This document shows positions 1-64,000 of a stretch of DNA of 64,000 nucleotides, piece by piece; position 1 is the stretch's first letter, and each line of letters opens with the position of its first letter. The position numbers and the translations under genes were made by a program. The stretch comes from Candidatus Fermentibacteraceae bacterium (GTDB lineage: Bacteria; Fermentibacterota; Fermentibacteria; Fermentibacterales; JCC-6). The notes under the pieces were generated by a model that worked only from the letters and a program-made list of their open reading frames with translations, had not been told where the DNA came from and made no database searches. The DNA lies in contig JBGSZS010000018.1 in the NCBI GenBank assembly GCA_041750285.1, positions 301,514 to 365,513 of the forward strand, in the 5' to 3' direction.

Positions 1-1371
1 GGGAAGGAGAAGGCTTGCCGCGATGAAGGCGATGGAGGCTCCCGACACGACGAACACCACGGGAAGCGTGAAAGCGGTCTTAAAAACCCCCAGATGGAAG
101 AGCGCAGTGAGAATCACACCGGCCGTGATCCCCGAAAGGGCTCCGGCACCGGATGCCTTCCTCCAGTACAGAGTGCCCAGATAGACCGGAAACAGCGCGG
201 CGAGCCCCGTGAAGGTCTCCCGCGCAAGGACAAGGAAGGATTCGGGAGGCCTGAACGAAAGCAGAAGCCCCCCCGCAGCAAGTACCAGTACCAGTGCCTT
301 GCCAGCCCAGCGGGGCGCCTGTCTGCCGGAGAGGGGCTCCCAAACGTCACGGGTGAACATTGATGAGAGGGTGAGAAGCTGGGAGTCCATCGTGGACATG
401 AGGGCTGCGAGCCCCGCGGTCACCAGCAGCGACTCAAGAACCCCCGGACACGCCCTGGCCAGCAGCATCGGCAGGATGCGGTCGACACCCGCCCCCTCGG
501 GAAGCTCCGGTATCCAGTGCCTTGCGATCACTCCCAGCGTGACGGGTATGAGGAACAGCACACCGGTGACAAGCGGGTACATCCTGGCGGACAGTGCGAG
601 CGACCGGCGTCCCGACGCGGCGAAGAAACGCTGGAAGAGCTGCGGGAACATGGGGTCGGCCCATAGCCACAAAAGCATGTAGCCCAGCCAGATTCCCGGC
701 GAATAAGCCGCGCTTCTGCTGAAAAGTCCGGGATGGGAAACAGCCAGTCCCTGAAAAAGTGTGGCCCCACCCCCCCGGATAAGCAGGACGAGAAGCACGA
801 CACCCATGAGAAGCGGCATGAGGAGCCCCTGAAAGCAGTCGGTGAGGGCCACGCCCCGGAGGCCGGACCGGAACGTGTAAAGGACCATGACAAGAACCGT
901 AAGGGATGCCCCCGTGGCGTACCTGATGCCGAAGAGGCTTTCCAGGGCGTATCCGGCGGCCATGGGCTGCATGGCCAGGTAGGGAAGCGTGAGGGCTGCC
1001 ATGACGGCGAAAGACGCCGTCCCCACTGCCCTTCCGCCATACCGGGCCCTCAGCACCTCCGACGGACTGACGAGTCTTCGGGCTTTCCCAAGACCGTGCA
1101 CGGGCAGCCCGAGAACGATGAACATGGCCGCCATTAAACCTGTTCCAAGAGCCATCTGCGGGTAGTACTGGAATCCCGTTGAGTACCCCTGCCCACTGAA
1201 GCCGAACACGGTGAAGGCACTGAAATTGGTTGCGGAGAGGGTGAGGAGCGTCACGACCGGGGAGAGCTTCCGTGAAGCCAGGAAGTAGGCTTCATCCCCT
1301 TTTTCTGCGCCCTTCCGGGCAAGCCAGCCCAGGGCGAGAAGAACGACAAGGTAAAGTGAAACGATGATCAC
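1..1371 (-). CDS. Sodium:solute symporter (SSS) family protein, 3' end runs off window
   Basis: Read by hand (absent from the ORF track because it has no stop in the window). GTG at 1371 follows GGAGG. Translation VIIVSLYLVVLLALGWL..YFLASRKL..SATNFSAFTVFG..AALMSTMDSQLL carries SSS motifs. Confidence 0.9.
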   Translation of the reverse strand, partial: MIIVSLYLVVLLALGWLARKGAEKGDEAYFLASRKLSPVVTLLTLSATNFSAFTVFGFSGQGYSTGFQYYPQMALGTGLMAAMFIVLGLPVHGLGKARRLVSPSEVLRARYGGRAVGTASFAVMAALTLPYLAMQPMAAGYALESLFGIRYATGASLTVLVMVLYTFRSGLRGVALTDCFQGLLMPLLMGVVLLVLLIRGGGATLFQGLAVSHPGLFSRSAAYSPGIWLGYMLLWLWADPMFPQLFQRFFAASGRRSLALSARMYPLVTGVLFLIPVTLGVIARHWIPELPEGAGVDRILPMLLARACPGVLESLLVTAGLAALMSTMDSQLLTLSSMFTRDVWEPLSGRQAPRWAGKALVLVLAAGGLLLSFRPPESFLVLARETFTGLAALFPVYLGTLYWRKASGAGALSGITAGVILTALFHLGVFKTAFTLPVVFVVSGASIAFIAASLLLP

Positions 1372-1466
1372 TGCATTCCTCCCTGAAGTTTTCGGTCAGG
1401 CTGGGTGGCCTTCAGGGAGGCCTGACATGCCTGGACGCGCCGAATATAACCCCATAGTTTACCGCA

Positions 1467-1545
1467 AGGATTGGGGGTGGCCTCCCGGGGCCTGAGAACA
1501 TACCCTTGGAACTTGAACGGATTAGCATCCGCGGAAGGAAATCCT
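1467..1545 (+). promoter_or_regulatory. TPP riboswitch
   Basis: P1 AGGATT/AATCCT encloses GGGG..CTGAGA..ACCC..GAACTTGA..GCGGAAGGAA, matching the THI-box consensus. Lies directly upstream of thiM. Confidence 0.9.
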
Positions 1546-1570
1546 GCCGCACGGAATTGGAAGGCAACCC

Positions 1571-2374
1571 ATGAAAGCACTGCCCGATTTCCCCGGACTC
1601 GCGGGGCTTGTCCGCGAGCGGCGTCCGCTCGTCCACCACATCACGAACGATGTCGTGAACAACCTCACGGCAAACATCACCCTCGCTCTGGGCGCCTCGC
1701 CGGTAATGGCGCCCTGCATCCTCGAATCACCGGAAATGGTAGCCCATGCGGGTGCGCTCGTCCTCAACATCGGCACCCTGAACCCTGAACTGGTGGGGAG
1801 CATGAAGGCTGCGGGGACCGAAGCGGCGCGACTGGGAATCCCGATCATCTTCGACCCGGTGGGCGTGGGGGCAACCACCTTCCGCACGAGGGTCGGCCTT
1901 GAGATTATGAAAGAGCTCAGGATAGCCGTGATCCGGGGCAACGCCGGCGAGGTACTTGGTCTGGCGGGTGCACAGGGTGCCGTGAGGGGAGTCGACTCGC
2001 TGGACAGCAGCGCAGGCCGGGAAGCATTCCTTCAGGATCACGCCCGCAAAACCGGCTCCGTGATCGCGGTTACCGGGGCCGAAGACTTCATCACCGACGG
2101 AATCCGGTGGGCGAGGTGCGGAAACGGCCACAGGACAATGGGCAGGGTGACCGGGACCGGGTGCGGCGCCACAACAGCCGTCGCGTGTTTCGCTGCAGCG
2201 GGGATACCCCCGTTCGATGCCACCCTTGCGGGGCTTGTCACCTACGCTCTCGCCGGTGAGGTGGCGGGAGGGAAGGCATCCGGCCCGGGAAGTTTCGTTC
2301 CCCTGTTCATCGACGCCCTGGCGGACCCCGATTCCCTGCCGTGGGACTCGGTGCGTCTGGAAACCGGCCCGTGA
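1571..2374 (+). CDS. thiM: Hydroxyethylthiazole kinase
   Basis: PLVHHITNDV, LALGASPVMA, DPVGVGAT, IRGNAGE and VTGTGC motifs. Confidence 0.95.
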   Translation: MKALPDFPGLAGLVRERRPLVHHITNDVVNNLTANITLALGASPVMAPCILESPEMVAHAGALVLNIGTLNPELVGSMKAAGTEAARLGIPIIFDPVGVGATTFRTRVGLEIMKELRIAVIRGNAGEVLGLAGAQGAVRGVDSLDSSAGREAFLQDHARKTGSVIAVTGAEDFITDGIRWARCGNGHRTMGRVTGTGCGATTAVACFAAAGIPPFDATLAGLVTYALAGEVAGGKASGPGSFVPLFIDALADPDSLPWDSVRLETGP

Positions 2375-3003
2375 GAACCGGTCTTCGGGACGCCCTAAGG
2401 CTTTACCTGGTCACAGACCCCGTGATGTGCGGCCCCCGTTGCGTGCTCGAGGTATGCGGGAAAGCGCTGACCGCAGGTGTGGGCTTCCTTCAACTCCGTG
2501 ACAAGACCGCGTCGACACGTGAGCTCCTCGAACAGGCGAAAGCCATGGTCCGCATGTCGAACGATCATCAAACCGTCTTCGTGGTGAATGACAGGGTCGA
2601 TGTGGCGATGGCATCCGGCGCCCACGGAGTTCATCTGGGCGTCGACGACATGCCCGTGGCAACAGCGAGGAGGCTCATGGGACCGGAAGCGATCATCGGA
2701 GCCTCGGTGAGAACACTCGAAGAGGCTGTGGGTGCCTGGAAGGACGGTGCCGACTACCTGGCGGCCAACATCGTCTTTCACACCCCCACGAAGCCCGACC
2801 CGCGCGAACCACTGGGCCTTTCCGGGGTAACGCTCCTTGCAGGCGCGACCCCCCTGCCCCTTGTGGCAATCGGAGGCATAAACATCTCGAACGCCCGGAG
2901 CGTCATCGATGCGGGGGCAGCCGGAATAGCAGTGGTCTCCGCCATCATGTCCGCCCCCGACCCCGCCTTTGCCGCCCGGCAATTGGGGAACGCAATACTC
3001 TAA
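2371..3003 (+). CDS. thiE: Thiamine-phosphate synthase
   Basis: LYLVTD, QLRDK, VNDRVD, HGVHLG, TPTK and VAIGGI motifs. GTG start overlaps the thiM stop (GTGA). Confidence 0.95.
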   Translation: MRTGLRDALRLYLVTDPVMCGPRCVLEVCGKALTAGVGFLQLRDKTASTRELLEQAKAMVRMSNDHQTVFVVNDRVDVAMASGAHGVHLGVDDMPVATARRLMGPEAIIGASVRTLEEAVGAWKDGADYLAANIVFHTPTKPDPREPLGLSGVTLLAGATPLPLVAIGGINISNARSVIDAGAAGIAVVSAIMSAPDPAFAARQLGNAIL

Positions 3004-3063
3004 TCCGGGGACGCATTTCCCCCCGGATACAGGGGGGGCGGGATCGCTCCCGCCCCCCCTTTC
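3003..3063. terminator. Two tandem hairpins between convergent thiE and OmpA-domain genes
   Basis: ATCCGGGG/CCCCGGAT, then AGGGGGGGCGGGA/TCCCGCCCCCCCT followed by a short T run. Confidence 0.7.
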
Positions 3064-3078
3064 GAAGATATGCCTGGC

Positions 3079-4995
3079 TCAGCGGCCCAGGATGATGAAC
3101 TCGGCCCTCCGGTTCTGTGACCGGTGCGTCTCGTCGGTGTTGGGGGTATCGGGACGGGACTCGCCGTAGCTCACGGTGCCCAGTCTTGCTTCACCGACGC
3201 CCTTGGCGATTAGGTAGTTGCGGACGGCTTCGGCCCTGCGCTCGCCGAGGTTCTGGTTGTAGTTCTCCTCGCCGAGGTCGCAGGTGTTGCCGGTTATGGT
3301 GACGGAAACACCGGGGTTGGCCAGAAGGAACGAGGCGATGTTGTCGAGTGCCGTCCTGGCGTCGCCCCTTATCACATCGCTGTCGAGGTCGAAGTAGACC
3401 TTGTCGAAGTCCACGACGAGATCGAGCTGGAAGTCCTGCGTGACGGAGGCTCCCGCGGGTATCGACACTGTGGCGTTCTCGGACCCGTAGGCTGCTGCCG
3501 AGGCCGTGAGGGTCCTGCTGCCCGATGCCAGTTCCATTGTGTAGAAGCCCTGTGCGTCGGCCTGGGCGGTCACGCTGCCGGAGGTGACCGTGGCTGCAAG
3601 AGGAAGCCCCGAGGAGGCATCAGTTACGGTTCCGCTGACGGTCCCGGTGGTCTGAACGCGCTCGAGGGGGAAGTCGACCTGGTGGGTGCCACCCGATACC
3701 GCGGCAACCGTCGAACTCATCGGAAGGTAGCCCTCGGCTGAGGCGGTGAGGCCGGTCTCTCCCCTTGAGACCTCGACCGAGTAGACGCCATCGGCATTGG
3801 CGGTCACGGGGCCGACACCGGCCCTGTCGATGCTGACGGTTCCCGGAAGAGCCTGGCCGGTGGCCGCATCGTAGATCCGTCCGCCGATGGTGGCCTTTGC
3901 GCTCCTGATGTCTCCAACGTAGGTGAAGTTCACGCCGATGCCCATGCTGGGAGCGTACCCACCAGGGAACGGGGCGTAATTGGCCCTGTCCTCCTCTGTG
4001 GGGGTGCCGCCGGCCTGGAAGAGGCTGTGGCCAAGGTCCGACCACTGGGGGTCGAAGGTGGAGAGGGCAAACGTGCCCTTCACGTCAACCGCAAGGCCGG
4101 TGGTGTTGAAGCGCACGCCCGGGGAGACCTGTATGTGGTCGTCGTAATCCTCGCCGTCGCCTGCGTCGAAGTTCCTGTCAAGGAAGTGGTTCCACTCGAC
4201 CTCGGCGAAGAGGGTGGTGGTGCCGATGGGGTACTCGATGCCTGCGCCTGCCCTGAGCACCGGATCGCTGACTTCCATGTCAACGACCTCTGTGGCGACT
4301 ACGTTGTGGTTGGCATCGTACCTCGAGTCGGTGAACTGGAAGGTCTGGTTGAACTGATGGTAGCCGGCGTTGGCGGTAAGCACAACAGGCCTGAGGTCGA
4401 AGGAAGCAAGAAGGTCGGCACCGTAGCTGAAGCTGCCGGCGTTGATCATGGGGCGCCTGAGGCTGAACATGGGCTGACCGTGCTCCCATACACCGTCCCA
4501 GCCGTCGCCGTTCTCAACGAAGCTGCTGTATCCGCCGTCGTGGATCGAGAAGGCCGCCCAGGGCATGATGCTGAACCAGCTGCCGGTCGAGGAGGGGTTC
4601 ACGTTGTACTTCAGGGAAAGCCTCGCCTCGCTGAAACCGTCATCACCCTCCCAGTCGCCGGAGATCTCCGCGCTTTCACTGTCGCGCTTCATCTGATTCA
4701 CAAGGTAGGTGACGCTGACACCCATTTCTGCTGCACGGCCGAGGCCCAGACCGGCAATGAAATGGGCTGTTCCATCGAACTCGGTGTTGGTGATGTCGGT
4801 GACCTCACCCGAGAGGACTCCCGTGCGGGTGTCGCTGGAGATCCCGAGATCTGTGAACAGGCCGACGGCAAACTTGCCCGCGCCGAACGTCCGGGCATCG
4901 GAAATCCTGTTGAGTCCCCGTACACCCCACCATGAAGGAAGGGCGGCGGCTGTTCCCGCAACGAGAACAAGCATGATGAACAGAACACTGCGCAA
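3079..4995 (-). CDS. Outer-membrane protein: N-terminal beta-barrel-like region, two carboxypeptidase-regulatory-like beta-sandwich repeats, C-terminal OmpA peptidoglycan-binding domain
   Basis: Signal peptide, repeats G.I.DA..G..L, and OmpA_C motifs VYFDLDS, YNQNLGERRAEAV, SYGESRP, NRRAEF. Confidence 0.9.
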   Translation of the reverse strand: MRSVLFIMLVLVAGTAAALPSWWGVRGLNRISDARTFGAGKFAVGLFTDLGISSDTRTGVLSGEVTDITNTEFDGTAHFIAGLGLGRAAEMGVSVTYLVNQMKRDSESAEISGDWEGDDGFSEARLSLKYNVNPSSTGSWFSIMPWAAFSIHDGGYSSFVENGDGWDGVWEHGQPMFSLRRPMINAGSFSYGADLLASFDLRPVVLTANAGYHQFNQTFQFTDSRYDANHNVVATEVVDMEVSDPVLRAGAGIEYPIGTTTLFAEVEWNHFLDRNFDAGDGEDYDDHIQVSPGVRFNTTGLAVDVKGTFALSTFDPQWSDLGHSLFQAGGTPTEEDRANYAPFPGGYAPSMGIGVNFTYVGDIRSAKATIGGRIYDAATGQALPGTVSIDRAGVGPVTANADGVYSVEVSRGETGLTASAEGYLPMSSTVAAVSGGTHQVDFPLERVQTTGTVSGTVTDASSGLPLAATVTSGSVTAQADAQGFYTMELASGSRTLTASAAAYGSENATVSIPAGASVTQDFQLDLVVDFDKVYFDLDSDVIRGDARTALDNIASFLLANPGVSVTITGNTCDLGEENYNQNLGERRAEAVRNYLIAKGVGEARLGTVSYGESRPDTPNTDETHRSQNRRAEFIILGR

Positions 4996-5062
4996 AATCG
5001 TTTCCCCTCTCTAAAGTGATATCTGGCAACAACATAGTAATTACATACCAGAATAACGTGTT

Positions 5063-5091
5063 ATTATAGGTCTTGGCATATGTTCTGTCAA
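5063..5091 (-). promoter_or_regulatory. Perfect-consensus sigma70 promoter for the OmpA-domain gene
   Basis: Minus strand reads TTGACA-17 nt-TATAAT in an AT-rich intergenic region. Confidence 0.85.
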
Positions 5092-5114
5092 ATGAAGGCT
5101 TCCGAGGCACCGCA

Positions 5115-6239
5115 TCATGCCGCAGGAATCCTCCCTCCCGGCAGTGTCAGGGTGAACGAGCCGCTGCTGATCCACGATCTGAGAGTTTCGGCGATCTCAA
5201 CGGCGCCCGGGCGGCTCGACAGGTTGTAGGAGGGCACTGTTCTGCCCCCCAGATCGATCGAACCCCGGAGAAGGTCGGCGCAGGAAACCAGTCCCAGCGT
5301 GCCGGGCGAGTTCTCAGGGTAGCTCACACCGTAGTCGACGACCGGTGAGAGTATCATGTCGTCCGAAACACCCGTGAATGCAGCCATCTCTTCATCCAGG
5401 ATCGGGATGGGAACCCCGATTCCCACCATCAGGGAGACACCGTACCCCGCCAACACCACGGGCCGAAGCCACCGTGAGTTCATCCCGCAAAGATCGCCCC
5501 TCACCGAAAGGGTTCCGGCGCCACAGAGAGGCAGGCCTCCCGCCCCGCTCGGAGGTTCGGGGTCGTGCTGAGTCCCGCAGCCCATCACATACCCCGTCCC
5601 ACCGCCGAGGAAGATCCTTGTACCCACTCCGATCGTCCTGAAGAAGGGGTCGTTGAGCATGGGCGAGTACTCGCCCGCGCTGGAGAAACCCGCGTTGCCC
5701 AGATGGGGCCGCAGCGTTCCAAGGTAAGTCCTTATGGTCCTCCCGGTGGTGTTAACGGCAACGTTGTAGTTCTGGTACGCGTTGCGGAAGTTGAAGAGCT
5801 CCGCGCTCCTGAAATCGGGAAGAGCCATGGTCATGTCCATCGTCTTCCTGGGATAGCAGTCCGAACCGTGGCCGGACCCGGTGAGCCTCACCCTGTCCCC
5901 CCGCACGAGATCATGGATAACGTGCGCACCACCGTAGTCTTCCCTTTCCCCCCTGGCGGTCGCGCCAAGGAACAGGTCGACCGCCGCTATGCCGGCGTAC
6001 GCAGGAACTCCGTTCAGGAAGGCCTCGCGAAAGTTTATCCTCGGGCTCGTGTGACCCGTGTTGAGCAATACACCGCTGGAACACATGGCGCCGAACGTCG
6101 CCGTCGTCACTACATCGACCGCCCTCGCCGCGGCGCCGGCACCCCGTTCCCGAACCAGCAGGGTCATCTCGCCAGCGGTGAGGACCACGGCATCTCCCCT
6201 GACGATCCTGTCGTTTATCTCTTCAAGGCTTTTCGCCAT
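5115..6239 (-). CDS. Homocysteine biosynthesis protein (L-aspartate semialdehyde sulfurtransferase, DUF39/MA1821-like), no CBS domains
   Basis: MAKSLEEINDRI..DVVTTATFGAMCSSG, DCYPRK, RNAYQNYNVAVN, SPMLNDP..TIGVGTRIFLGG, GIGVPIPILDEE. ATG at 6239 is coupled to the upstream stop. Confidence 0.9.
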   Translation of the reverse strand: MAKSLEEINDRIVRGDAVVLTAGEMTLLVRERGAGAAARAVDVVTTATFGAMCSSGVLLNTGHTSPRINFREAFLNGVPAYAGIAAVDLFLGATARGEREDYGGAHVIHDLVRGDRVRLTGSGHGSDCYPRKTMDMTMALPDFRSAELFNFRNAYQNYNVAVNTTGRTIRTYLGTLRPHLGNAGFSSAGEYSPMLNDPFFRTIGVGTRIFLGGGTGYVMGCGTQHDPEPPSGAGGLPLCGAGTLSVRGDLCGMNSRWLRPVVLAGYGVSLMVGIGVPIPILDEEMAAFTGVSDDMILSPVVDYGVSYPENSPGTLGLVSCADLLRGSIDLGGRTVPSYNLSSRPGAVEIAETLRSWISSGSFTLTLPGGRIPAA

Positions 6240-6958
6240 CACGCCTCCTCCATCCGCAAATCCCCCCAGACGCCAAGGCACCCGCCTGCACAGACCACCA
6301 GGGCCTTGAGCCTTCGTCTGCAGGACTCGAGTGAGATCACCCTCTCCACATCGGTCTCCGACCTGAGAGTATTGGCAAGTGCCGTGGCTGCGGCATCGGC
6401 CATGGCCCCCGAGGGATGAACCGCGGTGACCGAGTCTGCGCTGCCGAAGGAGAAGGAGGGACCCATCCTGCCGCTGGAGGTGCACACAGCCATCCCCCTG
6501 CTGCAGTCAACGCTGAACGCCAGGTTACCCCTGAAGGGAGAGTCCTCGCCGGGGTACACATAAAAGCGCAGCCTGCCCGGATGGACGGCCCACACGTCTC
6601 CCCCGTTCTCGACGATGACGGTGCGGGAGAACAGCCGGAGCTGTTCCCCCACACCCTGTGCCACTGCGCCGGCAACCGCCGCCATCGGTCCCGTACCGAA
6701 GGCTTCGGCAGCCGCCTCCATCTCCCGGGCAATACCACCTTCAGGTGATGTTACCACGGGAACCATTGTCTCCCCGAAAACCGGGAATGCCCTCATGTGG
6801 GCCTCGATGTCACGCCTGCACCTGGCAAGGGCCTTCTCGGTGAAGCCTTTCATGGGCTTCGAGGCGTGGATCTCGAGGTCGCTCTCCCCGAGGACCGTTT
6901 TCCAGGCGTACAACTTTCCGCCTGCGGTCCAGCCGCGATAGAATCTTTGGGTGTACAA
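6239..6958 (-). CDS. UPF0280/COG2122 ApbE-superfamily protein (MA1715-like, sulfide assimilation)
   Basis: GPMAAVAGAVA, VIVENGGD, CTSSG..GPSFSFGSAD and ADAAATALAN motifs. TTG start with GGAG RBS. Confidence 0.9.
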   Translation of the reverse strand: MYTQRFYRGWTAGGKLYAWKTVLGESDLEIHASKPMKGFTEKALARCRRDIEAHMRAFPVFGETMVPVVTSPEGGIAREMEAAAEAFGTGPMAAVAGAVAQGVGEQLRLFSRTVIVENGGDVWAVHPGRLRFYVYPGEDSPFRGNLAFSVDCSRGMAVCTSSGRMGPSFSFGSADSVTAVHPSGAMADAAATALANTLRSETDVERVISLESCRRRLKALVVCAGGCLGVWGDLRMEEA

Positions 6959-7036
6959 CTTTTGTCTCCGCTGGTTAAGTCGTTTCCCTGTCTGCCTGCC
7001 ACCTGGCCGTGAAGGCCCCCGAAGGAATGACCGCCG

Positions 7037-7135
7037 TCACCCCTTCAGGGGCCCGGGCATTGTCATGTGCACGCAGTGGGAATCCAGCGCAAAGGCAGGG
7101 AAGTGGCCGCAAAGCCCTTTGATCAGAAGCATCAT
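7037..7135 (-). CDS. Putative 32-aa leader peptide MMLLIKGLCGHFPAFALDSHCVHMTMPGPLKG
   Basis: GGAGG 5 nt before ATG ATG, just downstream of the riboswitch terminator. Below the ORF-track length cutoff. Confidence 0.45.
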   Translation of the reverse strand: MMLLIKGLCGHFPAFALDSHCVHMTMPGPLKG

Positions 7136-7149
7136 GCACACCTCCCTGA

Positions 7150-7181
7150 GAAAAGAAAAACCGCCCTATGCATCAGGCGGT
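7150..7181 (-). terminator. Intrinsic terminator (riboswitch expression platform)
   Basis: Minus strand ACCGCC..GGCGGT hairpin followed by TTTTCTTTT. Confidence 0.85.
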
Positions 7182-7185
7182 GAGT

Positions 7186-7284
7186 TGCAGGTATTTTTCG
7201 TTTTCACGCACATCGGCCTGAGCCTTGCCACCGTGGACCTGCAGTCTCGGTTGGCGACCCCCGAAGAGGTCTCCTGATGCACGC
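7186..7284 (-). promoter_or_regulatory. SAM-I/IV-type riboswitch
   Basis: Minus strand GCATCAGGAG-[GACCTC TTCG GGGGTC]-GCCAACC..CACGGTGGCAA..GATGTGC. P3-loop TGCAGGT can pair with downstream ACCTGCA (pseudoknot). Lies upstream of homocysteine genes. Confidence 0.8.
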
Positions 7285-7286
7285 CT

Positions 7287-7315
7287 ATTATTCCCCGTGA
7301 TCCCGGCAACGTCAA
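7287..7315 (-). promoter_or_regulatory. Sigma70-like promoter for the SAM riboswitch leader
   Basis: TTGACG-17 nt-AATAAT. The predicted start (about 7280) coincides with the riboswitch 5' end. Confidence 0.7.
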
Positions 7316-7428
7316 CACCTCTTGCGCCCCGAAAGCGGATGTGCAATGATACATTCATCTCCGCTGGTTCTTCCGGGTTCCCGGAAGCGTTTCCGCATTT
7401 CACCCAGAATCTCTGAAAGGCTTTGTCC

Positions 7429-8304
7429 ATGCGAATTGCGGAAATCTATGGCGGAGGCGGTCCGGTATTGTCACTCGAGGTCTTTCCTCCCAGACCGGGC
7501 TACCCCATCGATTCGGTTTTCAAGACATTGAACGGCCTGGCGGACCTGTCCCCGGGCTTCATCAGCGTCACGTACAACCCACAGGGCGACAACGGCAGCC
7601 GCACCGAAGAGATCGCCTTCCGTATCAGGAGGGACTACGGGCTGGAATCGCTTGCCCACCTTACCTGCCTGTCCCATGGAAGGACCGAAATAGGGGATAT
7701 CCTAGACAGATTGAACGGTGGCGGTGTGGAGAACGTCCTGGCACTAAGGGGCGACCCTCAAAAGAATGCACCAGGAACCGGGACTGACTTCAGATATGCG
7801 TTCCAGCTCATCCGGGAGGTGAAAAAAAGGGGATGCTTCTCCGTGGGAGCGGCGGCGTACCCCGAGGGACACACGGAATCGCCCAGCATCCACGGAGACA
7901 TCGACAGGGTGAAGCAGAAGGTGGATGCGGGAGCCGATTTCCTCATAACACAGATGTTCTTCGACAACAGGGTATTCTTCGACTTCCTGCACAGGGCGCG
8001 CTGGCGGGGGATAGACGTTCCCGTGATACCGGGCATAATGCCCGTTCTCAACTTCCGGCAGATCAAGCGTATCATATACATGTGCGGGGTGTCGATCCCC
8101 GCCAGGCTTCTGAGGATATTCGAGAGGCACGGCGGTAACAGCGGAGACCTTCAGAAGGCGGGAATGGAGTACGCGGTGGAGCAGATCGCCAACCTTCTAT
8201 CCCACGGAGTCCCGGGGGTTCACCTCTACACGATGAACCGGGTTGATGAGACACGAAGGATAGTCGCCGACTGCGGTATCGAGTCGATGGAGTCAACCGC
8301 ATGA
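7429..8304 (+). CDS. metF: 5,10-methylenetetrahydrofolate reductase
   Basis: SLEVFPP, SVTY, AHLTC, LALRGD, AAYPEGH, ITQMFFD, PGIMP and HLYTMN motifs. Confidence 0.95.
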   Translation: MRIAEIYGGGGPVLSLEVFPPRPGYPIDSVFKTLNGLADLSPGFISVTYNPQGDNGSRTEEIAFRIRRDYGLESLAHLTCLSHGRTEIGDILDRLNGGGVENVLALRGDPQKNAPGTGTDFRYAFQLIREVKKRGCFSVGAAAYPEGHTESPSIHGDIDRVKQKVDAGADFLITQMFFDNRVFFDFLHRARWRGIDVPVIPGIMPVLNFRQIKRIIYMCGVSIPARLLRIFERHGGNSGDLQKAGMEYAVEQIANLLSHGVPGVHLYTMNRVDETRRIVADCGIESMESTA

Positions 8305-8873
8305 TGGTGCGGGTCCTTCAGCCGCCGGGCCCTCTTCCGGATGTGGACAGGGTGCTCTGGCGTTCCGGAACCCCTCCTTCCAAAGCGGGGCGCGACCTCG
8401 AAACAAGGGCGCAGGAAGCCGTTTCAGATCTCGCGGGTTTTATGAGGCCGCGCGTCGGGATACTCACGGGCAGACGGCTTCCGGCATCAATTGAAGGCTG
8501 CTTCGCGCATCACCTGGGCGGGACTGGGGATGTCACAGTGCTGCTGGCAACCCTGGGGCAGGGGGTTGATGATCATATTGACCTTCTCCTGAGCCGGAAG
8601 GAAACGCTCAAGGCACACATGTTCAACTCCGCCGCAAGCGAATCGGTCGAGCTCCTGGCAGCCTGGGCACAAATGCAGGAGGCATTGGCGCACCCTGGCA
8701 TGGATCCCACGAAAAGGCTCGCACCGGGGTACAACGGAGTGCCTCTCGAGGTGCAGCCCTTGGTGGTGGGGCTTTTCCCGGGGCTTGGCGTCACCTGCAC
8801 CGAGAGCTGCTACCTGGTTCCATCGAAAACATTGACGGGAGTATGGGGATGGGTGCTGCGAAAAGGCTTCTAG
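8301..8873 (+). CDS. Stand-alone methionine synthase reactivation-domain-like protein
   Basis: ATLG..D, SESVE, RLAPGY..VPLE.Q and VPSKT motifs resemble the short activation domain. Sits between metF and metH. Confidence 0.7.
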   Translation: MMVRVLQPPGPLPDVDRVLWRSGTPPSKAGRDLETRAQEAVSDLAGFMRPRVGILTGRRLPASIEGCFAHHLGGTGDVTVLLATLGQGVDDHIDLLLSRKETLKAHMFNSAASESVELLAAWAQMQEALAHPGMDPTKRLAPGYNGVPLEVQPLVVGLFPGLGVTCTESCYLVPSKTLTGVWGWVLRKGF

Positions 8874-11179
8874 AATTACTTTCGTGGAGAGTCGTTTACC
8901 TCGACGGAGCAATGGGCACCATGCTCATGAACAAAGGAATGCCCCCGGGCGCGTGTCCCGAAAGATGGGCCGCCGATAACCTGAAAACGCTCGCGGACAT
9001 TCACGAAAGCTATGTCCTGGCGGGAAGCGACGTGGTCCTTTCCTGCACTTTCGGGGGAACACGGTCAAGGCTGGGAGAGGCTCCGGAAAGGCTGAACTCC
9101 GTTCTTGCGGAGTGCCTGCTGGAGGCTCTGGAAGGCAGGGCGATCCCGGCGGCGAGCATTGGACCAACCGGCATCATGATGCATCCTTTGGGCGGATTGA
9201 GATGGGCGGATGCCTACAACGAGTTTCACGCACAGGGAAAAGCGCTTGTCGATGCCGGCATCGAGGTGTTCTTCCTGGAAACGTTCTCGGACCCGAGGGA
9301 GCTTAAGGCCGCTGTACTCGCCGTGAGGGACGCCTGTCCCCACGGTTTCATAAGCGCCCAGATGAGCTTCGGGGAGGACGGTTTCAGCATGACCGGAACC
9401 TCCGCGGAAGCCCTTGCGGCGTTCACGGAACAGCTCCCGGCCGACGCGGTTGGCGCCAACTGCTCGGTGGGTCCCGATTCACTGGTCTCGGTTGTCAGGG
9501 CCATCAGAGCCAACACCTCAAAGCCTGTCTCGATTGAACCGAACGCAGGAATGCCCGACAGCTCGGGGAGGCACGGCATGTCCCCCGGGGCGTTCGCGTC
9601 GCGGTGCGAAGACCTGGTGTGGAGCGGGGCTTCAATGATAGGCGGTTGCTGCGGGACCGGACCCGAACACGTACGCGCGATGCGTGCGATTGTGGGGGAC
9701 AGGGAAAGCGGGAAAGCCCCGGACCCTCTTCCCCGCCTTCTGACATCGATGACCGCCGTCGTACCCCTTGGCGGGGAACTTGTGATCGTTGGTGAAGGAA
9801 TCAACCCAACGGGCAGGAAAGGGCTGAAGAAAGCGATCCGCGAGGGTGAGACCGGGTTCGTCCTCTCCGCTGCCGCAGCTCAACCCGCAGCCCGGGTGCT
9901 CGACATCAATCTGGGACTGGAGCGGATGATCCCCGATGGGTTCGTTGCCGATCTTTTCGCCGGGCTGTGCACGGGACCGCCGATATCGGTGGACCTTTCC
10001 GATCCCTGGAACATCGAACTCGCCTTCAGGGAACTCGGGGGGGTGGGCATGCTGAACTCGCTGACCTGCGATCCCGATTTCATTGGGCAAAGGGTCGGAA
10101 GTCTGCTTCGCCACGGTGGCTACGCCGTTCTTCTGCCCATGGGGCCCGATGGCATTCCTGAATCACCCGGCGGCCGTGTAGCCATGATCGAAAAGGGTAT
10201 GGCGGTCCTTTCCGAACACGGCTTTCCCGCCTGGAGGGTGATCGCGGACCCGGTCGTGCAGTCCCTGGCTTCGGGAGCCGATCCCGCACTGACGCTTGGA
10301 ACCCTTGCGCTGATGAAGAAAAAACAATGGCTGACCATCGCCGGCGTGTCGAACGTATCCCACGGGCTGCCCGGAAGACGTGCGGTTAACATGGCCTTCC
10401 TTTCCCGCCTGGCGGAGGGTGGGCTGGACCTTGCGATCGCGGACGCCACAAGGCCCGAGACTCTGCTTGCCGCAAGGGGCGGGCAGGTCCTCGGAGGAAG
10501 GGTGCCTGCAGTCGGGGACATCGAACTGACGGAAGATTCCCCCACGCAGGCCGGGTCACTCGAGGAAGCCATCATCCGGGGAGATGTCAGGGAAACCATC
10601 GGACAGGCTGAAAGCCTTCTGGCTGGTGGGGAAAAACCCTCGGTCCTGGTCGAAGGACACCTCCGGAATGCCATGACTAGGCTCGGAAGGCTTTACGAGC
10701 AGAAAAAGGCGTTCCTGCCCCATCTCATAGCCGGAGCAGAAGCCGCCCGGGTGCTTACCGGGATAATCGGTCCACTTCTGAGAACAGGCCGGGATAGATC
10801 CCGCGGCACGGTGGTGCTGGCAACCGTGCAGGGCGACATTCACGACATCGGCAAGAACCTCGTGGCCCTGTTCCTCGAGGGGGCAGGATACGATGTCATT
10901 GACCTTGGAAGGGACGTTCCGGCAGCGCGTATCGTCGCAGCCGCAAGGGAACCAGGAATCGTCGCCGTTGCTCTGTCAGCCCTGATGAGCAGTACGGCTT
11001 CGCGGATGGAGGAGGTCGTCGGGCTCATGCGTGAATGCGGGCTGATAACCCCGGTCATAATCGGCGGTGCAGTGGTTACCGGCGAGTTCGCCGCCGGAAT
11101 GGGGGCCCTGTACGCACGGGAGGCCTTCGGAGTCGTAAGGGTCCTGGAAGATGCGGCGCTGCCGGGGAATAACTCCTGA
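8843..11179 (+). CDS. metH: B12-dependent methionine synthase (Hcy-binding, pterin-binding, cap and cobalamin domains; lacks activation domain)
   Basis: LDGAMGT, GANCS, GGCCGT (Zn ligands), GEGINPTG, GVSNVS.G and GDIHDIGKN motifs. Confidence 0.93.
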   Translation: MGMGAAKRLLELLSWRVVYLDGAMGTMLMNKGMPPGACPERWAADNLKTLADIHESYVLAGSDVVLSCTFGGTRSRLGEAPERLNSVLAECLLEALEGRAIPAASIGPTGIMMHPLGGLRWADAYNEFHAQGKALVDAGIEVFFLETFSDPRELKAAVLAVRDACPHGFISAQMSFGEDGFSMTGTSAEALAAFTEQLPADAVGANCSVGPDSLVSVVRAIRANTSKPVSIEPNAGMPDSSGRHGMSPGAFASRCEDLVWSGASMIGGCCGTGPEHVRAMRAIVGDRESGKAPDPLPRLLTSMTAVVPLGGELVIVGEGINPTGRKGLKKAIREGETGFVLSAAAAQPAARVLDINLGLERMIPDGFVADLFAGLCTGPPISVDLSDPWNIELAFRELGGVGMLNSLTCDPDFIGQRVGSLLRHGGYAVLLPMGPDGIPESPGGRVAMIEKGMAVLSEHGFPAWRVIADPVVQSLASGADPALTLGTLALMKKKQWLTIAGVSNVSHGLPGRRAVNMAFLSRLAEGGLDLAIADATRPETLLAARGGQVLGGRVPAVGDIELTEDSPTQAGSLEEAIIRGDVRETIGQAESLLAGGEKPSVLVEGHLRNAMTRLGRLYEQKKAFLPHLIAGAEAARVLTGIIGPLLRTGRDRSRGTVVLATVQGDIHDIGKNLVALFLEGAGYDVIDLGRDVPAARIVAAAREPGIVAVALSALMSSTASRMEEVVGLMRECGLITPVIIGGAVVTGEFAAGMGALYAREAFGVVRVLEDAALPGNNS

Positions 11180-11232
11180 CACAGTGGTGTTTCACCTGAG
11201 TGGTGTTGATCGCAACTGGAGACGGAGGTCTC

Positions 11233-11646
11233 ATGAAGGCAATGTTGTTCCTGATCGCGGCATCCTCACTCCGGGCCGGCACGCCGCTGTCCATACCCGA
11301 GATAATCGCCCTTGAGGGTGAGTTCGCCTTCACCGACGGATCATCGGTCTACACATTCTCGGAAGACGGAACTTTCCTGATGGAGCCCCTCTCCCTGAGC
11401 GGCAGGGCGATCGAAGGACGATGGACCTTCGAGAGCCAGGGGCTTTTCCTGATCACGGGGGTGTGGACGTGGTACAATGGCATCTCGGTTCCCGATGACT
11501 TCAGAAGGATGACCATGGCAGTCACCCTGATACCCGGTGAGCCCGCCACCGTGCAGACGATATGGAGTGGTTCCTCCGCAAGGCTCTACCAGGTGTACTT
11601 CACGATCGATGAAGTCGCAGGGATCGATTCCCTGCCCGCACGGTGA
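11233..11646 (+). CDS. Hypothetical exported protein
   Basis: GGAGG RBS, signal-peptide-like N-terminus, beta-rich body. Confidence 0.65.
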   Translation: MKAMLFLIAASSLRAGTPLSIPEIIALEGEFAFTDGSSVYTFSEDGTFLMEPLSLSGRAIEGRWTFESQGLFLITGVWTWYNGISVPDDFRRMTMAVTLIPGEPATVQTIWSGSSARLYQVYFTIDEVAGIDSLPAR

Positions 11647-11659
11647 GTGGAAGCCGGCC

Positions 11660-11995
11660 TCACGGAAGCGTGTCGTCCGGCTCCCAGAGACACTGTGCCA
11701 GGTCGACTTTGCCCCGGATGGTGAAAGGCGTTCCCTCGCTTCGAAGCATCGATTCCTGCAGAAGGTGCTCATCGGCATCCTCGAACGAACTCCTCGTCGG
11801 GATGCGGCCGTCCGCCCCCACCACGCGGTGCCACGGTATCGACACTCCCGGCGGCGTGCTTCGCAGTGCATAGACCACCATGCGGGCGGCTCCGGGCCGC
11901 CCGAGGAACCGCGCTATCCCTCCGTAGGTCATGACCCTGCCCCGGGGTATCGAAAGCACAACCGAATGGACGAGCCTGAAGAAGTCCCCCGGCAT
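11660..11995 (-). CDS. Alkyltransferase-like (ATL) DNA-binding protein, MGMT family
   Basis: IPRGRVMTYG..AR.V and PWHRVV, with Trp in place of the catalytic Cys. Confidence 0.85.
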   Translation of the reverse strand: MPGDFFRLVHSVVLSIPRGRVMTYGGIARFLGRPGAARMVVYALRSTPPGVSIPWHRVVGADGRIPTRSSFEDADEHLLQESMLRSEGTPFTIRGKVDLAQCLWEPDDTLP

Positions 11996-12339
11996 CACAG
12001 GTTCCTCAGAACCCAGAACGCGGTGATCACAAGAGCGAACCCCGCCCCCCAGAGGGGCGACCGGCGCAGGTGCCCCTTCAGAAGGATGGCGAAAGGAGCC
12101 AGGATCGCCAGGGTTGTCGACAAAGGATTGTGGCGGAATGCGTCGGACACCCTCAGGTTCAGGAGGTCGTGCATGGCCCTGAGGCTTCCGCATCCCGGGC
12201 AGAGAAGCCCCGTGACGGCGTGGAAGGGACAGAACAGAGGCACATTCCAGCCCCCGGGGTCGTGCCCGGCCAGGAACACCGCACCGGCTGCAACAATGAT
12301 CCCTCCCGCGGCTAGAAGAGCTTTCTCAGGCTTCCGCAC
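11995..12339 (-). CDS. DUF2752-like membrane protein
   Basis: CPFHAVTGLLCPGCGSLRA..NPL..W.LRNL. Confidence 0.85.
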   Translation of the reverse strand: MRKPEKALLAAGGIIVAAGAVFLAGHDPGGWNVPLFCPFHAVTGLLCPGCGSLRAMHDLLNLRVSDAFRHNPLSTTLAILAPFAILLKGHLRRSPLWGAGFALVITAFWVLRNL

Positions 12340-12746
12340 ATGAGCCCGTATGACAGGTATGTCAGCATGGTGATGACGAATCCCCAGATGAGAAGGGCTT
12401 TGGTCCGTTCCGAAGCTGCCCTTGCCTTCCCATACTCGCCCGACTTCAGCAGCGCGTCGACCTGGGTCGCGCTTATCACGGCGGCTATGCCGAAGGGCAG
12501 ACAGCAGAAAGCCGTCATCAGAACCGACAGCACGATGTGGCTGGGTACCTTCGGGGGAGCTTCCCGGTGGACGGGAGCAGCTTTGGGACGGCAATACGTG
12601 CAGGTCCCGTCCGGATTGAGAGGCGCCCCGCAATCCCGGCACTTGCCGCCATTTACCCTCTGAATGGCCGGTCTGCCGCACTTCGGGCAGACGCTGGCAC
12701 TCGTGGAAACCATGTTCCCGCAATCGGGGCAGGTGACGAGCGGCAA
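12312..12746 (-). CDS. Zinc-ribbon plus CD225/dispanin family membrane protein
   Basis: Four CxxC pairs, then CCLPFGIAAV..G.Y..A..AS. Confidence 0.85.
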   Translation of the reverse strand: MPLVTCPDCGNMVSTSASVCPKCGRPAIQRVNGGKCRDCGAPLNPDGTCTYCRPKAAPVHREAPPKVPSHIVLSVLMTAFCCLPFGIAAVISATQVDALLKSGEYGKARAASERTKALLIWGFVITMLTYLSYGLMCGSLRKLF

Positions 12747-12834
12747 TCAAACCCTCCTGTCTGCGTTCGTGGGATTATCTGGAATGGACGGCACGGCAGC
12801 AAGCCAGGGACCAGGGGCCCGCCCCGGTTATCGG

Positions 12835-12864
12835 AAAACCCCCCGGGCAGATTGCCCGGGGGGT
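12835..12864 (-). terminator. Intrinsic terminator
   Basis: ACCCCCCGGGCA/TGCCCGGGGGGT stem followed by Ts on the minus strand. Confidence 0.75.
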
Positions 12865-12886
12865 GAAAAGACAGGGAACGCAGGCG

Positions 12887-13741
12887 CTAGAAGGATGCCT
12901 TGATACCCGCCCAGGTGTCCCGGGTGAGCGCCACATCGAAGTCGACCTCGAACTCGGTGATTGAGAATACGCTGCCGGTCTTCGAGACCCAGAAGAACGT
13001 GTCGCGGTCGGCGCTGTAGCAGACATCGTACGAGGAGGTCACCGAAGCGGGCTCGGGGGCGCTGCCGATGTAGCTTAGGCCGGCTCCGTCATACTCGTAG
13101 AAGTAGAAGTTGCCGTAGGTGTAACCGCCCACGAGAATGCCCACGTTGCCTTCGTAGGGGAACACCGCGCAGGCGCAGGAATAGGATGCCGGGAGCTCGG
13201 GGAGGCTCCAGGAGCTTACGCCTCCGCCCGACGTGTTGAAGCGGTAAAGGTATCTCGAGGTGGCTTCGGAACACCAGATCATCCCGTCATCGTCCATGTC
13301 CATCCCGCGGGGCTCGCCGGACACGGGGTTGGTGAAGGTGCTCCAGGTCTGGGAATTCACGTCGAACTTGTAGATGGGGGTGACCGCATTCCAGTTGTTA
13401 ACGTAGATGAAGTTGCCACCGGGAGTCTGCTGGTAGACTATCCCCAGAATGTCGGGCAGACCCGTCGGGCTTGGCAGGGTGCTCGCGATGCTTCCGTTGT
13501 CGGGGTCGAGGTTGTAGATGAGGTCGGATGTGTAGTCGGTTACGAGAAGCGCGTCAAAGGTGTCTGCGAAATCGCATCCCCTTGGGTTGCCGCCCAGAGT
13601 GACCGTGTAGGTGTTCACCTGTGTGATGGTGATGTCGGCCCTGCCTGGATAAGGGTCTCCCGGAGCAACTGACGGACCGGCGTCGGGGTCGGCGGCGTAA
13701 AGGAATCCGAAGCAGAGAAGCAGAAGGCACATTGTTCTCAT
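12887..13741 (-). CDS. Secreted beta-propeller-like protein ending in ALTRDTWAGIKASF
   Basis: Signal peptide MRTMCLLLLCFGFLYA, repeated PRG.D blades, short conserved-looking tail. Confidence 0.8.
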   Translation of the reverse strand: MRTMCLLLLCFGFLYAADPDAGPSVAPGDPYPGRADITITQVNTYTVTLGGNPRGCDFADTFDALLVTDYTSDLIYNLDPDNGSIASTLPSPTGLPDILGIVYQQTPGGNFIYVNNWNAVTPIYKFDVNSQTWSTFTNPVSGEPRGMDMDDDGMIWCSEATSRYLYRFNTSGGGVSSWSLPELPASYSCACAVFPYEGNVGILVGGYTYGNFYFYEYDGAGLSYIGSAPEPASVTSSYDVCYSADRDTFFWVSKTGSVFSITEFEVDFDVALTRDTWAGIKASF

Positions 13742-13880
13742 GTTTCCCCTCCACGTTTCTTCAAGGCTCTCCTGTTCTGGATGCCTTCCTGATGGAAGCA
13801 TCGTCGATAATTGTCCGGATATGCCGTCATGTCAATGGAGAGATGCCGACTCGAGCCAACACGATAAAGAAGAAGACGCA

Positions 13881-13911
13881 AAAAGGGGCGGGAGCCTTGA
13901 GACTCCCGCCC
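13881..13911 (-). terminator. Intrinsic terminator
   Basis: GGGCGGGAG/CTCCCGCCC plus TTTT on the minus strand. Confidence 0.7.
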
Positions 13912-13931
13912 GAGGGTATTTTTCCGTTCCT

Positions 13932-14225
13932 CTACTTCGGAATGGTCAGGCTGTTCTGGACGTCGACGTTTTCAAGCATGCCTTTGACGGCTTCCAGCAC
14001 CCCGCCGATGACCGTCACTCCAAGGACGGCGCCGACAATGGAAACCAGCAGGCCTATGGCCACGAATATCAGCATGGCCCGGCTCCAGTTCTGGAGGTTC
14101 ATGTTCGTGCTGTTGCTCAGGGCGAACACAAGAAGAAGGATGATGTTCAGAAGGGGTACGAACATCGCAAGCTGCACCAGGAAGAACCCCCCGGTGGAAA
14201 ACGGCTTTGAACGGTCTTCGGTCAT
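13932..14225 (-). CDS. Small membrane protein
   Basis: GGAGG RBS, hydrophobic segments, P.LNIILLL..A and N..NW.RA patterns. Confidence 0.75.
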   Translation of the reverse strand: MTEDRSKPFSTGGFFLVQLAMFVPLLNIILLLVFALSNSTNMNLQNWSRAMLIFVAIGLLVSIVGAVLGVTVIGGVLEAVKGMLENVDVQNSLTIPK

Positions 14226-14411
14226 GGATTGCCTCCAGCTGTTAGTTTTACGGGTCCGCAGCGGTTGGACAATAGGGAGAAAAGGTGCTGCCTGCAATCC
14301 CGCCGGGTCTTCTGCCCGTGTCCCGTGAGACAGCCCGGTATGGCAGTCCCGCCGGCAACCACTCACGTCGCTGGGTTCCCGGCCGGAAGCACGGCGTGCT
14401 TTCCGCAGCGA

Positions 14412-14870
14412 TCAGATCCCGGAACCGGGGGTCGAGATGAAAACGGGGGTCACCAAGGCCCTTTCGATGACAGCCATGCACGAAGGGTAGACAAACCCTC
14501 CCAGTGTGGAGTACCCGCAATCCTCAGGGCCGCTGGCACTGTAGTGCACATACAGCACGTCCTCGAGCACGAACAGGGAATCGATGCATATGGACCGGTT
14601 GTTTCCGGCCCCGACGTCGGCCGTTTTCCCAAGCCCGACAATCACGAGCATCCGGGTTTCGAAGTCGACGAACGCAGGAAGGACTGGTGGGTACTCGAGC
14701 ATTCCGATCCCGGATGGAATGGTTAGGTGTTCGAAAAGACCGGCCCATTCGGCATGGCTTCCAACGACTGCCTGAACGGGCTCTTCGACCTGAAAAGCTG
14801 TCCCGAGTATCGTGAACGGTACTTCGACACCCTTGAAGGACATGAGAATCAGCATCGGAAAAACACTCAT
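14412..14870 (-). CDS. Hypothetical protein, PrcB C-terminal-like
   Basis: GGAGG RBS; W..L..P..VDF...VIV.LG pattern. Confidence 0.55.
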   Translation of the reverse strand: MSVFPMLILMSFKGVEVPFTILGTAFQVEEPVQAVVGSHAEWAGLFEHLTIPSGIGMLEYPPVLPAFVDFETRMLVIVGLGKTADVGAGNNRSICIDSLFVLEDVLYVHYSASGPEDCGYSTLGGFVYPSCMAVIERALVTPVFISTPGSGI

Positions 14871-14985
14871 GACAACCCTCCGGAACAGCGACGATTGGCT
14901 GTGAAAAGCATCACCTGTATATAATGACCCCGATGGAGCTTCCGAGCAATCGTATCTCCCTGTCAGACGGGGGTCACTTGCCGCA

Positions 14986-16254
14986 ATGAGATGCCCGACA
15001 GTCGACAGCCTGTTTCTGCGGGCGAACGGCAGGTTTGTCTGCTGGGACGATGCTGGAAGCGACAAGGTTCTGTATCACCCATCGGAACACTCCGACATGT
15101 CCGGTGTCTACGAGCCAGGAGGCCCGTGTGCCCGGGCTGCGAAAGCCCTTCGTGCCCGCGTGCTGCCCGATTCGCTGACATGCCCTGGTTGCGTATGCCT
15201 GTCAATGACCGGTAACCCTGTTTTCAACCCTGAAGTGGTCAGCGTGATGCAGGTGGAACCTTCCGCCCTTTGTACGCTCAGGTGCCTTGCGTGCGCCTCT
15301 TCCGAAGAAAGAGAGGCACTTGAACCGCCCCACCTTCTCTCACCCGGGCTTTTCGCACGAACTTTGAACGACTTCACCGGGGCAGGGATCAGGATACTGA
15401 CCTTCGACTTTTCCGGTCATGGGGAGCCGACTCTCAACCCCGATCTTCCCGAATTGATCCGCGTTGCCAGACGCAGCTATCCTGAAGCCTTGATAATACT
15501 CGGTACGAATGGCCAGACTCGGTACTCGTCGGAGTTGGTCCGCTCGGGGATTGACCAGTTGCATGTCGCGCTGGACGGCATAGACCAATGCAGTTACGGC
15601 CGTTACAGGGTGGGGGGCAGCTTCAGCGATGCGCTGAGCTTCCTGAAGTCCGCAGCGTCAGATGCTTCCGCAGCCCGTGTGATCTGGAGGTACATCCTCT
15701 TCAGTCACAACTCCGATTTCGGACACATCGCGCTGGCGTGGGAAATGGCATGCGACACGGGAGTCGACGAGCTTCGTTTCATTATCACCCGAAGGGGCGA
15801 ATGGAGCACCTCCATCGAAACCGTTGCCGATCTGTCGAACGCCCTGAAAAGGGCGGGGGTGCCCGAAACCTGCCTCAGGCTCGAATCACGTGAAACCATG
15901 GATCGAAGGAACAGGCTGAAAAATCGAATAAGGCGTTTCGAGCCATTCTACAGGCTCGCCTCCCGGACGTACCGTTCCTTCAGGTTCGGTCCACCTGGAA
16001 ACGGCATGCCATCAGTCGGCATTGACTATTGCATGATCGGTGAGCACCAGCTGAAGCTGGCTCTTTCCGAGTCACGCCGTCATCTTCGAGCCGGAAGGAA
16101 CAACGAGGCACGGTCCCTGCTCAGACATGTGGAGGAGATCGTGGAAAAGCCCCGCCAAAGGAATCCGGCATACTCACCGGAGAAGGTGCTCGCGTTCCTT
16201 GGTGAGTCATTATTCTCCCTGCGTGCATCAGTCCGGAAAACCCCGTGTCCCTGA
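14986..16254 (+). CDS. Radical SAM protein with N-terminal Cys-rich (SPASM/twitch-like) segment
   Basis: CTLRCLAC motif, GHGEPTLNP, TNG, ALDG...Y..YRVGG, W.YILF.HN. Confidence 0.85.
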   Translation: MRCPTVDSLFLRANGRFVCWDDAGSDKVLYHPSEHSDMSGVYEPGGPCARAAKALRARVLPDSLTCPGCVCLSMTGNPVFNPEVVSVMQVEPSALCTLRCLACASSEEREALEPPHLLSPGLFARTLNDFTGAGIRILTFDFSGHGEPTLNPDLPELIRVARRSYPEALIILGTNGQTRYSSELVRSGIDQLHVALDGIDQCSYGRYRVGGSFSDALSFLKSAASDASAARVIWRYILFSHNSDFGHIALAWEMACDTGVDELRFIITRRGEWSTSIETVADLSNALKRAGVPETCLRLESRETMDRRNRLKNRIRRFEPFYRLASRTYRSFRFGPPGNGMPSVGIDYCMIGEHQLKLALSESRRHLRAGRNNEARSLLRHVEEIVEKPRQRNPAYSPEKVLAFLGESLFSLRASVRKTPCP

Positions 16255-17108
16255 GGGGTCTGCTTGCGCAAACAGGCCTCCTGAGGCCATCTAGGGCACT
16301 TTTCAGGGCTTCTCTCGGGTGCCTGAAAACACTGGTCTGGAAAGCTTCAGGACAGTCTGCCGATCATGATGGTCAGCCGTGCCCTCCCCCCCATCTATGT
16401 TTCAGGTCCGCAGCGTGTTACGACACCCGGCACTTCCTCTCAACAGGTGCCAGAGGCGCGGCATGCATAATCTCCCTTCTTGAAAAGGCCGGAAGGCCGC
16501 TCGAAAACATTGTCTGTCTTGACTTTGGCTGCGGGGCGGGGAGACTGGCCCGATACCTGCTTCACCAGAGGGGTCTAGAACTCCACGGAACGGATGTTGA
16601 CGCTGCAGCTTCAGGATGGTGCCGGCAGAACCTGGGTATGGATTGTCGAAGCAATGCGCCCGGAAGTCCTCTTGAGTATGAGGATGGCACTTTTGACATG
16701 GTTCTGGCGATAGCCGTCTTCCCGCACATGAACCTGAAAGACCAGGGCTTCTACCTTGGTGAGTTGAAAAGGGTGCTGAAACCCGGAGGAACGCTTCTTC
16801 TCACCCTGAAAGGCCATCACCGCCGAAGCGAGCTTTCCCTCGAGGAGCGGGAAATGTTCGATTCGGGCCGGCCGGTCGTGAGGGAGCCTCTTTACTCAAC
16901 GCAAAGGTACTGCCTTGCATATCATCCCCGAGAGTTCGCGGCGGGGATCATGGCCCCAGGGTTCGACCTTCTCCTTCACGTACCCATGGGCTCCGAGGAT
17001 ACAGGGCAGGACGCGTACATCTTTGAAAGGCAAACGTGCGCCGGAATTCCGAAGGGACATGTCGGAGACATTTTCAGACAGGGTCACGCCCGGTCCGTGG
17101 ATACCTGA
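16245..17108 (+). CDS. Class I SAM-dependent methyltransferase
   Basis: LDFGCGAGR, FD.V...VF.H and RVLKPGG motifs. Confidence 0.9.
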   Translation: MSLRGLLAQTGLLRPSRALFRASLGCLKTLVWKASGQSADHDGQPCPPPHLCFRSAACYDTRHFLSTGARGAACIISLLEKAGRPLENIVCLDFGCGAGRLARYLLHQRGLELHGTDVDAAASGWCRQNLGMDCRSNAPGSPLEYEDGTFDMVLAIAVFPHMNLKDQGFYLGELKRVLKPGGTLLLTLKGHHRRSELSLEEREMFDSGRPVVREPLYSTQRYCLAYHPREFAAGIMAPGFDLLLHVPMGSEDTGQDAYIFERQTCAGIPKGHVGDIFRQGHARSVDT

Positions 17109-17142
17109 AGCATGTGTGAGGGGGAAGGGGTCACGAATGCGA

Positions 17143-18072
17143 TCAGCCCGGGAAAAGCCTTTCAGGCCTCATTTCGGGCCGCCTCAGGATGCCGTGAAGC
17201 ACTCCCAGCCACATCCAGTATACGAGTCTGCCATTTCTCCTGAGGGGATACATGACCGTTTTCAGCAGGGTTATCCCGAAATAGTAGAAAAGAAAAGCAA
17301 GAAACACCGGCGGCTTCAGATGCCTCAGGGCCACTATGTAACGGTTCCTGTGGGTGAAGTAGATGGCGAATGGTGAAAAAACCCCTCCCACGCTGATCGA
17401 GACGTGGTGACGTACTATCGAGCCTGGAACAAGGTGGGTGGTGAACCCGAGATTCCTGATCTTGAAGGTAAGATCGACGTCGTCGTAGTAGATGAAGAGA
17501 TCGGTATCCTGCATGCCCGCATCCCTGTAGGTGTTCCACCTCATCATCATCGCGCACCCGGTTGCCTGGTCGACTTCGAAGGGCTGCCCGGGCAGTTCCG
17601 GGACGAACCTGTACAGGGGTTTCAGGTTCATCCTCCACTTGATGAACACACCCCCCGCGTTCCAGAGCATGTCCGGCCTCGAAGCGTACGTTATCGCGGG
17701 AACGGTGATCCCGGTTCCGGGATTCTTTTCAAGAAAGTCGGCGAGAAGGAAAAGTGTGTCGGGAGCGACCTCGGTGTCGTTGTTGAGGATGATCACATAC
17801 TCAAGATCACGGCCGGCAAGCATTTCGTAGGATCTGTTGTTGCCGGCGGTAAAACCCAGATTTCCCGGATTCCTGTGGAAGACCACCTCCGGGATCTCGC
17901 CGACCCATGGGGGTACGGGGCCGGGAGTGTTGTTGTCCACCAGACCGATGACAACCCGGACACCCTCGGATCGCAGCACTGACCGGACACACTTCTCCGT
18001 CAATTCCCACTGACGGAAGTTGACCATGAGTATGCCGATCCTGTACGGGCCGTCATCCCGGGGCTGAACCAT
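17143..18072 (-). CDS. Glycosyltransferase family 2
   Basis: VDN, NLGFTAGNN, ILNNDT, TGCAMM and FIYYDDVD motifs. Confidence 0.9.
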   Translation of the reverse strand: MVQPRDDGPYRIGILMVNFRQWELTEKCVRSVLRSEGVRVVIGLVDNNTPGPVPPWVGEIPEVVFHRNPGNLGFTAGNNRSYEMLAGRDLEYVIILNNDTEVAPDTLFLLADFLEKNPGTGITVPAITYASRPDMLWNAGGVFIKWRMNLKPLYRFVPELPGQPFEVDQATGCAMMMRWNTYRDAGMQDTDLFIYYDDVDLTFKIRNLGFTTHLVPGSIVRHHVSISVGGVFSPFAIYFTHRNRYIVALRHLKPPVFLAFLFYYFGITLLKTVMYPLRRNGRLVYWMWLGVLHGILRRPEMRPERLFPG

Positions 18073-18314
18073 GCCGCTCCGATACGGGCTGGGGGAAAAA
18101 CACTTGCCTGAAGGGTTTGGATAATAGTCCCGGTCAAACGGGAAGTAAAGTGGCCGGCATCGTATCGGGCGCTCCGTCAAAGCTTTCCACGCTGAAATCG
18201 GAACGCCCTCCACTTTAATCTACAGGGTGTAACTTTTTCAATGGAATGAGTGTCCTCTTCTTTTTAAGACATTCGCAAGGGAGTTATGGAAAAGCGAACA
18301 GAAGGAGGGAGAAA

Positions 18315-19430
18315 ATGAAAAGGTTCCCGGCCATTCCCCTGATCGCGGCCCTGGCGGCTGGATGCGGTGGAACCGCTGAAACGCCTGCGGATGCTTCAAC
18401 TGATGTGAGATATCTCGTCGTGGTTGATTCGATCGGAGTGGAGACGGGTGACTCATGCTACACCTTCGGCGGAATAGAGGGTGTGGAGTACTGCCCGGAC
18501 GGAAACATCGCGGTTCTCGACTGCGTAAGGGCCGGGCTCATGATCTACTCCCCGGAAGGCGAGTACCTGCGAAGGATAGGGCAACGGGGCAACGGTCCGG
18601 GCGAACTGGGAAACGTGGCATTTCTGGCCATCACCGAGGACGGGCACATTCTGCTGGCGGGAGAGGGAAGCGAGATTCTTGGTCTTCACCAGTACGAATA
18701 CGCCTCCGGGGAGTGGCTGGGGTCCATTCCCTCCATGACCACCCCGCCCACGTGCATCGAAGGGGCCGAGGAAGACTGCCACGTACGGAAGGACCTTCGG
18801 CTGGACGTATCCACGGGAGAACCGATTGTCTTCATGAGCGCCTCGAAGTACCGCTTCGGCTCGGAGGAACCAGTGCACACATACTTCGAGACCAGTTTCC
18901 CCTACGATCCCCAGGACATTGCCGGTCTGGTGGATGCCATATGGTTCGGCATCGACATGGCTTCTGATTTCAATGGAAACACATGGATCTCCCATAGGTC
19001 GAGCACCGAGGCAGTCGTTGTCCGCTACGGTCCGAACGGCATGGAAGCCGACAGGATCGAGCTCGACCTCGAACCTGTGCCCAGAACCCCCGAGGAGCTG
19101 GAATCGGAACGGCTGATTTTAACAACAAAAGCCATGATCATGGATTTCGACCAGCTTCCGCCATTGGAGCCCGATCCGTACAAGCCCTTGATCACAGGGC
19201 TTCATGCCGATGGCGAGGGGAATCTCTGGGTCCAACTCGGTGGTCCGGCGGTTCCCGAGTTCAGGGTGTTCTCACCGGAAGGTGATTTCCTTTACACAGT
19301 CCTTCTCCAGAATCCGGCGGCCGATGCCGGCTCCTGGAAGTTCTGTATCGGTGACACGGGCGTGCTGGCATACGCTGATGATCCGATGGATGGGTATCAG
19401 AAGGTTTACATACTTGAAATGGTTCAATAG
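18315..19430 (+). CDS. Lipoprotein with six-bladed beta-propeller (NHL-like)
   Basis: Lipobox LAAGC; G.Y...IG.RG.GPGE; D..GN.WV. Confidence 0.85.
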   Translation: MKRFPAIPLIAALAAGCGGTAETPADASTDVRYLVVVDSIGVETGDSCYTFGGIEGVEYCPDGNIAVLDCVRAGLMIYSPEGEYLRRIGQRGNGPGELGNVAFLAITEDGHILLAGEGSEILGLHQYEYASGEWLGSIPSMTTPPTCIEGAEEDCHVRKDLRLDVSTGEPIVFMSASKYRFGSEEPVHTYFETSFPYDPQDIAGLVDAIWFGIDMASDFNGNTWISHRSSTEAVVVRYGPNGMEADRIELDLEPVPRTPEELESERLILTTKAMIMDFDQLPPLEPDPYKPLITGLHADGEGNLWVQLGGPAVPEFRVFSPEGDFLYTVLLQNPAADAGSWKFCIGDTGVLAYADDPMDGYQKVYILEMVQ

Positions 19431-19437
19431 CCTGCGT

Positions 19438-20385
19438 TCAGAACGTGTTCTCCCGAAGCTTCGCCGCCCTTCTGCCTGAGGCTTCCAGAAGCACGCCAAG
19501 CGTTATCGGCAGGGCAGTGATCAACATCCCGCCAAGCACGGCGTGACCCGAATCCCGGGCTCCAACCATTGCGTCATGGATCACCCCGGCGATTATCAGC
19601 AGCCAGAACACTCCCGAGAGGGTCAGAAGAACCCGACCCATCACCCTTCTGAAACCAGTCCGTCGCGGGGAGGGAGTACTGACGGGTAAGGGTGTGGGTT
19701 TACCGCCCGCACCCCATCTCTGCGCCGACAGGGCACGCCCTTTTTTCAGAAAACGAATGCCGAGTACGAAGTAGAGCACCACCATGGGAACGACCATGAG
19801 CGCCCAGCCAGTGCCTGAAAGAACGAAACTGTCGTAAAGACCGTGGAGCAGCCACGCAAGGAGCAGGGCGGCTGCCAGGTTTGCGTTCCGGCGGCTGCGC
19901 GATCGGGCAAACCTGGCCATCCCCATGTAACGGCCCATCAGAACCCCCGTGAAGGCGTGCCCGGGGATCGCTGTAAGGGCTCTGGCAATGCCGACGCCGA
20001 TGCCGTGCCCAAGAACGTAAAGCACGTTCTCGGCCATGGCGAAACCTATGGATACGGCTGAGGCGTATACGATACCGTCGTTCGGCTCATTGAAGTTCCT
20101 GCTCTTCCAGGCGAAAACCAGGACCACCAGCAGCTTCATCGTTTCCTCGACGGGCGAGATCACAAGGAACGACTGAAGACCCGCTTGAACAAGACCGTCA
20201 CCGGCAAAAAGGGAACTCTCCAGAAAAATGCCCTCGATGAGTGCTGCGGGAACGACGGAGAGGATCCCGATGAAAAGCATGCGGGTGACAAAGCCCATGG
20301 GTTCGGGCTCTATCCTGTCGTACCGCAGGATGTAGATGAGAAACCCGATGGGCGGCGCCAGGGCAAGAAGAGTCAGGAAGACCAT
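19438..20385 (-). CDS. PrsW-family intramembrane metalloprotease
   Basis: D..EPEP, EE..K, GFA..EN, H and HGLYD motifs; polytopic. Confidence 0.9.
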   Translation of the reverse strand: MVFLTLLALAPPIGFLIYILRYDRIEPEPMGFVTRMLFIGILSVVPAALIEGIFLESSLFAGDGLVQAGLQSFLVISPVEETMKLLVVLVFAWKSRNFNEPNDGIVYASAVSIGFAMAENVLYVLGHGIGVGIARALTAIPGHAFTGVLMGRYMGMARFARSRSRRNANLAAALLLAWLLHGLYDSFVLSGTGWALMVVPMVVLYFVLGIRFLKKGRALSAQRWGAGGKPTPLPVSTPSPRRTGFRRVMGRVLLTLSGVFWLLIIAGVIHDAMVGARDSGHAVLGGMLITALPITLGVLLEASGRRAAKLRENTF

Positions 20386-20472
20386 GCCAATGCTTTTCCC
20401 GTCTGCTCGAAGAAATCAGCCGCATGCTAACAGAGGAAGAACGCGGGGTCAATTGCCCGGACAGGCAGGACC

Positions 20473-20513
20473 TTGACGGTTGGGAAACTTACTCTAATAT
20501 TCAGAGTACTCTG
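20473..20513 (+). promoter_or_regulatory. Promoter with overlapping palindromic operator
   Basis: TTGACG..TAATAT, with TACTCT-N7-AGAGTA across the -10 and palindrome CAGAGTACTCTG. Confidence 0.6.
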
Positions 20514-20528
20514 TGAAAGGAGAGAAAG

Positions 20529-21095
20529 ATGGTACAGGAAACCCTTGAATCGGACATCCGGTATGTGCGTGCACTGGTCGAGAGATCGGGAAGCGGGTCG
20601 TTCCCGAGGTCTGTCTACGTACTGTGGGCGGTCATATGTCTTCTGGGTTTCGGCATGATCGACTTCGCTCCGAACTGGACCGGTCCGTTCTGGATGGTCG
20701 CGGGTCCCGGGGGAGGAATACTCAGCGGCATCCTGGGCCACAGGGCGGGAGTGAGGATGGGGCAGATCGACAGGGGGATCGGCATACGCCACGCGCTCCA
20801 CTGGGGCGGGATGCTTGTGGTGATAATGCTCGCCGTCGTACTGGCCGTGACGGGATTCATCCAGGGAACGGTCCTGAGTCAGGTCATTCTTCTTCTTGTC
20901 GCACTGGGATGGTGGACCGCGGGAGTGCATTTCGACCGCAACTTCCTGTGGTTCGCTGCCGTGATGGTTTTCGGCTTCATTGGAACCATTTTCGACACGA
21001 ACTACACCTGGACGGTCATCGGGGTCCTTCTGGCCGTCAATCTTGTCGTCGCGGCGCTCCGCAGGAGGAAAGGCGAAGCGGAAAATGGCCGTTGA
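20529..21095 (+). CDS. Integral membrane protein (about 6 TM)
   Basis: AGGAG RBS, hydrophobic helices, overlaps the downstream regulator. Confidence 0.8.
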   Translation: MVQETLESDIRYVRALVERSGSGSFPRSVYVLWAVICLLGFGMIDFAPNWTGPFWMVAGPGGGILSGILGHRAGVRMGQIDRGIGIRHALHWGGMLVVIMLAVVLAVTGFIQGTVLSQVILLLVALGWWTAGVHFDRNFLWFAAVMVFGFIGTIFDTNYTWTVIGVLLAVNLVVAALRRRKGEAENGR

Positions 21096-21402
21096 TCGGG
21101 ACGCAAGGCTCAAAAATGATCTGGAAGCCGTCAGCAGCCTGCTCTCCCACAAGATCCGGCTGGGCATATGCGTACTGCTTTCCAGGAACACAGCCCTTTC
21201 ATTCTCCAGACTGAAGCAGCTTCTCGAGGAAACCGACGGAAGCCTCGGCGCACAGCTCAGAAAACTTGAGGATGAGGGGTTCATCAATGTGAACAAGGAG
21301 TTCGTACAAAGAAAGCCGGTGAGCTGGTACAGCCTTACCGAAGCCGGCAGGAAAGGGCTACTGAGCCATTTGGAGGCCATGAACCGACTGCTTGGCCGCT
21401 GA
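21085..21402 (+). CDS. Winged-helix transcriptional regulator (ArsR/HTH_34-like)
   Basis: RLGI..LL, F..LK..L..TDG.L..L.KLE..G, K.F..RKP...Y.LT..G. Confidence 0.9.
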   Translation: MAVDRDARLKNDLEAVSSLLSHKIRLGICVLLSRNTALSFSRLKQLLEETDGSLGAQLRKLEDEGFINVNKEFVQRKPVSWYSLTEAGRKGLLSHLEAMNRLLGR

Positions 21403-21476
21403 TCCGGCGATATCCTCCCTGGCAGGGATTGTGTATGCTTCCGCAGGCACTCGATCTCACACGGGAGGAACGGCGA

Positions 21477-22337
21477 ATGTCAATGAAACCCTTTTATGTT
21501 GCCGGTATTCTCTTCCCCTTTCCCCTGGTTTTCGGCGGTCTCGTGCCGCCGGCTACGGGAGTGGCTCCACTCGAGGAAGGCACCCTGGTCGCCGGACGTG
21601 ACTACCTTCTGTGGGACGGGACTCCCGGTGTCCTTCGTGCATCGGAGGTCGGATGCGACCGTTTCTTCAGGCCCGTCTCATCTCCAGACATGCGAACGGT
21701 TGCGGTCTGGGCCGGGTCCGATGCGGTGAACTGCGTTGTGGTTCTTACCTGCTCGGGCTTCGAGGTAATGGGGCCATATGCCGAGGCAGGTCTTCCATGC
21801 TGGGACGGTGCGGGGAACCTCTGGTTCACTGCGGAGGGATCTCTTCTCCGCAATGGTGACACTGTGCGCACGGGGCTTTCAGCTCACCACATAAGCATCG
21901 ATCAGGCAGGCGGCACGGTCGTGTTCACGGACCGGGACGACAGGATACTTGCATTGAACATCGAAACCGGAGCCGTTGACACCGTCTCCACGGCGTACAG
22001 GTTCTACGGCCCCTTCTTCACCCCCGGCGGCGACATCGTTTCCCCCTCGCTCGATGGCGGGATCTGGATGTTCAGGAACTCTGATGCCCTCTTCGTGGAC
22101 AACGGGGAACACCCTGCCTGGTGGCGGGAGCGGAACGGGCTCGTCTACATCAGAAGCACCGATGACGGAATGAACCTTACTTCGTCGGAGATATGGCTCT
22201 GGACCGGTGAGAAAGGTGTGGAGCAGCTCACCGACACCCCCTACATCCTTGAGGTGTATCCCTCACCCGCGCCCGGGGGTGTCTACTACGTGGACGCCTT
22301 CAGCGGGCTTGTTGGGTGTGCCGGGGCTGTCCGGTGA
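21477..22337 (+). CDS. Exported TolB-like beta-propeller protein
   Basis: GGAGG RBS; P..SPD, P.W and QLTDTP blade motifs. Confidence 0.65.
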   Translation: MSMKPFYVAGILFPFPLVFGGLVPPATGVAPLEEGTLVAGRDYLLWDGTPGVLRASEVGCDRFFRPVSSPDMRTVAVWAGSDAVNCVVVLTCSGFEVMGPYAEAGLPCWDGAGNLWFTAEGSLLRNGDTVRTGLSAHHISIDQAGGTVVFTDRDDRILALNIETGAVDTVSTAYRFYGPFFTPGGDIVSPSLDGGIWMFRNSDALFVDNGEHPAWWRERNGLVYIRSTDDGMNLTSSEIWLWTGEKGVEQLTDTPYILEVYPSPAPGGVYYVDAFSGLVGCAGAVR

Positions 22338-23665
22338 AAACCTGCGCATTGCTCCTGCTGCTTGTGTCCCCGGGCGCCAGGGGTTGGACTGTATGCCTCG
22401 ACCCCGGCCACGGGGGGACGGACCCCGGTGCAGGCGGCTTGTACTGCCTTGAAAAGGATGTGAACCTCGAGGTTGCCTTCCTTGCGAGAAGCTTCCTCGA
22501 AGCGGTGCCCGAGTGCGAATGGGTGGGAATGACCCGGACCGGCGACTACACGGTCTCTCTGGCCAACCGCGTGTCGTATGCGAACCAGAACGGGTTCGAC
22601 AGGTTCATGTCGGTCCACGAGAACGCCTTCAACACACAGACGCAGGGCACCGAGACCTTCTGCGAGACCCCCGTTCCGGGAAACCAGGGCTACGACCTCG
22701 CATCCAAAGCGCTTGACGGCATACTCTGGGCCCACGGCTACCCCGACCGCGGCGTCAAGGACGGCAGCTGGATCTATGTTATCGCGAACACCACCATGCC
22801 CGCCATACTCGGGGAGGGATCCTTCATCGACTATGACGGCGCCTGGAACGAATCCTACAGGTATTTCACGAACTGGAACGACCACAAGGGAAGGCAGGGA
22901 TGGGCCTACGCCCAGGCCATCTGCCTTCACCTGGGCTCGACTCCACCGCCGTACAGCCCTCAGGGCTTCGTTGTCGACAACCTTTCCGCCGGTTTCTCGG
23001 TCAACCAGGGCAGCCAGTGGAACACCGGCAACTACGGAGCGCCATGGGGACCTGACTACAGATGGAGCACGACATCGAACGGGTCGGACTGGGCAAGGTG
23101 GACGCCCGACCTTCCGCAGGCGGGCTGGCATGACGTGTCGGTGTGGTACACCGACGGAACGAACCGGGCACCAGATGCGGTTTACACGGTGCATCACCAG
23201 AACGGGGAAACCCAGTTCACGGTCGACCAGACACAGGACGGCGGACAGTGGAACCTTCTGGGCAGCTTTTTCTTCAACGGGGGAACCGGCGGCTGGGTGG
23301 CACTCAGCGAGGAAGGGACAACTCCCGGCAGGGTTGTCATTGCCGATGCGGTCCGGTTCGAGCCAGGACTTACGGGTATCGAAGACGGAGGTGAAACCCC
23401 CGTTCAGCAGGTGCCTGTGCTCACAGTTTCGCCGAACCCGGGGAAAGCATTCACAGTCAGCGTCGAACTTCCGGACGGGTGTACGGAGGGCGTGAATGTC
23501 TACGACATGATGGGGCGCCTGGTGGAAACACTTTTCACGCCTGACGGTTCACCGGGAGTGCATGTCTTTCACTGGCTCCCCTCAGAACTTCCGGCGGGAG
23601 TGTACACGCTGTCGGTCATTGCGGGTTCGGACCGTTTCTCGCAGAGGGTGATGCTTCTGCCCTGA
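22334..23665 (+). CDS. N-acetylmuramoyl-L-alanine amidase (Amidase_3) with golvesin/CBM-like domain and T9SS-like CTD
   Basis: LDPGHGG.D, EK.VNL, SVHEN, PAILGE; VDN..W.PDLP..VDQ..GG.W..LG; SPNP..YD..GR.V..GVY. Confidence 0.9.
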   Translation: MKTCALLLLLVSPGARGWTVCLDPGHGGTDPGAGGLYCLEKDVNLEVAFLARSFLEAVPECEWVGMTRTGDYTVSLANRVSYANQNGFDRFMSVHENAFNTQTQGTETFCETPVPGNQGYDLASKALDGILWAHGYPDRGVKDGSWIYVIANTTMPAILGEGSFIDYDGAWNESYRYFTNWNDHKGRQGWAYAQAICLHLGSTPPPYSPQGFVVDNLSAGFSVNQGSQWNTGNYGAPWGPDYRWSTTSNGSDWARWTPDLPQAGWHDVSVWYTDGTNRAPDAVYTVHHQNGETQFTVDQTQDGGQWNLLGSFFFNGGTGGWVALSEEGTTPGRVVIADAVRFEPGLTGIEDGGETPVQQVPVLTVSPNPGKAFTVSVELPDGCTEGVNVYDMMGRLVETLFTPDGSPGVHVFHWLPSELPAGVYTLSVIAGSDRFSQRVMLLP

Positions 23666-23707
23666 GCCCTGTTGCCTTCGATGTTCATGGTCAAGCGGAC
23701 GACAGCG

Positions 23708-24421
23708 TCACCCTGATGGAGCCTCAAAGGAAAGAACGCTTCGGGAGGGTATCCCCATCGGAACCCCCCAGGGGTCAGCCCTGTAGAATCCCTGATAGCT
23801 TCTTGCGGCCTCTTCGGATCCCTTCCGCCAGGGTATGAACCGGGTTTCGGTCGATCTCCCCGTCAGGCGCCTGAGAAGGATGCCCCTCGAAAGGTCGCAC
23901 CACCTGGAGATGGCCTCCATGTCAAGGCTGAACCTCATCACTGCTATCCGCCTCAGGTCGCTTTCCAGAGAATCCCCCGACTCGTCGATGTCGGACAGGA
24001 TCTCCCTGACCTCGTTCAACTGCTCCTGAATCCTGTGCTTGTAGTTCTCGAGATGGCTCATGAGGGTTTCAAGCCCGAGGCTCGTTCCGAAACGGAGCTT
24101 CATGAGCAGCTCCACCCTGAAACGGGAGAGGCCAGCGGGCTGACTGAGCCAGGCGTCGAGTTCCTCCCGTCCCTTCCCGGTCAGGCTGTACAGAACCCTC
24201 TTCTTCTTTTTCGTGTAGGCGTCGGTCTTCTCCAGAAGACCATCCTGATTCAGCTGCCTGAGCATTGGGTAGATGTTCCCGCTGGACTCGCGCCAGTAGT
24301 ACATCTCCCTGTCGTCCAGCGTCTTCCTTACATCGTATCCCGACATGGGGCCCTGGCTGAGAATTGCCAGCAGACCGTACATGGACTGTGTGTATTCAGG
24401 GTCCTTTTTTCGCATTGCCAT
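23708..24421 (-). CDS. PadR-family transcriptional regulator
   Basis: GPMSGYD, W..S.G.IYP.L, Y.LT.KG..EL..WL, C-terminal helical domain. Confidence 0.9.
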   Translation of the reverse strand: MAMRKKDPEYTQSMYGLLAILSQGPMSGYDVRKTLDDREMYYWRESSGNIYPMLRQLNQDGLLEKTDAYTKKKKRVLYSLTGKGREELDAWLSQPAGLSRFRVELLMKLRFGTSLGLETLMSHLENYKHRIQEQLNEVREILSDIDESGDSLESDLRRIAVMRFSLDMEAISRWCDLSRGILLRRLTGRSTETRFIPWRKGSEEAARSYQGFYRADPWGVPMGIPSRSVLSFEAPSG

Positions 24422-24473
24422 ACCTGTCCCTCCCTGGCGGTATCCTCTGGAAGCATGGGGGAATTTTTCCATC

Positions 24474-24504
24474 TTGACAATCTATCTTTTAGCACTATTA
24501 TGAT
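24474..24504 (+). promoter_or_regulatory. Sigma70-like promoter for the FG-GAP gene
   Basis: TTGACA-16 nt-TATTAT in an AT-rich region divergent from padR. Confidence 0.55.
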
Positions 24505-24545
24505 GCAAGTCCACGAAAAAGCAAACAACGAAGAAGGAGGATGCA

Positions 24546-26363
24546 ATGCTCTTCACAGTGGCGTTCATCACTTTGTTCTCCCTTCCCGGTGCGTTGCCCA
24601 TGTACGATCAAAGCCAGTCCGACTGGTCAGGGGGAGGCTGCTCCGCCGGACCGGTTCCCGTCTGGGGAAGCGAATTCCTCGGAAGCATGGGTACCGACTG
24701 GTTCGGCACGCCCGGTCAACTGTCCCTTGTCCCGATCAGTGCCGTTGCCGAAGTCATGACGGACGATTTGGGAAACCCTGCCTGCATGGATGCCGCCGAC
24801 CTTGACGGCGACGGTGACATCGATGTCGTCTGTTCGGGATTCGAGGCAGACCTTCTGATCTGGCTTGAGAACACTGGCGGAGCCGGATGGCTCTCCCACG
24901 TCGTGGACCAGAACCTTCCGGGATGCTGTGCGACAAAGGTATGGGACATGGACGAAGACGGGCACCCCGACATCATAAACGCCGCCGAGGCATCGGGCGC
25001 CGTTTCATGGTACCGCAACAACGGCTCAGGCGGCGGATGGCAGAAGCATGTCATAAGCGCCGGAGGGGGCAGCCCCTTCAGCCTCCAGGTGCGTGACTAC
25101 GATGAAGACGGCGATCCTGACGTCTGTGCCGCCCTTTACGGGTCGGGCAGGATCGTTATGTGGGAAAACGCCGACGGGGCGGGGACCACATGGACACTGC
25201 GAACGGTAAAATCAGGTTTCCCGGGCGCATGGTGGGTGGAGAGCGCCGACTTCGACCAGGACGGCGACTGGGACATTATCGCCTGCAGGTACGCCGGCGA
25301 GCTGTGCTGGTTCGAGAACAACGGCATGACCGGCGTCTGGGAGCAGCACCCCATAGCATCGGGATTGTCGGGACTTGTGAATTTCGCCGCGGGGGATATG
25401 GATTCTGACGGCGACATTGACATCGCCAGCGCTTCCATGACTCCCGGCAGGATTTGTCTTCACGAGAATCAGGGGATGGGTATGGCGTGGGTTTCCCTCG
25501 ATATGGACATCGACCTTGCCGGCCCGTGGTCATGCTGCGCGGCCGACCTCGACGGAGACGGAGACCTCGACGTCATCGCCAACGATCGAACCGCGGGTTT
25601 CGTCCACTGGTACTCGAATGCCGCGGGGGACGGCAGCGAATGGGTCCGCTGCCTTCTCGGAGACGGATACGCACTTCCAAACGATGTCATAGCAGCCGAT
25701 CTGGACGGAGACGGGATGGACGATCCCGTGGGGTCGATTGCCAACGACAACTCGGTACTCTGGTGGAAACTCACTGAAAGCCAGGCGACGCAGGGTTCCC
25801 TGACGAGTTCGATCCTCGACGCGGGGGAGGATGCCGCATGGGGTGTCATCACATGGGAGTGCGCGCTGCCCGGATCATCCGGCCTGGTCATGGAGGTCAG
25901 GGCAGGTCAGAATCCCGGCAATCTGGGCCCCTGGCAGACCGTTGCATACTCGGGGGACGATCTTTCGACGATCATTCCCGACCCCGTGCGATACTTTCAG
26001 TACCGGGTGACTCTGATTTCTTTCAATCCGGACGAATCCCCCGTATTCTCCGAGGTAACGCTCAACGCAGATCTCATGGGTGTCGAATCCGGCGGTTCCA
26101 CGGAATCCCCCGGATTGTGGGCACCCTCCCCGTGCAGCCCCGGGGCGGTTCCCGTTCACGTCAGCCTCGCCCGGGAATCAGCCGCGTCCATTCGAGTCTA
26201 TGACTTCGCGGGCAGGATCGTCACCGAGATGTTCAGGGGCGAACTTCCTGCGGGAAACCGCTGCCTTACATGGAATTGCGCAGCGCTTCCCCCGGGCGTC
26301 TACACTGTCGTGCTCACGGTTCCTCAGAGATGCGCCGTTGCGAACATTGTGCTCCTGAGGTAG
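24546..26363 (+). CDS. FG-GAP/VCBS repeat protein with T9SS-like CTD
   Basis: Seven D[LMYF]D.DG..D repeats each followed by W.EN-like motifs; C-terminal VYD..GR.V..W..PGVY. Confidence 0.9.
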   Translation: MLFTVAFITLFSLPGALPMYDQSQSDWSGGGCSAGPVPVWGSEFLGSMGTDWFGTPGQLSLVPISAVAEVMTDDLGNPACMDAADLDGDGDIDVVCSGFEADLLIWLENTGGAGWLSHVVDQNLPGCCATKVWDMDEDGHPDIINAAEASGAVSWYRNNGSGGGWQKHVISAGGGSPFSLQVRDYDEDGDPDVCAALYGSGRIVMWENADGAGTTWTLRTVKSGFPGAWWVESADFDQDGDWDIIACRYAGELCWFENNGMTGVWEQHPIASGLSGLVNFAAGDMDSDGDIDIASASMTPGRICLHENQGMGMAWVSLDMDIDLAGPWSCCAADLDGDGDLDVIANDRTAGFVHWYSNAAGDGSEWVRCLLGDGYALPNDVIAADLDGDGMDDPVGSIANDNSVLWWKLTESQATQGSLTSSILDAGEDAAWGVITWECALPGSSGLVMEVRAGQNPGNLGPWQTVAYSGDDLSTIIPDPVRYFQYRVTLISFNPDESPVFSEVTLNADLMGVESGGSTESPGLWAPSPCSPGAVPVHVSLARESAASIRVYDFAGRIVTEMFRGELPAGNRCLTWNCAALPPGVYTVVLTVPQRCAVANIVLLR

Positions 26364-26382
26364 CTCAAGAATGGAGTGAAGA

Positions 26383-27348
26383 ATGAAAACGCCGATATGT
26401 CTTGTGGCTTTGTCATTCACGGCAAGCTCATCACTGGCATGGCAACCTCCCGTGAACGCCGGCGAGCCGGTGAACACCAATCACAACGAGTGGTACCCCG
26501 TACTTGCCGGGGACGGGTCGTACATGATCTTCGTCTCGGACAGACCGGGCGGATTGGGAGACGCCGACCTCTGGATAACCTTCCTTGAGGATGGCGTCTG
26601 GGGGGAGCCTGAGAACATGGGCTCAAATGTGAACACGCCGTTCGGTGAGTCGGCCCCATTCCTTGCCGAAGATGACACGAAGCTCTACTTCCTTTCAGCC
26701 GACCCAGCCGGCTTCGGCGGCGGCGACATCTGGTTCTGTCCCATCTCGGGCGGTATTCCCGGACCTCGCGAGAATCTGGGAACTCCTATCAACAGCCCGG
26801 TCCTGGAGTGCTGCCCTCTTCCTTCGCCTGACGGAAGCCGTTTCTACTTCTGCTCAACAAGGAGCGGAGGCGCGGGGGGCGTCGATGTTTGGATATCGGA
26901 AAGATCGGGGGGCGTCTGGGGTGAACCGTACAATGCCGGCTCGAGGGTCAACGGCACCGGAACCGACTGTCCCAGATGGATTTCAGACGGGGGGGACACT
27001 GTTCTTCTCTGTTCGACAGGGCCGGGGGGTTACGGAGGAGCGGACATGTACTCGGTGTACGCGGAAGGAGACAGTCTGGGAGTTCCCGAAAACCTGGGCC
27101 CAGAACTGAACAGCCCTGCGGCGGAGTGGGGAGCCTGGTTCCTGGACAACGAGGGGGGGATCGGAGGGATGATCCTTTTCGGATCGGGCAGAGCTGGAGG
27201 CCTTGGTGGTCTGGACATATGGTTCAGCACCCAGACCGGGGAGTTCGGTACTGCATCATGGGGTGAGGTGAAGTCACTCTTCGCTTTCCGTGAACTGGAA
27301 GGCCGAAGCGAGAGCTCTGTCACCTGCCGGACAGGGATGATGCCGTAA
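26383..27348 (+). CDS. PD40/WD40-like repeat exported protein with SWGEVKSLF motif near the C-terminus
   Basis: Signal peptide; repeats P.N.G..VN...E..P....DG..F.S.R.GG.G..D.W. Confidence 0.9.
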   Translation: MKTPICLVALSFTASSSLAWQPPVNAGEPVNTNHNEWYPVLAGDGSYMIFVSDRPGGLGDADLWITFLEDGVWGEPENMGSNVNTPFGESAPFLAEDDTKLYFLSADPAGFGGGDIWFCPISGGIPGPRENLGTPINSPVLECCPLPSPDGSRFYFCSTRSGGAGGVDVWISERSGGVWGEPYNAGSRVNGTGTDCPRWISDGGDTVLLCSTGPGGYGGADMYSVYAEGDSLGVPENLGPELNSPAAEWGAWFLDNEGGIGGMILFGSGRAGGLGGLDIWFSTQTGEFGTASWGEVKSLFAFRELEGRSESSVTCRTGMMP

Positions 27349-28189
27349 CTCCCGTGGAGTCGACCGTCATGTGTTCGCCTCCACCAGAACCAGGCCACGG
27401 TGAGAGTTCGCGAGTGGAGAGATCGAGCGACCACATTTTCTCGTAATCACCCGCAACCGCAATGTAGACATGTCCCTCCGATGGGTCGAAGACCATTGAA
27501 GCCCTTGTGGGAAAGGCGTCGGTTGTGTTCACGGCCGCCTCGAGAACGGCCATGCCTGCGGCCGGCCCCATTACTCCTTCGCAGGCTTCGAGCGCCGCAT
27601 GCGCGGCGCGAAACCTGTCGGCTCCCACGCCCCGGATCTGCATGGGGTCTGCGCCCTGCCACTCGCAGTTGCTGAAGTTGGTCATCACCAGAACGTCACC
27701 ACCGGCCAGATCGAGAACCCGGTTACCGTTCTCACCCACCTCGATTATGGAGGCGGAGCCGGTGGCGTCGGCCACAAGCACATGAAGCGGGGGGTCGTCG
27801 TACTGCCGGAACGGCGCGGCCACGGCCATGTCCTGTATATCAGCAACGGTTGCGCCGTTGTAGATCATGGCGTAGAAGGGAATGAATATCAGGGGATTGT
27901 CCGAGCCGGCGGAAGGACCTGTCCAGGGAGCATCGATGACCTGCATGGTCGAGAAGCGGCCATCCGCCGTGAACCCCACCGTCGGGACGGGATTCCCGTC
28001 GGACATGAAAGACATCGTGAATACCGTTCCTCCCCTGCTGTCGCTCTCCAGTCTTAACAGGATGTCCTGTTCCGGGTACCAGTCGAAGTTCATGCCATAC
28101 CAGGCAGCACCGCAGCTGTAGTCAACAAAACTCGTGCATGCCTGCGCTGCGCAGCAGAGAACGATCAGAGCGCCGGTCGATAACCTCAT
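27320..28189 (-). CDS. Ntn-hydrolase (linear amide C-N hydrolase/choloylglycine hydrolase-like)
   Basis: Signal peptide then CTSF..G.NFDW (N-terminal Cys nucleophile); H..VAD.TG...IE; MTNF. Confidence 0.75.
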   Translation of the reverse strand: MRLSTGALIVLCCAAQACTSFVDYSCGAAWYGMNFDWYPEQDILLRLESDSRGGTVFTMSFMSDGNPVPTVGFTADGRFSTMQVIDAPWTGPSAGSDNPLIFIPFYAMIYNGATVADIQDMAVAAPFRQYDDPPLHVLVADATGSASIIEVGENGNRVLDLAGGDVLVMTNFSNCEWQGADPMQIRGVGADRFRAAHAALEACEGVMGPAAGMAVLEAAVNTTDAFPTRASMVFDPSEGHVYIAVAGDYEKMWSLDLSTRELSPWPGSGGGEHMTVDSTGVTASSLSGR

Positions 28190-28240
28190 CACCCCTCCCC
28201 TCGATTGATCGGGAGCAGGCTGGTACGGGCATTTCCCCTC

Positions 28241-28900
28241 TCAGGTGGAACGCTCCGACTCGAAGAACCGTGCGATTTCCTCCGGGGAATCGAAGAAATG
28301 GTCGGGGCGGGCCTCTTCCAGCTCCTCCCGGCTTCCGTATCCGTATGTGACTGCCGCCGTTAATGTACCGTTTTGTCTGCCACCCTCCACGTCGTGGCGG
28401 CGGTCGCCCACCATCATCGCATGGCGGGGGTTCAGGGCCCTGGTGGAGAGAATGTGGGCCAGAAGCTCGACCTTGTTGGTAAGCCTGCCGTCGAGATGGC
28501 TTCCGTGCACCCCGAGAAAGTGCCTGGAAAAACCGAAATGGTCGAGCACCCTGGAGGCGAACACCGTTGGCTTGCTTGTGGCAAGCAGCAGTGAACGGCC
28601 CGTCTCCCTGATCCTGCTCATGGCGCTGTCGACTCCCGGGTATGGAACGTTCTCGTAGATGCCTGTGGTCACGTACCGCTCCCTGTAAAACTCCACTGCC
28701 CTTCCGACGAGTTTCCCATCGGTGCTGGAAAGGAGCCGGGAGAAGGATTCCGAAAGGGGCGGGCCGATGCACCACAAGAGGTCGTCTGCATCGGGAACCG
28801 GCTTGCCAAGCCGCTCCAATGCATGCTGAACACACCTGGTTATCCCTTCAGCCGGGGCGGTAAGGGTACCGTCAAGGTCTAAAAGGACATGGGTCGTCAT
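28241..28900 (-). CDS. HAD-superfamily hydrolase
   Basis: DLDGTL, ATSKP, MVGDR..D and YGYG motifs. Confidence 0.92.
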   Translation of the reverse strand: MTTHVLLDLDGTLTAPAEGITRCVQHALERLGKPVPDADDLLWCIGPPLSESFSRLLSSTDGKLVGRAVEFYRERYVTTGIYENVPYPGVDSAMSRIRETGRSLLLATSKPTVFASRVLDHFGFSRHFLGVHGSHLDGRLTNKVELLAHILSTRALNPRHAMMVGDRRHDVEGGRQNGTLTAAVTYGYGSREELEEARPDHFFDSPEEIARFFESERST

Positions 28901-29403
28901 CGGGAGGGGGCACCGCTCTTCCCCGAAGGCTTCACGAACTCCCCGAGCTTTTCGAGAACAGCTGCGGCATGGCCGGCTGCCCTGACGTTCGGCCAGACAT
29001 GGGCGACCCTGCCGTCTGGTGAGATAAGAAAAGTGGAACGGACGGTCCCCATCAGCTCCCGTCCGTACATCCTCTTCATCCGCCACGCCCCGTAGGCTTC
29101 GTGCAGAAGGCGTCCGGGATCACTGAGGAGCGTGATGGAAAGATCCTGCTTCTGTTCAAACCTCTTGTGGGACTCGATGGAATCACGGCTTACCCCCGCA
29201 ATCACGGCCCCGAGCAGGGTAAAGCTTTCCTTGAGCCCCGAGAATTCCCTCGCCTCGAGAGTGCATCCGCCGGTGCCGTCTTTCGGGTAGAAGTAGAGAA
29301 CCAGCCACTTTCCCCCGTAGTCGCGGGGGGAGAACTCCCTTCCGTTCTGGTCCGGCGCGCTCACAGCCGGCGCAATGGCGCCCTTCTCCGGCAGTGTGTC
29401 CAT
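28897..29403 (-). CDS. bcp: Peroxiredoxin, BCP/PrxQ family
   Basis: LYFYPKDGTGGCT.EA, GVSRD and RSTFLI motifs. Confidence 0.9.
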   Translation of the reverse strand: MDTLPEKGAIAPAVSAPDQNGREFSPRDYGGKWLVLYFYPKDGTGGCTLEAREFSGLKESFTLLGAVIAGVSRDSIESHKRFEQKQDLSITLLSDPGRLLHEAYGAWRMKRMYGRELMGTVRSTFLISPDGRVAHVWPNVRAAGHAAAVLEKLGEFVKPSGKSGAPSR

Positions 29404-29452
29404 CAGTGTTCTCCTTTTCGTCCACAGGGCGGACCGGCTCAGGCGGGAGCTT

Positions 29453-29794
29453 TCAAAGCCTGTCCTCATAGATCTGAGCAGCCCTCAGAACGTCCTGTCT
29501 GGGACCCGTCACAACGAGGACCAGTGTATCGGAACTGACTATGCTGGCCCCGGAAGATGTCCGCTGCCCGGCATGGATCTCGTATTCGACAGCGATCCAG
29601 GGGTTTCGCCCATTTTCAACGACATACCTCACGACCAACTCGTCCCATTCGTACCCCCATTCCGAAAAGAACAGGATAACTTCCTCGTGATACGTAAGGG
29701 CCTTGTAAAGGAATGCCGCTGACAGGACCACCCCGATACCGGCGACAAGGGTCGATACTGCCCTCAGAACCGATTTCGCCGGGGATGTTTTCAT
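29453..29794 (-). CDS. Hypothetical membrane-anchored protein
   Basis: GGAGG RBS, one N-terminal TM segment. Confidence 0.6.
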   Translation of the reverse strand: MKTSPAKSVLRAVSTLVAGIGVVLSAAFLYKALTYHEEVILFFSEWGYEWDELVVRYVVENGRNPWIAVEYEIHAGQRTSSGASIVSSDTLVLVVTGPRQDVLRAAQIYEDRL

Positions 29795-29872
29795 GCGAAA
29801 CGCCCTCCCTCAAGGGATACAATAGGCAATTCGAGCCCGGCCACGGTAACGGCGGCCGCAGAGGAATGGGAA

Positions 29873-30703
29873 CTAGAAGCCGAAGAACTTCCCCATGAGC
29901 CTTATCGCCATGTCGCGCCCCAGCAGCTTGAGCGCCCAGTTCGCCTTCCGGGCGTTGCCCCCCACAACGTAACAGAACCGGGGTCTGTCCTTTGAAAGGA
30001 CTCTGGAGATGACCCGTGCAACCTGCTCAGGGGGTATTCCGTGCCTGCTGTCTATCTTCTCCACGACCCTTGCGTAGCGGGTGTCGGTGTATGAATCCCC
30101 CGTTGCGAGGTAGGTGTTACCTGTCTCATTGAAGCCCGTGTTCACATTTCCGGGATGGATGACTGAGACCCGTATCCGCCTGTGTTTCATCTCGATGGCG
30201 AGAGACTCGTAAAATCCCTCAAGTCCGCGCTTTGAGGCAGAGTACATCGACGACATGGGCACCCCCACGCACGCAGCGATGGAGCTCACACCGATGATCG
30301 AGCCGCCGTCGTTGACAAGGGGAAGGAAGTCCCTCACGAGTTTGATGTGGGAGGCCAGGTTCACGTCGAGAACCCTGTCCACGAGCTCATCGGAAAGGTG
30401 CTGGACCGGGTGGGTGCTGTGAACCCCTGCTGTTATCACAAGTCCGTTCAGGCTTCGGCCCTTTTCCGCCATGGCACAAGCCAGACCGGAAACTGAGCTT
30501 CTGTCTGTCATGTCGAGCCTTATGGTTTCCAGCAGCCCTTCTCCATCATTCGGTATGGTCTCCAGAAGAGCTCCGTTGCGGTCGACAGCCAACACCTCCA
30601 GGCCCCTGCTAAGAAGGATCGGAGTCAGGGCCCGGCCTATACCGCTGGCGGCTCCCACGATCATAAGGCTTCTTCCCGGGGCGATATCCCCATTCCCGGT
30701 CAT
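29873..30703 (-). CDS. Short-chain dehydrogenase/reductase
   Basis: GAASGIG, SS, YSASK and PG.V.T motifs. Start uncertain (alternative TTG at 30742). Confidence 0.9.
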   Translation of the reverse strand: MTGNGDIAPGRSLMIVGAASGIGRALTPILLSRGLEVLAVDRNGALLETIPNDGEGLLETIRLDMTDRSSVSGLACAMAEKGRSLNGLVITAGVHSTHPVQHLSDELVDRVLDVNLASHIKLVRDFLPLVNDGGSIIGVSSIAACVGVPMSSMYSASKRGLEGFYESLAIEMKHRRIRVSVIHPGNVNTGFNETGNTYLATGDSYTDTRYARVVEKIDSRHGIPPEQVARVISRVLSKDRPRFCYVVGGNARKANWALKLLGRDMAIRLMGKFFGF

Positions 30704-30851
30704 TGGGGCTGAAGCAGCGGACAATGCCAACCTCCCGTGCAAACGTACCGATTCCCATGAAGGCGGGTTTCCTGCTTATAGTATAAGAATGAAGCCGGTG
30801 TGCTCAAAGCACGAGCCTGCGCCAGGCACCCCATGAAAGGGACGGGGTTCA

Positions 30852-31625
30852 ATGATAACGGTCGATTCCGTAACCAAGCGGTTCAAACCCGGGCTGGTTC
30901 CCGTAAAAAAGGCCGGGAAATGCGGGGATCATCTGACTGCGGTGGACAACGTGTCATTCGTCTGCAGGCCGGGACGGGTCTTCTCTCTCCTGGGTCCCAA
31001 CGGCGCCGGCAAGACGACTTTGCTCAGGATGATAGCGACAATGCTGAAACCGAGCTCCGGAAGGATCACGGTCAGCGGCCGTGACACCGTGAAGGAGCAG
31101 GAGGATGTCAGAAGGAGGATCGGCTTCCTTACGGGAACCACCGGCCTTTACGCAAGGCTTACCCCGAACGAGATCATCTCCTACTACGGTGAGCTTCACG
31201 GCATCGGCAGGAGGGAGCTCGAAAAAAGAAGGGAAGAGCTGTTCTTCACCCTGGGCATGGAAGGGTTTGCCAATCGCCGGACAGGCAGCCTGTCATCCGG
31301 GATGAGACAGAAGGTTTCCATTGCGAGAACGATGATACACGACCCCGAAGTGCTTGTCTTCGATGAGCCGACGGTGGGGCTCGATGTCGTAACGTCCAAA
31401 GCCATCATGACTCTGATCAGGGGATGCCGGGACCGGGGAAGAACGGTGGTGTTCTCCACCCACGTCATGGGAGAGGTGAGCCTTCTCAGCGATGATCTGG
31501 CAGTTATTCACAGGGGCAGGCTGCTCTTCTGTGACACCTTCGGCAGGTTCACCGAGGGGATGAGATCCAGGACCATCGAGGACGAGTTCATAGGAATGAT
31601 CGAAGCGGCGGAGGCGCAGGCATGA
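30852..31625 (+). CDS. ABC transporter ATP-binding subunit (NatA-like)
   Basis: GPNGAGKTT, LSSGMRQK, FDEPT and STH motifs. Confidence 0.93.
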   Translation: MITVDSVTKRFKPGLVPVKKAGKCGDHLTAVDNVSFVCRPGRVFSLLGPNGAGKTTLLRMIATMLKPSSGRITVSGRDTVKEQEDVRRRIGFLTGTTGLYARLTPNEIISYYGELHGIGRRELEKRREELFFTLGMEGFANRRTGSLSSGMRQKVSIARTMIHDPEVLVFDEPTVGLDVVTSKAIMTLIRGCRDRGRTVVFSTHVMGEVSLLSDDLAVIHRGRLLFCDTFGRFTEGMRSRTIEDEFIGMIEAAEAQA

Positions 31626-32821
31626 GGATGATCTCGATTATCTTCAGGAAGGAAATGAAGGACATGCTCCGGGACAGAAGGACCATGTTCTTCATGGTGT
31701 TCATGCCCTTCATCGCCATCTTCCTGGTTTTCAACCTGACGATGCGCATGGGCATGGAAATGGAAAGCAGGGCCAGGGAGAAAGTCATGCGGGTGGCAGT
31801 GATATCCCGGTCGCCCGTACCCGGGTTCATGAGCCTTCTCGAGGGGTCGGGAGAGGTCGAGGTGGCTGAAGCCATCGCGGACAGCGGTGTCACCCCGGCT
31901 CTCGAATCGGGTGAGGTGGACTTCGTGGTGAGATTCACGAACGATTTTGAAAGCATCATGGCCCGCGAAGGTACGGGATCAGTGGATCTCTACTACATGG
32001 GATCGGTATCGGAGAACGAGGGGGCGCTTCCACGTATCAGGGCGATCATTGAAGGGTATGGTGAATCGCTTCTCCAGCAGCGTCTCGTTAACCGGGGGCT
32101 GGCGTCGGATTTCGCAATGCCATTGAGCATAACTGAAAAGGATGTTTCCTCGGCCCGGGCCAGGATCGGGGAGAGCCTTGGCGGAATGATCCCCTACTTC
32201 ATCATCCTCTTCTGTTTCCTGGGAGCCATGTATCCGGCCATCGACCTTGCAGCGGGCGAAAAGGAGAGGGGAACGATCGAAACCCTGCTCATTTCGCCGG
32301 CTTCCCGGGGGCAGATCGTCGTTGCGAAATGGCTTGTTGTAACTCTGTCGGGCGTGTTCACCGCGGCGGCTTCTTTCACATGGCTCTTTCTGGTTCTCAG
32401 ATACGGCAGCCCGGTGCCGGGGGAGATGGTCGCCGGCGTGATGAACATCATCGAACCCGGAAGCATGCTGCTCTTCCTGGCCATGCTCATCCCCCTGTGT
32501 GCCTTCTTCGGGGCTCTGCTACTCTCGGTCTCCATTTTCGCCAGGACCTACAAGGAAGCCCAGAGCATTATCGCACCCCTGAACTTCATCGTGCTGATCC
32601 CGCTTCTCATCGGCATCTTTCCAGGGGTTGGGCTCAACTGGGCCACCGCGCTGATCCCGCTTCTTAACATCTCGCTGGCAACCAAAGAGATAATAGCGGG
32701 AACGATCAACCCGTTCCACCTCTTGGAGGTGTTTTCGGTGCTGCTCGCCATGGCTGTGGCTGGCCTGTTCTTCTGCACCCGCTGGTTCAGGAGGGAGGAG
32801 GTCATCTTCCGGGGGGCCTAG
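31622..32821 (+). CDS. ABC-2 permease (NatB-like Na+ efflux)
   Basis: KE..D.LRD.RT, AGEKERGT.ETLL..P and AR..KEAQ motifs. Confidence 0.9.
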   Translation: MRMISIIFRKEMKDMLRDRRTMFFMVFMPFIAIFLVFNLTMRMGMEMESRAREKVMRVAVISRSPVPGFMSLLEGSGEVEVAEAIADSGVTPALESGEVDFVVRFTNDFESIMAREGTGSVDLYYMGSVSENEGALPRIRAIIEGYGESLLQQRLVNRGLASDFAMPLSITEKDVSSARARIGESLGGMIPYFIILFCFLGAMYPAIDLAAGEKERGTIETLLISPASRGQIVVAKWLVVTLSGVFTAAASFTWLFLVLRYGSPVPGEMVAGVMNIIEPGSMLLFLAMLIPLCAFFGALLLSVSIFARTYKEAQSIIAPLNFIVLIPLLIGIFPGVGLNWATALIPLLNISLATKEIIAGTINPFHLLEVFSVLLAMAVAGLFFCTRWFRREEVIFRGA

Positions 32822-32853
32822 ACGATCCCTCCTCCTTTGACCGGTTCGTCCGA

Positions 32854-34176
32854 TCAGCTCCTTCTGGAGCCCGGCCTTCCTCCGAAGCGTGGCTTTCTTC
32901 TGTCGTCACTGCCCCGGGTGCCTCTTGAGGTGTTCCGTCCGAAGTTCACGGGCGCCGGCTGGCAGGACCTGAAAGCTTCGTCAGAGTGGAACGCGTGGTT
33001 CATCTCCGCGGGAACGGGCTTGCCCAGAAGCTTTTCGATCTGAGTAAGGCATTCCCTCTCCTCGGCGCAGCAGAATGATATCGCATCGCCCGACGCTCCC
33101 GCCCTGGCGGTTCGGCCTATCCGGTGTATGTAGGTCTCAGCCTCGATTGGAAGGTCGTAGTTGATCACATGGGTGATGTTGTCTACATCAAGCCCACGGG
33201 CGGCGACATCGGTCGCAACCAGGACCTGAAAGCGGTTCCCCTTGAACCCGGAAAGGGCGCTGGTCCTCGCAGACTGGCTCTTGTTCCCGTGGATCGCGAT
33301 GCCGCTTATTCCGGTTGCCTGGAGCTTCTTGACCACCTTGTTCGCGGTGTGCTTCATCTGGGTGAAGATGAGCGCCTTGCCGACCTGGGGGTTGTTGAGA
33401 AGCGATACGAGAAGGGCGTCCTTGTCTCCTTTGCCAACGAAGAGAACCTTCTGGTCGATGCTTTCCACGGTGGGTTTTCCGGGTTCGATGGAAACCCTCT
33501 GCGGATCCCGGACCATGGTCCGGGCAAGCTCCTCCATCACCGGTGACATGGTGGCCGAGAAGAAAAGGGTCTGACGGCGCTCGGGAATACGGGCAAGCAC
33601 CTTCCTTATGTCGGGTATGAACCCCATGTCAAGCATTCTGTCGACTTCGTCGAGCACGAAGACCTCCACCTTCTCCAGGTGGATGATTCCCTGTTCCATG
33701 AGGTCGAGAAGCCTGCCGGGGGTTGCCACCAGTATGTCGACACCACGTTTCAATGCCTTCTCCTGGGGCAACTGGCTGACGCCGCCGAACACAACGGTAT
33801 GGTGCAGGCGTAGAAAACTGCCGTATGCGCTTATGCTTGCGCCGATCTGGGCGGCAAGCTCACGCGTGGGAGCGAGTATGAGCGCTCTGGGAGTGCCGGG
33901 CCACGGCCTGGTCGTGTTCCGCGACAGCTTCTGAAGAAGGGGAAGCACGAACGCCGCTGTTTTCCCCGTGCCGGTCTGAGCCGTCCCCAGAAGGTCACGT
34001 CCGTCGAGCAGGTGCGGGATGCACTGCTCCTGGATGGGAGTGGGTGTTTCGTAACCCTCAGCCGCCAAAGCCTTTTGAAGCTCGGGCATGAGGGCCTCGA
34101 ATGCGTTGTGGGAATGCGGCATGGAATCCGTGGATCCCTCGGTGCGCTTTGAGGGCGCGCAGGTATGTTCTTTCAT
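32854..34176 (-). CDS. rhlE: DEAD-box RNA helicase (RhlE-like)
   Basis: PTPIQ, AQTGTGKT, PTRELA, DEVD, SAT, ARGLD and HRIGRTAR motifs. Confidence 0.9.
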   Translation of the reverse strand: MKEHTCAPSKRTEGSTDSMPHSHNAFEALMPELQKALAAEGYETPTPIQEQCIPHLLDGRDLLGTAQTGTGKTAAFVLPLLQKLSRNTTRPWPGTPRALILAPTRELAAQIGASISAYGSFLRLHHTVVFGGVSQLPQEKALKRGVDILVATPGRLLDLMEQGIIHLEKVEVFVLDEVDRMLDMGFIPDIRKVLARIPERRQTLFFSATMSPVMEELARTMVRDPQRVSIEPGKPTVESIDQKVLFVGKGDKDALLVSLLNNPQVGKALIFTQMKHTANKVVKKLQATGISGIAIHGNKSQSARTSALSGFKGNRFQVLVATDVAARGLDVDNITHVINYDLPIEAETYIHRIGRTARAGASGDAISFCCAEERECLTQIEKLLGKPVPAEMNHAFHSDEAFRSCQPAPVNFGRNTSRGTRGSDDRRKPRFGGRPGSRRS

Positions 34177-34397
34177 GATACTTTCCTGGTCCGGCGCTTA
34201 ATACGATCTCTACCCGCCGGACGCGTGGGAAAGAAAGGACCGCAACTTTTGCGGTATTGAGTGAAGGGGGTTTACAAAAACCTTGTTTCCCCCGGTTTGA
34301 AGCGTATCATACACAACGGGAAGCGAATATGCAAATCACTCGCAGCGGGTCATGCGAATCAGAGTCAGTGAGAGTGGGTGCTGATGTGAATTGCTGG

Positions 34398-34823
34398 ATG
34401 GTTCCGGACACGGCAGACCGGTTGACCGTTCCCATCGTTATGGCTTGCGGTCTGCTCTTCTCGCCGTCATGCTCATCGGGGGAAAGCGTACTTGTTTCCC
34501 CCTCGGGAGAGTACGTTGCATTCCTCTCGATCCAGTCTCTTCCCGAAGGATACGGTGTCTGGGTCGTCAATGTAACCGGCGGTGAAGACAGGGTCCTTCT
34601 GGCTGAAGTAATGCCCGACCACCCCGCCTCGCTCATGGCGTACCTGGCCTGGGACGACGACGACAGGTTGTGGTGGTACGGCAGTGATGACGGCAGTGTA
34701 TTTTACTGGGTCCGGTCCGGAACGGCATGGACACGCTGCACATACTCCTCCGGCGGCGATGAAGGGCCTGTTCCCCCGCCCAGCCTGTTCACGTGCGGGA
34801 ACAGGACCCGGTCAGGGAGGTAG
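34398..34823 (+). CDS. Hypothetical exported protein or lipoprotein
   Basis: Hydrophobic stretch ending in Cys, SP.G.Y, W...D.LW....D.G. Start uncertain. Confidence 0.5.
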   Translation: MVPDTADRLTVPIVMACGLLFSPSCSSGESVLVSPSGEYVAFLSIQSLPEGYGVWVVNVTGGEDRVLLAEVMPDHPASLMAYLAWDDDDRLWWYGSDDGSVFYWVRSGTAWTRCTYSSGGDEGPVPPPSLFTCGNRTRSGR

Positions 34824-34860
34824 AGTTTCGGGCTTGTTCCATTCAGAAGGAGTGATCGAT

Positions 34861-35622
34861 ATGAAACGGCTTATCTCGACGGCGATCCTGGTTCTTCTTG
34901 TTTCAGGCTGCTCCGATTCACCCGGCGCCCCGGCTGGAACCCTCCCTGTCGTTCAGAACTGCAGGATTGTAACCGGGGCGTGCAGGGGTGACACCGTAAC
35001 CGTGGCTTGGGATCCCGTCTCAGTGGAGGTGGATGGCTACAGGGTCTGGTATTCGACAACGAACCCGGGGAACTGGCAGATCATTGCCCAGGTGGAAGCG
35101 ACCACGGCTGTGCACATCGCCTCGAGCACCGGCTACTACTGCGTGGATGCCATTGACGGCATCAATTCTTCAGAGGACCAGTCAAACAAGGCCGACGACA
35201 GGGCGGAGATGTTCGCGCTCGACGATACTCTCCACGCTTCGGGGAACAACGGAATACGGTTCCTTCCAACCCATGTGGCTTTCGGTGACGCGAGTGACCC
35301 GTCGTTCAGGCAGGACCTGTATGTGAGGTGGGAAGGTGACACCGCCCTGTTCTGCCGCGGCAACTACGATCCCGAGGGTTACCCCGGCGGCACCTACAGC
35401 CATGTCGCCCTGGCTTCCAACACCCTTGCCCCCGGTCCCGGTGATTCGGCCTGGCAAAGCACCATCGCCGCCCAGAGCGGAGCCTCCTACTTCGTCTCCC
35501 TTGAGAGTGGTGATTACGCAATGCTGAGCGTTGATTCCGTAAGTTCAGACATGGTTCTGCTGGGTTTCAGCCAGTATCAGACCATTGCAGGACTCAGGCT
35601 CTTCAACCCTTTCCTTTTCTGA
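34861..35622 (+). CDS. Lipoprotein with FN3-like domain
   Basis: Lipobox VSGC; V.WDPV...DGY.V.Y. Confidence 0.8.
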   Translation: MKRLISTAILVLLVSGCSDSPGAPAGTLPVVQNCRIVTGACRGDTVTVAWDPVSVEVDGYRVWYSTTNPGNWQIIAQVEATTAVHIASSTGYYCVDAIDGINSSEDQSNKADDRAEMFALDDTLHASGNNGIRFLPTHVAFGDASDPSFRQDLYVRWEGDTALFCRGNYDPEGYPGGTYSHVALASNTLAPGPGDSAWQSTIAAQSGASYFVSLESGDYAMLSVDSVSSDMVLLGFSQYQTIAGLRLFNPFLF

Positions 35623-35662
35623 GAAACTCCGGGAAGTTCATCAGAAAAACGATTGGTGCCAT

Positions 35663-36472
35663 ATGACAAGGGACTACGAGGCGGAGAGGATCAACCGTGC
35701 CTGCTGGGACGAGATGGCGCCTGTCCATGACCGGTCCTACGACATGTCGGCGCTCCTCGCGGGGGGGCACAGGCTTGACCATGTGCAGGTCGGCGAGATA
35801 GGCGATTTGCGAGGAAAGAGGGTGCTTCACCTTCAATGCCACATAGGGACCGACACGCTCTCACTCGCAAGGCTGGGGGCGGATGTCACGGGCGTGGACT
35901 TCTCGGCCGGGTCACTGGAGGCCGCGGTGGAACTTTCGAGAAAGACGGGGCTTGAAGCCCGGTTCATCCTTTCCCCGATCTACGACCTGCGTGATCATCT
36001 CACCGAGAAGTTCGACCTGGTATATACCTCCATCGGCGTTCTTTGCTGGAACTCCGACATCAACCTGTGGGCCGGCATCGTGGCCGATTTCCTCAAGCCG
36101 GGGGGAAAGTTCTACCTGATGGAGTCACACCCCTTCCTGAACGTATTCGACGACGAAGCAAGCTCGCTCGTTGTTTCCAACCCCTATTTCACGGGGGGAA
36201 AACCCAGGGACTGGCCCGGGGGGTCTCCGGACTACGCCGACGAAAGCTACATTGTCAGGAACTCGACGAGAGAATTCACCTGGACGTTGGGGAACGTGCA
36301 CAACGCACTCGTCGATGCCGGGCTTCGGATCGAGTGGATACACGAATTCGACTTCCTGCACTGGAAGGCCCTAGAGTGCATGGAGCCCTGCGGGGACGGC
36401 TTCTGGCGCCTGCCTGAGCCCCTGAACATGATACCGCTTCTCTTCAGCCTCATGGCGGAAAAGCCCGGGTGA
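35663..36472 (+). CDS. Class I SAM-dependent methyltransferase
   Basis: LHLQCHIG.D, GVDFS, FDLVYTS.G and LKPGG motifs. Confidence 0.9.
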   Translation: MTRDYEAERINRACWDEMAPVHDRSYDMSALLAGGHRLDHVQVGEIGDLRGKRVLHLQCHIGTDTLSLARLGADVTGVDFSAGSLEAAVELSRKTGLEARFILSPIYDLRDHLTEKFDLVYTSIGVLCWNSDINLWAGIVADFLKPGGKFYLMESHPFLNVFDDEASSLVVSNPYFTGGKPRDWPGGSPDYADESYIVRNSTREFTWTLGNVHNALVDAGLRIEWIHEFDFLHWKALECMEPCGDGFWRLPEPLNMIPLLFSLMAEKPG

Positions 36473-36671
36473 CGCCCCCCCTCCTGTTCCCCGGGATGGC
36501 GGCTTCCGGGAAAGGGTGGCTTGCCCGTCCGTGTGACAGCGACGCCGTGTCAGAACCCTGACTGAAGCTGTCACGTCTTTCTGCGACAGGCATGTCCCGG
36601 CATATTCAGTGTGTTTTCACTGGTGCGGTGTCGGGCGCCCGCACCAGGTTCTTCCGGGCGGGAGAAGTACA

Positions 36672-37589
36672 TTGTTCCATCTGTTCATGGCCGTTCTATG
36701 CAGTTCTTCAGTCGCCGTTCTTCTTCGTGTTTCCGGACGTCTTGGTCTCAGGAAACTTGAAGTCATCGCGGTGAACTACCTCACCGCAGTCGTGGTATCA
36801 CTTCTTATCCAGGGCGGGAGCATCGGGACCTCCTTCGGGACCGTTGATGCACTGGCAAGGCATTTCGTCCGCGGTGGCGGTCCGATCCCTGCCCACCACG
36901 GTGGGGTTCTCTGGGGCATCGCCGCCGGAATTCCTCTGGGGGTCGTTTACTTCATGGCGTTCATGGTTTACAGGAAGGCTCTTCGTGAGAACGGCCTCGG
37001 GCTGTCCGGCGGATTCGCAAAAATGGGAATTCTCATGCCCATGGCGCTTTCGATGCTCATATGGGGAGAGCTCCCGGGGACGATTCAGTGGGCCGGCATT
37101 GCCCTTGCAGTTGCCGCCGTTTTCATCGGGGCGTTCAGGGGCGCCCGGGAGGGAACCGGCAGGTTCACGCCGGTGCTCTTTCTTCTGTTTGCTGCGAACG
37201 GCATGGCCGAGTTCGGAAGCAAGGTGTACCAGCGCCTTGGGGGTGTGGAGGATCGTGATTTCTTCCTTCTCTGGGTCTTTGGGGTCGCTTTCCTCTGCTC
37301 GGTTCTCTGCATCGTCAAGATGGGCGGGAAGGATCCGGAGAGAAGTGGGTTCAGACCTTTGTCAGCCGCGCTGGGTGTCCCGCTCGGGCTTGTCAACTAC
37401 TTCAGCTCATGGTTCCTCATCCCCGCTCTTGGTGAACTCAACTCCTCCGTTGTATTCTCTGTCTTCGGCGCGGGAACGGTCGCCCTTCTTTCAGTGACTG
37501 GCGTCGCGGCATTCGGTGAACGGCTGGATGGACGGCGGTGGGCTTCACTCGCCATGGTGACCGCCTCCCTTGTGCTGGTGAACATGTGA
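36672..37589 (+). CDS. DMT/EamA-like transporter
   Basis: About 10 TM segments in two repeats, W.E and FGE motifs; TTG start after GGAG. Confidence 0.8.
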   Translation: MFHLFMAVLCSSSVAVLLRVSGRLGLRKLEVIAVNYLTAVVVSLLIQGGSIGTSFGTVDALARHFVRGGGPIPAHHGGVLWGIAAGIPLGVVYFMAFMVYRKALRENGLGLSGGFAKMGILMPMALSMLIWGELPGTIQWAGIALAVAAVFIGAFRGAREGTGRFTPVLFLLFAANGMAEFGSKVYQRLGGVEDRDFFLLWVFGVAFLCSVLCIVKMGGKDPERSGFRPLSAALGVPLGLVNYFSSWFLIPALGELNSSVVFSVFGAGTVALLSVTGVAAFGERLDGRRWASLAMVTASLVLVNM

Positions 37590-37602
37590 GGCTGAGGTTT
37601 TC

Positions 37603-38976
37603 TTGAGCAGAACTCCGGGATTTCTGGGAACCGAGCCGGTGGGCAGGCTTCTTTTCAGGATGTCTGCCCCATCGGTTACGGCGATGCTGGTGAATTCCCT
37701 TTACAACCTTGTCGACACGATCTTCGTGGGACACGGCGTGGGCACCGACGCCCTGGCGGCACTGGCGGTCTGTTTCCCCATTCAGATGTTCATCCTGGCC
37801 GCCGCGCAGACCGCAGGAATAGGCAGTGCTTCGGTCATCAGCAGGGCTCTCGGGGCGGGTAATGTTGAACGGGCGGGAAGGGCGGCCAGTTCTTCCTTTC
37901 TGCTCGCCTCGGTGTCCGCGGTAGTGGTCTGCACCGCGGGGCTTCTTTTCATGAAGCCCATCCTGAGCCTCTTCGGAGCAAGCGGGGCTGTCCTTGCACC
38001 GGCTTCCGAGTACATGTCGGTCATCTACTTCGGCGGGGTTTTCTTCGCTCTCTCCGTCAACGGTAACAACCTTCTCAGGGCCGAAGGGAAGGCAAGGCTG
38101 GCCATGACCACCATGGTTGTCGGCGCAGTTTCGAACATGCTCCTCGACCCTCTTTTCATATTCGGCTTCGGATGGGGCATCAGGGGAGCGGCCATAGCGA
38201 CGGTGCTATCGCAATTCATCTCATTCAGCTACATATCCAGCGTCTTTCTGAGGGGAAAGAGCGCTCTGGTCATCAGGAAGGTCTGGATGGTGCCCAGGCT
38301 GTCCGAAGCGCTCGAGGTCCTGTCAGTGGGTGTGGCTTCGTTTGCCAGGGTGTGTGCCGGAAGCCTGATGGCGATCGCCGTGAACCGCTCCATTGTGCAC
38401 TACGGTTCATCCCTTGAACTGGCGGTCTTCGGAGTGGTGAACAGGATCCTGATGATGTGCTTCATGCCGGTGTTCGGCCTGGCCCAGGGTCTGCAGCCGG
38501 TTCTTGGCTACAACTATGGCGCGGGGCTCGGAAAAAGGGCCGTCCGTGCGGTAAAACTAGCTGTCCTTTCCGCTTCCGCACTGACCGCTGTCGCCTTCTT
38601 CCTCGGGGTCATTATTCCCGGGCAGGTACTCTCGGTCTTCAGCAGCGATGACAAACTGCTGGCAGCAGGCCCTTCGATTTTCAGAACGATAACCGCCGGG
38701 ATGTTCTTCGTGGGTGCCCAGGTGGTCGGGGCATCGGTGTTCCAGACCCTGGGCAGGGCCGGTATGGCGTTCCTGCTGTCCATATCAAGGCAGGTTCTCT
38801 TCGTGATCCCTCTGGTGCTTCTGCTCCCCGGTGTCACGAACCCACCACTTCTGGGCGTCTGGTCGGCTCTTCCCCTGGCAGATTTCCTCTCATTCCTTGT
38901 AACCGGCTCCTTCCTCCTGCGGGAGATGAGAAAATTGAGGGGTGCTTCTTCTGAGAGTCCTGATCTCGGTCAGTAA
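37603..38976 (+). CDS. MATE-family efflux transporter (MepA-like)
   Basis: LYNLVDTIFVG, LRAEG, N..LDP.FIF and G.QP.LGYNYGA motifs. Confidence 0.93.
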   Translation: MSRTPGFLGTEPVGRLLFRMSAPSVTAMLVNSLYNLVDTIFVGHGVGTDALAALAVCFPIQMFILAAAQTAGIGSASVISRALGAGNVERAGRAASSSFLLASVSAVVVCTAGLLFMKPILSLFGASGAVLAPASEYMSVIYFGGVFFALSVNGNNLLRAEGKARLAMTTMVVGAVSNMLLDPLFIFGFGWGIRGAAIATVLSQFISFSYISSVFLRGKSALVIRKVWMVPRLSEALEVLSVGVASFARVCAGSLMAIAVNRSIVHYGSSLELAVFGVVNRILMMCFMPVFGLAQGLQPVLGYNYGAGLGKRAVRAVKLAVLSASALTAVAFFLGVIIPGQVLSVFSSDDKLLAAGPSIFRTITAGMFFVGAQVVGASVFQTLGRAGMAFLLSISRQVLFVIPLVLLLPGVTNPPLLGVWSALPLADFLSFLVTGSFLLREMRKLRGASSESPDLGQ

Positions 38977-39916
38977 CCACGGGTGGGGTCACGCCGCCAG
39001 ACAGAGGGAACTGGTCCGGCTGTTGTCTTCGAGCGTACACGGTCTGGAGATACATGTCGCTTCAGGGGCGCCGCCATGGTTCTGGCATGGAAGCCCGCTT
39101 GCCCGGCTTCATCCGCCAACCTCTTCTCCCCTTCCAGTTGATGCCGGGGGAGACGTTGATCTTGAACTTACCGAGACGGCCCTTCTTTCTTTCACCAACG
39201 GCATGAGAAACAACCTTGAGCTCGAGAGGGCCCGAATCCACCTTCTCTCACCCGACCTGCTCCTCAGTGACGTCGATCCCCTGCCGGTGCTTGCCTGCTC
39301 TGATCTGGGCATTCCGGCTTTCGTACTGGGCAACTTCACATGGGACTGGATCCATGCGAACCTGTTTCCGGGCCGTTCGTCCGAGTGCTCCAGGATATCA
39401 TGGGCCTACTCGAGGGCCACGTATCTGCGCCTGCCCATGGGTCCGGGTTACTCACCCTGCGTCAGCACGACGGAAATGCCCCTCCTGCCGGGGGGCCCCC
39501 CCGGAGACGCCCGCCGTGCGCGCATCATCACCGGTGATCGGCCATACACTCTTCTTGCATTCAGGGAAGTGCCGATGGGTGGAATCCCCTGCACGAAGGG
39601 AGAATTCACCGTGGCATCCATGGAAACAAACCTGCTGGGTGCGGAACTATGTGTTCCATACAGGGATATGTTGAGCGCAGGCGTGTCGTTCTCGGATCTT
39701 GTGGCAGGTGCGGACAGGGTCATCTGCAAGGCCGGGTATGGCATCCTGTCGCAACTTCTCGCAGAAGGCAGGGATGCAGTGGTTCTTTCGGGCAGGCGGT
39801 TCCCTGAAGAACCGTTCCTGATTGAGGGATGGAACAGCCTGCGCGGGGATCATGTCGATGGGATGGAGGTCAGGCAGGTTTTCATCGAGTCATTCATCAG
39901 AGCCTGCGGGCTTTGA
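38942..39916 (+). CDS. GT-B fold glycosyltransferase-like protein
   Basis: HGWGHAAR, NFTWDWI, D.V.....VICKAGYG and R.FPEE motifs. Confidence 0.7.
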   Translation: MLLLRVLISVSNHGWGHAARQRELVRLLSSSVHGLEIHVASGAPPWFWHGSPLARLHPPTSSPLPVDAGGDVDLELTETALLSFTNGMRNNLELERARIHLLSPDLLLSDVDPLPVLACSDLGIPAFVLGNFTWDWIHANLFPGRSSECSRISWAYSRATYLRLPMGPGYSPCVSTTEMPLLPGGPPGDARRARIITGDRPYTLLAFREVPMGGIPCTKGEFTVASMETNLLGAELCVPYRDMLSAGVSFSDLVAGADRVICKAGYGILSQLLAEGRDAVVLSGRRFPEEPFLIEGWNSLRGDHVDGMEVRQVFIESFIRACGL

Positions 39917-39991
39917 ACCCAAGCTTTTCTTTGGGCCGGTTTTGGTGTAGAATCAAAAGTTGTCCGTATTCCCAATTTCAAGGAGAGTGAA

Positions 39992-41554
39992 ATGCGACTG
40001 TTGCCAATTCTGTTTCTGATCGTAGCTTCTTCCGTTTTCGCAGCCCGGGTGAACGGGCCTTCCGAAGCGGCCGACCTCGTCATGGGCACCATGATGCTCG
40101 ACATGGACAGGGTCGAGGTCAGGGTCTTCCCGGCCATTCTCGAGGAGGGTTCCGTTGTCGGGGCATGGTCTTACCCTGGCGTTTTCGCGCCCTTCCAGTC
40201 CTATCTTGTACTGGTTGACGACTTCGCCCTGGCCAACTGGGAGCACCCCTGCCGCTGGGTCTTCGTTTCCCCCCAGGGTGATGTCAGCACTGAACGCATG
40301 ACCGTCCCGCCCGACTTCTACGCACGCATGAGCATTGAATACAGCTCACTCCCCGATATCTCGAACCTGATCAAGGGGCAGTACGAAGACTTCATCGCCT
40401 GGTTCGAGCCCAATGTCCAGGCAACACCCGAGCAGGGTCAGCAGATGTACGCCTGGGTCATCTCCGGCGGAGCCAACATGGGCAACAACCACATCCGCTA
40501 CTACGGCGATGTCCAGTTCATCTACAACGTTCTCGTTCACGACTACCTCATCCCGGATGACCACATAATCGTCTGCTTCGCCGACGGAACGAACCCGGCG
40601 CCGGACCAGTCGGGAGGTCTCAACTCGAACCCCGACTTCGACGATGACGGCGACACGGACATCGACTACGACGCCACGACAGCCGGCGTCACCAGTGGAT
40701 ACAACGCAATTGCCGGCATGGTGGGTCCCGACGACCATCTCTTCATCTTCACCACCGATCACGGCGGTCAGGGCAAGGATGGCGGCAATCTGCCGACCGA
40801 GGTCCATCTCAATCTCTGGAACGCCACTCTCAACGACGACGACTTCATGACCATGCTCAATGGCATCTCTGCTGCGTCGATCAATGTCGTGATGGAGCAG
40901 TGCTTCTCCGGCGGTTTCCAGCAGGAAGTCATCCATGCCGCCGCCGACCAGCCCCGTTCCTTCGCCAGCGCCGCCAATGCATCCGAGTCAAGCTGGGCGG
41001 GCCAGACATATCCTCAGTACGACGAGTACGTCTACTTCTGGACTGGCGCCGTTCACGGCAGCAGACCCGCCGGCGGTTCCTACCCCGCAGGCGCACTCCC
41101 GGGCGACCCCGACCTTAACAGCGACGGCTACATCTCCATGTGGGAAGCGCACGACCGCGCGAAGGCCTGGGACTACTACGCCCAGAGCGGCCAGGAACAT
41201 CCCCAGTGGGACGACCTGCCTGACAGCTGCGGTGAGCTCTACTTCCTCGGCGGCCCCATCCCTGTGGGCACCGAAGGCGGCTTCGTGGAAGTGCTTCCCG
41301 CAACGGGTCTCGGCATCAGCGTGAACCCCGTGAATTCCGGCGCAACGGTGAGCTTCCACATGAACACCACCGCCGTCGCCGAGCTTCAGGTTCTCGACCT
41401 GGCCGGCCGTGTTGTCAGCACGGTCATTTCCGGCATCGTCCAGGCCGGCAACCAGTCTGTTCTTGTTGACTTCTCCGAGCGTCCCTCCGGCATCTACCTG
41501 CTCCGCCTGTCCACCGAAGGCTCCGTCCAGACCCTCAAGGTAGTCCGCTTCTAG
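39992..41554 (+). CDS. Secreted clan CD cysteine peptidase (C13/caspase-like) with T9SS-like CTD
   Basis: Signal peptide; ISGG..N..RY; FTTDHGG (His); MEQCFSGGF (Cys); LDLAGR.V..SGIYLLRL. Confidence 0.85.
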   Translation: MRLLPILFLIVASSVFAARVNGPSEAADLVMGTMMLDMDRVEVRVFPAILEEGSVVGAWSYPGVFAPFQSYLVLVDDFALANWEHPCRWVFVSPQGDVSTERMTVPPDFYARMSIEYSSLPDISNLIKGQYEDFIAWFEPNVQATPEQGQQMYAWVISGGANMGNNHIRYYGDVQFIYNVLVHDYLIPDDHIIVCFADGTNPAPDQSGGLNSNPDFDDDGDTDIDYDATTAGVTSGYNAIAGMVGPDDHLFIFTTDHGGQGKDGGNLPTEVHLNLWNATLNDDDFMTMLNGISAASINVVMEQCFSGGFQQEVIHAAADQPRSFASAANASESSWAGQTYPQYDEYVYFWTGAVHGSRPAGGSYPAGALPGDPDLNSDGYISMWEAHDRAKAWDYYAQSGQEHPQWDDLPDSCGELYFLGGPIPVGTEGGFVEVLPATGLGISVNPVNSGATVSFHMNTTAVAELQVLDLAGRVVSTVISGIVQAGNQSVLVDFSERPSGIYLLRLSTEGSVQTLKVVRF

Positions 41555-41583
41555 GGGACGGACTTAGATAGATTAGTTTGCTG
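41553..41583 (+). repeat. Left inverted repeat AGGGGACGGACTTAGATAGATTAGTTTGCTG
   Basis: Matches the reverse complement of 42561-42591 with 3 mismatches. Confidence 0.9.
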
Positions 41584-41590
41584 GCTTAAC

Positions 41591-41622
41591 AAGAAGGCCT
41601 GGAGTAACTTCCAGGCCTTCTT
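41591..41622. terminator. Perfect 13-bp hairpin (bidirectional terminator or REP-like structure)
   Basis: AAGAAGGCCTGGA-gtaact-TCCAGGCCTTCTT. Confidence 0.7.
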
Positions 41623-41635
41623 CCATATGGGTGTA

Positions 41636-42487
41636 CTATGCTGTGGTTGCTGTGTGTTCTTTTCTGGAGATACATCTGGCAAGAGCAGCTGAGGCTGACG
41701 GGGTGGCGATACCCAGGTAGGAAGCTGCTTCGGTGATTGTGAACCCACAAGCGCAGACGGCTTCTTCAAGAAAATCCTCTCGAGCCCTGGAGAGATGGCT
41801 CGTTCGGCCACGGCCCCTGATCGCATCAGCCGTGACACGGTGTATCGAGGCTATGGTTTCGATAACGGCATCAAGGTTCGAAACTCCTTCTTTTATCGAC
41901 TGCCTGTCTTTGAAACCGCTTGCGACAGATATCTCTCCGTCGGAGATTTGCGTGTCCTGTCTGACTTCGTTGAAGTATTCATCCCTGCTGCCAAAGATGG
42001 CGCATGCCCTGTTGAAATGGGATAGATCGTCAATTCGCGGTGACACTATCTCCCTGTGTCCACACCATGGGTAGCTGTCAAGTTCGGCTATGCTGTTCAC
42101 CACCCCGTGCTTCAAAGGGTTTTTATTAACATAGGCAAAAACGGTCCGGCAGTACGATTCGGTTCCTGCAAGCCTGGATTTGTAACGGCCCTGAAAAAGA
42201 TACCCCACCCTGTTGTACTTCTCGTTAAAGTGCAGAGAATATCCTGTTAGCGCCCTCCGTATGAATGTTGCCAAGGGCGTGGTCCCGGTCTCGGTGAGCA
42301 GGTGGAAGTGGTTCGGTAGGAAAGACCAGGCATGAATCCTCATGCCGGTTTCCCTCGATAGATACTTCAGCCGGCACAGGAGGTCGTCATAGTCATCAGG
42401 ATCACGGAATATTGCCTCCCTGTTGAGACCCCTTGAGATCACATGCTGCAATGCACCCTGCGCGTCGTATCTTGCCTGTCGTCCCAT
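41636..42487 (-). CDS. REP-associated tyrosine transposase-like (Y1 HUH) protein with C-terminal DnaA-C-like HTH
   Basis: M.R..R, HVISRG.N...IF, PNHFHLL (HUH), G.LFQGRYKS, YVNKNP..HG, YPW, then a helical tail ..SRAR..ITEAASYLG. Confidence 0.9.
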   Translation of the reverse strand: MGRQARYDAQGALQHVISRGLNREAIFRDPDDYDDLLCRLKYLSRETGMRIHAWSFLPNHFHLLTETGTTPLATFIRRALTGYSLHFNEKYNRVGYLFQGRYKSRLAGTESYCRTVFAYVNKNPLKHGVVNSIAELDSYPWCGHREIVSPRIDDLSHFNRACAIFGSRDEYFNEVRQDTQISDGEISVASGFKDRQSIKEGVSNLDAVIETIASIHRVTADAIRGRGRTSHLSRAREDFLEEAVCACGFTITEAASYLGIATPSASAALARCISRKEHTATTA

Positions 42488-42560
42488 ACAGGTAAGTACG
42501 GCTCAAACCTCAATGGATTCAAGGCTCTCAGTTATATCGCAGCACAAGAACAGGTTAGCT

Positions 42561-42591
42561 CAGTAAACTAATCTTTCTTAGTCCGTCCCCT
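42561..42591 (-). repeat. Right inverted repeat AGGGGACGGACTAAGAAAGATTAGTTTACTG
   Basis: Partner of 41553-41583. Confidence 0.9.
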
Positions 42592-43710
42592 GTACTCGGC
42601 AATGGGGTCGACTGGGAGGTTGCTGGTTTCGCGCCAATGCTGGACAACGGGACGGACATCGGTGACGAAGGCATCACGGAGAACACGGTTGGCTCCTGTC
42701 ACGTCGGGTGTCTCCTGAAGCTGCTTGAGTTCGTCGGGGTTGACCAGAGACGCACGGGCCAGGGCGTGCAGCGTGTTCTCCACGGCAGTGAGCATGTTCT
42801 CCATGGGGTCGTCCACCCGGGTCTCGACCTTCACCTCGATGGCAAGCTTGTCGAGGGCGCACAAACCCGCCCTTTCAGCATTGAGCAGGTTGAGGAAGAA
42901 GCGGAAGAGCGCTCCGGCGTCCATGGAGCCGGCCGGCAGGGCACCCATGCCGAGCCGGTTGTCGCTGATGGCAACACGGCCAAGGATCTTCTGGTGAAGC
43001 ATGGAGACCATGACGCTGTCGAGGCTTTCACCGGGCAGAAGGCTTCCTGTATCGAGAAGAAGCTTGCAGGAAGGATCGGTTTCCCGGCAGAGCCACGCCG
43101 CAGTACCCCAGTCGGGAACCGCCGTGCAGAAGTATGTCGGGTTGTAAGGGCGGAACCCGAGAAGCATGCTCTCACTCTTGCGGATCTTCAGGCCGATCTG
43201 GCGCATTCCCTTGAGTATGGAGTCCAGCATCTCAACGGTGTTCTTCTCACCGGGGGAATCGGCTCCGTCGGGTATCCAGAGAAGGAGCTGTCGGCAGTTG
43301 ATGTCCCGCATGAGCTGCTGAACGCTGAGAATGTTGTTGATGCTTGCCACCCTTACCTCGGGGTAGGGGCTGGTAAGCGTTCCATACATGAGCCGGTGGT
43401 TCAGCACACCCCGCTTGCGTGGAACCATGGAGTTCACGGCCAGGGTGACCGGTGTGAGGTGGCGTTCCTCGAGGATCCTGTTGACTTCTTCCGTGTCTTC
43501 CTTCTTCTGGATGTCGAGAGGGAATTCGAGGACAACTTCCCTGCACTTTCCGGTTATCTCGGCGAGCATGGCCACATTCGTAAGCCTGGACTCCACTGTT
43601 TCAGGGTCATCGTCGGTGGTGAACCTGGCGAGATTCGTGCCGGCCCGTGATAGAGACCTGGTGGAGACGACAAGCTTCAACGAGTCGAGTATTTCAGACA
43701 CAGTTTGCAT
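42568..43710 (-). CDS. L-rhamnose isomerase-like (xylose isomerase fold) protein with degenerate active site
   Basis: G.LT.P...VR, LWIPDG...PG, VPDWG, LDTG, A.LV....L...Q...D...A..L.DAF.TDVRP, P.DP...YR. Confidence 0.75.
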   Translation of the reverse strand: MQTVSEILDSLKLVVSTRSLSRAGTNLARFTTDDDPETVESRLTNVAMLAEITGKCREVVLEFPLDIQKKEDTEEVNRILEERHLTPVTLAVNSMVPRKRGVLNHRLMYGTLTSPYPEVRVASINNILSVQQLMRDINCRQLLLWIPDGADSPGEKNTVEMLDSILKGMRQIGLKIRKSESMLLGFRPYNPTYFCTAVPDWGTAAWLCRETDPSCKLLLDTGSLLPGESLDSVMVSMLHQKILGRVAISDNRLGMGALPAGSMDAGALFRFFLNLLNAERAGLCALDKLAIEVKVETRVDDPMENMLTAVENTLHALARASLVNPDELKQLQETPDVTGANRVLRDAFVTDVRPVVQHWRETSNLPVDPIAEYRGRTKKD

Positions 43711-43731
43711 GCAGCGACCCCTTTCGCCGTT

Positions 43732-44301
43732 TCATATTCCTAACTCTGGTGCTATTCTTTTCATGGCTTTCAAAGCCAGTTCAACGAAGTCATCAACACT
43801 GAAACCCGCCAGGGTACACTCCATTATGCGGGTCCTGTCAACGTTGCGGGCAAAGCCGGACTTGCCCATGCGTTTCACCACCGAGGCCGCCTCGACCGGT
43901 GCAAGCTTCCTCTCCGGATAGATCAGCGCCGTAGCGCTTATCAGACCAGTTACGGACTCAGCGGCGCTGAGAAGATAATCAAGATCCGAGGTTCTCACCG
44001 CACCGTTCAACTGACCATTGTGGGCTACAATGGCATGGACGAAGGATTCCGGCAGAATGCCTTCGAGCATCTTCCCGGCCACTACTCCGTGCTTCGAGTG
44101 ATCATCACCGATGAGTTCCATGTCCACATCGTGAAGCATGCCCGCGGACTCCCATATCTCCGGCGACCCTTCGTTCAAGGCTCGGGCCAGGTCACCCATG
44201 ATCGCAGCCGTGGCGAGACAGTGCCGATAAAGGCTTTCGCTTTTGACGTATTTTCTGAACAGGTCCCTGGCGTCAGCCGGGGAGATTCCAGAGTCGGCCA
44301 T
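43732..44301 (-). CDS. HD/HDIG-domain metal-dependent phosphohydrolase
   Basis: H..A...M, G.LHD.D, H, AI.AH, TGLI.A.AL and FAR.V.R motifs. Confidence 0.9.
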   Translation of the reverse strand: MADSGISPADARDLFRKYVKSESLYRHCLATAAIMGDLARALNEGSPEIWESAGMLHDVDMELIGDDHSKHGVVAGKMLEGILPESFVHAIVAHNGQLNGAVRTSDLDYLLSAAESVTGLISATALIYPERKLAPVEAASVVKRMGKSGFARNVDRTRIMECTLAGFSVDDFVELALKAMKRIAPELGI

Positions 44302-45811
44302 TCCAGCAACCCTCCAACCTGAGCAGGTAATCGTTCCTGCCGTCTTCGATCATGGTAAAAGCCGAGCCTAAGGCTTTGGCCAAATCTGTGGGAAGAAGCG
44401 AACGGGGTGAGCCGGATGACGCCTGGATGTCGCCGGCCAGTCCGTGTACGAACGCTGCGAGTGCGGAAGCGTCCGAAGTGGAGAGCCCCTGGGCGATGAG
44501 TCCTGCCACCAGACCTGACAGGACGTCGCCGCTGCCACCCGTTGCCATCCCGTGGTTGCCGGAAGGATTGAGTATCCTGCCACCTTCAGGAAGGAACACC
44601 TGGCTTGGCTTCCCCTTCAGCAATACGGGACATGAAGTGGCTGAAGACAGCTTTGCCGCGGCATCGAAACGTTTTGCGATCTCGGTGGTGCAGCCGGTGA
44701 GCCTCGAAAGCTCTCCCGGGTGGGGTGTGAGGACCACGTTCTGCCTTGCAGGAAGAATGTCAGCCATTCGCTTGTCCATTACATTCAGGGCGTCGGCGTC
44801 CAGAACAAGTGGAAGTCTCCACTGTTCAAGCACGTATCTCACGATCTTGGTCGTTCCGACATCGTTCCCGAGACCGGGCCCGACGACCGCAACGGAGAAG
44901 TCTGCAGGATCAGGAAGGGATGTCACGTCGCCCGGAAGGAAATAGCTGCAGAGGGCTTCGGGAATCCTTCCGCTCACTGCTGATGCCGCAGGAAGCGGAA
45001 CGCAGATCTCCACAAGACCAGCCCCGCTTCGGAGCGCTCCGAGTGCAGCCAACAGCGCCGCACCGGGCATCCGTTCCGATCCCGCCAGCAACAGCACCTT
45101 TCCGAAAACGCCCTTGTGCGCATCGGGGGGGCGCTTGGGAAGCAATGCCCTTGCCCTGGGAATGTCCATGATCTCACGAAGATGGTTCACATGCACTGGT
45201 ATGCCGATATCGGCAAGGAAAAGGGCACCGGTGTGGCCACAGCCGGGAGGCAGGAAAAGACCGAGCTTCGGGGCTGCGAAGGTCAACGTTACATCTGCCC
45301 TGAGAGCTGCGGCATCGGCTTCCCCGGTAAGGCCGTTGACTCCGGTGGGACAATCAACGGAGAGGATGGGACATCCCGCTGGAAGGAAGGTCTCCAAGGC
45401 CCCCAGGATCTGACCTCTAAGGTGTCCCGCAAAACCGGTTCCCAGGAGCGCGTCGATCAAAAGCGACGGCTTGAAGGGAGGCTCGGAGCATTCAAAGCCG
45501 CCCTTTGCACGATAGGCATCGCGATTGAGCAGGCAATCGGGAGAACAGGCCTGGTCTTCCTGGAATGCGGCGTGGACGGATACCGGGTATCCCCTCTGAA
45601 GCAGGATCCTTGCAGCCACGTAGCCGTCTCCGCCGTTGTTACCCGGCCCGGCAAGAACCATTACGGGGAGCTTTTCTCCTGCAAGCATGCGCTCCGCAGT
45701 GTCGGCAATGGCTGCACCCGCCCTTTCCATGAGAAGGGCGCCGGGGGTTCCGTTGGCGATGGCTGTTCTGTCCAGTTCGGACATTTCCTGCGGTGTCACC
45801 CAGTATGTCAT
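44273..45811 (-). CDS. nnr: Bifunctional NAD(P)H-hydrate epimerase/dehydratase
   Basis: LMERAG, GPGNNGGDG, DALLGTG, HKG.FG, DADAL, TPHPGE and ATGGSGDVL motifs. Confidence 0.95.
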   Translation of the reverse strand: MTYWVTPQEMSELDRTAIANGTPGALLMERAGAAIADTAERMLAGEKLPVMVLAGPGNNGGDGYVAARILLQRGYPVSVHAAFQEDQACSPDCLLNRDAYRAKGGFECSEPPFKPSLLIDALLGTGFAGHLRGQILGALETFLPAGCPILSVDCPTGVNGLTGEADAAALRADVTLTFAAPKLGLFLPPGCGHTGALFLADIGIPVHVNHLREIMDIPRARALLPKRPPDAHKGVFGKVLLLAGSERMPGAALLAALGALRSGAGLVEICVPLPAASAVSGRIPEALCSYFLPGDVTSLPDPADFSVAVVGPGLGNDVGTTKIVRYVLEQWRLPLVLDADALNVMDKRMADILPARQNVVLTPHPGELSRLTGCTTEIAKRFDAAAKLSSATSCPVLLKGKPSQVFLPEGGRILNPSGNHGMATGGSGDVLSGLVAGLIAQGLSTSDASALAAFVHGLAGDIQASSGSPRSLLPTDLAKALGSAFTMIEDGRNDYLLRLEGCWNGRLWNLPG

Positions 45812-46215
45812 TGCAGATCCTCCCCTGATCCACATCCTGTTTCCAGTATTGCAAATGCAACCGCAAGTGTTTCCGTGCTGTCCGCGGAAACATGGAATCG
45901 GCCCCTGCCCGCAAGTTCCGCTGCTGTTCCGTAAAGATTGACCCTGTGTCCTCCCTCAAGGATCTGGACGACCTGAATGTCCTGCCAGGAAACCCCCTGG
46001 GATATCCCGGTTCCCAGGGCCTTCGACACCGCTTCCTTCAAGGCGAAGGCCATAGCCATGTCTCTTGGGGACCCCAGATCCGGAATCTCATCGGGCCGGA
46101 ACAGCTTGCTTATCAGTCTGTCGTGACATGGATCGGCAATCCGTCCGAAACGGGATACATCCACCATGTCTACGCCAGTTCTCACAACAGCCTCCGAGTG
46201 GTCGAAGAAATCCAT
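45808..46215 (-). CDS. acpS: Holo-[acyl-carrier-protein] synthase
   Basis: G.D.V...R and FA.KEA.SKALGTG motifs. Confidence 0.9.
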   Translation of the reverse strand: MDFFDHSEAVVRTGVDMVDVSRFGRIADPCHDRLISKLFRPDEIPDLGSPRDMAMAFALKEAVSKALGTGISQGVSWQDIQVVQILEGGHRVNLYGTAAELAGRGRFHVSADSTETLAVAFAILETGCGSGEDLQ

Positions 46216-46246
46216 TATTTGACCATACTAACCAGAGAAGGAAATG

Positions 46247-47251
46247 TCAGCAGCACAGCCGCGTAAGCTCCTCTCCGCTCCATCGGGCAAAGGCGTTGCA
46301 GGACAGCGGAGAACATGCAGCAGGGTTGAAGTCGAGTTCAGCCAGCGCTGCTCTGCCAACCATGACTGCGTTGTCGGTGGTGTGTTCCATCGGGGGGAGC
46401 AGGAGATCGACTCCTGCACGGGCTGCTTCCGCTGCCAGGCTTTCCCTGAGAAGTGAGTTGGCGGTAACTCCGCCTGCAGCGATCACTGATACGGCACGAA
46501 GCCTTCGTGCCTGGAAAAAGAGCTTTCTGGTAAGAATTCCGCATACACGTGCCCTGAAGGAGGCGGCCATGTCCTCGGGGGAGTATCGCCCCGATTCCCA
46601 GGCGAGACGAACGGCCGTCTTCAGTCCGCTGAAACTGAACTCGGGGCTGTGTCCGGCACCGAGGGGTGACGGCAGGTCGACAGCGTCGGGATTCCCGGTC
46701 CTGGCCAGAAGGTCGAGCGCCCTGCCACCGGGATAGCCCAGATTCATGAGCTTGGCGGTCTTGTCAAAGGCCTCACCCGCAGCGTCATCCCTTGTGCAGC
46801 CCAGCATTGTGCAAGCATTCCAGCCCGTCATGAAGAACAGGGCCGTGTGCCCACCGCTGACAAGCAGGGCCACCGCTGGAAACCTGACCTTGTTCACCCT
46901 TGAATAATGGATGTGAATGTGGGCTGCCAGATGGTTGATTCCCAAAAAAGGTCTTTTCAAAGCCATTGCCGCCGCTTTTGTGAACGAGAGACCCACAAGG
47001 AGCGAACCCACGAGCCCCGGCCCCGCCGTGGCGGAGAAACACCCGACATCTCCCATGGATGCGCCTGCAGAGGCCAGAAGCCGGTTCACCATGCCGGGGA
47101 GTACTTCCATATGAAGCCTGGAAGCAATCTCGGGGACCACACCACCCATCTGGGAAGGCTGGGTGAAGACCTCCTGGGCCAGTACGCGGCCTTCGGCATC
47201 CAGCAATGCCGCAGCTGAATCGTCGCAGGAGGTCTCCACCGCCAGGAGCAT
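46247..47251 (-). CDS. tsaD: tRNA N6-adenosine threonylcarbamoyltransferase
   Basis: ETSCDD, GGVVPE.ASR.H, H..AH, VSGGHT, DDAAGEAFDK, FSFSGLKT and TDNA motifs. Confidence 0.95.
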   Translation of the reverse strand: MLLAVETSCDDSAAALLDAEGRVLAQEVFTQPSQMGGVVPEIASRLHMEVLPGMVNRLLASAGASMGDVGCFSATAGPGLVGSLLVGLSFTKAAAMALKRPFLGINHLAAHIHIHYSRVNKVRFPAVALLVSGGHTALFFMTGWNACTMLGCTRDDAAGEAFDKTAKLMNLGYPGGRALDLLARTGNPDAVDLPSPLGAGHSPEFSFSGLKTAVRLAWESGRYSPEDMAASFRARVCGILTRKLFFQARRLRAVSVIAAGGVTANSLLRESLAAEAARAGVDLLLPPMEHTTDNAVMVGRAALAELDFNPAACSPLSCNAFARWSGEELTRLCC

Positions 47252-47253
47252 CT

Positions 47254-47700
47254 CTACTCCTGTGGAGACACCTTGACGGTGACCTTCCCGTGAAGATCGC
47301 CGAACACCTTCACCTGGACTTCGAATTCGCCGATCTGCTTGATGTGGGTATCAAGGATGATCTGCTTCCTGTCGAACTTGAAGCCCTTCTCTTCCAGTGC
47401 CTGGGTGATCTCCCTCTCGCCGATACCGCCGTAGAGTTGGCCGGCACCGTCAGCCGTTGCGTGAAGCGTTATCACCGTGCCGTCGAGCTTCGATGCGATC
47501 TCCCTGGCCTCGGCACTGACCAGGTCCTTCTTTTCCTTGGCCTTTGCCCTGTAAGTGCTGGCCATCTTCATGGCCCCGGTCGTGCAGGCCACGGCAAGGT
47601 TTCTTGGATACAGAAAATTCCGGGCGTACCCGGGAGAGACGTTCACAACCTCCCCGGCTTCTCCGAGGGTGTCAACCGTCTTGGTCAGCAGGACCTTCAT
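47254..47700 (-). CDS. rplI: 50S ribosomal protein L9
   Basis: MKVLL...V..LG..G..V.V..GYARNFL.P. Confidence 0.97.
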   Translation of the reverse strand: MKVLLTKTVDTLGEAGEVVNVSPGYARNFLYPRNLAVACTTGAMKMASTYRAKAKEKKDLVSAEAREIASKLDGTVITLHATADGAGQLYGGIGEREITQALEEKGFKFDRKQIILDTHIKQIGEFEVQVKVFGDLHGKVTVKVSPQE

Positions 47701-48479
47701 TTGTCCAACCTTTCCACTTTCATGTCAATTCTTCTTCTGAAGTCAAACCAGGTGTCAAGAACACCTGTCAGGGCAACCGCCCCGAGCATGAACGGGGTCG
47801 CCAAAAGAAGCGCGACCGTCAGGACAACAGCCATGCCTGGATAAGAGGCGGCCCATCTCAAAACAACCGCACCACCCTCGATCAGGTAGGGCAGCGCCAT
47901 GAAGAGCAGCACGTTGTCGGCCATTCGGGCCGCAACCGGAGGAAGGGCGTCGGAAAAGACCCGGGCCAGGAGACAGGCTATCAGCACCCAGGCGGTTTCC
48001 CATCTGAGCGCGAACCTGACGGAAGGGCCGAAGCAATCCCTTTTCATCACCCTCAGGAACAACACGGCCGCAATGCAGCCCAGGGAGATCTGAACAGCTC
48101 CCATTCCCGGTGAGAGGTACTCCATCGTGGAGAAAACCTCACCTATCAGAGCCGGCTCCACACCCATGTCCGCATACAGCCGGGTGAGCGGTTCCATGTC
48201 ATCCAGATGCAGGTTCATGAAAACCGGATCCGGATCTGCCGGCAGGGATGCCCCAATCACCGTGACCGCAGCTGCGAGCGCAATGGTTCTTGTCGTACCC
48301 GCCCTTTTGCGAAGGCAAAGGGCAAGCGTTGCGGAACACAGAACCGTCATGATCCCGGCCTGCGGTCCCATGAGGAAGCCCATGATTCCGGCGAAAAGAA
48401 AACCCAGGGGGATCATTACAGGCCTGTTTCCGGACATGATCCCTGCCGCAACGCCGGCCACGAGGAAGGGAACTCCCAT
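47697..48479 (-). CDS. YybS/DUF2232-like membrane protein
   Basis: Polytopic, C-terminal G..D.WFDFR, typical position between rpsR and rplI. True start may lie further upstream. Confidence 0.75.
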   Translation of the reverse strand: MGVPFLVAGVAAGIMSGNRPVMIPLGFLFAGIMGFLMGPQAGIMTVLCSATLALCLRKRAGTTRTIALAAAVTVIGASLPADPDPVFMNLHLDDMEPLTRLYADMGVEPALIGEVFSTMEYLSPGMGAVQISLGCIAAVLFLRVMKRDCFGPSVRFALRWETAWVLIACLLARVFSDALPPVAARMADNVLLFMALPYLIEGGAVVLRWAASYPGMAVVLTVALLLATPFMLGAVALTGVLDTWFDFRRRIDMKVERLDK

Positions 48480-48553
48480 GATGAAGGACAGACTGCCCCA
48501 CAGAAGGGCTTTCCACCTTCTTCCTCTGGCTTCCCGGAAAACGGCGGGAGTGT

Positions 48554-48805
48554 CTATCTGAAGTGCTCCCGGGTGAAGGGGGCCATCGCCAGGAAACGGG
48601 CAATCTTGATCTGCCCCGCGACCATTCTCTGGTGACGCGCGCAGTTCCCGCTGACCCTGCGGGCCACGATCTTGCCGCGGTCGGAGACGTAGCGTTGAAT
48701 GACACGCTCATTCTTGTAGCTTATCTCCACATCGGGGTTGAGACAGAAGCGGCACTTCTTCTTCCTGAGGAGCTTTATCTTTTTTCTCGGCTTCTTTGCA
48801 GCCAT
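48554..48805 (-). CDS. rpsR: 30S ribosomal protein S18
   Basis: CRFC..I.YK, GKI..RR.SG.C..HQR and IK.AR motifs. Confidence 0.97.
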   Translation of the reverse strand: MAAKKPRKKIKLLRKKKCRFCLNPDVEISYKNERVIQRYVSDRGKIVARRVSGNCARHQRMVAGQIKIARFLAMAPFTREHFR

Positions 48806-48808
48806 GTT

Positions 48809-49180
48809 TCACATGCCTCCGTGTTCGATTGATTTTGTGAGGAGCTCAATCCTTCTTGCCTTGAGAACCATCCAGTGGTGCACCAGCTTGGTGTTTCTGT
48901 CCTGTTTCTGTCTTCCAGCCACCTGGGCCTCGATGAAAACAGGCTCACCCGGCTTCAGAAGTTCATCGCACCTCTCGGCCAGATCACCCCATATCTCAAC
49001 TGAAATCTCTCCCGTTGAAACATGCGCTTCTCCGGTTTCTGAATGCCCGGTCTCGGAGTTCTCGAGTACCAGAGTGATGACCGGAACCCCGATGTAGGTT
49101 CGGGAAAGGTCGGTGCGCCTCAGTACCCTTCCCGTAAGAAGAACGAGGTTCAGCAAAGGAGGATTGGCGTCAGGCGTCAC
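48809..49180 (-). CDS. Second SSB-like OB-fold protein lacking the acidic tail (PriB-like architecture)
   Basis: N.V.L.G.V, V..WG.LAE, G..V.IE and A.RIE.L motifs. Confidence 0.75.
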   Translation of the reverse strand: MTPDANPPLLNLVLLTGRVLRRTDLSRTYIGVPVITLVLENSETGHSETGEAHVSTGEISVEIWGDLAERCDELLKPGEPVFIEAQVAGRQKQDRNTKLVHHWMVLKARRIELLTKSIEHGGM

Positions 49181-49189
49181 TTGTCGTTC

Positions 49190-49633
49190 CTAGAACGGGA
49201 TGTCGTCGTCGTAGACAGGTTCATCCGCCATGTCCCTCTCGGGTGGGGGGGAATCGTCCACGGGATGCACATCGGAACTCCGCTCGCCCTCTTCCCGCTC
49301 GAGGAACTGGATTCTCCGCGCGAGTATCTCGAGAACATTCCGGGTGGTTCCATCCTGCGCTTTCCAGGACCTTGTCTGAAGCTCACCCTCAAGCATCACC
49401 GGGCTTCCCTTCCTGAGCCTTTCGGCGGCGATCTCGGCGGTCTTTCGCCAGCAGACGACATCGACGTAGCAGGTCTTCTTGTGGAATTCGTTGTCCCGTC
49501 CCTTGTAGAACTGGTTGCTTGCCACCCTGAAGTTCGTGACGTGAACTCCGTTTTCAAGGATGTTCTGTCTGGGGTCGTCGGTCAGGTTGCCGGAGATGAC
49601 CACCATGTTCAGGGAAGGCATGCGGATGTTCAT
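49190..49633 (-). CDS. ssb: Single-stranded DNA-binding protein
   Basis: N.V.I.GNLT.DP, W...AE, EG.LQTR.W and C-terminal DDDIPF. Confidence 0.97.
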   Translation of the reverse strand: MNIRMPSLNMVVISGNLTDDPRQNILENGVHVTNFRVASNQFYKGRDNEFHKKTCYVDVVCWRKTAEIAAERLRKGSPVMLEGELQTRSWKAQDGTTRNVLEILARRIQFLEREEGERSSDVHPVDDSPPPERDMADEPVYDDDIPF

Positions 49634-49959
49634 TCCTCTTCCTCCTCTTCCCCAAAGGATGCTGAAGGACCTTCGTCCCCCGTCTTCAGGGTAAGGTGGC
49701 GCAGGGACTTCTCATTGATCCTGAGCATCTTGTCCAGGGCGTCTATGGTCTGCGACGCGCCGTCCCAGCGGAAGAACGTGTAGATGCCTTCGGTCTGTTT
49801 CTTGATGGGATAGGCGAGCTGTCTGCGTCCCCAGACATCGATGCCTTTGTACTCCGAGCCGCTTGCCCTGATGATTTCGACGATCCTGCCGTTTTCGGTT
49901 TCCTGTTCCGATTCGGACAGACTGGGCGCCCAGATGACCACGGTTTCGTAACTGCGCAA
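49630..49959 (-). CDS. rpsF: 30S ribosomal protein S6
   Basis: R.YE..VI..P and WG.R.LAYPI.K..EG.Y motifs; TTG start after GGAGG. Confidence 0.96.
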   Translation of the reverse strand: MRSYETVVIWAPSLSESEQETENGRIVEIIRASGSEYKGIDVWGRRQLAYPIKKQTEGIYTFFRWDGASQTIDALDKMLRINEKSLRHLTLKTGDEGPSASFGEEEEEE

Positions 49960-49964
49960 GCTTG

Positions 49965-50016
49965 AAGCCTCCTTCCGGCCACAACTGGAAACAAACACCG
50001 GCCCGGAAAAAGGCTT
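49965..50016 (-). promoter_or_regulatory. Candidate rpsF leader stem sequestering the Shine-Dalgarno
   Basis: Minus strand AAGCCTTTTTCCGG pairs with CCGGAAGGAGGCTT (14 bp, two G-U). Confidence 0.55.
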
Positions 50017-50162
50017 GAACAATCGGATGTTCAGGTGCCACCCCCGGACCGGTGAACAACATCGTTCAGTGTTTTCACTTCGGCTCCACCACAGGGGTGG
50101 AGCAGGCAGCAGCCCCGAGTATGCACAAAAAGAAGCAAAGGTCAAGGCCCGCTCAACTATAG

Positions 50163-50192
50163 GGAAGGGGGGCGCCGAAACGCCCCCCTTCC
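50163..50192 (-). terminator. Terminator-like hairpin after the C25 peptidase gene
   Basis: GGAAGGGGGGCG/CGCCCCCCTTCC. Confidence 0.7.
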
Positions 50193-50207
50193 AGGGAAAC
50201 CTGCGTA

Positions 50208-52490
50208 CTACTTCAGAACCATCACCTGGGTTGAGACGGTTCCCGCCGGGCCTTCAAGCCTGACGAAGTAAACGCCGTTGGCAAAGCCGGATGCGTTCCA
50301 GTTCACCGAGTGGGAACCGGGGGAGAGCTCGCCGGAGTGGAGAGTGTCAACCTGGCGGCCCGCGACGTCGTAAACGGCGATGCTGGCAACGCCCGCAGAG
50401 GGCAGGTTGAAGTTCACCACAGCGGTCGTGCTTATCGGGTTGGGGCTTGCGGAAAGAGTGTATGCCGAGGCAGGAATGCCCGAGCTTGTCTCTTCTGAAA
50501 CGCCAACCCCGCCGATGGTGGCGGTAACGGGGTTGTAGTTGTGCATCCTGGCGCCCGTGTAGAGCATTGGTGTGCCGGAGGGAATCGTCACCGTGAAGGA
50601 GGCGACGCCCGAGGCGTTGGTAAGGGCGGTTTCGTGGAAGGTCATTTCGTGGGCCGTTCCGTCGATACCGTCAGAAAGGGAGGCCAGAGCGCCGGCAACG
50701 GGCGTGCCGTTGCTTGTCACGGTAACGGCAATTGTCTGCACGCCGGTGCTGAAGTTGGCGGGGGCGGCGATAGCCAGGGGCTGGGGATTCGCGGCGTCGT
50801 TGGTGAAGATCTCCATCGCGGGGTCGCCGAACCAGAGGTACATCTTTGCGTTGGTCTCGCCAAGGCTGCCGTGGATGCTGATGGTGACCACTGTGGCGTC
50901 GTTGATGGCTTCGGTGACGTTATAGACGCCTTCGTCGTAAAGCATGATGTAGATCTGCTTCATGTAGTCGTGGTTGGGAATGGTGTAGCTGGGGTCGTTG
51001 GCGCCGAGGTTGCCGCTGGGGCCGCCCACTGCCCACTGGAAGCTCTCGGAGAGGCATTCGCCCTGCTGGTAGCGGCCGCAGAGGCAGGCGATGGTGAACA
51101 CCGGGGGCATGAAGGTGTTGGTGAGTGCGTCGATGTTGGTTTTGGTCCAGGTGCCCGGCGCGCTCCAGCTCCAGTTCGTCACATCACCGTGTCCACGGTA
51201 TCCGACGGTACCGATCCCGGTGTTGAACCACTCGGAAACCATTGTGTTGGTGCCGCCCTCGGGTGGGTAGACCTTGAAGAAGGTCATGTCGCACAGGCTG
51301 TAGTCGTAGGCCGCAAGCTCATTGCAGCACTGGGTGTACTTGCCGGGATACTGTTCCTGATGGGCTGCGAGAACCGTGGTGCTTGGGATGATACCGGTGG
51401 TAAGCCTGTCGTTGAAGTTGTACTGCAGATAGCCGTCGATGATCTTGTCGACCTGGTGGCTGATCTGTGCGGATGATCCGGTAAGACGACCGACTGCGAC
51501 TTCGGGCATGAGGTCGGTTCCAACGACACATGCGTACCAGTAGTCGCCCACGAAACCGCCGTAGTTGTAGCTGGGCATTTCGGTGTCGGTTCCGGCTATG
51601 AGTGCGAACCTGGTGGTCGCCGAATCGTAGTTGTCGGCGATGGCTGCCTTGAGCTGGGCGGACGTGGGGGCAGTGGCGAAGGTTTCGACAGTGGTTTCGT
51701 AGCCGATGGACTGGTAGAACTGCACCAGGGGAAGAACCGCGTCGTAGTGGTTCTGATAGACAAGGAAGATGTACTCGGCGCCAACGGCGTCGACAGGAGC
51801 ACCTGCGGCGGCCTTGAAGTCGGCGAAGTTCACGAGCTGCCTGGAAGCCGAAGAGAGAAGCGCAGGGTTCACGGGGTAGGCAAGAGCCTCGGCGTTCCCG
51901 TCGAAGTCAACCCGCACGCTGATGGATGTGGCGACCTGAAGCTCGCCGGTGACGGGGTTGTAACGTACGGGATTCAGAAGAAGACGGCCCGTGTTGAAAC
52001 CGCCCCAGATGCCGTAGCTTTCGGTCTGAGCCCATGCCGCGGGGAAGAATGCGTCGGTTCCGTAAACCTGCTGGTCGATGCGGAAGCCGTCAGGGGGGGT
52101 CGGCATGTCGACAGCGGGGGTCTGGATGGGAAGAAGGGAGATGCCCTGGTAGGTAACGAAATCAACGTCAGTGACAGTGACAACGGGCTGTGTGCCGAAA
52201 GGAAGCGCGAACAGCCTGGCAACCGACGGAGTCTCAGGGGTACCGATACTGCTCTGGGCCGCAGCCTCGGGAAGCTCAACCCTGTCGTACGTGGAACCAC
52301 CCGCGGGATACTGGTTGAGCCAGAAACCCGGAAGGGTGACTTCGGCCAGCATGTGCATGCCGTCGGACTGCTGGACCTGGAAATCAGCGGCTGCGCCGGG
52401 ATTGCCGCCGAAGCTCTGCCACTGGGCAAGGCCCGGGTAACCGAACGCTGAAAATGCCATGATCAGCGCGATAAAGAAAACGTTCTTCAA
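50208..52490 (-). CDS. C25 (gingipain-like) cysteine peptidase with propeptide and T9SS-like CTD
   Basis: Signal peptide, propeptide (G.PE.P, PV.YNP), D..Y, VGRL, YRGHG (His), IACLCG (Cys), FGDP, SPNP..YD.AGR..GVYF. TTG start after AGGAG. Confidence 0.9.
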   Translation of the reverse strand: MKNVFFIALIMAFSAFGYPGLAQWQSFGGNPGAAADFQVQQSDGMHMLAEVTLPGFWLNQYPAGGSTYDRVELPEAAAQSSIGTPETPSVARLFALPFGTQPVVTVTDVDFVTYQGISLLPIQTPAVDMPTPPDGFRIDQQVYGTDAFFPAAWAQTESYGIWGGFNTGRLLLNPVRYNPVTGELQVATSISVRVDFDGNAEALAYPVNPALLSSASRQLVNFADFKAAAGAPVDAVGAEYIFLVYQNHYDAVLPLVQFYQSIGYETTVETFATAPTSAQLKAAIADNYDSATTRFALIAGTDTEMPSYNYGGFVGDYWYACVVGTDLMPEVAVGRLTGSSAQISHQVDKIIDGYLQYNFNDRLTTGIIPSTTVLAAHQEQYPGKYTQCCNELAAYDYSLCDMTFFKVYPPEGGTNTMVSEWFNTGIGTVGYRGHGDVTNWSWSAPGTWTKTNIDALTNTFMPPVFTIACLCGRYQQGECLSESFQWAVGGPSGNLGANDPSYTIPNHDYMKQIYIMLYDEGVYNVTEAINDATVVTISIHGSLGETNAKMYLWFGDPAMEIFTNDAANPQPLAIAAPANFSTGVQTIAVTVTSNGTPVAGALASLSDGIDGTAHEMTFHETALTNASGVASFTVTIPSGTPMLYTGARMHNYNPVTATIGGVGVSEETSSGIPASAYTLSASPNPISTTAVVNFNLPSAGVASIAVYDVAGRQVDTLHSGELSPGSHSVNWNASGFANGVYFVRLEGPAGTVSTQVMVLK

Positions 52491-52674
52491 GGCAACTCCT
52501 CTCAGGAATGGAACAAAATCCATCTTCTGGAAAACCTGTCGTAGGTTCATGGGCCGCATAACAATTAGCACAATAGTCTGGCCAAGGTTCCCGCTCATGT
52601 CAAGTGCCCTTTCAGCACGATCAGTTGACCTGGCACCAAGGTCTGCCGATATTGAGCCTTCGAAAGGAGAAACA

Positions 52675-53373
52675 ATGCAGAAACTTCTTGTTGCGGTCGT
52701 GGCTGTTCTTTCAGCGGGTATTCTGTTCGCGGGCCCAAGGGTGGGCGCCCGGGCGGGATACTACGGAACCACAAACCCCTTCACCGGCCAGGAAACCGAC
52801 GGACCTGCGCTGGGCGGACAGCTTGTCCTTCCCCTCGCCGGTCTCTTCGACCTGGAGTTCAGTGGAACATACGCCTCTTCCAAGGCCGACATCGTGATGT
52901 CCGACTACCTGGTCAACTATGTGAACGAAACCTACGGCATTGACTTCAGCAACAACCCCGACGGCCTTCGGCAGTACATTGAAAGCCAGTGGGGCTGGTC
53001 GGATCCCGGCATACTCAATCAGACCTACGAGGCAACCTACCACGATGTCGGGCTGGCAAGCGTTCTGAAGCTCGGCGTACCCCTGGGCGCTTCCGTTCTG
53101 AAACCCTACGTGGGGGGCGGCTTCGGCGTGCACTTCACCGCAAGCGATGCCGACGCAATGCTTGCCGCCATCGAAACCCAGACCCAGGGCACGACCACGA
53201 TCGACCCCTACGACCACATTCACCCTTCGCTGCTCGGGGTGGTGGGTATAAGCGTACGACCGCCCATGCTTCCCCTCTCTTTCTTCGGTGAGTACAACTA
53301 CTCGAAGCCCATGGGCGACGAAGCCGGCGACCCCATCAACGCATTTGCCGCAGGGGTGAACTTCGGGTTCTAG
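52675..53373 (+). CDS. Outer-membrane beta-barrel protein
   Basis: Signal peptide, PYVGGG.G, terminal GVNFGF. Confidence 0.8.
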   Translation: MQKLLVAVVAVLSAGILFAGPRVGARAGYYGTTNPFTGQETDGPALGGQLVLPLAGLFDLEFSGTYASSKADIVMSDYLVNYVNETYGIDFSNNPDGLRQYIESQWGWSDPGILNQTYEATYHDVGLASVLKLGVPLGASVLKPYVGGGFGVHFTASDADAMLAAIETQTQGTTTIDPYDHIHPSLLGVVGISVRPPMLPLSFFGEYNYSKPMGDEAGDPINAFAAGVNFGF

Positions 53374-53388
53374 TCTTTTGCGGGTTCG

Positions 53389-54186
53389 TCAGGGGGCGTC
53401 TTCTTGGCGCCCCTTTTCGATGCCTTCCCTGAGCGAAATCCAGAGATTTGGGGCGGCTGCGCACACCCCCGCCGAGGAAAGGTCCCAGTCCCCACCTTCG
53501 TAGGCGCCAACGATGCCGCCCGCCTCTCTCACGAGAAGGGCTCCCGCCGCCATGTCCCATGGGCGGAGCGTCTTTTCCCAGTAGGCGCCCAGCCTTCCGC
53601 AGGCCGTATAGGCAAGGTCCAGAGCAGCAGAACCCGATCTTCTTATCCCCCGCGCGAAACCCAGAAAGTGTTTCAGCACCCCAAGGTCCGTGTTTATGCC
53701 GCCGGGAGTCCTGTTGTATGGAAACCCCGTTGCCATGAGGGCGTCCGAGAGACTGGAGACTTCGAGGCAGCGCATCCGGTTCCCGTTCAGAAAGGCTCCC
53801 CCACCCCTCGTGGCGGTGAAGGATTCATTTCGAACAGGGTCGAAAGTGCAGCACAGACGGGGCCCCCATTCATCCACCAAGGCCGCGCTCACGCAGAAGA
53901 ACGGAAAATCGAAGGCGAAATTGTTGGTGCCGTCGAGCGGGTCGGCGATCCAGAACGGGGGTTCGGGAAGAGGGCCGGAAAAACCCTCCTCCCCAACGAA
54001 GGGCACTCCCGGCATCAGCCTCGTTAAAGTTCGGCACAGAAGTTCTTCAGAGGCGGTGTCGGCTTCTGTTAAAAGCTCCATGCCCGCCTTCGATGTCGGG
54101 ACGACACCCGCGCGCCTGAAATCCAGCAGAAGTGCACCGGCCTCGGAGCAGGCCATGGCGAGTTGCTTCTGCAGTATTGCATCCAT
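53389..54186 (-). CDS. suhB: Inositol monophosphatase family protein
   Basis: TEAD, GEE, WIADPLDGT.NF, RR.GSAALDL and WD.AAG motifs. Confidence 0.9.
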   Translation of the reverse strand: MDAILQKQLAMACSEAGALLLDFRRAGVVPTSKAGMELLTEADTASEELLCRTLTRLMPGVPFVGEEGFSGPLPEPPFWIADPLDGTNNFAFDFPFFCVSAALVDEWGPRLCCTFDPVRNESFTATRGGGAFLNGNRMRCLEVSSLSDALMATGFPYNRTPGGINTDLGVLKHFLGFARGIRRSGSAALDLAYTACGRLGAYWEKTLRPWDMAAGALLVREAGGIVGAYEGGDWDLSSAGVCAAAPNLWISLREGIEKGRQEDAP

Positions 54187-54280
54187 GGAGGAAACATACC
54201 GCAGAAAAGCTCAAACAGCCCCGTCTTCATATATTCGGTACCGAAGGAAGGAAGCCGGCCGGAACAGGTTGGCCTTGGGA

Positions 54281-55081
54281 ATGAAGGCTCTGAGAAACAA
54301 ACTTGCCTTGAACCTGGGAAGGGGTCTGGGAGTTCTTTTCATCGCCATGGGGGTTACCGTTGCGATCCTTTCCCTCGTGGTGATAGAGCCGTTTCACAGA
54401 ACAATGCGATACATGGACGAAAGCCTGAACAGCGCCGAGGGTCTGGCCAGGAACGCCAGATCCGGGGTGGAGAATTCGTCCGGGATCATCGGCGGCGCGT
54501 CGAGTTCCCTTGTTGCAACGGCATCCGCCCTTGATCAGCTGGTCAATCTTCTGATACAGACCGGAACCGCCCTCGAGCGGATAAGGTTGGTCATGCCCGA
54601 TCTGGCGGCTGACCTGAGAAGCATGTCCCGGCTGGCGGGAGCAATGCTTCCCGGCAACCGTCTGAATGCAACCTCGGATAAACTGGATTCGCTGCACAAC
54701 ACCACCGAAGACCTCGAAGGGGTTATCGTAGTACTATCCGGCAGGGTGGTCGCCGTGAGGGAAAACCTCGATTCGCTTACGTGCGAGATGGCGGCGCTGG
54801 AGGAAGACGCAGCCGGTCTCGAGGCTTCGCTCAGCAGGGCGAACGAATCACTCTCACGGCTCGCAGGGTCGTTCAGCCCTTCGGGAGTCACTGCGATCTT
54901 TCTCTGGGGATCACTTCTCCTTGGTGCGCTGATGATCCTGACCGGTTCGTTCCTTCTTCTGAAGCTGGAGCAATCCGTCACTTTCGATGAATTGGACATC
55001 GTGCATCCAAAAACGGTGGAACACCTGGACAACGGGCGAGTAACAGAAGGACAGGCGGATTTTGATGAACCCCGTAACTGA
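54281..55081 (+). CDS. Membrane protein with long coiled-coil between two TM helices
   Basis: N- and C-terminal TM segments, heptad-rich middle. Confidence 0.7.
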   Translation: MKALRNKLALNLGRGLGVLFIAMGVTVAILSLVVIEPFHRTMRYMDESLNSAEGLARNARSGVENSSGIIGGASSSLVATASALDQLVNLLIQTGTALERIRLVMPDLAADLRSMSRLAGAMLPGNRLNATSDKLDSLHNTTEDLEGVIVVLSGRVVAVRENLDSLTCEMAALEEDAAGLEASLSRANESLSRLAGSFSPSGVTAIFLWGSLLLGALMILTGSFLLLKLEQSVTFDELDIVHPKTVEHLDNGRVTEGQADFDEPRN

Positions 55082-55096
55082 AGTATATAGTTGCAT

Positions 55097-55603
55097 ATGA
55101 TCAGGATCGTTTTCTCTGTGCTGCTCTTCACGGCGTTGCTCCGGGCAGGCAGTGTGCCGCTTCTTGCGGATACGCTGGAGCTGTCCGTGGGGCAGTACCG
55201 ATACATCAGCTTCAGGGTCAACGAAGCCCAGGGCAGGGAAGCCCGGATATCGGGAACCATCAGCATCACCCCGGATACCGCCCGTGTCGAGTACATCCTT
55301 CTTACCTCCGACGGTTTCCGGAGATGGAGTTCAGGCATCGAAACCGACACACTGGCATTCCTGACCACATCATCGGGCCATTTCGAACTGGGAATACCCG
55401 ACTTCGGAGACCATGTCCTTCTTGTCAGCAACCGCGGCAACTTCCATCCCGTAAGTGTTTCCATTACTGCCGAACTCAGTTTCCTCGGTGACGGGATCAG
55501 ATACAACAATCTTCCCATGGCTTTCCAGCTGATGCTCGTCCTGCTCGCGGGCGGTGTTGTGGTCGCTGCCGCAGCGATTGCGGTTCGAAAGCTGAGGAGG
55601 TAG
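55097..55603 (+). CDS. Hypothetical exported protein with C-terminal membrane anchor
   Basis: Signal peptide, beta-sandwich-like body, C-terminal TM plus RKLRR. Confidence 0.7.
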   Translation: MIRIVFSVLLFTALLRAGSVPLLADTLELSVGQYRYISFRVNEAQGREARISGTISITPDTARVEYILLTSDGFRRWSSGIETDTLAFLTTSSGHFELGIPDFGDHVLLVSNRGNFHPVSVSITAELSFLGDGIRYNNLPMAFQLMLVLLAGGVVVAAAAIAVRKLRR

Positions 55604-55659
55604 ATGAAATTCGGTTCATCGTTCATTGATGAATCACGATTCTTCGGAAGAGGTACCTG

Positions 55660-56106
55660 ATGCTTATTTCAACGAGAAGCAGATACGGTCTCAGGGCTCT
55701 CGTCAGACTTGCCGCCCTCGAGGGGGAATCACCGGTCTCCCTGGCAAAGATCGCCGAGGATGAGAACATTCCCATCCGATATCTTGAGCAGATATTCATC
55801 AAGCTCCGCGACAAGGGGATAGTGAAGGGACTACGGGGTCCGGGAGGCGGCTACTCACTGGGAATGCCATCAGACTCAATATCAATAATGTCGGTTGTCA
55901 GCCTTCTGGAGAACGACTTCCTTCCCACGAACTGCGTGCTCCCCGGTTTCGAGGATGAGCAGTGCGAAAGCAAGGACTGCGATCTGACGGAGATCTGCAG
56001 GACCAGGCAGCTCTGGGCAAACCTGAGGGCTCTAACCGTCGATTACCTTAACAGACATACCATAGCCGACCTTCTCTACGGGCGGCTTGAGAAACTGGAG
56101 GGATGA
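55660..56106 (+). CDS. Rrf2-family regulator (IscR/CymR-like)
   Basis: ST..RYG.RA, YLEQIF..L, RG..GGY; four C-terminal Cys. Confidence 0.92.
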   Translation: MLISTRSRYGLRALVRLAALEGESPVSLAKIAEDENIPIRYLEQIFIKLRDKGIVKGLRGPGGGYSLGMPSDSISIMSVVSLLENDFLPTNCVLPGFEDEQCESKDCDLTEICRTRQLWANLRALTVDYLNRHTIADLLYGRLEKLEG

Positions 56107-56109
56107 GCC

Positions 56110-56658
56110 GTGTGGAAGTACTCCGAGGTCCTTATGGACCATTTCATGAATCCCAGGAACGTTGGCACCCTCGAAAACCCTGACGGCCATTCAGAGGTGG
56201 GTTCCCCGCAGTGCGGCGACGCCATGAACCTCGATATCGAGATAGACCAGGATGACCGCGTGAGCGACATCAAATTCCGCACGTTCGGTTGTGCGGGAGC
56301 CATAGCGAGCGCTTCAGCCCTCACGGAACTGGTGAAGGGGCTCCCGCTGGATGAAGCCCTCAAGGTCAAGAACAGCCAGATCGCCGAGTATCTTGGGGGC
56401 ATGCCGCCCGAGAAGTACCACTGCTCCGTAATGGGTCAGCAGGCTCTGAAGGCTGCCGTGAAAGATTTCAGGGAGAAGAGCGCTCAGGTCAGGCAGGCCG
56501 TGGACGGGATAATCTCGGGTTTCAAGGGGATCACTGTTATCAAGATCCATCCCCGCTGGATACTCGTCAAAGGAGAAAGCCCCGAATTCGAGCGGATTCA
56601 GGATGTCCTCGAAGGGAAGCTCGGGCGCCGCATCGAGATCAGAAGGACCGCGGAATGA
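56110..56658 (+). CDS. iscU: Fe-S cluster scaffold IscU/NifU N-terminal domain with C-terminal extension
   Basis: DHF.NPRNVG, CGD, F.TFGC..AIAS and P.K.HCS motifs. Confidence 0.9.
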   Translation: MWKYSEVLMDHFMNPRNVGTLENPDGHSEVGSPQCGDAMNLDIEIDQDDRVSDIKFRTFGCAGAIASASALTELVKGLPLDEALKVKNSQIAEYLGGMPPEKYHCSVMGQQALKAAVKDFREKSAQVRQAVDGIISGFKGITVIKIHPRWILVKGESPEFERIQDVLEGKLGRRIEIRRTAE

Positions 56659-57785
56659 AAAGGATCTACCTCGACAACAACGCAACCACAGCCCTTGCGC
56701 CTGAAGTTCTCGAGGAAATGATGCCATTTCTTTCGGCGGAGTACGGGAATCCCTCGAGCTTTCACACCTTCGGGAGCTCGGTTCTTGAAAGGATAGCGAG
56801 GGCAAGGGAGCAGGTGGCATCTCTGATAGGCGCCAACCCCGACGAGATCATATTCACTTCAGGCGGCACCGAGAGCGACAACATGGCTCTTCGCGGATGC
56901 TCGGCGCTTCGGGGGGGGCCAGTAGTAACCACAGCGGTCGAGCACCCCGCCGTCCTCGAAACCGCAATGCATCTGGGGGGACCGGCCCGCATCGTGGGTG
57001 TCGACTCATCGGGAACGCTTGACATGAAGACCTTCAGGTCTTCCCTCGAAGGCGCGTCGGTCGCAAGCGTGATGTTTGCGAACAATGAAACGGGGACCCT
57101 GATGCCCGTGAAAGAAACAGCTGCCATCTCACACGAGGCTGCTGTTCCCTTTCACACCGACGCGGTTCAGGCCGTCGGCAAGGTTTTCGTGAATGTCGAG
57201 GAACTTGGTGTGGACATGCTGAGCCTGTCTGCCCACAAATTCCATGGCCCCAAGGGGGTGGGCGCCCTTTACCTTCGCAGGGGCATGGCCCTTCCTCCCC
57301 TCGTGACGGGTGGACATCAGGAAAAGGGAATGAGAGCGGGAACCTACAACGCTGCAGGGATAATCGGGCTTGGAAAGGCTGCCGAACTCGCACAGGCCCA
57401 CCTTCAGGAAGAGGGTTTCGTAAAAAATCTTCTCGGCAGGTTCGAGTCGGGGGTGCTTTCAAGATGCCCGGGCGCCATGATAATGGCAAAGGAATCACCA
57501 AGACTTCCAAACACGTCGACGGTGATCTTCAGGGGCATAGAGAGCGAAGCTGTCCTGACCCTGCTTGACATTCAGGGGATCTACGCCTCGTCAGGCTCGG
57601 CGTGCAGCACCGGAAGCAAGGACCCGAGCCATGTCCTGATGGCCATGGGGCTCGACCACAATCTTGCGAACAGTGCGGTCCGTTTCAGTCTGAGCAGGTT
57701 CACGACGGCTGAAGAACTCGATCATGCCGTGGACGCACTTGCCGGCATCGTGGAAAAACTCAGGGCAATATCACCCTACACCTGA
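56655..57785 (+). CDS. iscS: Cysteine desulfurase (IscS/NifS)
   Basis: YLDNNATT, FTSGGTE, HTDAVQ, SAHKFHGPKG and SSGSAC motifs. Confidence 0.95.
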   Translation: MKRIYLDNNATTALAPEVLEEMMPFLSAEYGNPSSFHTFGSSVLERIARAREQVASLIGANPDEIIFTSGGTESDNMALRGCSALRGGPVVTTAVEHPAVLETAMHLGGPARIVGVDSSGTLDMKTFRSSLEGASVASVMFANNETGTLMPVKETAAISHEAAVPFHTDAVQAVGKVFVNVEELGVDMLSLSAHKFHGPKGVGALYLRRGMALPPLVTGGHQEKGMRAGTYNAAGIIGLGKAAELAQAHLQEEGFVKNLLGRFESGVLSRCPGAMIMAKESPRLPNTSTVIFRGIESEAVLTLLDIQGIYASSGSACSTGSKDPSHVLMAMGLDHNLANSAVRFSLSRFTTAEELDHAVDALAGIVEKLRAISPYT

Positions 57786-57795
57786 GGCTGCCGGC

Positions 57796-58533
57796 TCAAA
57801 GACCCGAGAAGGTCCAGGCCGCCCCCAGCAGAATGCCGAAACCGCCGTGGGTTTCCATGTCGGCCGAGACAGACCCGTCTATGACCAGTTCACTCCAGGG
57901 TTCTATGGAAGCCCCTGCGTTCAGGACAAGCGTTCCCCCGGTGCTGCCGGAAAGGGAGGTGAACACGGCGAGTGCTTCACCCAGAAAACTCATCCCTCCG
58001 AACGAAAAGGCGACGGAATCCCTCCAGCGGGTCCTTGAAGGCTCCTGTCCGCCCATGACCCTGTACTGCCCGGATGCGGAGAACCGGAACAGCCTGAAAG
58101 TTGTCGTTGTCACGGCACCAACGGCGATACCCGCCCCCGGATCGAACGGGGCCTCTCCAGTGGGAAGAAGGACCGAGCCTGTGAACTTCAGAGCCGTTCC
58201 ACCCCGTGCCGTCTCGTACAGCATGGCCCCGGAGAGCGCCAGGTCTCCGGTTCTCATCCCATCGTGGTCCTCATCTGGAAAACGGACGGGAATGGCCGCA
58301 CCCACCTCGTACACATCGGACAGCCCGACGCAGATGTTGACCGGCAACTGGCTTGTGCCGCCAATGTCCCCGTGATCCGTATATTCAAACCCGGTCCTGA
58401 ATCTGAGCTGTCCATCGGAGAGAACATCGGAAAGCGGCAATCCCGGAACCCCCGAAAGGGCTCCGGGGCCCAGATTGCCGGGGGTTCCCGCAGTGACCGC
58501 GACAAGAACGGGAACAAACCATGCTGCTTTCAT
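57796..58533 (-). CDS. Hypothetical outer-membrane beta-barrel-like protein
   Basis: GGAGG RBS, signal peptide, GD..L and LPTG motifs, amphipathic strands. Confidence 0.65.
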   Translation of the reverse strand: MKAAWFVPVLVAVTAGTPGNLGPGALSGVPGLPLSDVLSDGQLRFRTGFEYTDHGDIGGTSQLPVNICVGLSDVYEVGAAIPVRFPDEDHDGMRTGDLALSGAMLYETARGGTALKFTGSVLLPTGEAPFDPGAGIAVGAVTTTTFRLFRFSASGQYRVMGGQEPSRTRWRDSVAFSFGGMSFLGEALAVFTSLSGSTGGTLVLNAGASIEPWSELVIDGSVSADMETHGGFGILLGAAWTFSGL

Positions 58534-58621
58534 CGAACCTCCCGCAGGGTTGACAGTGTCCTTCTCAGGCGGAAAGATAGGACCGGAACGGGAAATGATG
58601 CAACACGCGGAAAGGCAGTCA

Positions 58622-59038
58622 ATGAAACCCGGTGAATACCTGTTGGTGCTGCTTCTTCTTGCATGCGCCGGGGGGGTTGTGGTAACAGCGCTCAAGCCAG
58701 GTATCGATCCGGCTCTTGCGAATCTGGAACCAGCAGGGGCAGACAGTGTTGCACATGCTCCCCAGAGCCCGGTCGACCTGCTTTCCGAGGGATGTTCCGT
58801 GTTCATCTACGGCAACCGGCCCCGGACGTCGTTCGCCGGAGACACGACAGTGCTCACCATGGACCTTGATCTGGCCGCCTTCACGGTCACGCAGGCAAAT
58901 CTCAGTATAACCAGGCTGCTCCGCAGGTGCGACATCACCCTGCTGGAAACCAGGCAGAGGCCGGGTGGCGGGCTCACATTCGTTGCAACTCTGCCCGATG
59001 GAAAGCCTCTCCGGCTGGAATTGAAGGCTCCAGACTAG
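58622..59038 (+). CDS. Hypothetical membrane-anchored protein
   Basis: N-terminal hydrophobic segment; fills the gap before secDF. Confidence 0.55.
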   Translation: MKPGEYLLVLLLLACAGGVVVTALKPGIDPALANLEPAGADSVAHAPQSPVDLLSEGCSVFIYGNRPRTSFAGDTTVLTMDLDLAAFTVTQANLSITRLLRRCDITLLETRQRPGGGLTFVATLPDGKPLRLELKAPD

Positions 59039-59187
59039 GCAGGTGGTCATCGACAAAGCCTTTGCGTATCTTTCGATGATTTCCTGCAGGCCCGGCTCCC
59101 GTCCAGGATTGGCGGGTTCCGTGTGTTGGTGTTCACATCCATTGACCCATAGAAAAACCGAGTTACTCCTTTGAAAGGGATGCATGT

Positions 59188-62070
59188 ATGAAGCGAGCCG
59201 ATAAATGGCGCATCTGGAGCTCCGCAGCGCTTTTCGTCACGGCGGTGTTGATGATCTGGCCCACCATCAGGTGGTATTCGATCCCATCACTGGAACGGGA
59301 CAAGGCAGAGGCAAGCGCCCAGCCTGAAACCTCAAACCCCTATTTCCGTTCACTGCTCGACCAGATGCAGACCGATGGCGGAGAGGCCGAGATCCAGCGC
59401 TACCGCGATATTTACGATCTCAGCCGGGGCACGATCAGACTTGGTCTCGACCTTCAGGGCGGCATGTATCTCGCTTACACGGTCGAGCCGACACCCGGCC
59501 TCGACCCCGACGAAGCTCTGGACCTGGCTCTGGAAGTCATCAGGAACCGTATAGACGAGTTCGGAGTTTCCGAGCCGTCCATCACCCGTCAGGGGGATGA
59601 CCGCATAGTGGTGCAGCTCCCCGGTGTGAGGGACCCCGCTCGCGCAAGGGCGATCGTCGAAAGACAGGCGCTTCTCGAGTTCAAGGTGGTTGCCTACCCC
59701 AACCATGCCAACAATCAGACCGCTCCCTCGTCCGTGCAGACAATACGCGACATCGAAAGCGCTCTGGAAGCGGCGGTGCCTGCAACCGCCATTGAGGTCA
59801 CCGAGACACCCGAACCGGCAATCACGGCCGACAGCGCATCTGCAACTGACGCCCTGCCTGTGGCAGACAGCGCCACGGTGCCGGTTGACACTTCCTCGAA
59901 TGCAAATTCAGCTTTTTCCCTTCCCGAAGAAACCGAAAACCCGCTGACCCAGCCCCAGGCCGACGATTCGACCGAACCGCTGCTTCTCGAAGCTTCGGGC
60001 AGGCTGGGTTCACTTATCACAATTGCGGACGAGACATTCAGACCTCTGCGAATATCTCCGGGGGACTGGGTGCTTGTTGTGGGTGAGAACCTTGAAGCAT
60101 TCCAGGATATTGTAAACACACCGGAAGCCAGGGCGGTCCTCGAGCGGGACAACCTCTCATTCGCCTACACCCGGCCCGAGGAAATCCCCGGTATCGGGCA
60201 GTGCGTCGGCGTTTTCCTTGTTCCGGCCGACGTCACGAGAGGCTGGGAGAGACAGGCCGACCTCGACCGGCCCTACTACCGTCTGACTGGTGCCAACCTG
60301 AACGATGTCAGAATCCAGATGGGCAACGATCAGGCCATCACGAACGAGCCGGGCCTTATCCTGGAATTCGACGAGCAGGGCGCCGAGAACTGGGAACGCA
60401 TTACGGGCGAGAACGTCGAGCAAAGGGTGTCCATAATTCTGGACGGAAGCATTTACTCCGTTGCCACCATTCGTGAGAGGATATCTGGAAGCGGCACCAG
60501 GCTCTCGGGTGGCTTCAGCGTGGATGAGGCAAGGGATCTCAGGCTTGTTCTCAAAGCCGGCTCGCTTCCCGCAAGGCTCGACATAGCCGAGGAGCAGACC
60601 ATTGGCCCGAGCCTCGGCCGCAGGTCCATCGGGAACGGTGTTCTTGCCGGAATGGTCGCGCTGCTTCTCATCACCGCCTTCATGATCATCTACTACGGCC
60701 TCAGCGGTTTCATTGCCGTTCTGGCTCTTGTTTTCGACATGCTCATTATCTTCGGGTTCCTCTGCTTCCCGGGTCCGCTCGCTCAACTGGGTCTCATGGG
60801 CATGAACTCCACCCTGACCCTCCCCGGAATTGCCGGCATCATCCTTACCATAGGAATGGCGGTTGACGCCAGTGTCCTGATCTATGAGAGGATCAGGGAG
60901 GAAAGACGGACGGGCAAGGGAATCCGCTCTGCAGTTGATTCAGGCTACAACCGGGCATTCGTGACCATCCTCGACGCCAACCTAACCACCCTCATCACCG
61001 CGATGGTCCTCTACAGGTTCGGAACCGGCCCCATCAGGGGATTCGCGGTCACACTCTCGATAGGCATTCTGGCATCCATGTTCTGCTCGCTGGTTTTCAC
61101 CAGGGCCTTCTTCGCCATGCTTCTGGCAAAGGTTGAAAGAACGAGCATCGGCATGGGAAGCCTTGCGTTCATCAGGGACGCCCACTGGGAGATCACTAAA
61201 AACCGCAGGAAGGTCTACATCGCATCCCTGACAGCGATCGTCATAGGTGTGATCGGCTACTTCGCCAACGGCGGATTGAACCTTTCCATCGATTTCACGG
61301 GGGGACTCGAGACCAACGTCACGACCACTGCCCACGAGACCGGCGAGGACCTGGCGAACAGCCTTTCCGGGATGGGGCTGCTGGGTGTTCAGGTTCAGGC
61401 CCTCTCAGACTGGACCGGCGATGGCAATGCCTACGTGGTGCGCACCTCCACCAGCGACAAGGACCAGGTCTATGAAGCTCTGGGGCAGGCCGAATGCCTG
61501 CTTATGGAGGAACAGGAAGGCGAGGAGGAGACTGCTTTCATAAAGCAGATCGGACCCCGCGTGGGCACAGAACTGAGGTCGCAGGCCGTCAACGCCATAA
61601 TGATCGCCATGTTCTTCATCATCCTCTACATATGGTACCGGTTCCAGTTCAAGTGGGGCGTAGCCGCAGTGGCGGCCCTGGTACACGACATCCTGATAAC
61701 CCTGGGCATCCTTGCGATCCTCCGGATCGAGGTCTCCCTGACCATCGTCGCAGCACTTCTCACGATCGTTGGTTATTCGATCAACGACACCATAGTTGTG
61801 TTCGACCGGATCAGGGAGGATGCCAGGCTCCGCAAGGGGCGCACCTTTGAAGAAGTCGTGAACAAGGGAATAAACGAGACGCTCAGCCGCACCATCATCA
61901 CATCCGCAACAACCTTCGCCGCGGTCCTGATGCTGTTCATCTTCGCTCCGGGCATGCTCAGGGACTTCGCCCTGACCCTGATGATCGGCGTGCTTGTGGG
62001 AACGTTCTCATCGATTTTCGTTGCCAGCCCGATACTCATCGACTGGCATGCGAAGATGAAGAACAAGTAG
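59188..62070 (+). CDS. secDF: Fused protein translocase SecDF
   Basis: LGLDLQGG, RID.FGV.EP, IGPSLG, GMAVDA.VLI.ER, IDFTGG, GYSINDT.VVFDRIRE. Confidence 0.97.
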   Translation: MKRADKWRIWSSAALFVTAVLMIWPTIRWYSIPSLERDKAEASAQPETSNPYFRSLLDQMQTDGGEAEIQRYRDIYDLSRGTIRLGLDLQGGMYLAYTVEPTPGLDPDEALDLALEVIRNRIDEFGVSEPSITRQGDDRIVVQLPGVRDPARARAIVERQALLEFKVVAYPNHANNQTAPSSVQTIRDIESALEAAVPATAIEVTETPEPAITADSASATDALPVADSATVPVDTSSNANSAFSLPEETENPLTQPQADDSTEPLLLEASGRLGSLITIADETFRPLRISPGDWVLVVGENLEAFQDIVNTPEARAVLERDNLSFAYTRPEEIPGIGQCVGVFLVPADVTRGWERQADLDRPYYRLTGANLNDVRIQMGNDQAITNEPGLILEFDEQGAENWERITGENVEQRVSIILDGSIYSVATIRERISGSGTRLSGGFSVDEARDLRLVLKAGSLPARLDIAEEQTIGPSLGRRSIGNGVLAGMVALLLITAFMIIYYGLSGFIAVLALVFDMLIIFGFLCFPGPLAQLGLMGMNSTLTLPGIAGIILTIGMAVDASVLIYERIREERRTGKGIRSAVDSGYNRAFVTILDANLTTLITAMVLYRFGTGPIRGFAVTLSIGILASMFCSLVFTRAFFAMLLAKVERTSIGMGSLAFIRDAHWEITKNRRKVYIASLTAIVIGVIGYFANGGLNLSIDFTGGLETNVTTTAHETGEDLANSLSGMGLLGVQVQALSDWTGDGNAYVVRTSTSDKDQVYEALGQAECLLMEEQEGEEETAFIKQIGPRVGTELRSQAVNAIMIAMFFIILYIWYRFQFKWGVAAVAALVHDILITLGILAILRIEVSLTIVAALLTIVGYSINDTIVVFDRIREDARLRKGRTFEEVVNKGINETLSRTIITSATTFAAVLMLFIFAPGMLRDFALTLMIGVLVGTFSSIFVASPILIDWHAKMKNK

Positions 62071-62085
62071 ACCGACGAAAAAGAC

Positions 62086-62116
62086 AAAGGGGGGCGGGGC
62101 GACCCGTCCCCCTTTC
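62086..62116. terminator. Terminator hairpin between convergent secDF and histidine kinase genes
   Basis: AAAGGGGGGCGGG/CCCGTCCCCCTTT. Confidence 0.7.
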
Positions 62117-62119
62117 ACA

Positions 62120-63325
62120 TCAGACGGGTATTGAGAGAGTAACCCTGGCCCCCCCGCCTCCGGGGAGGTTTTCGGCAGATACCTCACCCCCGACGATGGA
62201 AGCAGCCCTGCGGGCAATGGACAGTCCCAGCCCCACACCCCGACTTTCCCTGCCTTTCGTGAAGGGGGCGAACCCGCTGGACAGAATCGCCTGGGGAAAG
62301 CCGGGACCGTCGTCACAGACGATTACCGACACGGTGGACGGGGATGCTCCAATCTCGACAGAAACCTTTGAAGAGGCATGCCTGACGGCGTTCGAAACAA
62401 GGTTGGACAAAACCCTTGCCAGCAGTTCCCTGTCAGTCCCGACAAGTGCCTGCCCGGCAAGCGTGATCTCAATCCCCTCCCTGCCCCAGGATTCCGAGGC
62501 GACAACCTCCTCTGCAACTGTGAGGACTTCGACAGGTTCAATGCTCGGCACGACTCCCCTGCCAAGGCGGTTGTACTCGAGAAGTTCTGTTACAAGTGCA
62601 TTTAGTGCCGCTATATCGGCTTCCATACGGGAAAACATCTCTTCTCGCGTTCCGCTGCCCTCCCGAAGAAGCTCGAGGGCAAGGGACAGTCTGGCCAGAG
62701 GGGTCCGCAGTTCGTGGGCCACCGAGCCCATGAGTTCCTTGTGGGAGGCAAGAAGGGTGTCGATGCGTTGAGCCATTCCGTTGAAGCTCTCCCCAAGGGC
62801 ATCCAGTTCATCCGAACCGCCGGACACCGCATAGCGGATGGTAGTGTCGCCGTTTCCCAGGATGGAGGCCGTCCTCTCAAGGTCCCTTATCTTCCTGAAC
62901 ACGCTTCGGAGAACAAGGTGAAGAACCACCCCCACAACCAGAAGAAGAAGCATAAGAACTCCGGTGGCGATCGAGAGCCTGGCTCCGGGAAGGGGAACCA
63001 TGCCCACGATGGTGAAGGGGAAACCAGGCCTTGCGGGTATTATCACGGTTCCGGGCAGGGGCGGAGGCTCCCTGTATTCTCGTCTTCCCAGCCTGTCCTC
63101 GGGGATCAGTCTTATCCTCACACCCATTGAGTCCGCGAGGAAGCCAACCTGCTCGGGCGTTGGAGCTGAAAGGGCTTCGACTTTCCGCTGAAAAAGATCG
63201 GCAATCGCTGCCTGCCTGGTCCTGAGATGATTCGGCAGAACAGCGCCCATGAACCATCCCGTAAAAACGATTGTCATGAGCAGAGCCACAGCGAGTGGCA
63301 GGAACACCTTCCAGTAGAGCTTCAT
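62120..63325 (-). CDS. HAMP-domain sensor histidine kinase (RstB/CpxA-like)
   Basis: Two TM segments, HAMP, HELRTPL, NL..NA, DDGPG and GLGLSI motifs. Confidence 0.95.
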   Translation of the reverse strand: MKLYWKVFLPLAVALLMTIVFTGWFMGAVLPNHLRTRQAAIADLFQRKVEALSAPTPEQVGFLADSMGVRIRLIPEDRLGRREYREPPPLPGTVIIPARPGFPFTIVGMVPLPGARLSIATGVLMLLLLVVGVVLHLVLRSVFRKIRDLERTASILGNGDTTIRYAVSGGSDELDALGESFNGMAQRIDTLLASHKELMGSVAHELRTPLARLSLALELLREGSGTREEMFSRMEADIAALNALVTELLEYNRLGRGVVPSIEPVEVLTVAEEVVASESWGREGIEITLAGQALVGTDRELLARVLSNLVSNAVRHASSKVSVEIGASPSTVSVIVCDDGPGFPQAILSSGFAPFTKGRESRGVGLGLSIARRAASIVGGEVSAENLPGGGGARVTLSIPV

Positions 63326-64000
63326 CTCGAACCGTTCTTCCCGGGGCTGAGACAGTAGCCCACGCCCTGGACGGTCTTGATAAGGTCGCTGTGGTCGCCG
63401 AGTTTCTTGCGCAGTCGTGAGACCAGGACATCCACCGATCTGTCAAAGGAGATGAAATCGATGCCCCTGACCTCCTCCAGAAGCCTGGCCCTCTCCTGTA
63501 CCCTGCCCGCCCTGCGGGCAAGCAGGAGCAGAAGATCGAACTCAGCGGTTGTAAGATCGAGGGAAATGCCATCCAGAATGGCCGTCCTGCCCTGGGCATC
63601 GATCCTGAGAGAACCCAGGTCGATCATTTCGGCTTCAAGGTCGTTGCTGCTGCGCCTGAGAAGGGCTCTGACCCTGGCCAGCAGAACCCTCGGTGTGACA
63701 GGTTTGACGATATAGTCGTCAGCCCCGATCTCCAGCCCTGCAACCATGTCGGAATCCTCGCCCAGGGCCGTCAGCATGAGAACAGGTCCCCTCCAGAACT
63801 CCCTCAGCTTCCTCAGAACCGAAAGCCCGTCGACATCGGGCAGCATGATGTCAAGTATCACAGCATCGGGTCTTTCACGCTGAACGACCCTGGGAACCGA
63901 GACGCCATGATGGAGTAGGAACACCTGCATACCGTGACTGGTCAGGTAACGGGACACAAGGGAAGCCAGTGCGACATCATCCTCGACAAGAAGTATCTTT
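63322..64000 (-). CDS. OmpR-family response regulator, start just beyond window edge
   Basis: KILLVEDD, LDIMLP..DG, GADDY..KP, R.VDV.VSRLR.KL and TV.GVGY motifs. Confidence 0.95.
   Translation of the reverse strand, partial: KILLVEDDVALASLVSRYLTSHGMQVFLLHHGVSVPRVVQRERPDAVILDIMLPDVDGLSVLRKLREFWRGPVLMLTALGEDSDMVAGLEIGADDYIVKPVTPRVLLARVRALLRRSSNDLEAEMIDLGSLRIDAQGRTAILDGISLDLTTAEFDLLLLLARRAGRVQERARLLEEVRGIDFISFDRSVDVLVSRLRKKLGDHSDLIKTVQGVGYCLSPGKNGSR

Follow-up and report, generated by a model that had tools for sequence, protein, structure and literature searches.

A probable TIRtron-type RAYT-like gene and its dispersed repeats in an uncultured Fermentibacteraceae bacterium

The DNA analysed here (the window) is a stretch of 64,000 nucleotides from an uncultured Fermentibacteraceae bacterium, whose own genome of 2.55 Mb is labelled G000 in the genome comparisons below. 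One segment of the window holds a RAYT-like gene between two inverted repeats, with the following features.

41553..41590, forward strand: left inverted repeat, whose 36-nt unit opens with GGGGACGGAC at 41554
41591..41622, no strand: hairpin (perfect 13-bp stem, 6-nt loop) that separates the left repeat from the 3' end of the gene
41636..42487, reverse strand: TIRYT / RAYT-like gene (283 aa), present once in the genome
41645..41881, reverse strand: C-terminal DnaA-domain-IV-like helix-turn-helix, aa 203-281, by fold match
41933..42487, reverse strand: N-terminal Y1/HUH nuclease domain, aa 1-185, by fold match to TnpA-REP
42554..42591, reverse strand: right inverted repeat, with the GGGG end of its unit at 42590

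A repeat search returned the two arms as 38 nt each, 84% complementary and spaced by 963 nt. Over the 31 nt that an earlier note on this DNA had described as inverted repeats with 28/31 identical positions, we likewise counted three mismatches. A 15-mer of the repeat end, allowing up to two mismatches, occurred twice in the window against 0.09 occurrences expected from shuffles. Both arms run into neighboring coding sequence: the stop codon TAG of the upstream peptidase gene (41552-41554) overlaps the outer end of the left repeat, and the right repeat supplies the end of a convergent rhamnose-isomerase-like gene, namely its final six codons and its stop codon (42568-42570). The hairpin next to the left repeat looks like a terminator common to two convergent genes, and an orthologous hairpin was found in congeners; a simple terminator scan did not call it. 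No sigma-70-type site was found in a promoter scan of 41450-42700, although the organism may use other promoter types, and one public RNA run covered little of the Y1 gene. No target-site duplication was visible in the flanks of the element, as had been noted before.

The protein matched the Pfam family Y1_Tnp with an E-value of 6.9e-8. The codons of its HUH motif NHFH lie at 42302-42313 and that of the presumed catalytic Tyr119, part of YVNKNP, at 42131-42133; in an alignment of 56 sequences, H60, H62, and Y119 were invariant. The model of the N-terminal domain matched the fold of E. coli TnpA-REP (4er8_A; Z 17.2, rmsd 2.4 A, 156 residues aligned; Foldseek E 1.3e-8) and the family profile also reached 4er8 (E 2.1e-5), so that the relation showed by profile and fold search, whereas phmmer with the single protein against the PDB gave only E 0.16 to this structure. 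The gene is therefore RAYT-like, as its motifs had earlier been read, and close relatives carry the name 'REP element-mobilizing transposase RayT' in two sources; against the NCBIfam model NF047646 (REP_Tyr_transpos) the protein scored 56.2 bits, under the cut-off of 80, and did not pass. The extra C-terminal helix-turn-helix of the earlier note was confirmed by fold, since model residues 203-281 superimposed on DNA-bound DnaA domain IV with Z 12.3 (3pvp_A) and Z 12.1 (1j1v_A) over 79 residues at an rmsd of 2.0-2.2 A. At the level of sequence, the family profile matched DnaA chains at E 1.1e-7, while Bac_DnaA_C on the window protein alone reached only E 0.029; among the 56 aligned sequences, Bac_DnaA_C matched 29, HTH_23 15, and HTH_28 2. 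Compared with its ortholog in the congeneric genome G001, the gene had a dN/dS of 0.16.

These properties are those of a class that already has a name. Di Nocera et al. 2013 (PMC3733652) described RAYT-like genes with long flanking terminal inverted repeats (TIRs) as TIRtrons or TIRYTs, with TIR families that are moderately abundant in some species and an end motif, GGGGWSAS, common to some but not all TIRs. Quentin et al. 2018 (PMC6006769) placed 20 of 26 of these TIRtrons in TnpA-REP subclass 2.1, all 20 with a Bac_DnaA_C, HTH_23, or HTH_28 C-terminal domain, and gave the subclass signature as NH[YF]H / FQ / Y[IV]HLNP. The locus resembles TIRtrons in that an HUH/Tyr protein with a DnaA-C-type tail lies between long inverted repeats opening with GGGG, and in that the repeat family is moderately abundant and includes both singles and dimers. 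The repeat end GGGGACGG fits GGGGWSAS at 7/8 positions. The signature was present in the window protein as NHFH, FQ, and YVNKNP, the third motif agreeing at 4/6 positions and thus differing from Y[IV]HLNP, and in the consensus of the 56 aligned sequences as NHFH, FQ, and YIHLNP. We therefore consider it probable, at roughly 80%, that the element is a TIRtron, that is, a TIRYT of TnpA-REP subclass 2.1 (RAYT Group 1), and that it is vertically inherited and RAYT-REPIN-like rather than an insertion sequence; the assignment to subclass 2.1 / Group 1 rests on motifs, C-terminal domain, fold, and gene layout. As a new element class, which is how the earlier note had tentatively read it, the locus is ordinary, since the class was named in 2013 and later became subclass 2.1 with its DnaA-type helix-turn-helix. 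In the consulted parts of the TIRtron and subclass 2.1 literature we found no mention of hosts from this candidate phylum (Fermentibacteraceae), nor a description for this class of the genus-wide synteny, gene-repeat co-variation, and post-loss decay reported below.

Comparison with other known systems was informative as well. The locus shares its HUH/Y1 catalytic fold with the TnpA proteins of IS200/IS605 elements such as IS608 and ISDra2 (Foldseek E about 1e-4 against 2vjv, 2xma, and other structures of this type; VIA-align Z 10.0 with 2vhg_A). It differs from them in having a single-copy gene instead of multiple near-identical whole-element copies, in having no tnpB partner (its neighbors are peptidase C13 and rhamnose-isomerase-like genes), and in its extra C-terminal DNA-binding domain and long terminal inverted repeats, where the ends of IS200/IS605 elements are subterminal hairpins. 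Residues 203-281 resemble DnaA domain IV in fold and in profile-level sequence similarity, but are fused to a nuclease and not to an AAA+ initiator, and the repeat bears no resemblance to a DnaA box, an observation also made for subclass 2.1 by Quentin et al. 2018 (PMC6006769). With the REPIN-RAYT systems of Groups 2 and 3 (Enterobacteria, Pseudomonas; Bertels and Rainey) the locus has in common a single-copy, vertically inherited gene that stays in the same extragenic space, flanking by dispersed repeats that occur as singles and as inverted long-hairpin doublets, and a repeat population that tracks the gene and fades with gene loss. In contrast to these systems, the unit opens with GGGGACGGAC and lacks the form of a short palindrome with a GTAG tag, the protein carries the extra DnaA-like domain and stays under the NCBIfam RAYT cut-off, and there are about 30 repeat copies, not hundreds. 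The REPORTH preprint, in the part consulted, limits REPIN association to RAYT Groups 2 and 3, and Quentin et al. 2018 (PMC6006769), as far as the consulted text goes, found no REP-like sequences near subclass 2.1 genes.

The earlier note had also reported no dispersed REP array in the window. This holds, as only the two gene-flanking copies occur there, but it gives a misleading picture of the genome, where nhmmer found 31 copies: 7 small doublets, the pair around the gene, and 15 singles. The doublets measure 131-183 bp and fold as long hairpins of -37 to -61 kcal/mol. In each 36-nt unit the outer end, GGGGACGGACT, is invariant, the interior is specific to the lineage, and the inner end, (G)TAA, is nearly conserved. 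About half of the copies (16/31) abut or overlap the stop codon of a neighboring gene according to a crude ORF-based annotation, and repeats at gene ends often adjoin terminator-like hairpins. Paired arms were 93% identical versus 80% for all other comparisons (n=8 versus 457). A GTAG tag is absent from the unit. The unit of this genome can form a weak stem (ACTNAG/CTTAGT), in most copies with a mismatched T:T pair, but the variant found in the congener G003 has no equivalent stem, and we therefore gave up the notion that each unit holds a conserved REP-like hairpin. The usual substrate of Y1 enzymes is a single-strand hairpin; because a single unit has no conserved hairpin, such a substrate is not evident here, except where the arms of a doublet might together provide it. 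A relation to CGTC-tagged REPs was rejected despite the CGTC in the reverse complement of the repeat end; those REPs are palindromes with an 8-9-bp stem and without an associated transposase (Di Nocera et al. 2013, PMC3733652).

Across the genus, the gene was present in 6/8 congeneric genomes (G000-G005), each time between the peptidase C13 and rhamnose-isomerase-like genes. Its order of identity across genomes equalled that of its neighbors, and synonymous divergence among the syntenic copies was 0.6-0.9 or beyond saturation. In the five genomes whose ortholog is close, the 14-mer GGGGACGGACTWAG occurred 30, 32, 22, 26, and 31 times; it was absent (0 occurrences) from G006, G007, G008, and G009, with 0-1 occurrences of a reversed control. 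G003, whose ortholog is 45% identical, also had 0 occurrences of this 14-mer, but contained about 32 copies of a variant of its own. The cognate variant flanked the gene in every genome that carries it. Both gene-less congeners (G006 and G007) lacked an intact repeat and had degenerate repeat remnants at the orthologous places examined; neither offered a clean empty site at the locus itself, G006 having a deletion with repeat remnants and G007 a rearranged neighborhood with a remnant. Gene and repeats thus co-occur and co-vary across the genus, and the repeats decay after gene loss at the sites examined.

We wondered whether these data are consistent with an autonomous, currently mobile compact transposon, in which the whole 1,039-bp unit moves and, as the earlier note had proposed, the helix-turn-helix binds its ends as duplex DNA for the HUH domain to cut. 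The single-gene layout bounded by inverted repeats would fit such an element, in related genera as many as 10 matches to the protein occur in a single genome, and, of the RAYT groups that form clusters separate from IS200, Group 1 is reported to have the highest rate of duplicates, with some copies on plasmids (Bertels 2017, PMC5581495). Because of the many matches in related genera and the Group 1 duplicates and plasmid copies, the class may move in other lineages. In this genome, however, the protein had one match and the full 1,039-bp query matched only itself, so that the whole-element copies searched for were not found; the gene sits at the same position in six of the eight congeners at the divergence given above, with no clean empty site; and the gene-flanking arms are only 83% alike, compared with 97-100% in 4/7 small doublets. 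Synteny among relatives without an empty site is also the pattern that the earlier note had named as speaking against its reading. A search of the assembled contigs of four public runs for excision products returned a lone 'joint' (41583 to 42555), which has only 22 letters on one side and is best explained by another repeat copy and not by an excision. In run X1, the depth rose about six-fold over the bin of the left repeat (41518-91) and less over the right repeat, as expected for a multi-copy sequence. Current mobility of the whole unit is therefore very unlikely. Mobilization of passenger genes was also considered and rejected: the wide-spaced pairs in G003 (1.3 and 2.0 kb) enclose ordinary chromosomal genes (FG-GAP repeat, Omp28-like), whose orthologs in G000 carry only one repeat.

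The same comparisons bear on the possibility that the repeats are independent of the gene, either as MITEs of another transposase or as gene-end regulatory or terminator elements, and that the Y1 gene landed between two of them. Their location at gene ends, often beside terminator-like hairpins, and the MITE-like appearance of the doublets would agree with this. It is nevertheless highly improbable, since the presence, absence, and variant of the repeat follow the Y1 gene across the eight congeneric genomes, with the cognate variant around the gene wherever it occurs, and since no target-site duplication was seen. In addition, paralogous loci in related genera had flanking repeats of their own in 4/4 cases examined, as inverted repeats of 32-37 nt about 1.0-1.2 kb apart; the repeat ends at paralog loci were GGGGTCGG, GGGACGGA, and one unrelated end.

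We also compared individual repeat sites between lineages. Of the G001 units, 26/27 have a unit at the orthologous place in G000, and copies in these two genomes evolve mostly by descent, with site-specific variants retained; homogenization, if real, would therefore be slow or episodic. In G003, 13/20 regions examined carried the variant of that genome at places where G000 carries its own. Over 18 unit pairs from G000 and G003, positions 1-9 were 100% identical and positions 10-33 were 37% identical. The outer junction lay at the same nucleotide in 10/18 pairs, in some cases inside the last codons of genes, and differed by small indels in the other 8/18. At three sites (L037, L032, and L045) both flanks are orthologous, including the inner terminator hairpin, and only the 36-nt interior differs. 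The argument from the inner flank rests on these few clear sites, as inner-flank orthology between the two lineages was on average 0.49, only modestly above the control of 0.37 (sd 0.19). Between the same lineages, the recognition helix changed from PSASAALAR to PQRVSRILIQ, and this single lineage contrast suggests that the helix may be linked to the repeat interior. Since the repeats are dispersed, the gene is single-copy and syntenic, the repeats decay without it, and variants occupy the same sites, its behavior resembles that of a RAYT-REPIN system passed on vertically and not that of a mobile element.

Two explanations of the shared sites were weighed. Old copies might have been excised precisely and copies of the new variant re-inserted site-specifically, so that nothing was overwritten in place. 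Precise excision and insertion beside a short specific sequence are known habits of IS200/IS605-type Y1 enzymes from work on IS608, and the small junction indels in 8/18 unit pairs would fit such events. We regard this explanation as unlikely, because outer junctions agree to the nucleotide in the remaining pairs, even inside last codons, because the three clear sites differ only in the interior between orthologous flanks, and because re-use of 13/20 regions would demand a very specific target. The alternative is in-place replacement, in which the protein would act in trans on the repeat units instead of its own gene. Binding to the variable unit interior would fall to the DnaA-like domain, and cutting at the invariant end to the HUH/Tyr site; binding and cutting would keep the copies alike and, over long times, replace their interiors in place. 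The suggestion of the earlier note that the helix-turn-helix recognizes the repeats, with the HUH domain doing the cutting, is a plausible prediction. The fuller proposal can be made only tentatively and may well be wrong: the nuclease would be a maintenance enzyme of about 30 gene-end units that rewrites their interiors in place, with the DnaA-type domain reading the duplex interior, the HUH/Tyr site cutting at GGGGACGGA, and a change of helix leading to joint same-site replacement of the interiors. A switch of type by repeats at conserved sites, which 'may be overwritten', is also described in the consulted part of the REPORTH preprint.

What deserves follow-up in this system is the putative replacement of repeat interiors in place. 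If the fuller proposal is true, it would be the first REPIN-like vertically inherited partnership in the TIRYT / Group 1 branch, and a natural case in which a protein directs the concerted evolution of short dispersed repeats, many of them providing stop codons to host genes. For the DnaA-HTH branch, the genus amounts to a clean natural experiment: five species share a single repeat variant, another combines a divergent gene with a divergent variant at sites shared with the others, and two gene-less species have only decaying repeats at the sites examined. The effect of the enzyme on the repeats and the role of the helix-turn-helix in specificity are therefore directly testable.

The gene under study, a RAYT-like Y1/HUH tyrosine nuclease gene of the Candidatus Fermentibacteraceae genome (2.55 Mb in 23 contigs), is laid out as follows in the window, which spans C18:301514-365513 of that genome.

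41553-41590, left inverted repeat, 38-nt arm
41636-42487, minus strand, Y1/HUH ORF of 283 aa (ORF call)
42554-42591, right inverted repeat, 38-nt arm

A repeat search found the two arms to be 84% complementary over 38 nt, and the match at 28 of 31 positions given in an earlier note was recovered, as was the absence of a target-site duplication, none being visible at the element flanks. With up to two mismatches, the 15-mer of the repeat end occurred twice in the window versus 0.09 times expected by chance. Both flanking genes are convergent toward the element; on the left is a peptidase C13 gene, whose product carries a T9SS sorting tail and whose TAG stop overlaps the left repeat at its first bases, and the rhamnose-isomerase-like gene on the right has its final six codons and stop within the right repeat.

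The earlier note described the repeat as a pair around the gene. This pair stands, and the repeat is also dispersed: a profile built from it detected 31 copies of a 36-nt unit in the genome (E up to 7e-6), namely seven inverted doublets of 131-183 bp, the pair around the gene, and 15 singles. In all doublets the GGGG ends are outermost, as in the pair around the gene. Unit positions 1-11 (GGGGACGGACT) were invariant in all copies but one, which differed at a single base; positions 31-33 were free, and TAA stood at the unit's end. Arms of the same pair were 93% alike (n = 8), versus 80% for arbitrary copies (n = 457), and the sequence between the arms had nothing in common among different doublets. 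The doublets were predicted to fold into long hairpins (-37 to -61 kcal/mol, DNA parameters). Within a single unit we found no hairpin conserved across both lineage variants of the repeat, so that any single-strand structure would have to be formed between the arms of a doublet. With a crude ORF-based annotation, 16 of the 31 units overlapped the stop-codon end of an inward-reading ORF. Neighbouring genes take their stop codon, and in some cases their final few codons too, from the unit (42568-42591; contigs C4, C7, C9, C18 and C19), and of the three reading frames that enter it, two meet TAG or TAA within six codons.

We then considered the protein. It matched Pfam Y1_Tnp (E 6.9e-8) and scored 56.2 bits against NCBIfam REP_Tyr_transpos, under the cut-off of 80. 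A homologue search over the whole library returned 22,399 representatives (E up to 0.001), of which the best were mostly 300-350 aa long, many of them aligned at both ends. Across 56 aligned sequences, H60, H62 and Y119 were invariant, the consensus motifs were NHFH, FQ and YIHLNP, and C-terminal domain matches were to Bac_DnaA_C (29 of 56), HTH_23 (15) and HTH_28 (2). Searched against structure chains, the family profile matched DnaA (E 1.1e-7) and E. coli TnpA-REP (E 2.1e-5). In the AlphaFold model (mean pLDDT 87.3, linker 183-199 disordered), residues 1-185 aligned with TnpA-REP bound to its REP hairpin (4er8_A; Z 17.2, rmsd 2.4 A over 156 residues), and residues 203-281 with DnaA domain IV on DnaA-box DNA (3pvp_A, Z 12.3; 1j1v_A, Z 12.1). 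Because both profile and fold alignments lead to DnaA, the extra C-terminal HTH noticed earlier is real and of the DnaA-domain-IV type. As modeled, the protein combines a nuclease domain of TnpA-REP fold with a DnaA-type duplex-binding domain. Genomes of related genera contained up to 10 matches each to the window protein. The four loci examined there (L017, L019, L020 and L021) each had inverted repeats of their own, 32-37 nt long, which at three of them began with GGGACGGA or GGGGTCGGA.

The gene itself does not move, and is found in the same place in six of the eight congeneric genomes. A single match to the window protein was obtained in its own genome, and in five congeners (G001-G005) the ortholog again adjoins the isomerase-like gene and also, if the contig reaches far enough, the peptidase gene. 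Ortholog identity to the window protein (about 77-90% in G001 and G005, about 60% in G002 and G004, 45% in G003) ranks as does that of neighbour genes. Against G001, dN/dS was 0.16 for the whole gene, with domain values of 0.05 (nuclease) and 0.27 (HTH); the isomerase-like neighbour gave 0.05. Of the remaining congeners, G006 lacks the gene and has its flanking genes 273 bp apart, with degenerate repeat ends on both sides, and G007 has a different neighbour gene, the end of its isomerase gene resembling a decayed repeat end; no clean empty site was found at these two loci. The compact mobile element proposed earlier is made unlikely by the single match, the synteny in G001-G005 and the lack of a clean empty site. 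In G005 the gene is split over two contig ends (C10, C16; L023, L015), which looks like an assembly break, and in G007 (L028, about 750-900) a run of N, standing for masked or withheld bases, breaks an aminotransferase-like ORF beside the isomerase-like gene.

To compare gene and repeat across genomes, we counted the repeat by pattern, with the reversed pattern as control (0-1 occurrences).

Table. State of the gene and copies of GGGGACGGACTWAG per genome
G000 (own genome): window gene; 30
G001: ortholog, 77% identical; 32
G002: ortholog, 60% identical; 22
G004: ortholog, 61% identical; 26
G005: ortholog in two pieces at contig ends, 76% and 90% identical; 31
G003: diverged ortholog, 45% identical; 0
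G006, G007 (same genus): no ortholog at locus; 0
G008, G009 (other genera): none matched / distant paralogs; 0

G003 instead carries 32 copies of its own variant, GGGGACGGAGTAAA (one mismatch allowed), and its consensus unit has equal length and equal ends with a different interior. The recognition helix of the HTH, PSASAAL[A/S]R, is conserved in the four compared genomes that share one repeat variant and differs in G003 (PQRVSRILIQ), a contrast provided by a single lineage. The repeat family is inherited and diverges along with the gene, and decays without it.

The sites are old. For G001 the 20 regions compared took in 21 of its 23 repeat places other than that of the gene, and 26 of their 27 units had a counterpart at the orthologous place in G000 (mean identity 92%, site-specific variants often being common to both). 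For G003, 20 repeat regions were compared, three places at contig ends being omitted, and 13 of them sit where G000 carries a unit of its own variant. Among 18 aligned orthologous pairs (two of them flanking the gene), positions 1-9 were 100% identical and positions 10-33 only 37%; the outer junction fell at the identical nucleotide in 10 pairs, with small indels in the rest, and a few sites also showed a recognisably orthologous inner flank, such as a terminator hairpin. The outer end of the unit is invariant, and its interior is specific to the lineage. Between G000 and G001, a 4-nt block was changed in both arms of one doublet and a single base in both arms of another, preserving arm complementarity, which hints at hairpin-level correction or replacement of whole doublets. 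These changes lie in L056 and L071 of G001, against C9:18456-18595 and C7:51603-51752 of the own genome. At two aligned doublet sites G007 has 32-52 bp between the flanks and a decayed repeat end; G006 retains decayed doublets of the G003 type at aligned sites. One G003 doublet (L037) corresponds to a single unit in the own genome (C9:143347), which fits the view that singles are remnants of doublets. Elsewhere in G003 (L047, L050), ordinary genes (an FG-GAP repeat protein gene; a weak Omp28-like match) lie between units spaced 2.0 and 1.3 kb from each other, and the G000 orthologs of these genes have a single unit.

As the most likely mechanism, we propose that the protein would act in trans on the repeat units, with the HTH binding the unit interior and the HUH/Tyr site cutting at the invariant end; in the long term, unit interiors would be replaced in place.

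The new element class suggested earlier is not borne out, since Di Nocera et al. 2013 (PMC3733652) already named RAYT-like genes with long flanking inverted repeats TIRtrons and TIRYTs. They describe a GGGGWSAS motif in common and families of moderate abundance whose repeats are single, dimeric or grouped. Quentin et al. 2018 (PMC6006769) put 20 of 26 of that set in subclass 2.1, all 20 with a Bac_DnaA_C, HTH_23 or HTH_28 tail; they give the signature NH[YF]H / FQ / Y[IV]HLNP and describe the repeats as unlike DnaA boxes. In Bertels et al. 2017 (PMC5581495), the class is Group 1, with flanking 16-mers found about 12 times per replicon. The REPORTH preprint associates REPINs with Groups 2 and 3 only, and states that, with changing RAYTs, conserved-site REPINs 'may be overwritten'. 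A search of the literature from 2018 onward (tyrosine transposase, terminal inverted repeats, DnaA, HUH) found nothing newer on the class. Judged by its sequence, the locus belongs to the known TIRtron/TIRYT kind, an assignment to subclass 2.1 / Group 1 that rests on printed motifs and domain content rather than on a tree. What the present data usefully add is comparative evidence of a vertically inherited partnership of gene and repeats, in which the repeat interiors have changed together at fixed sites.
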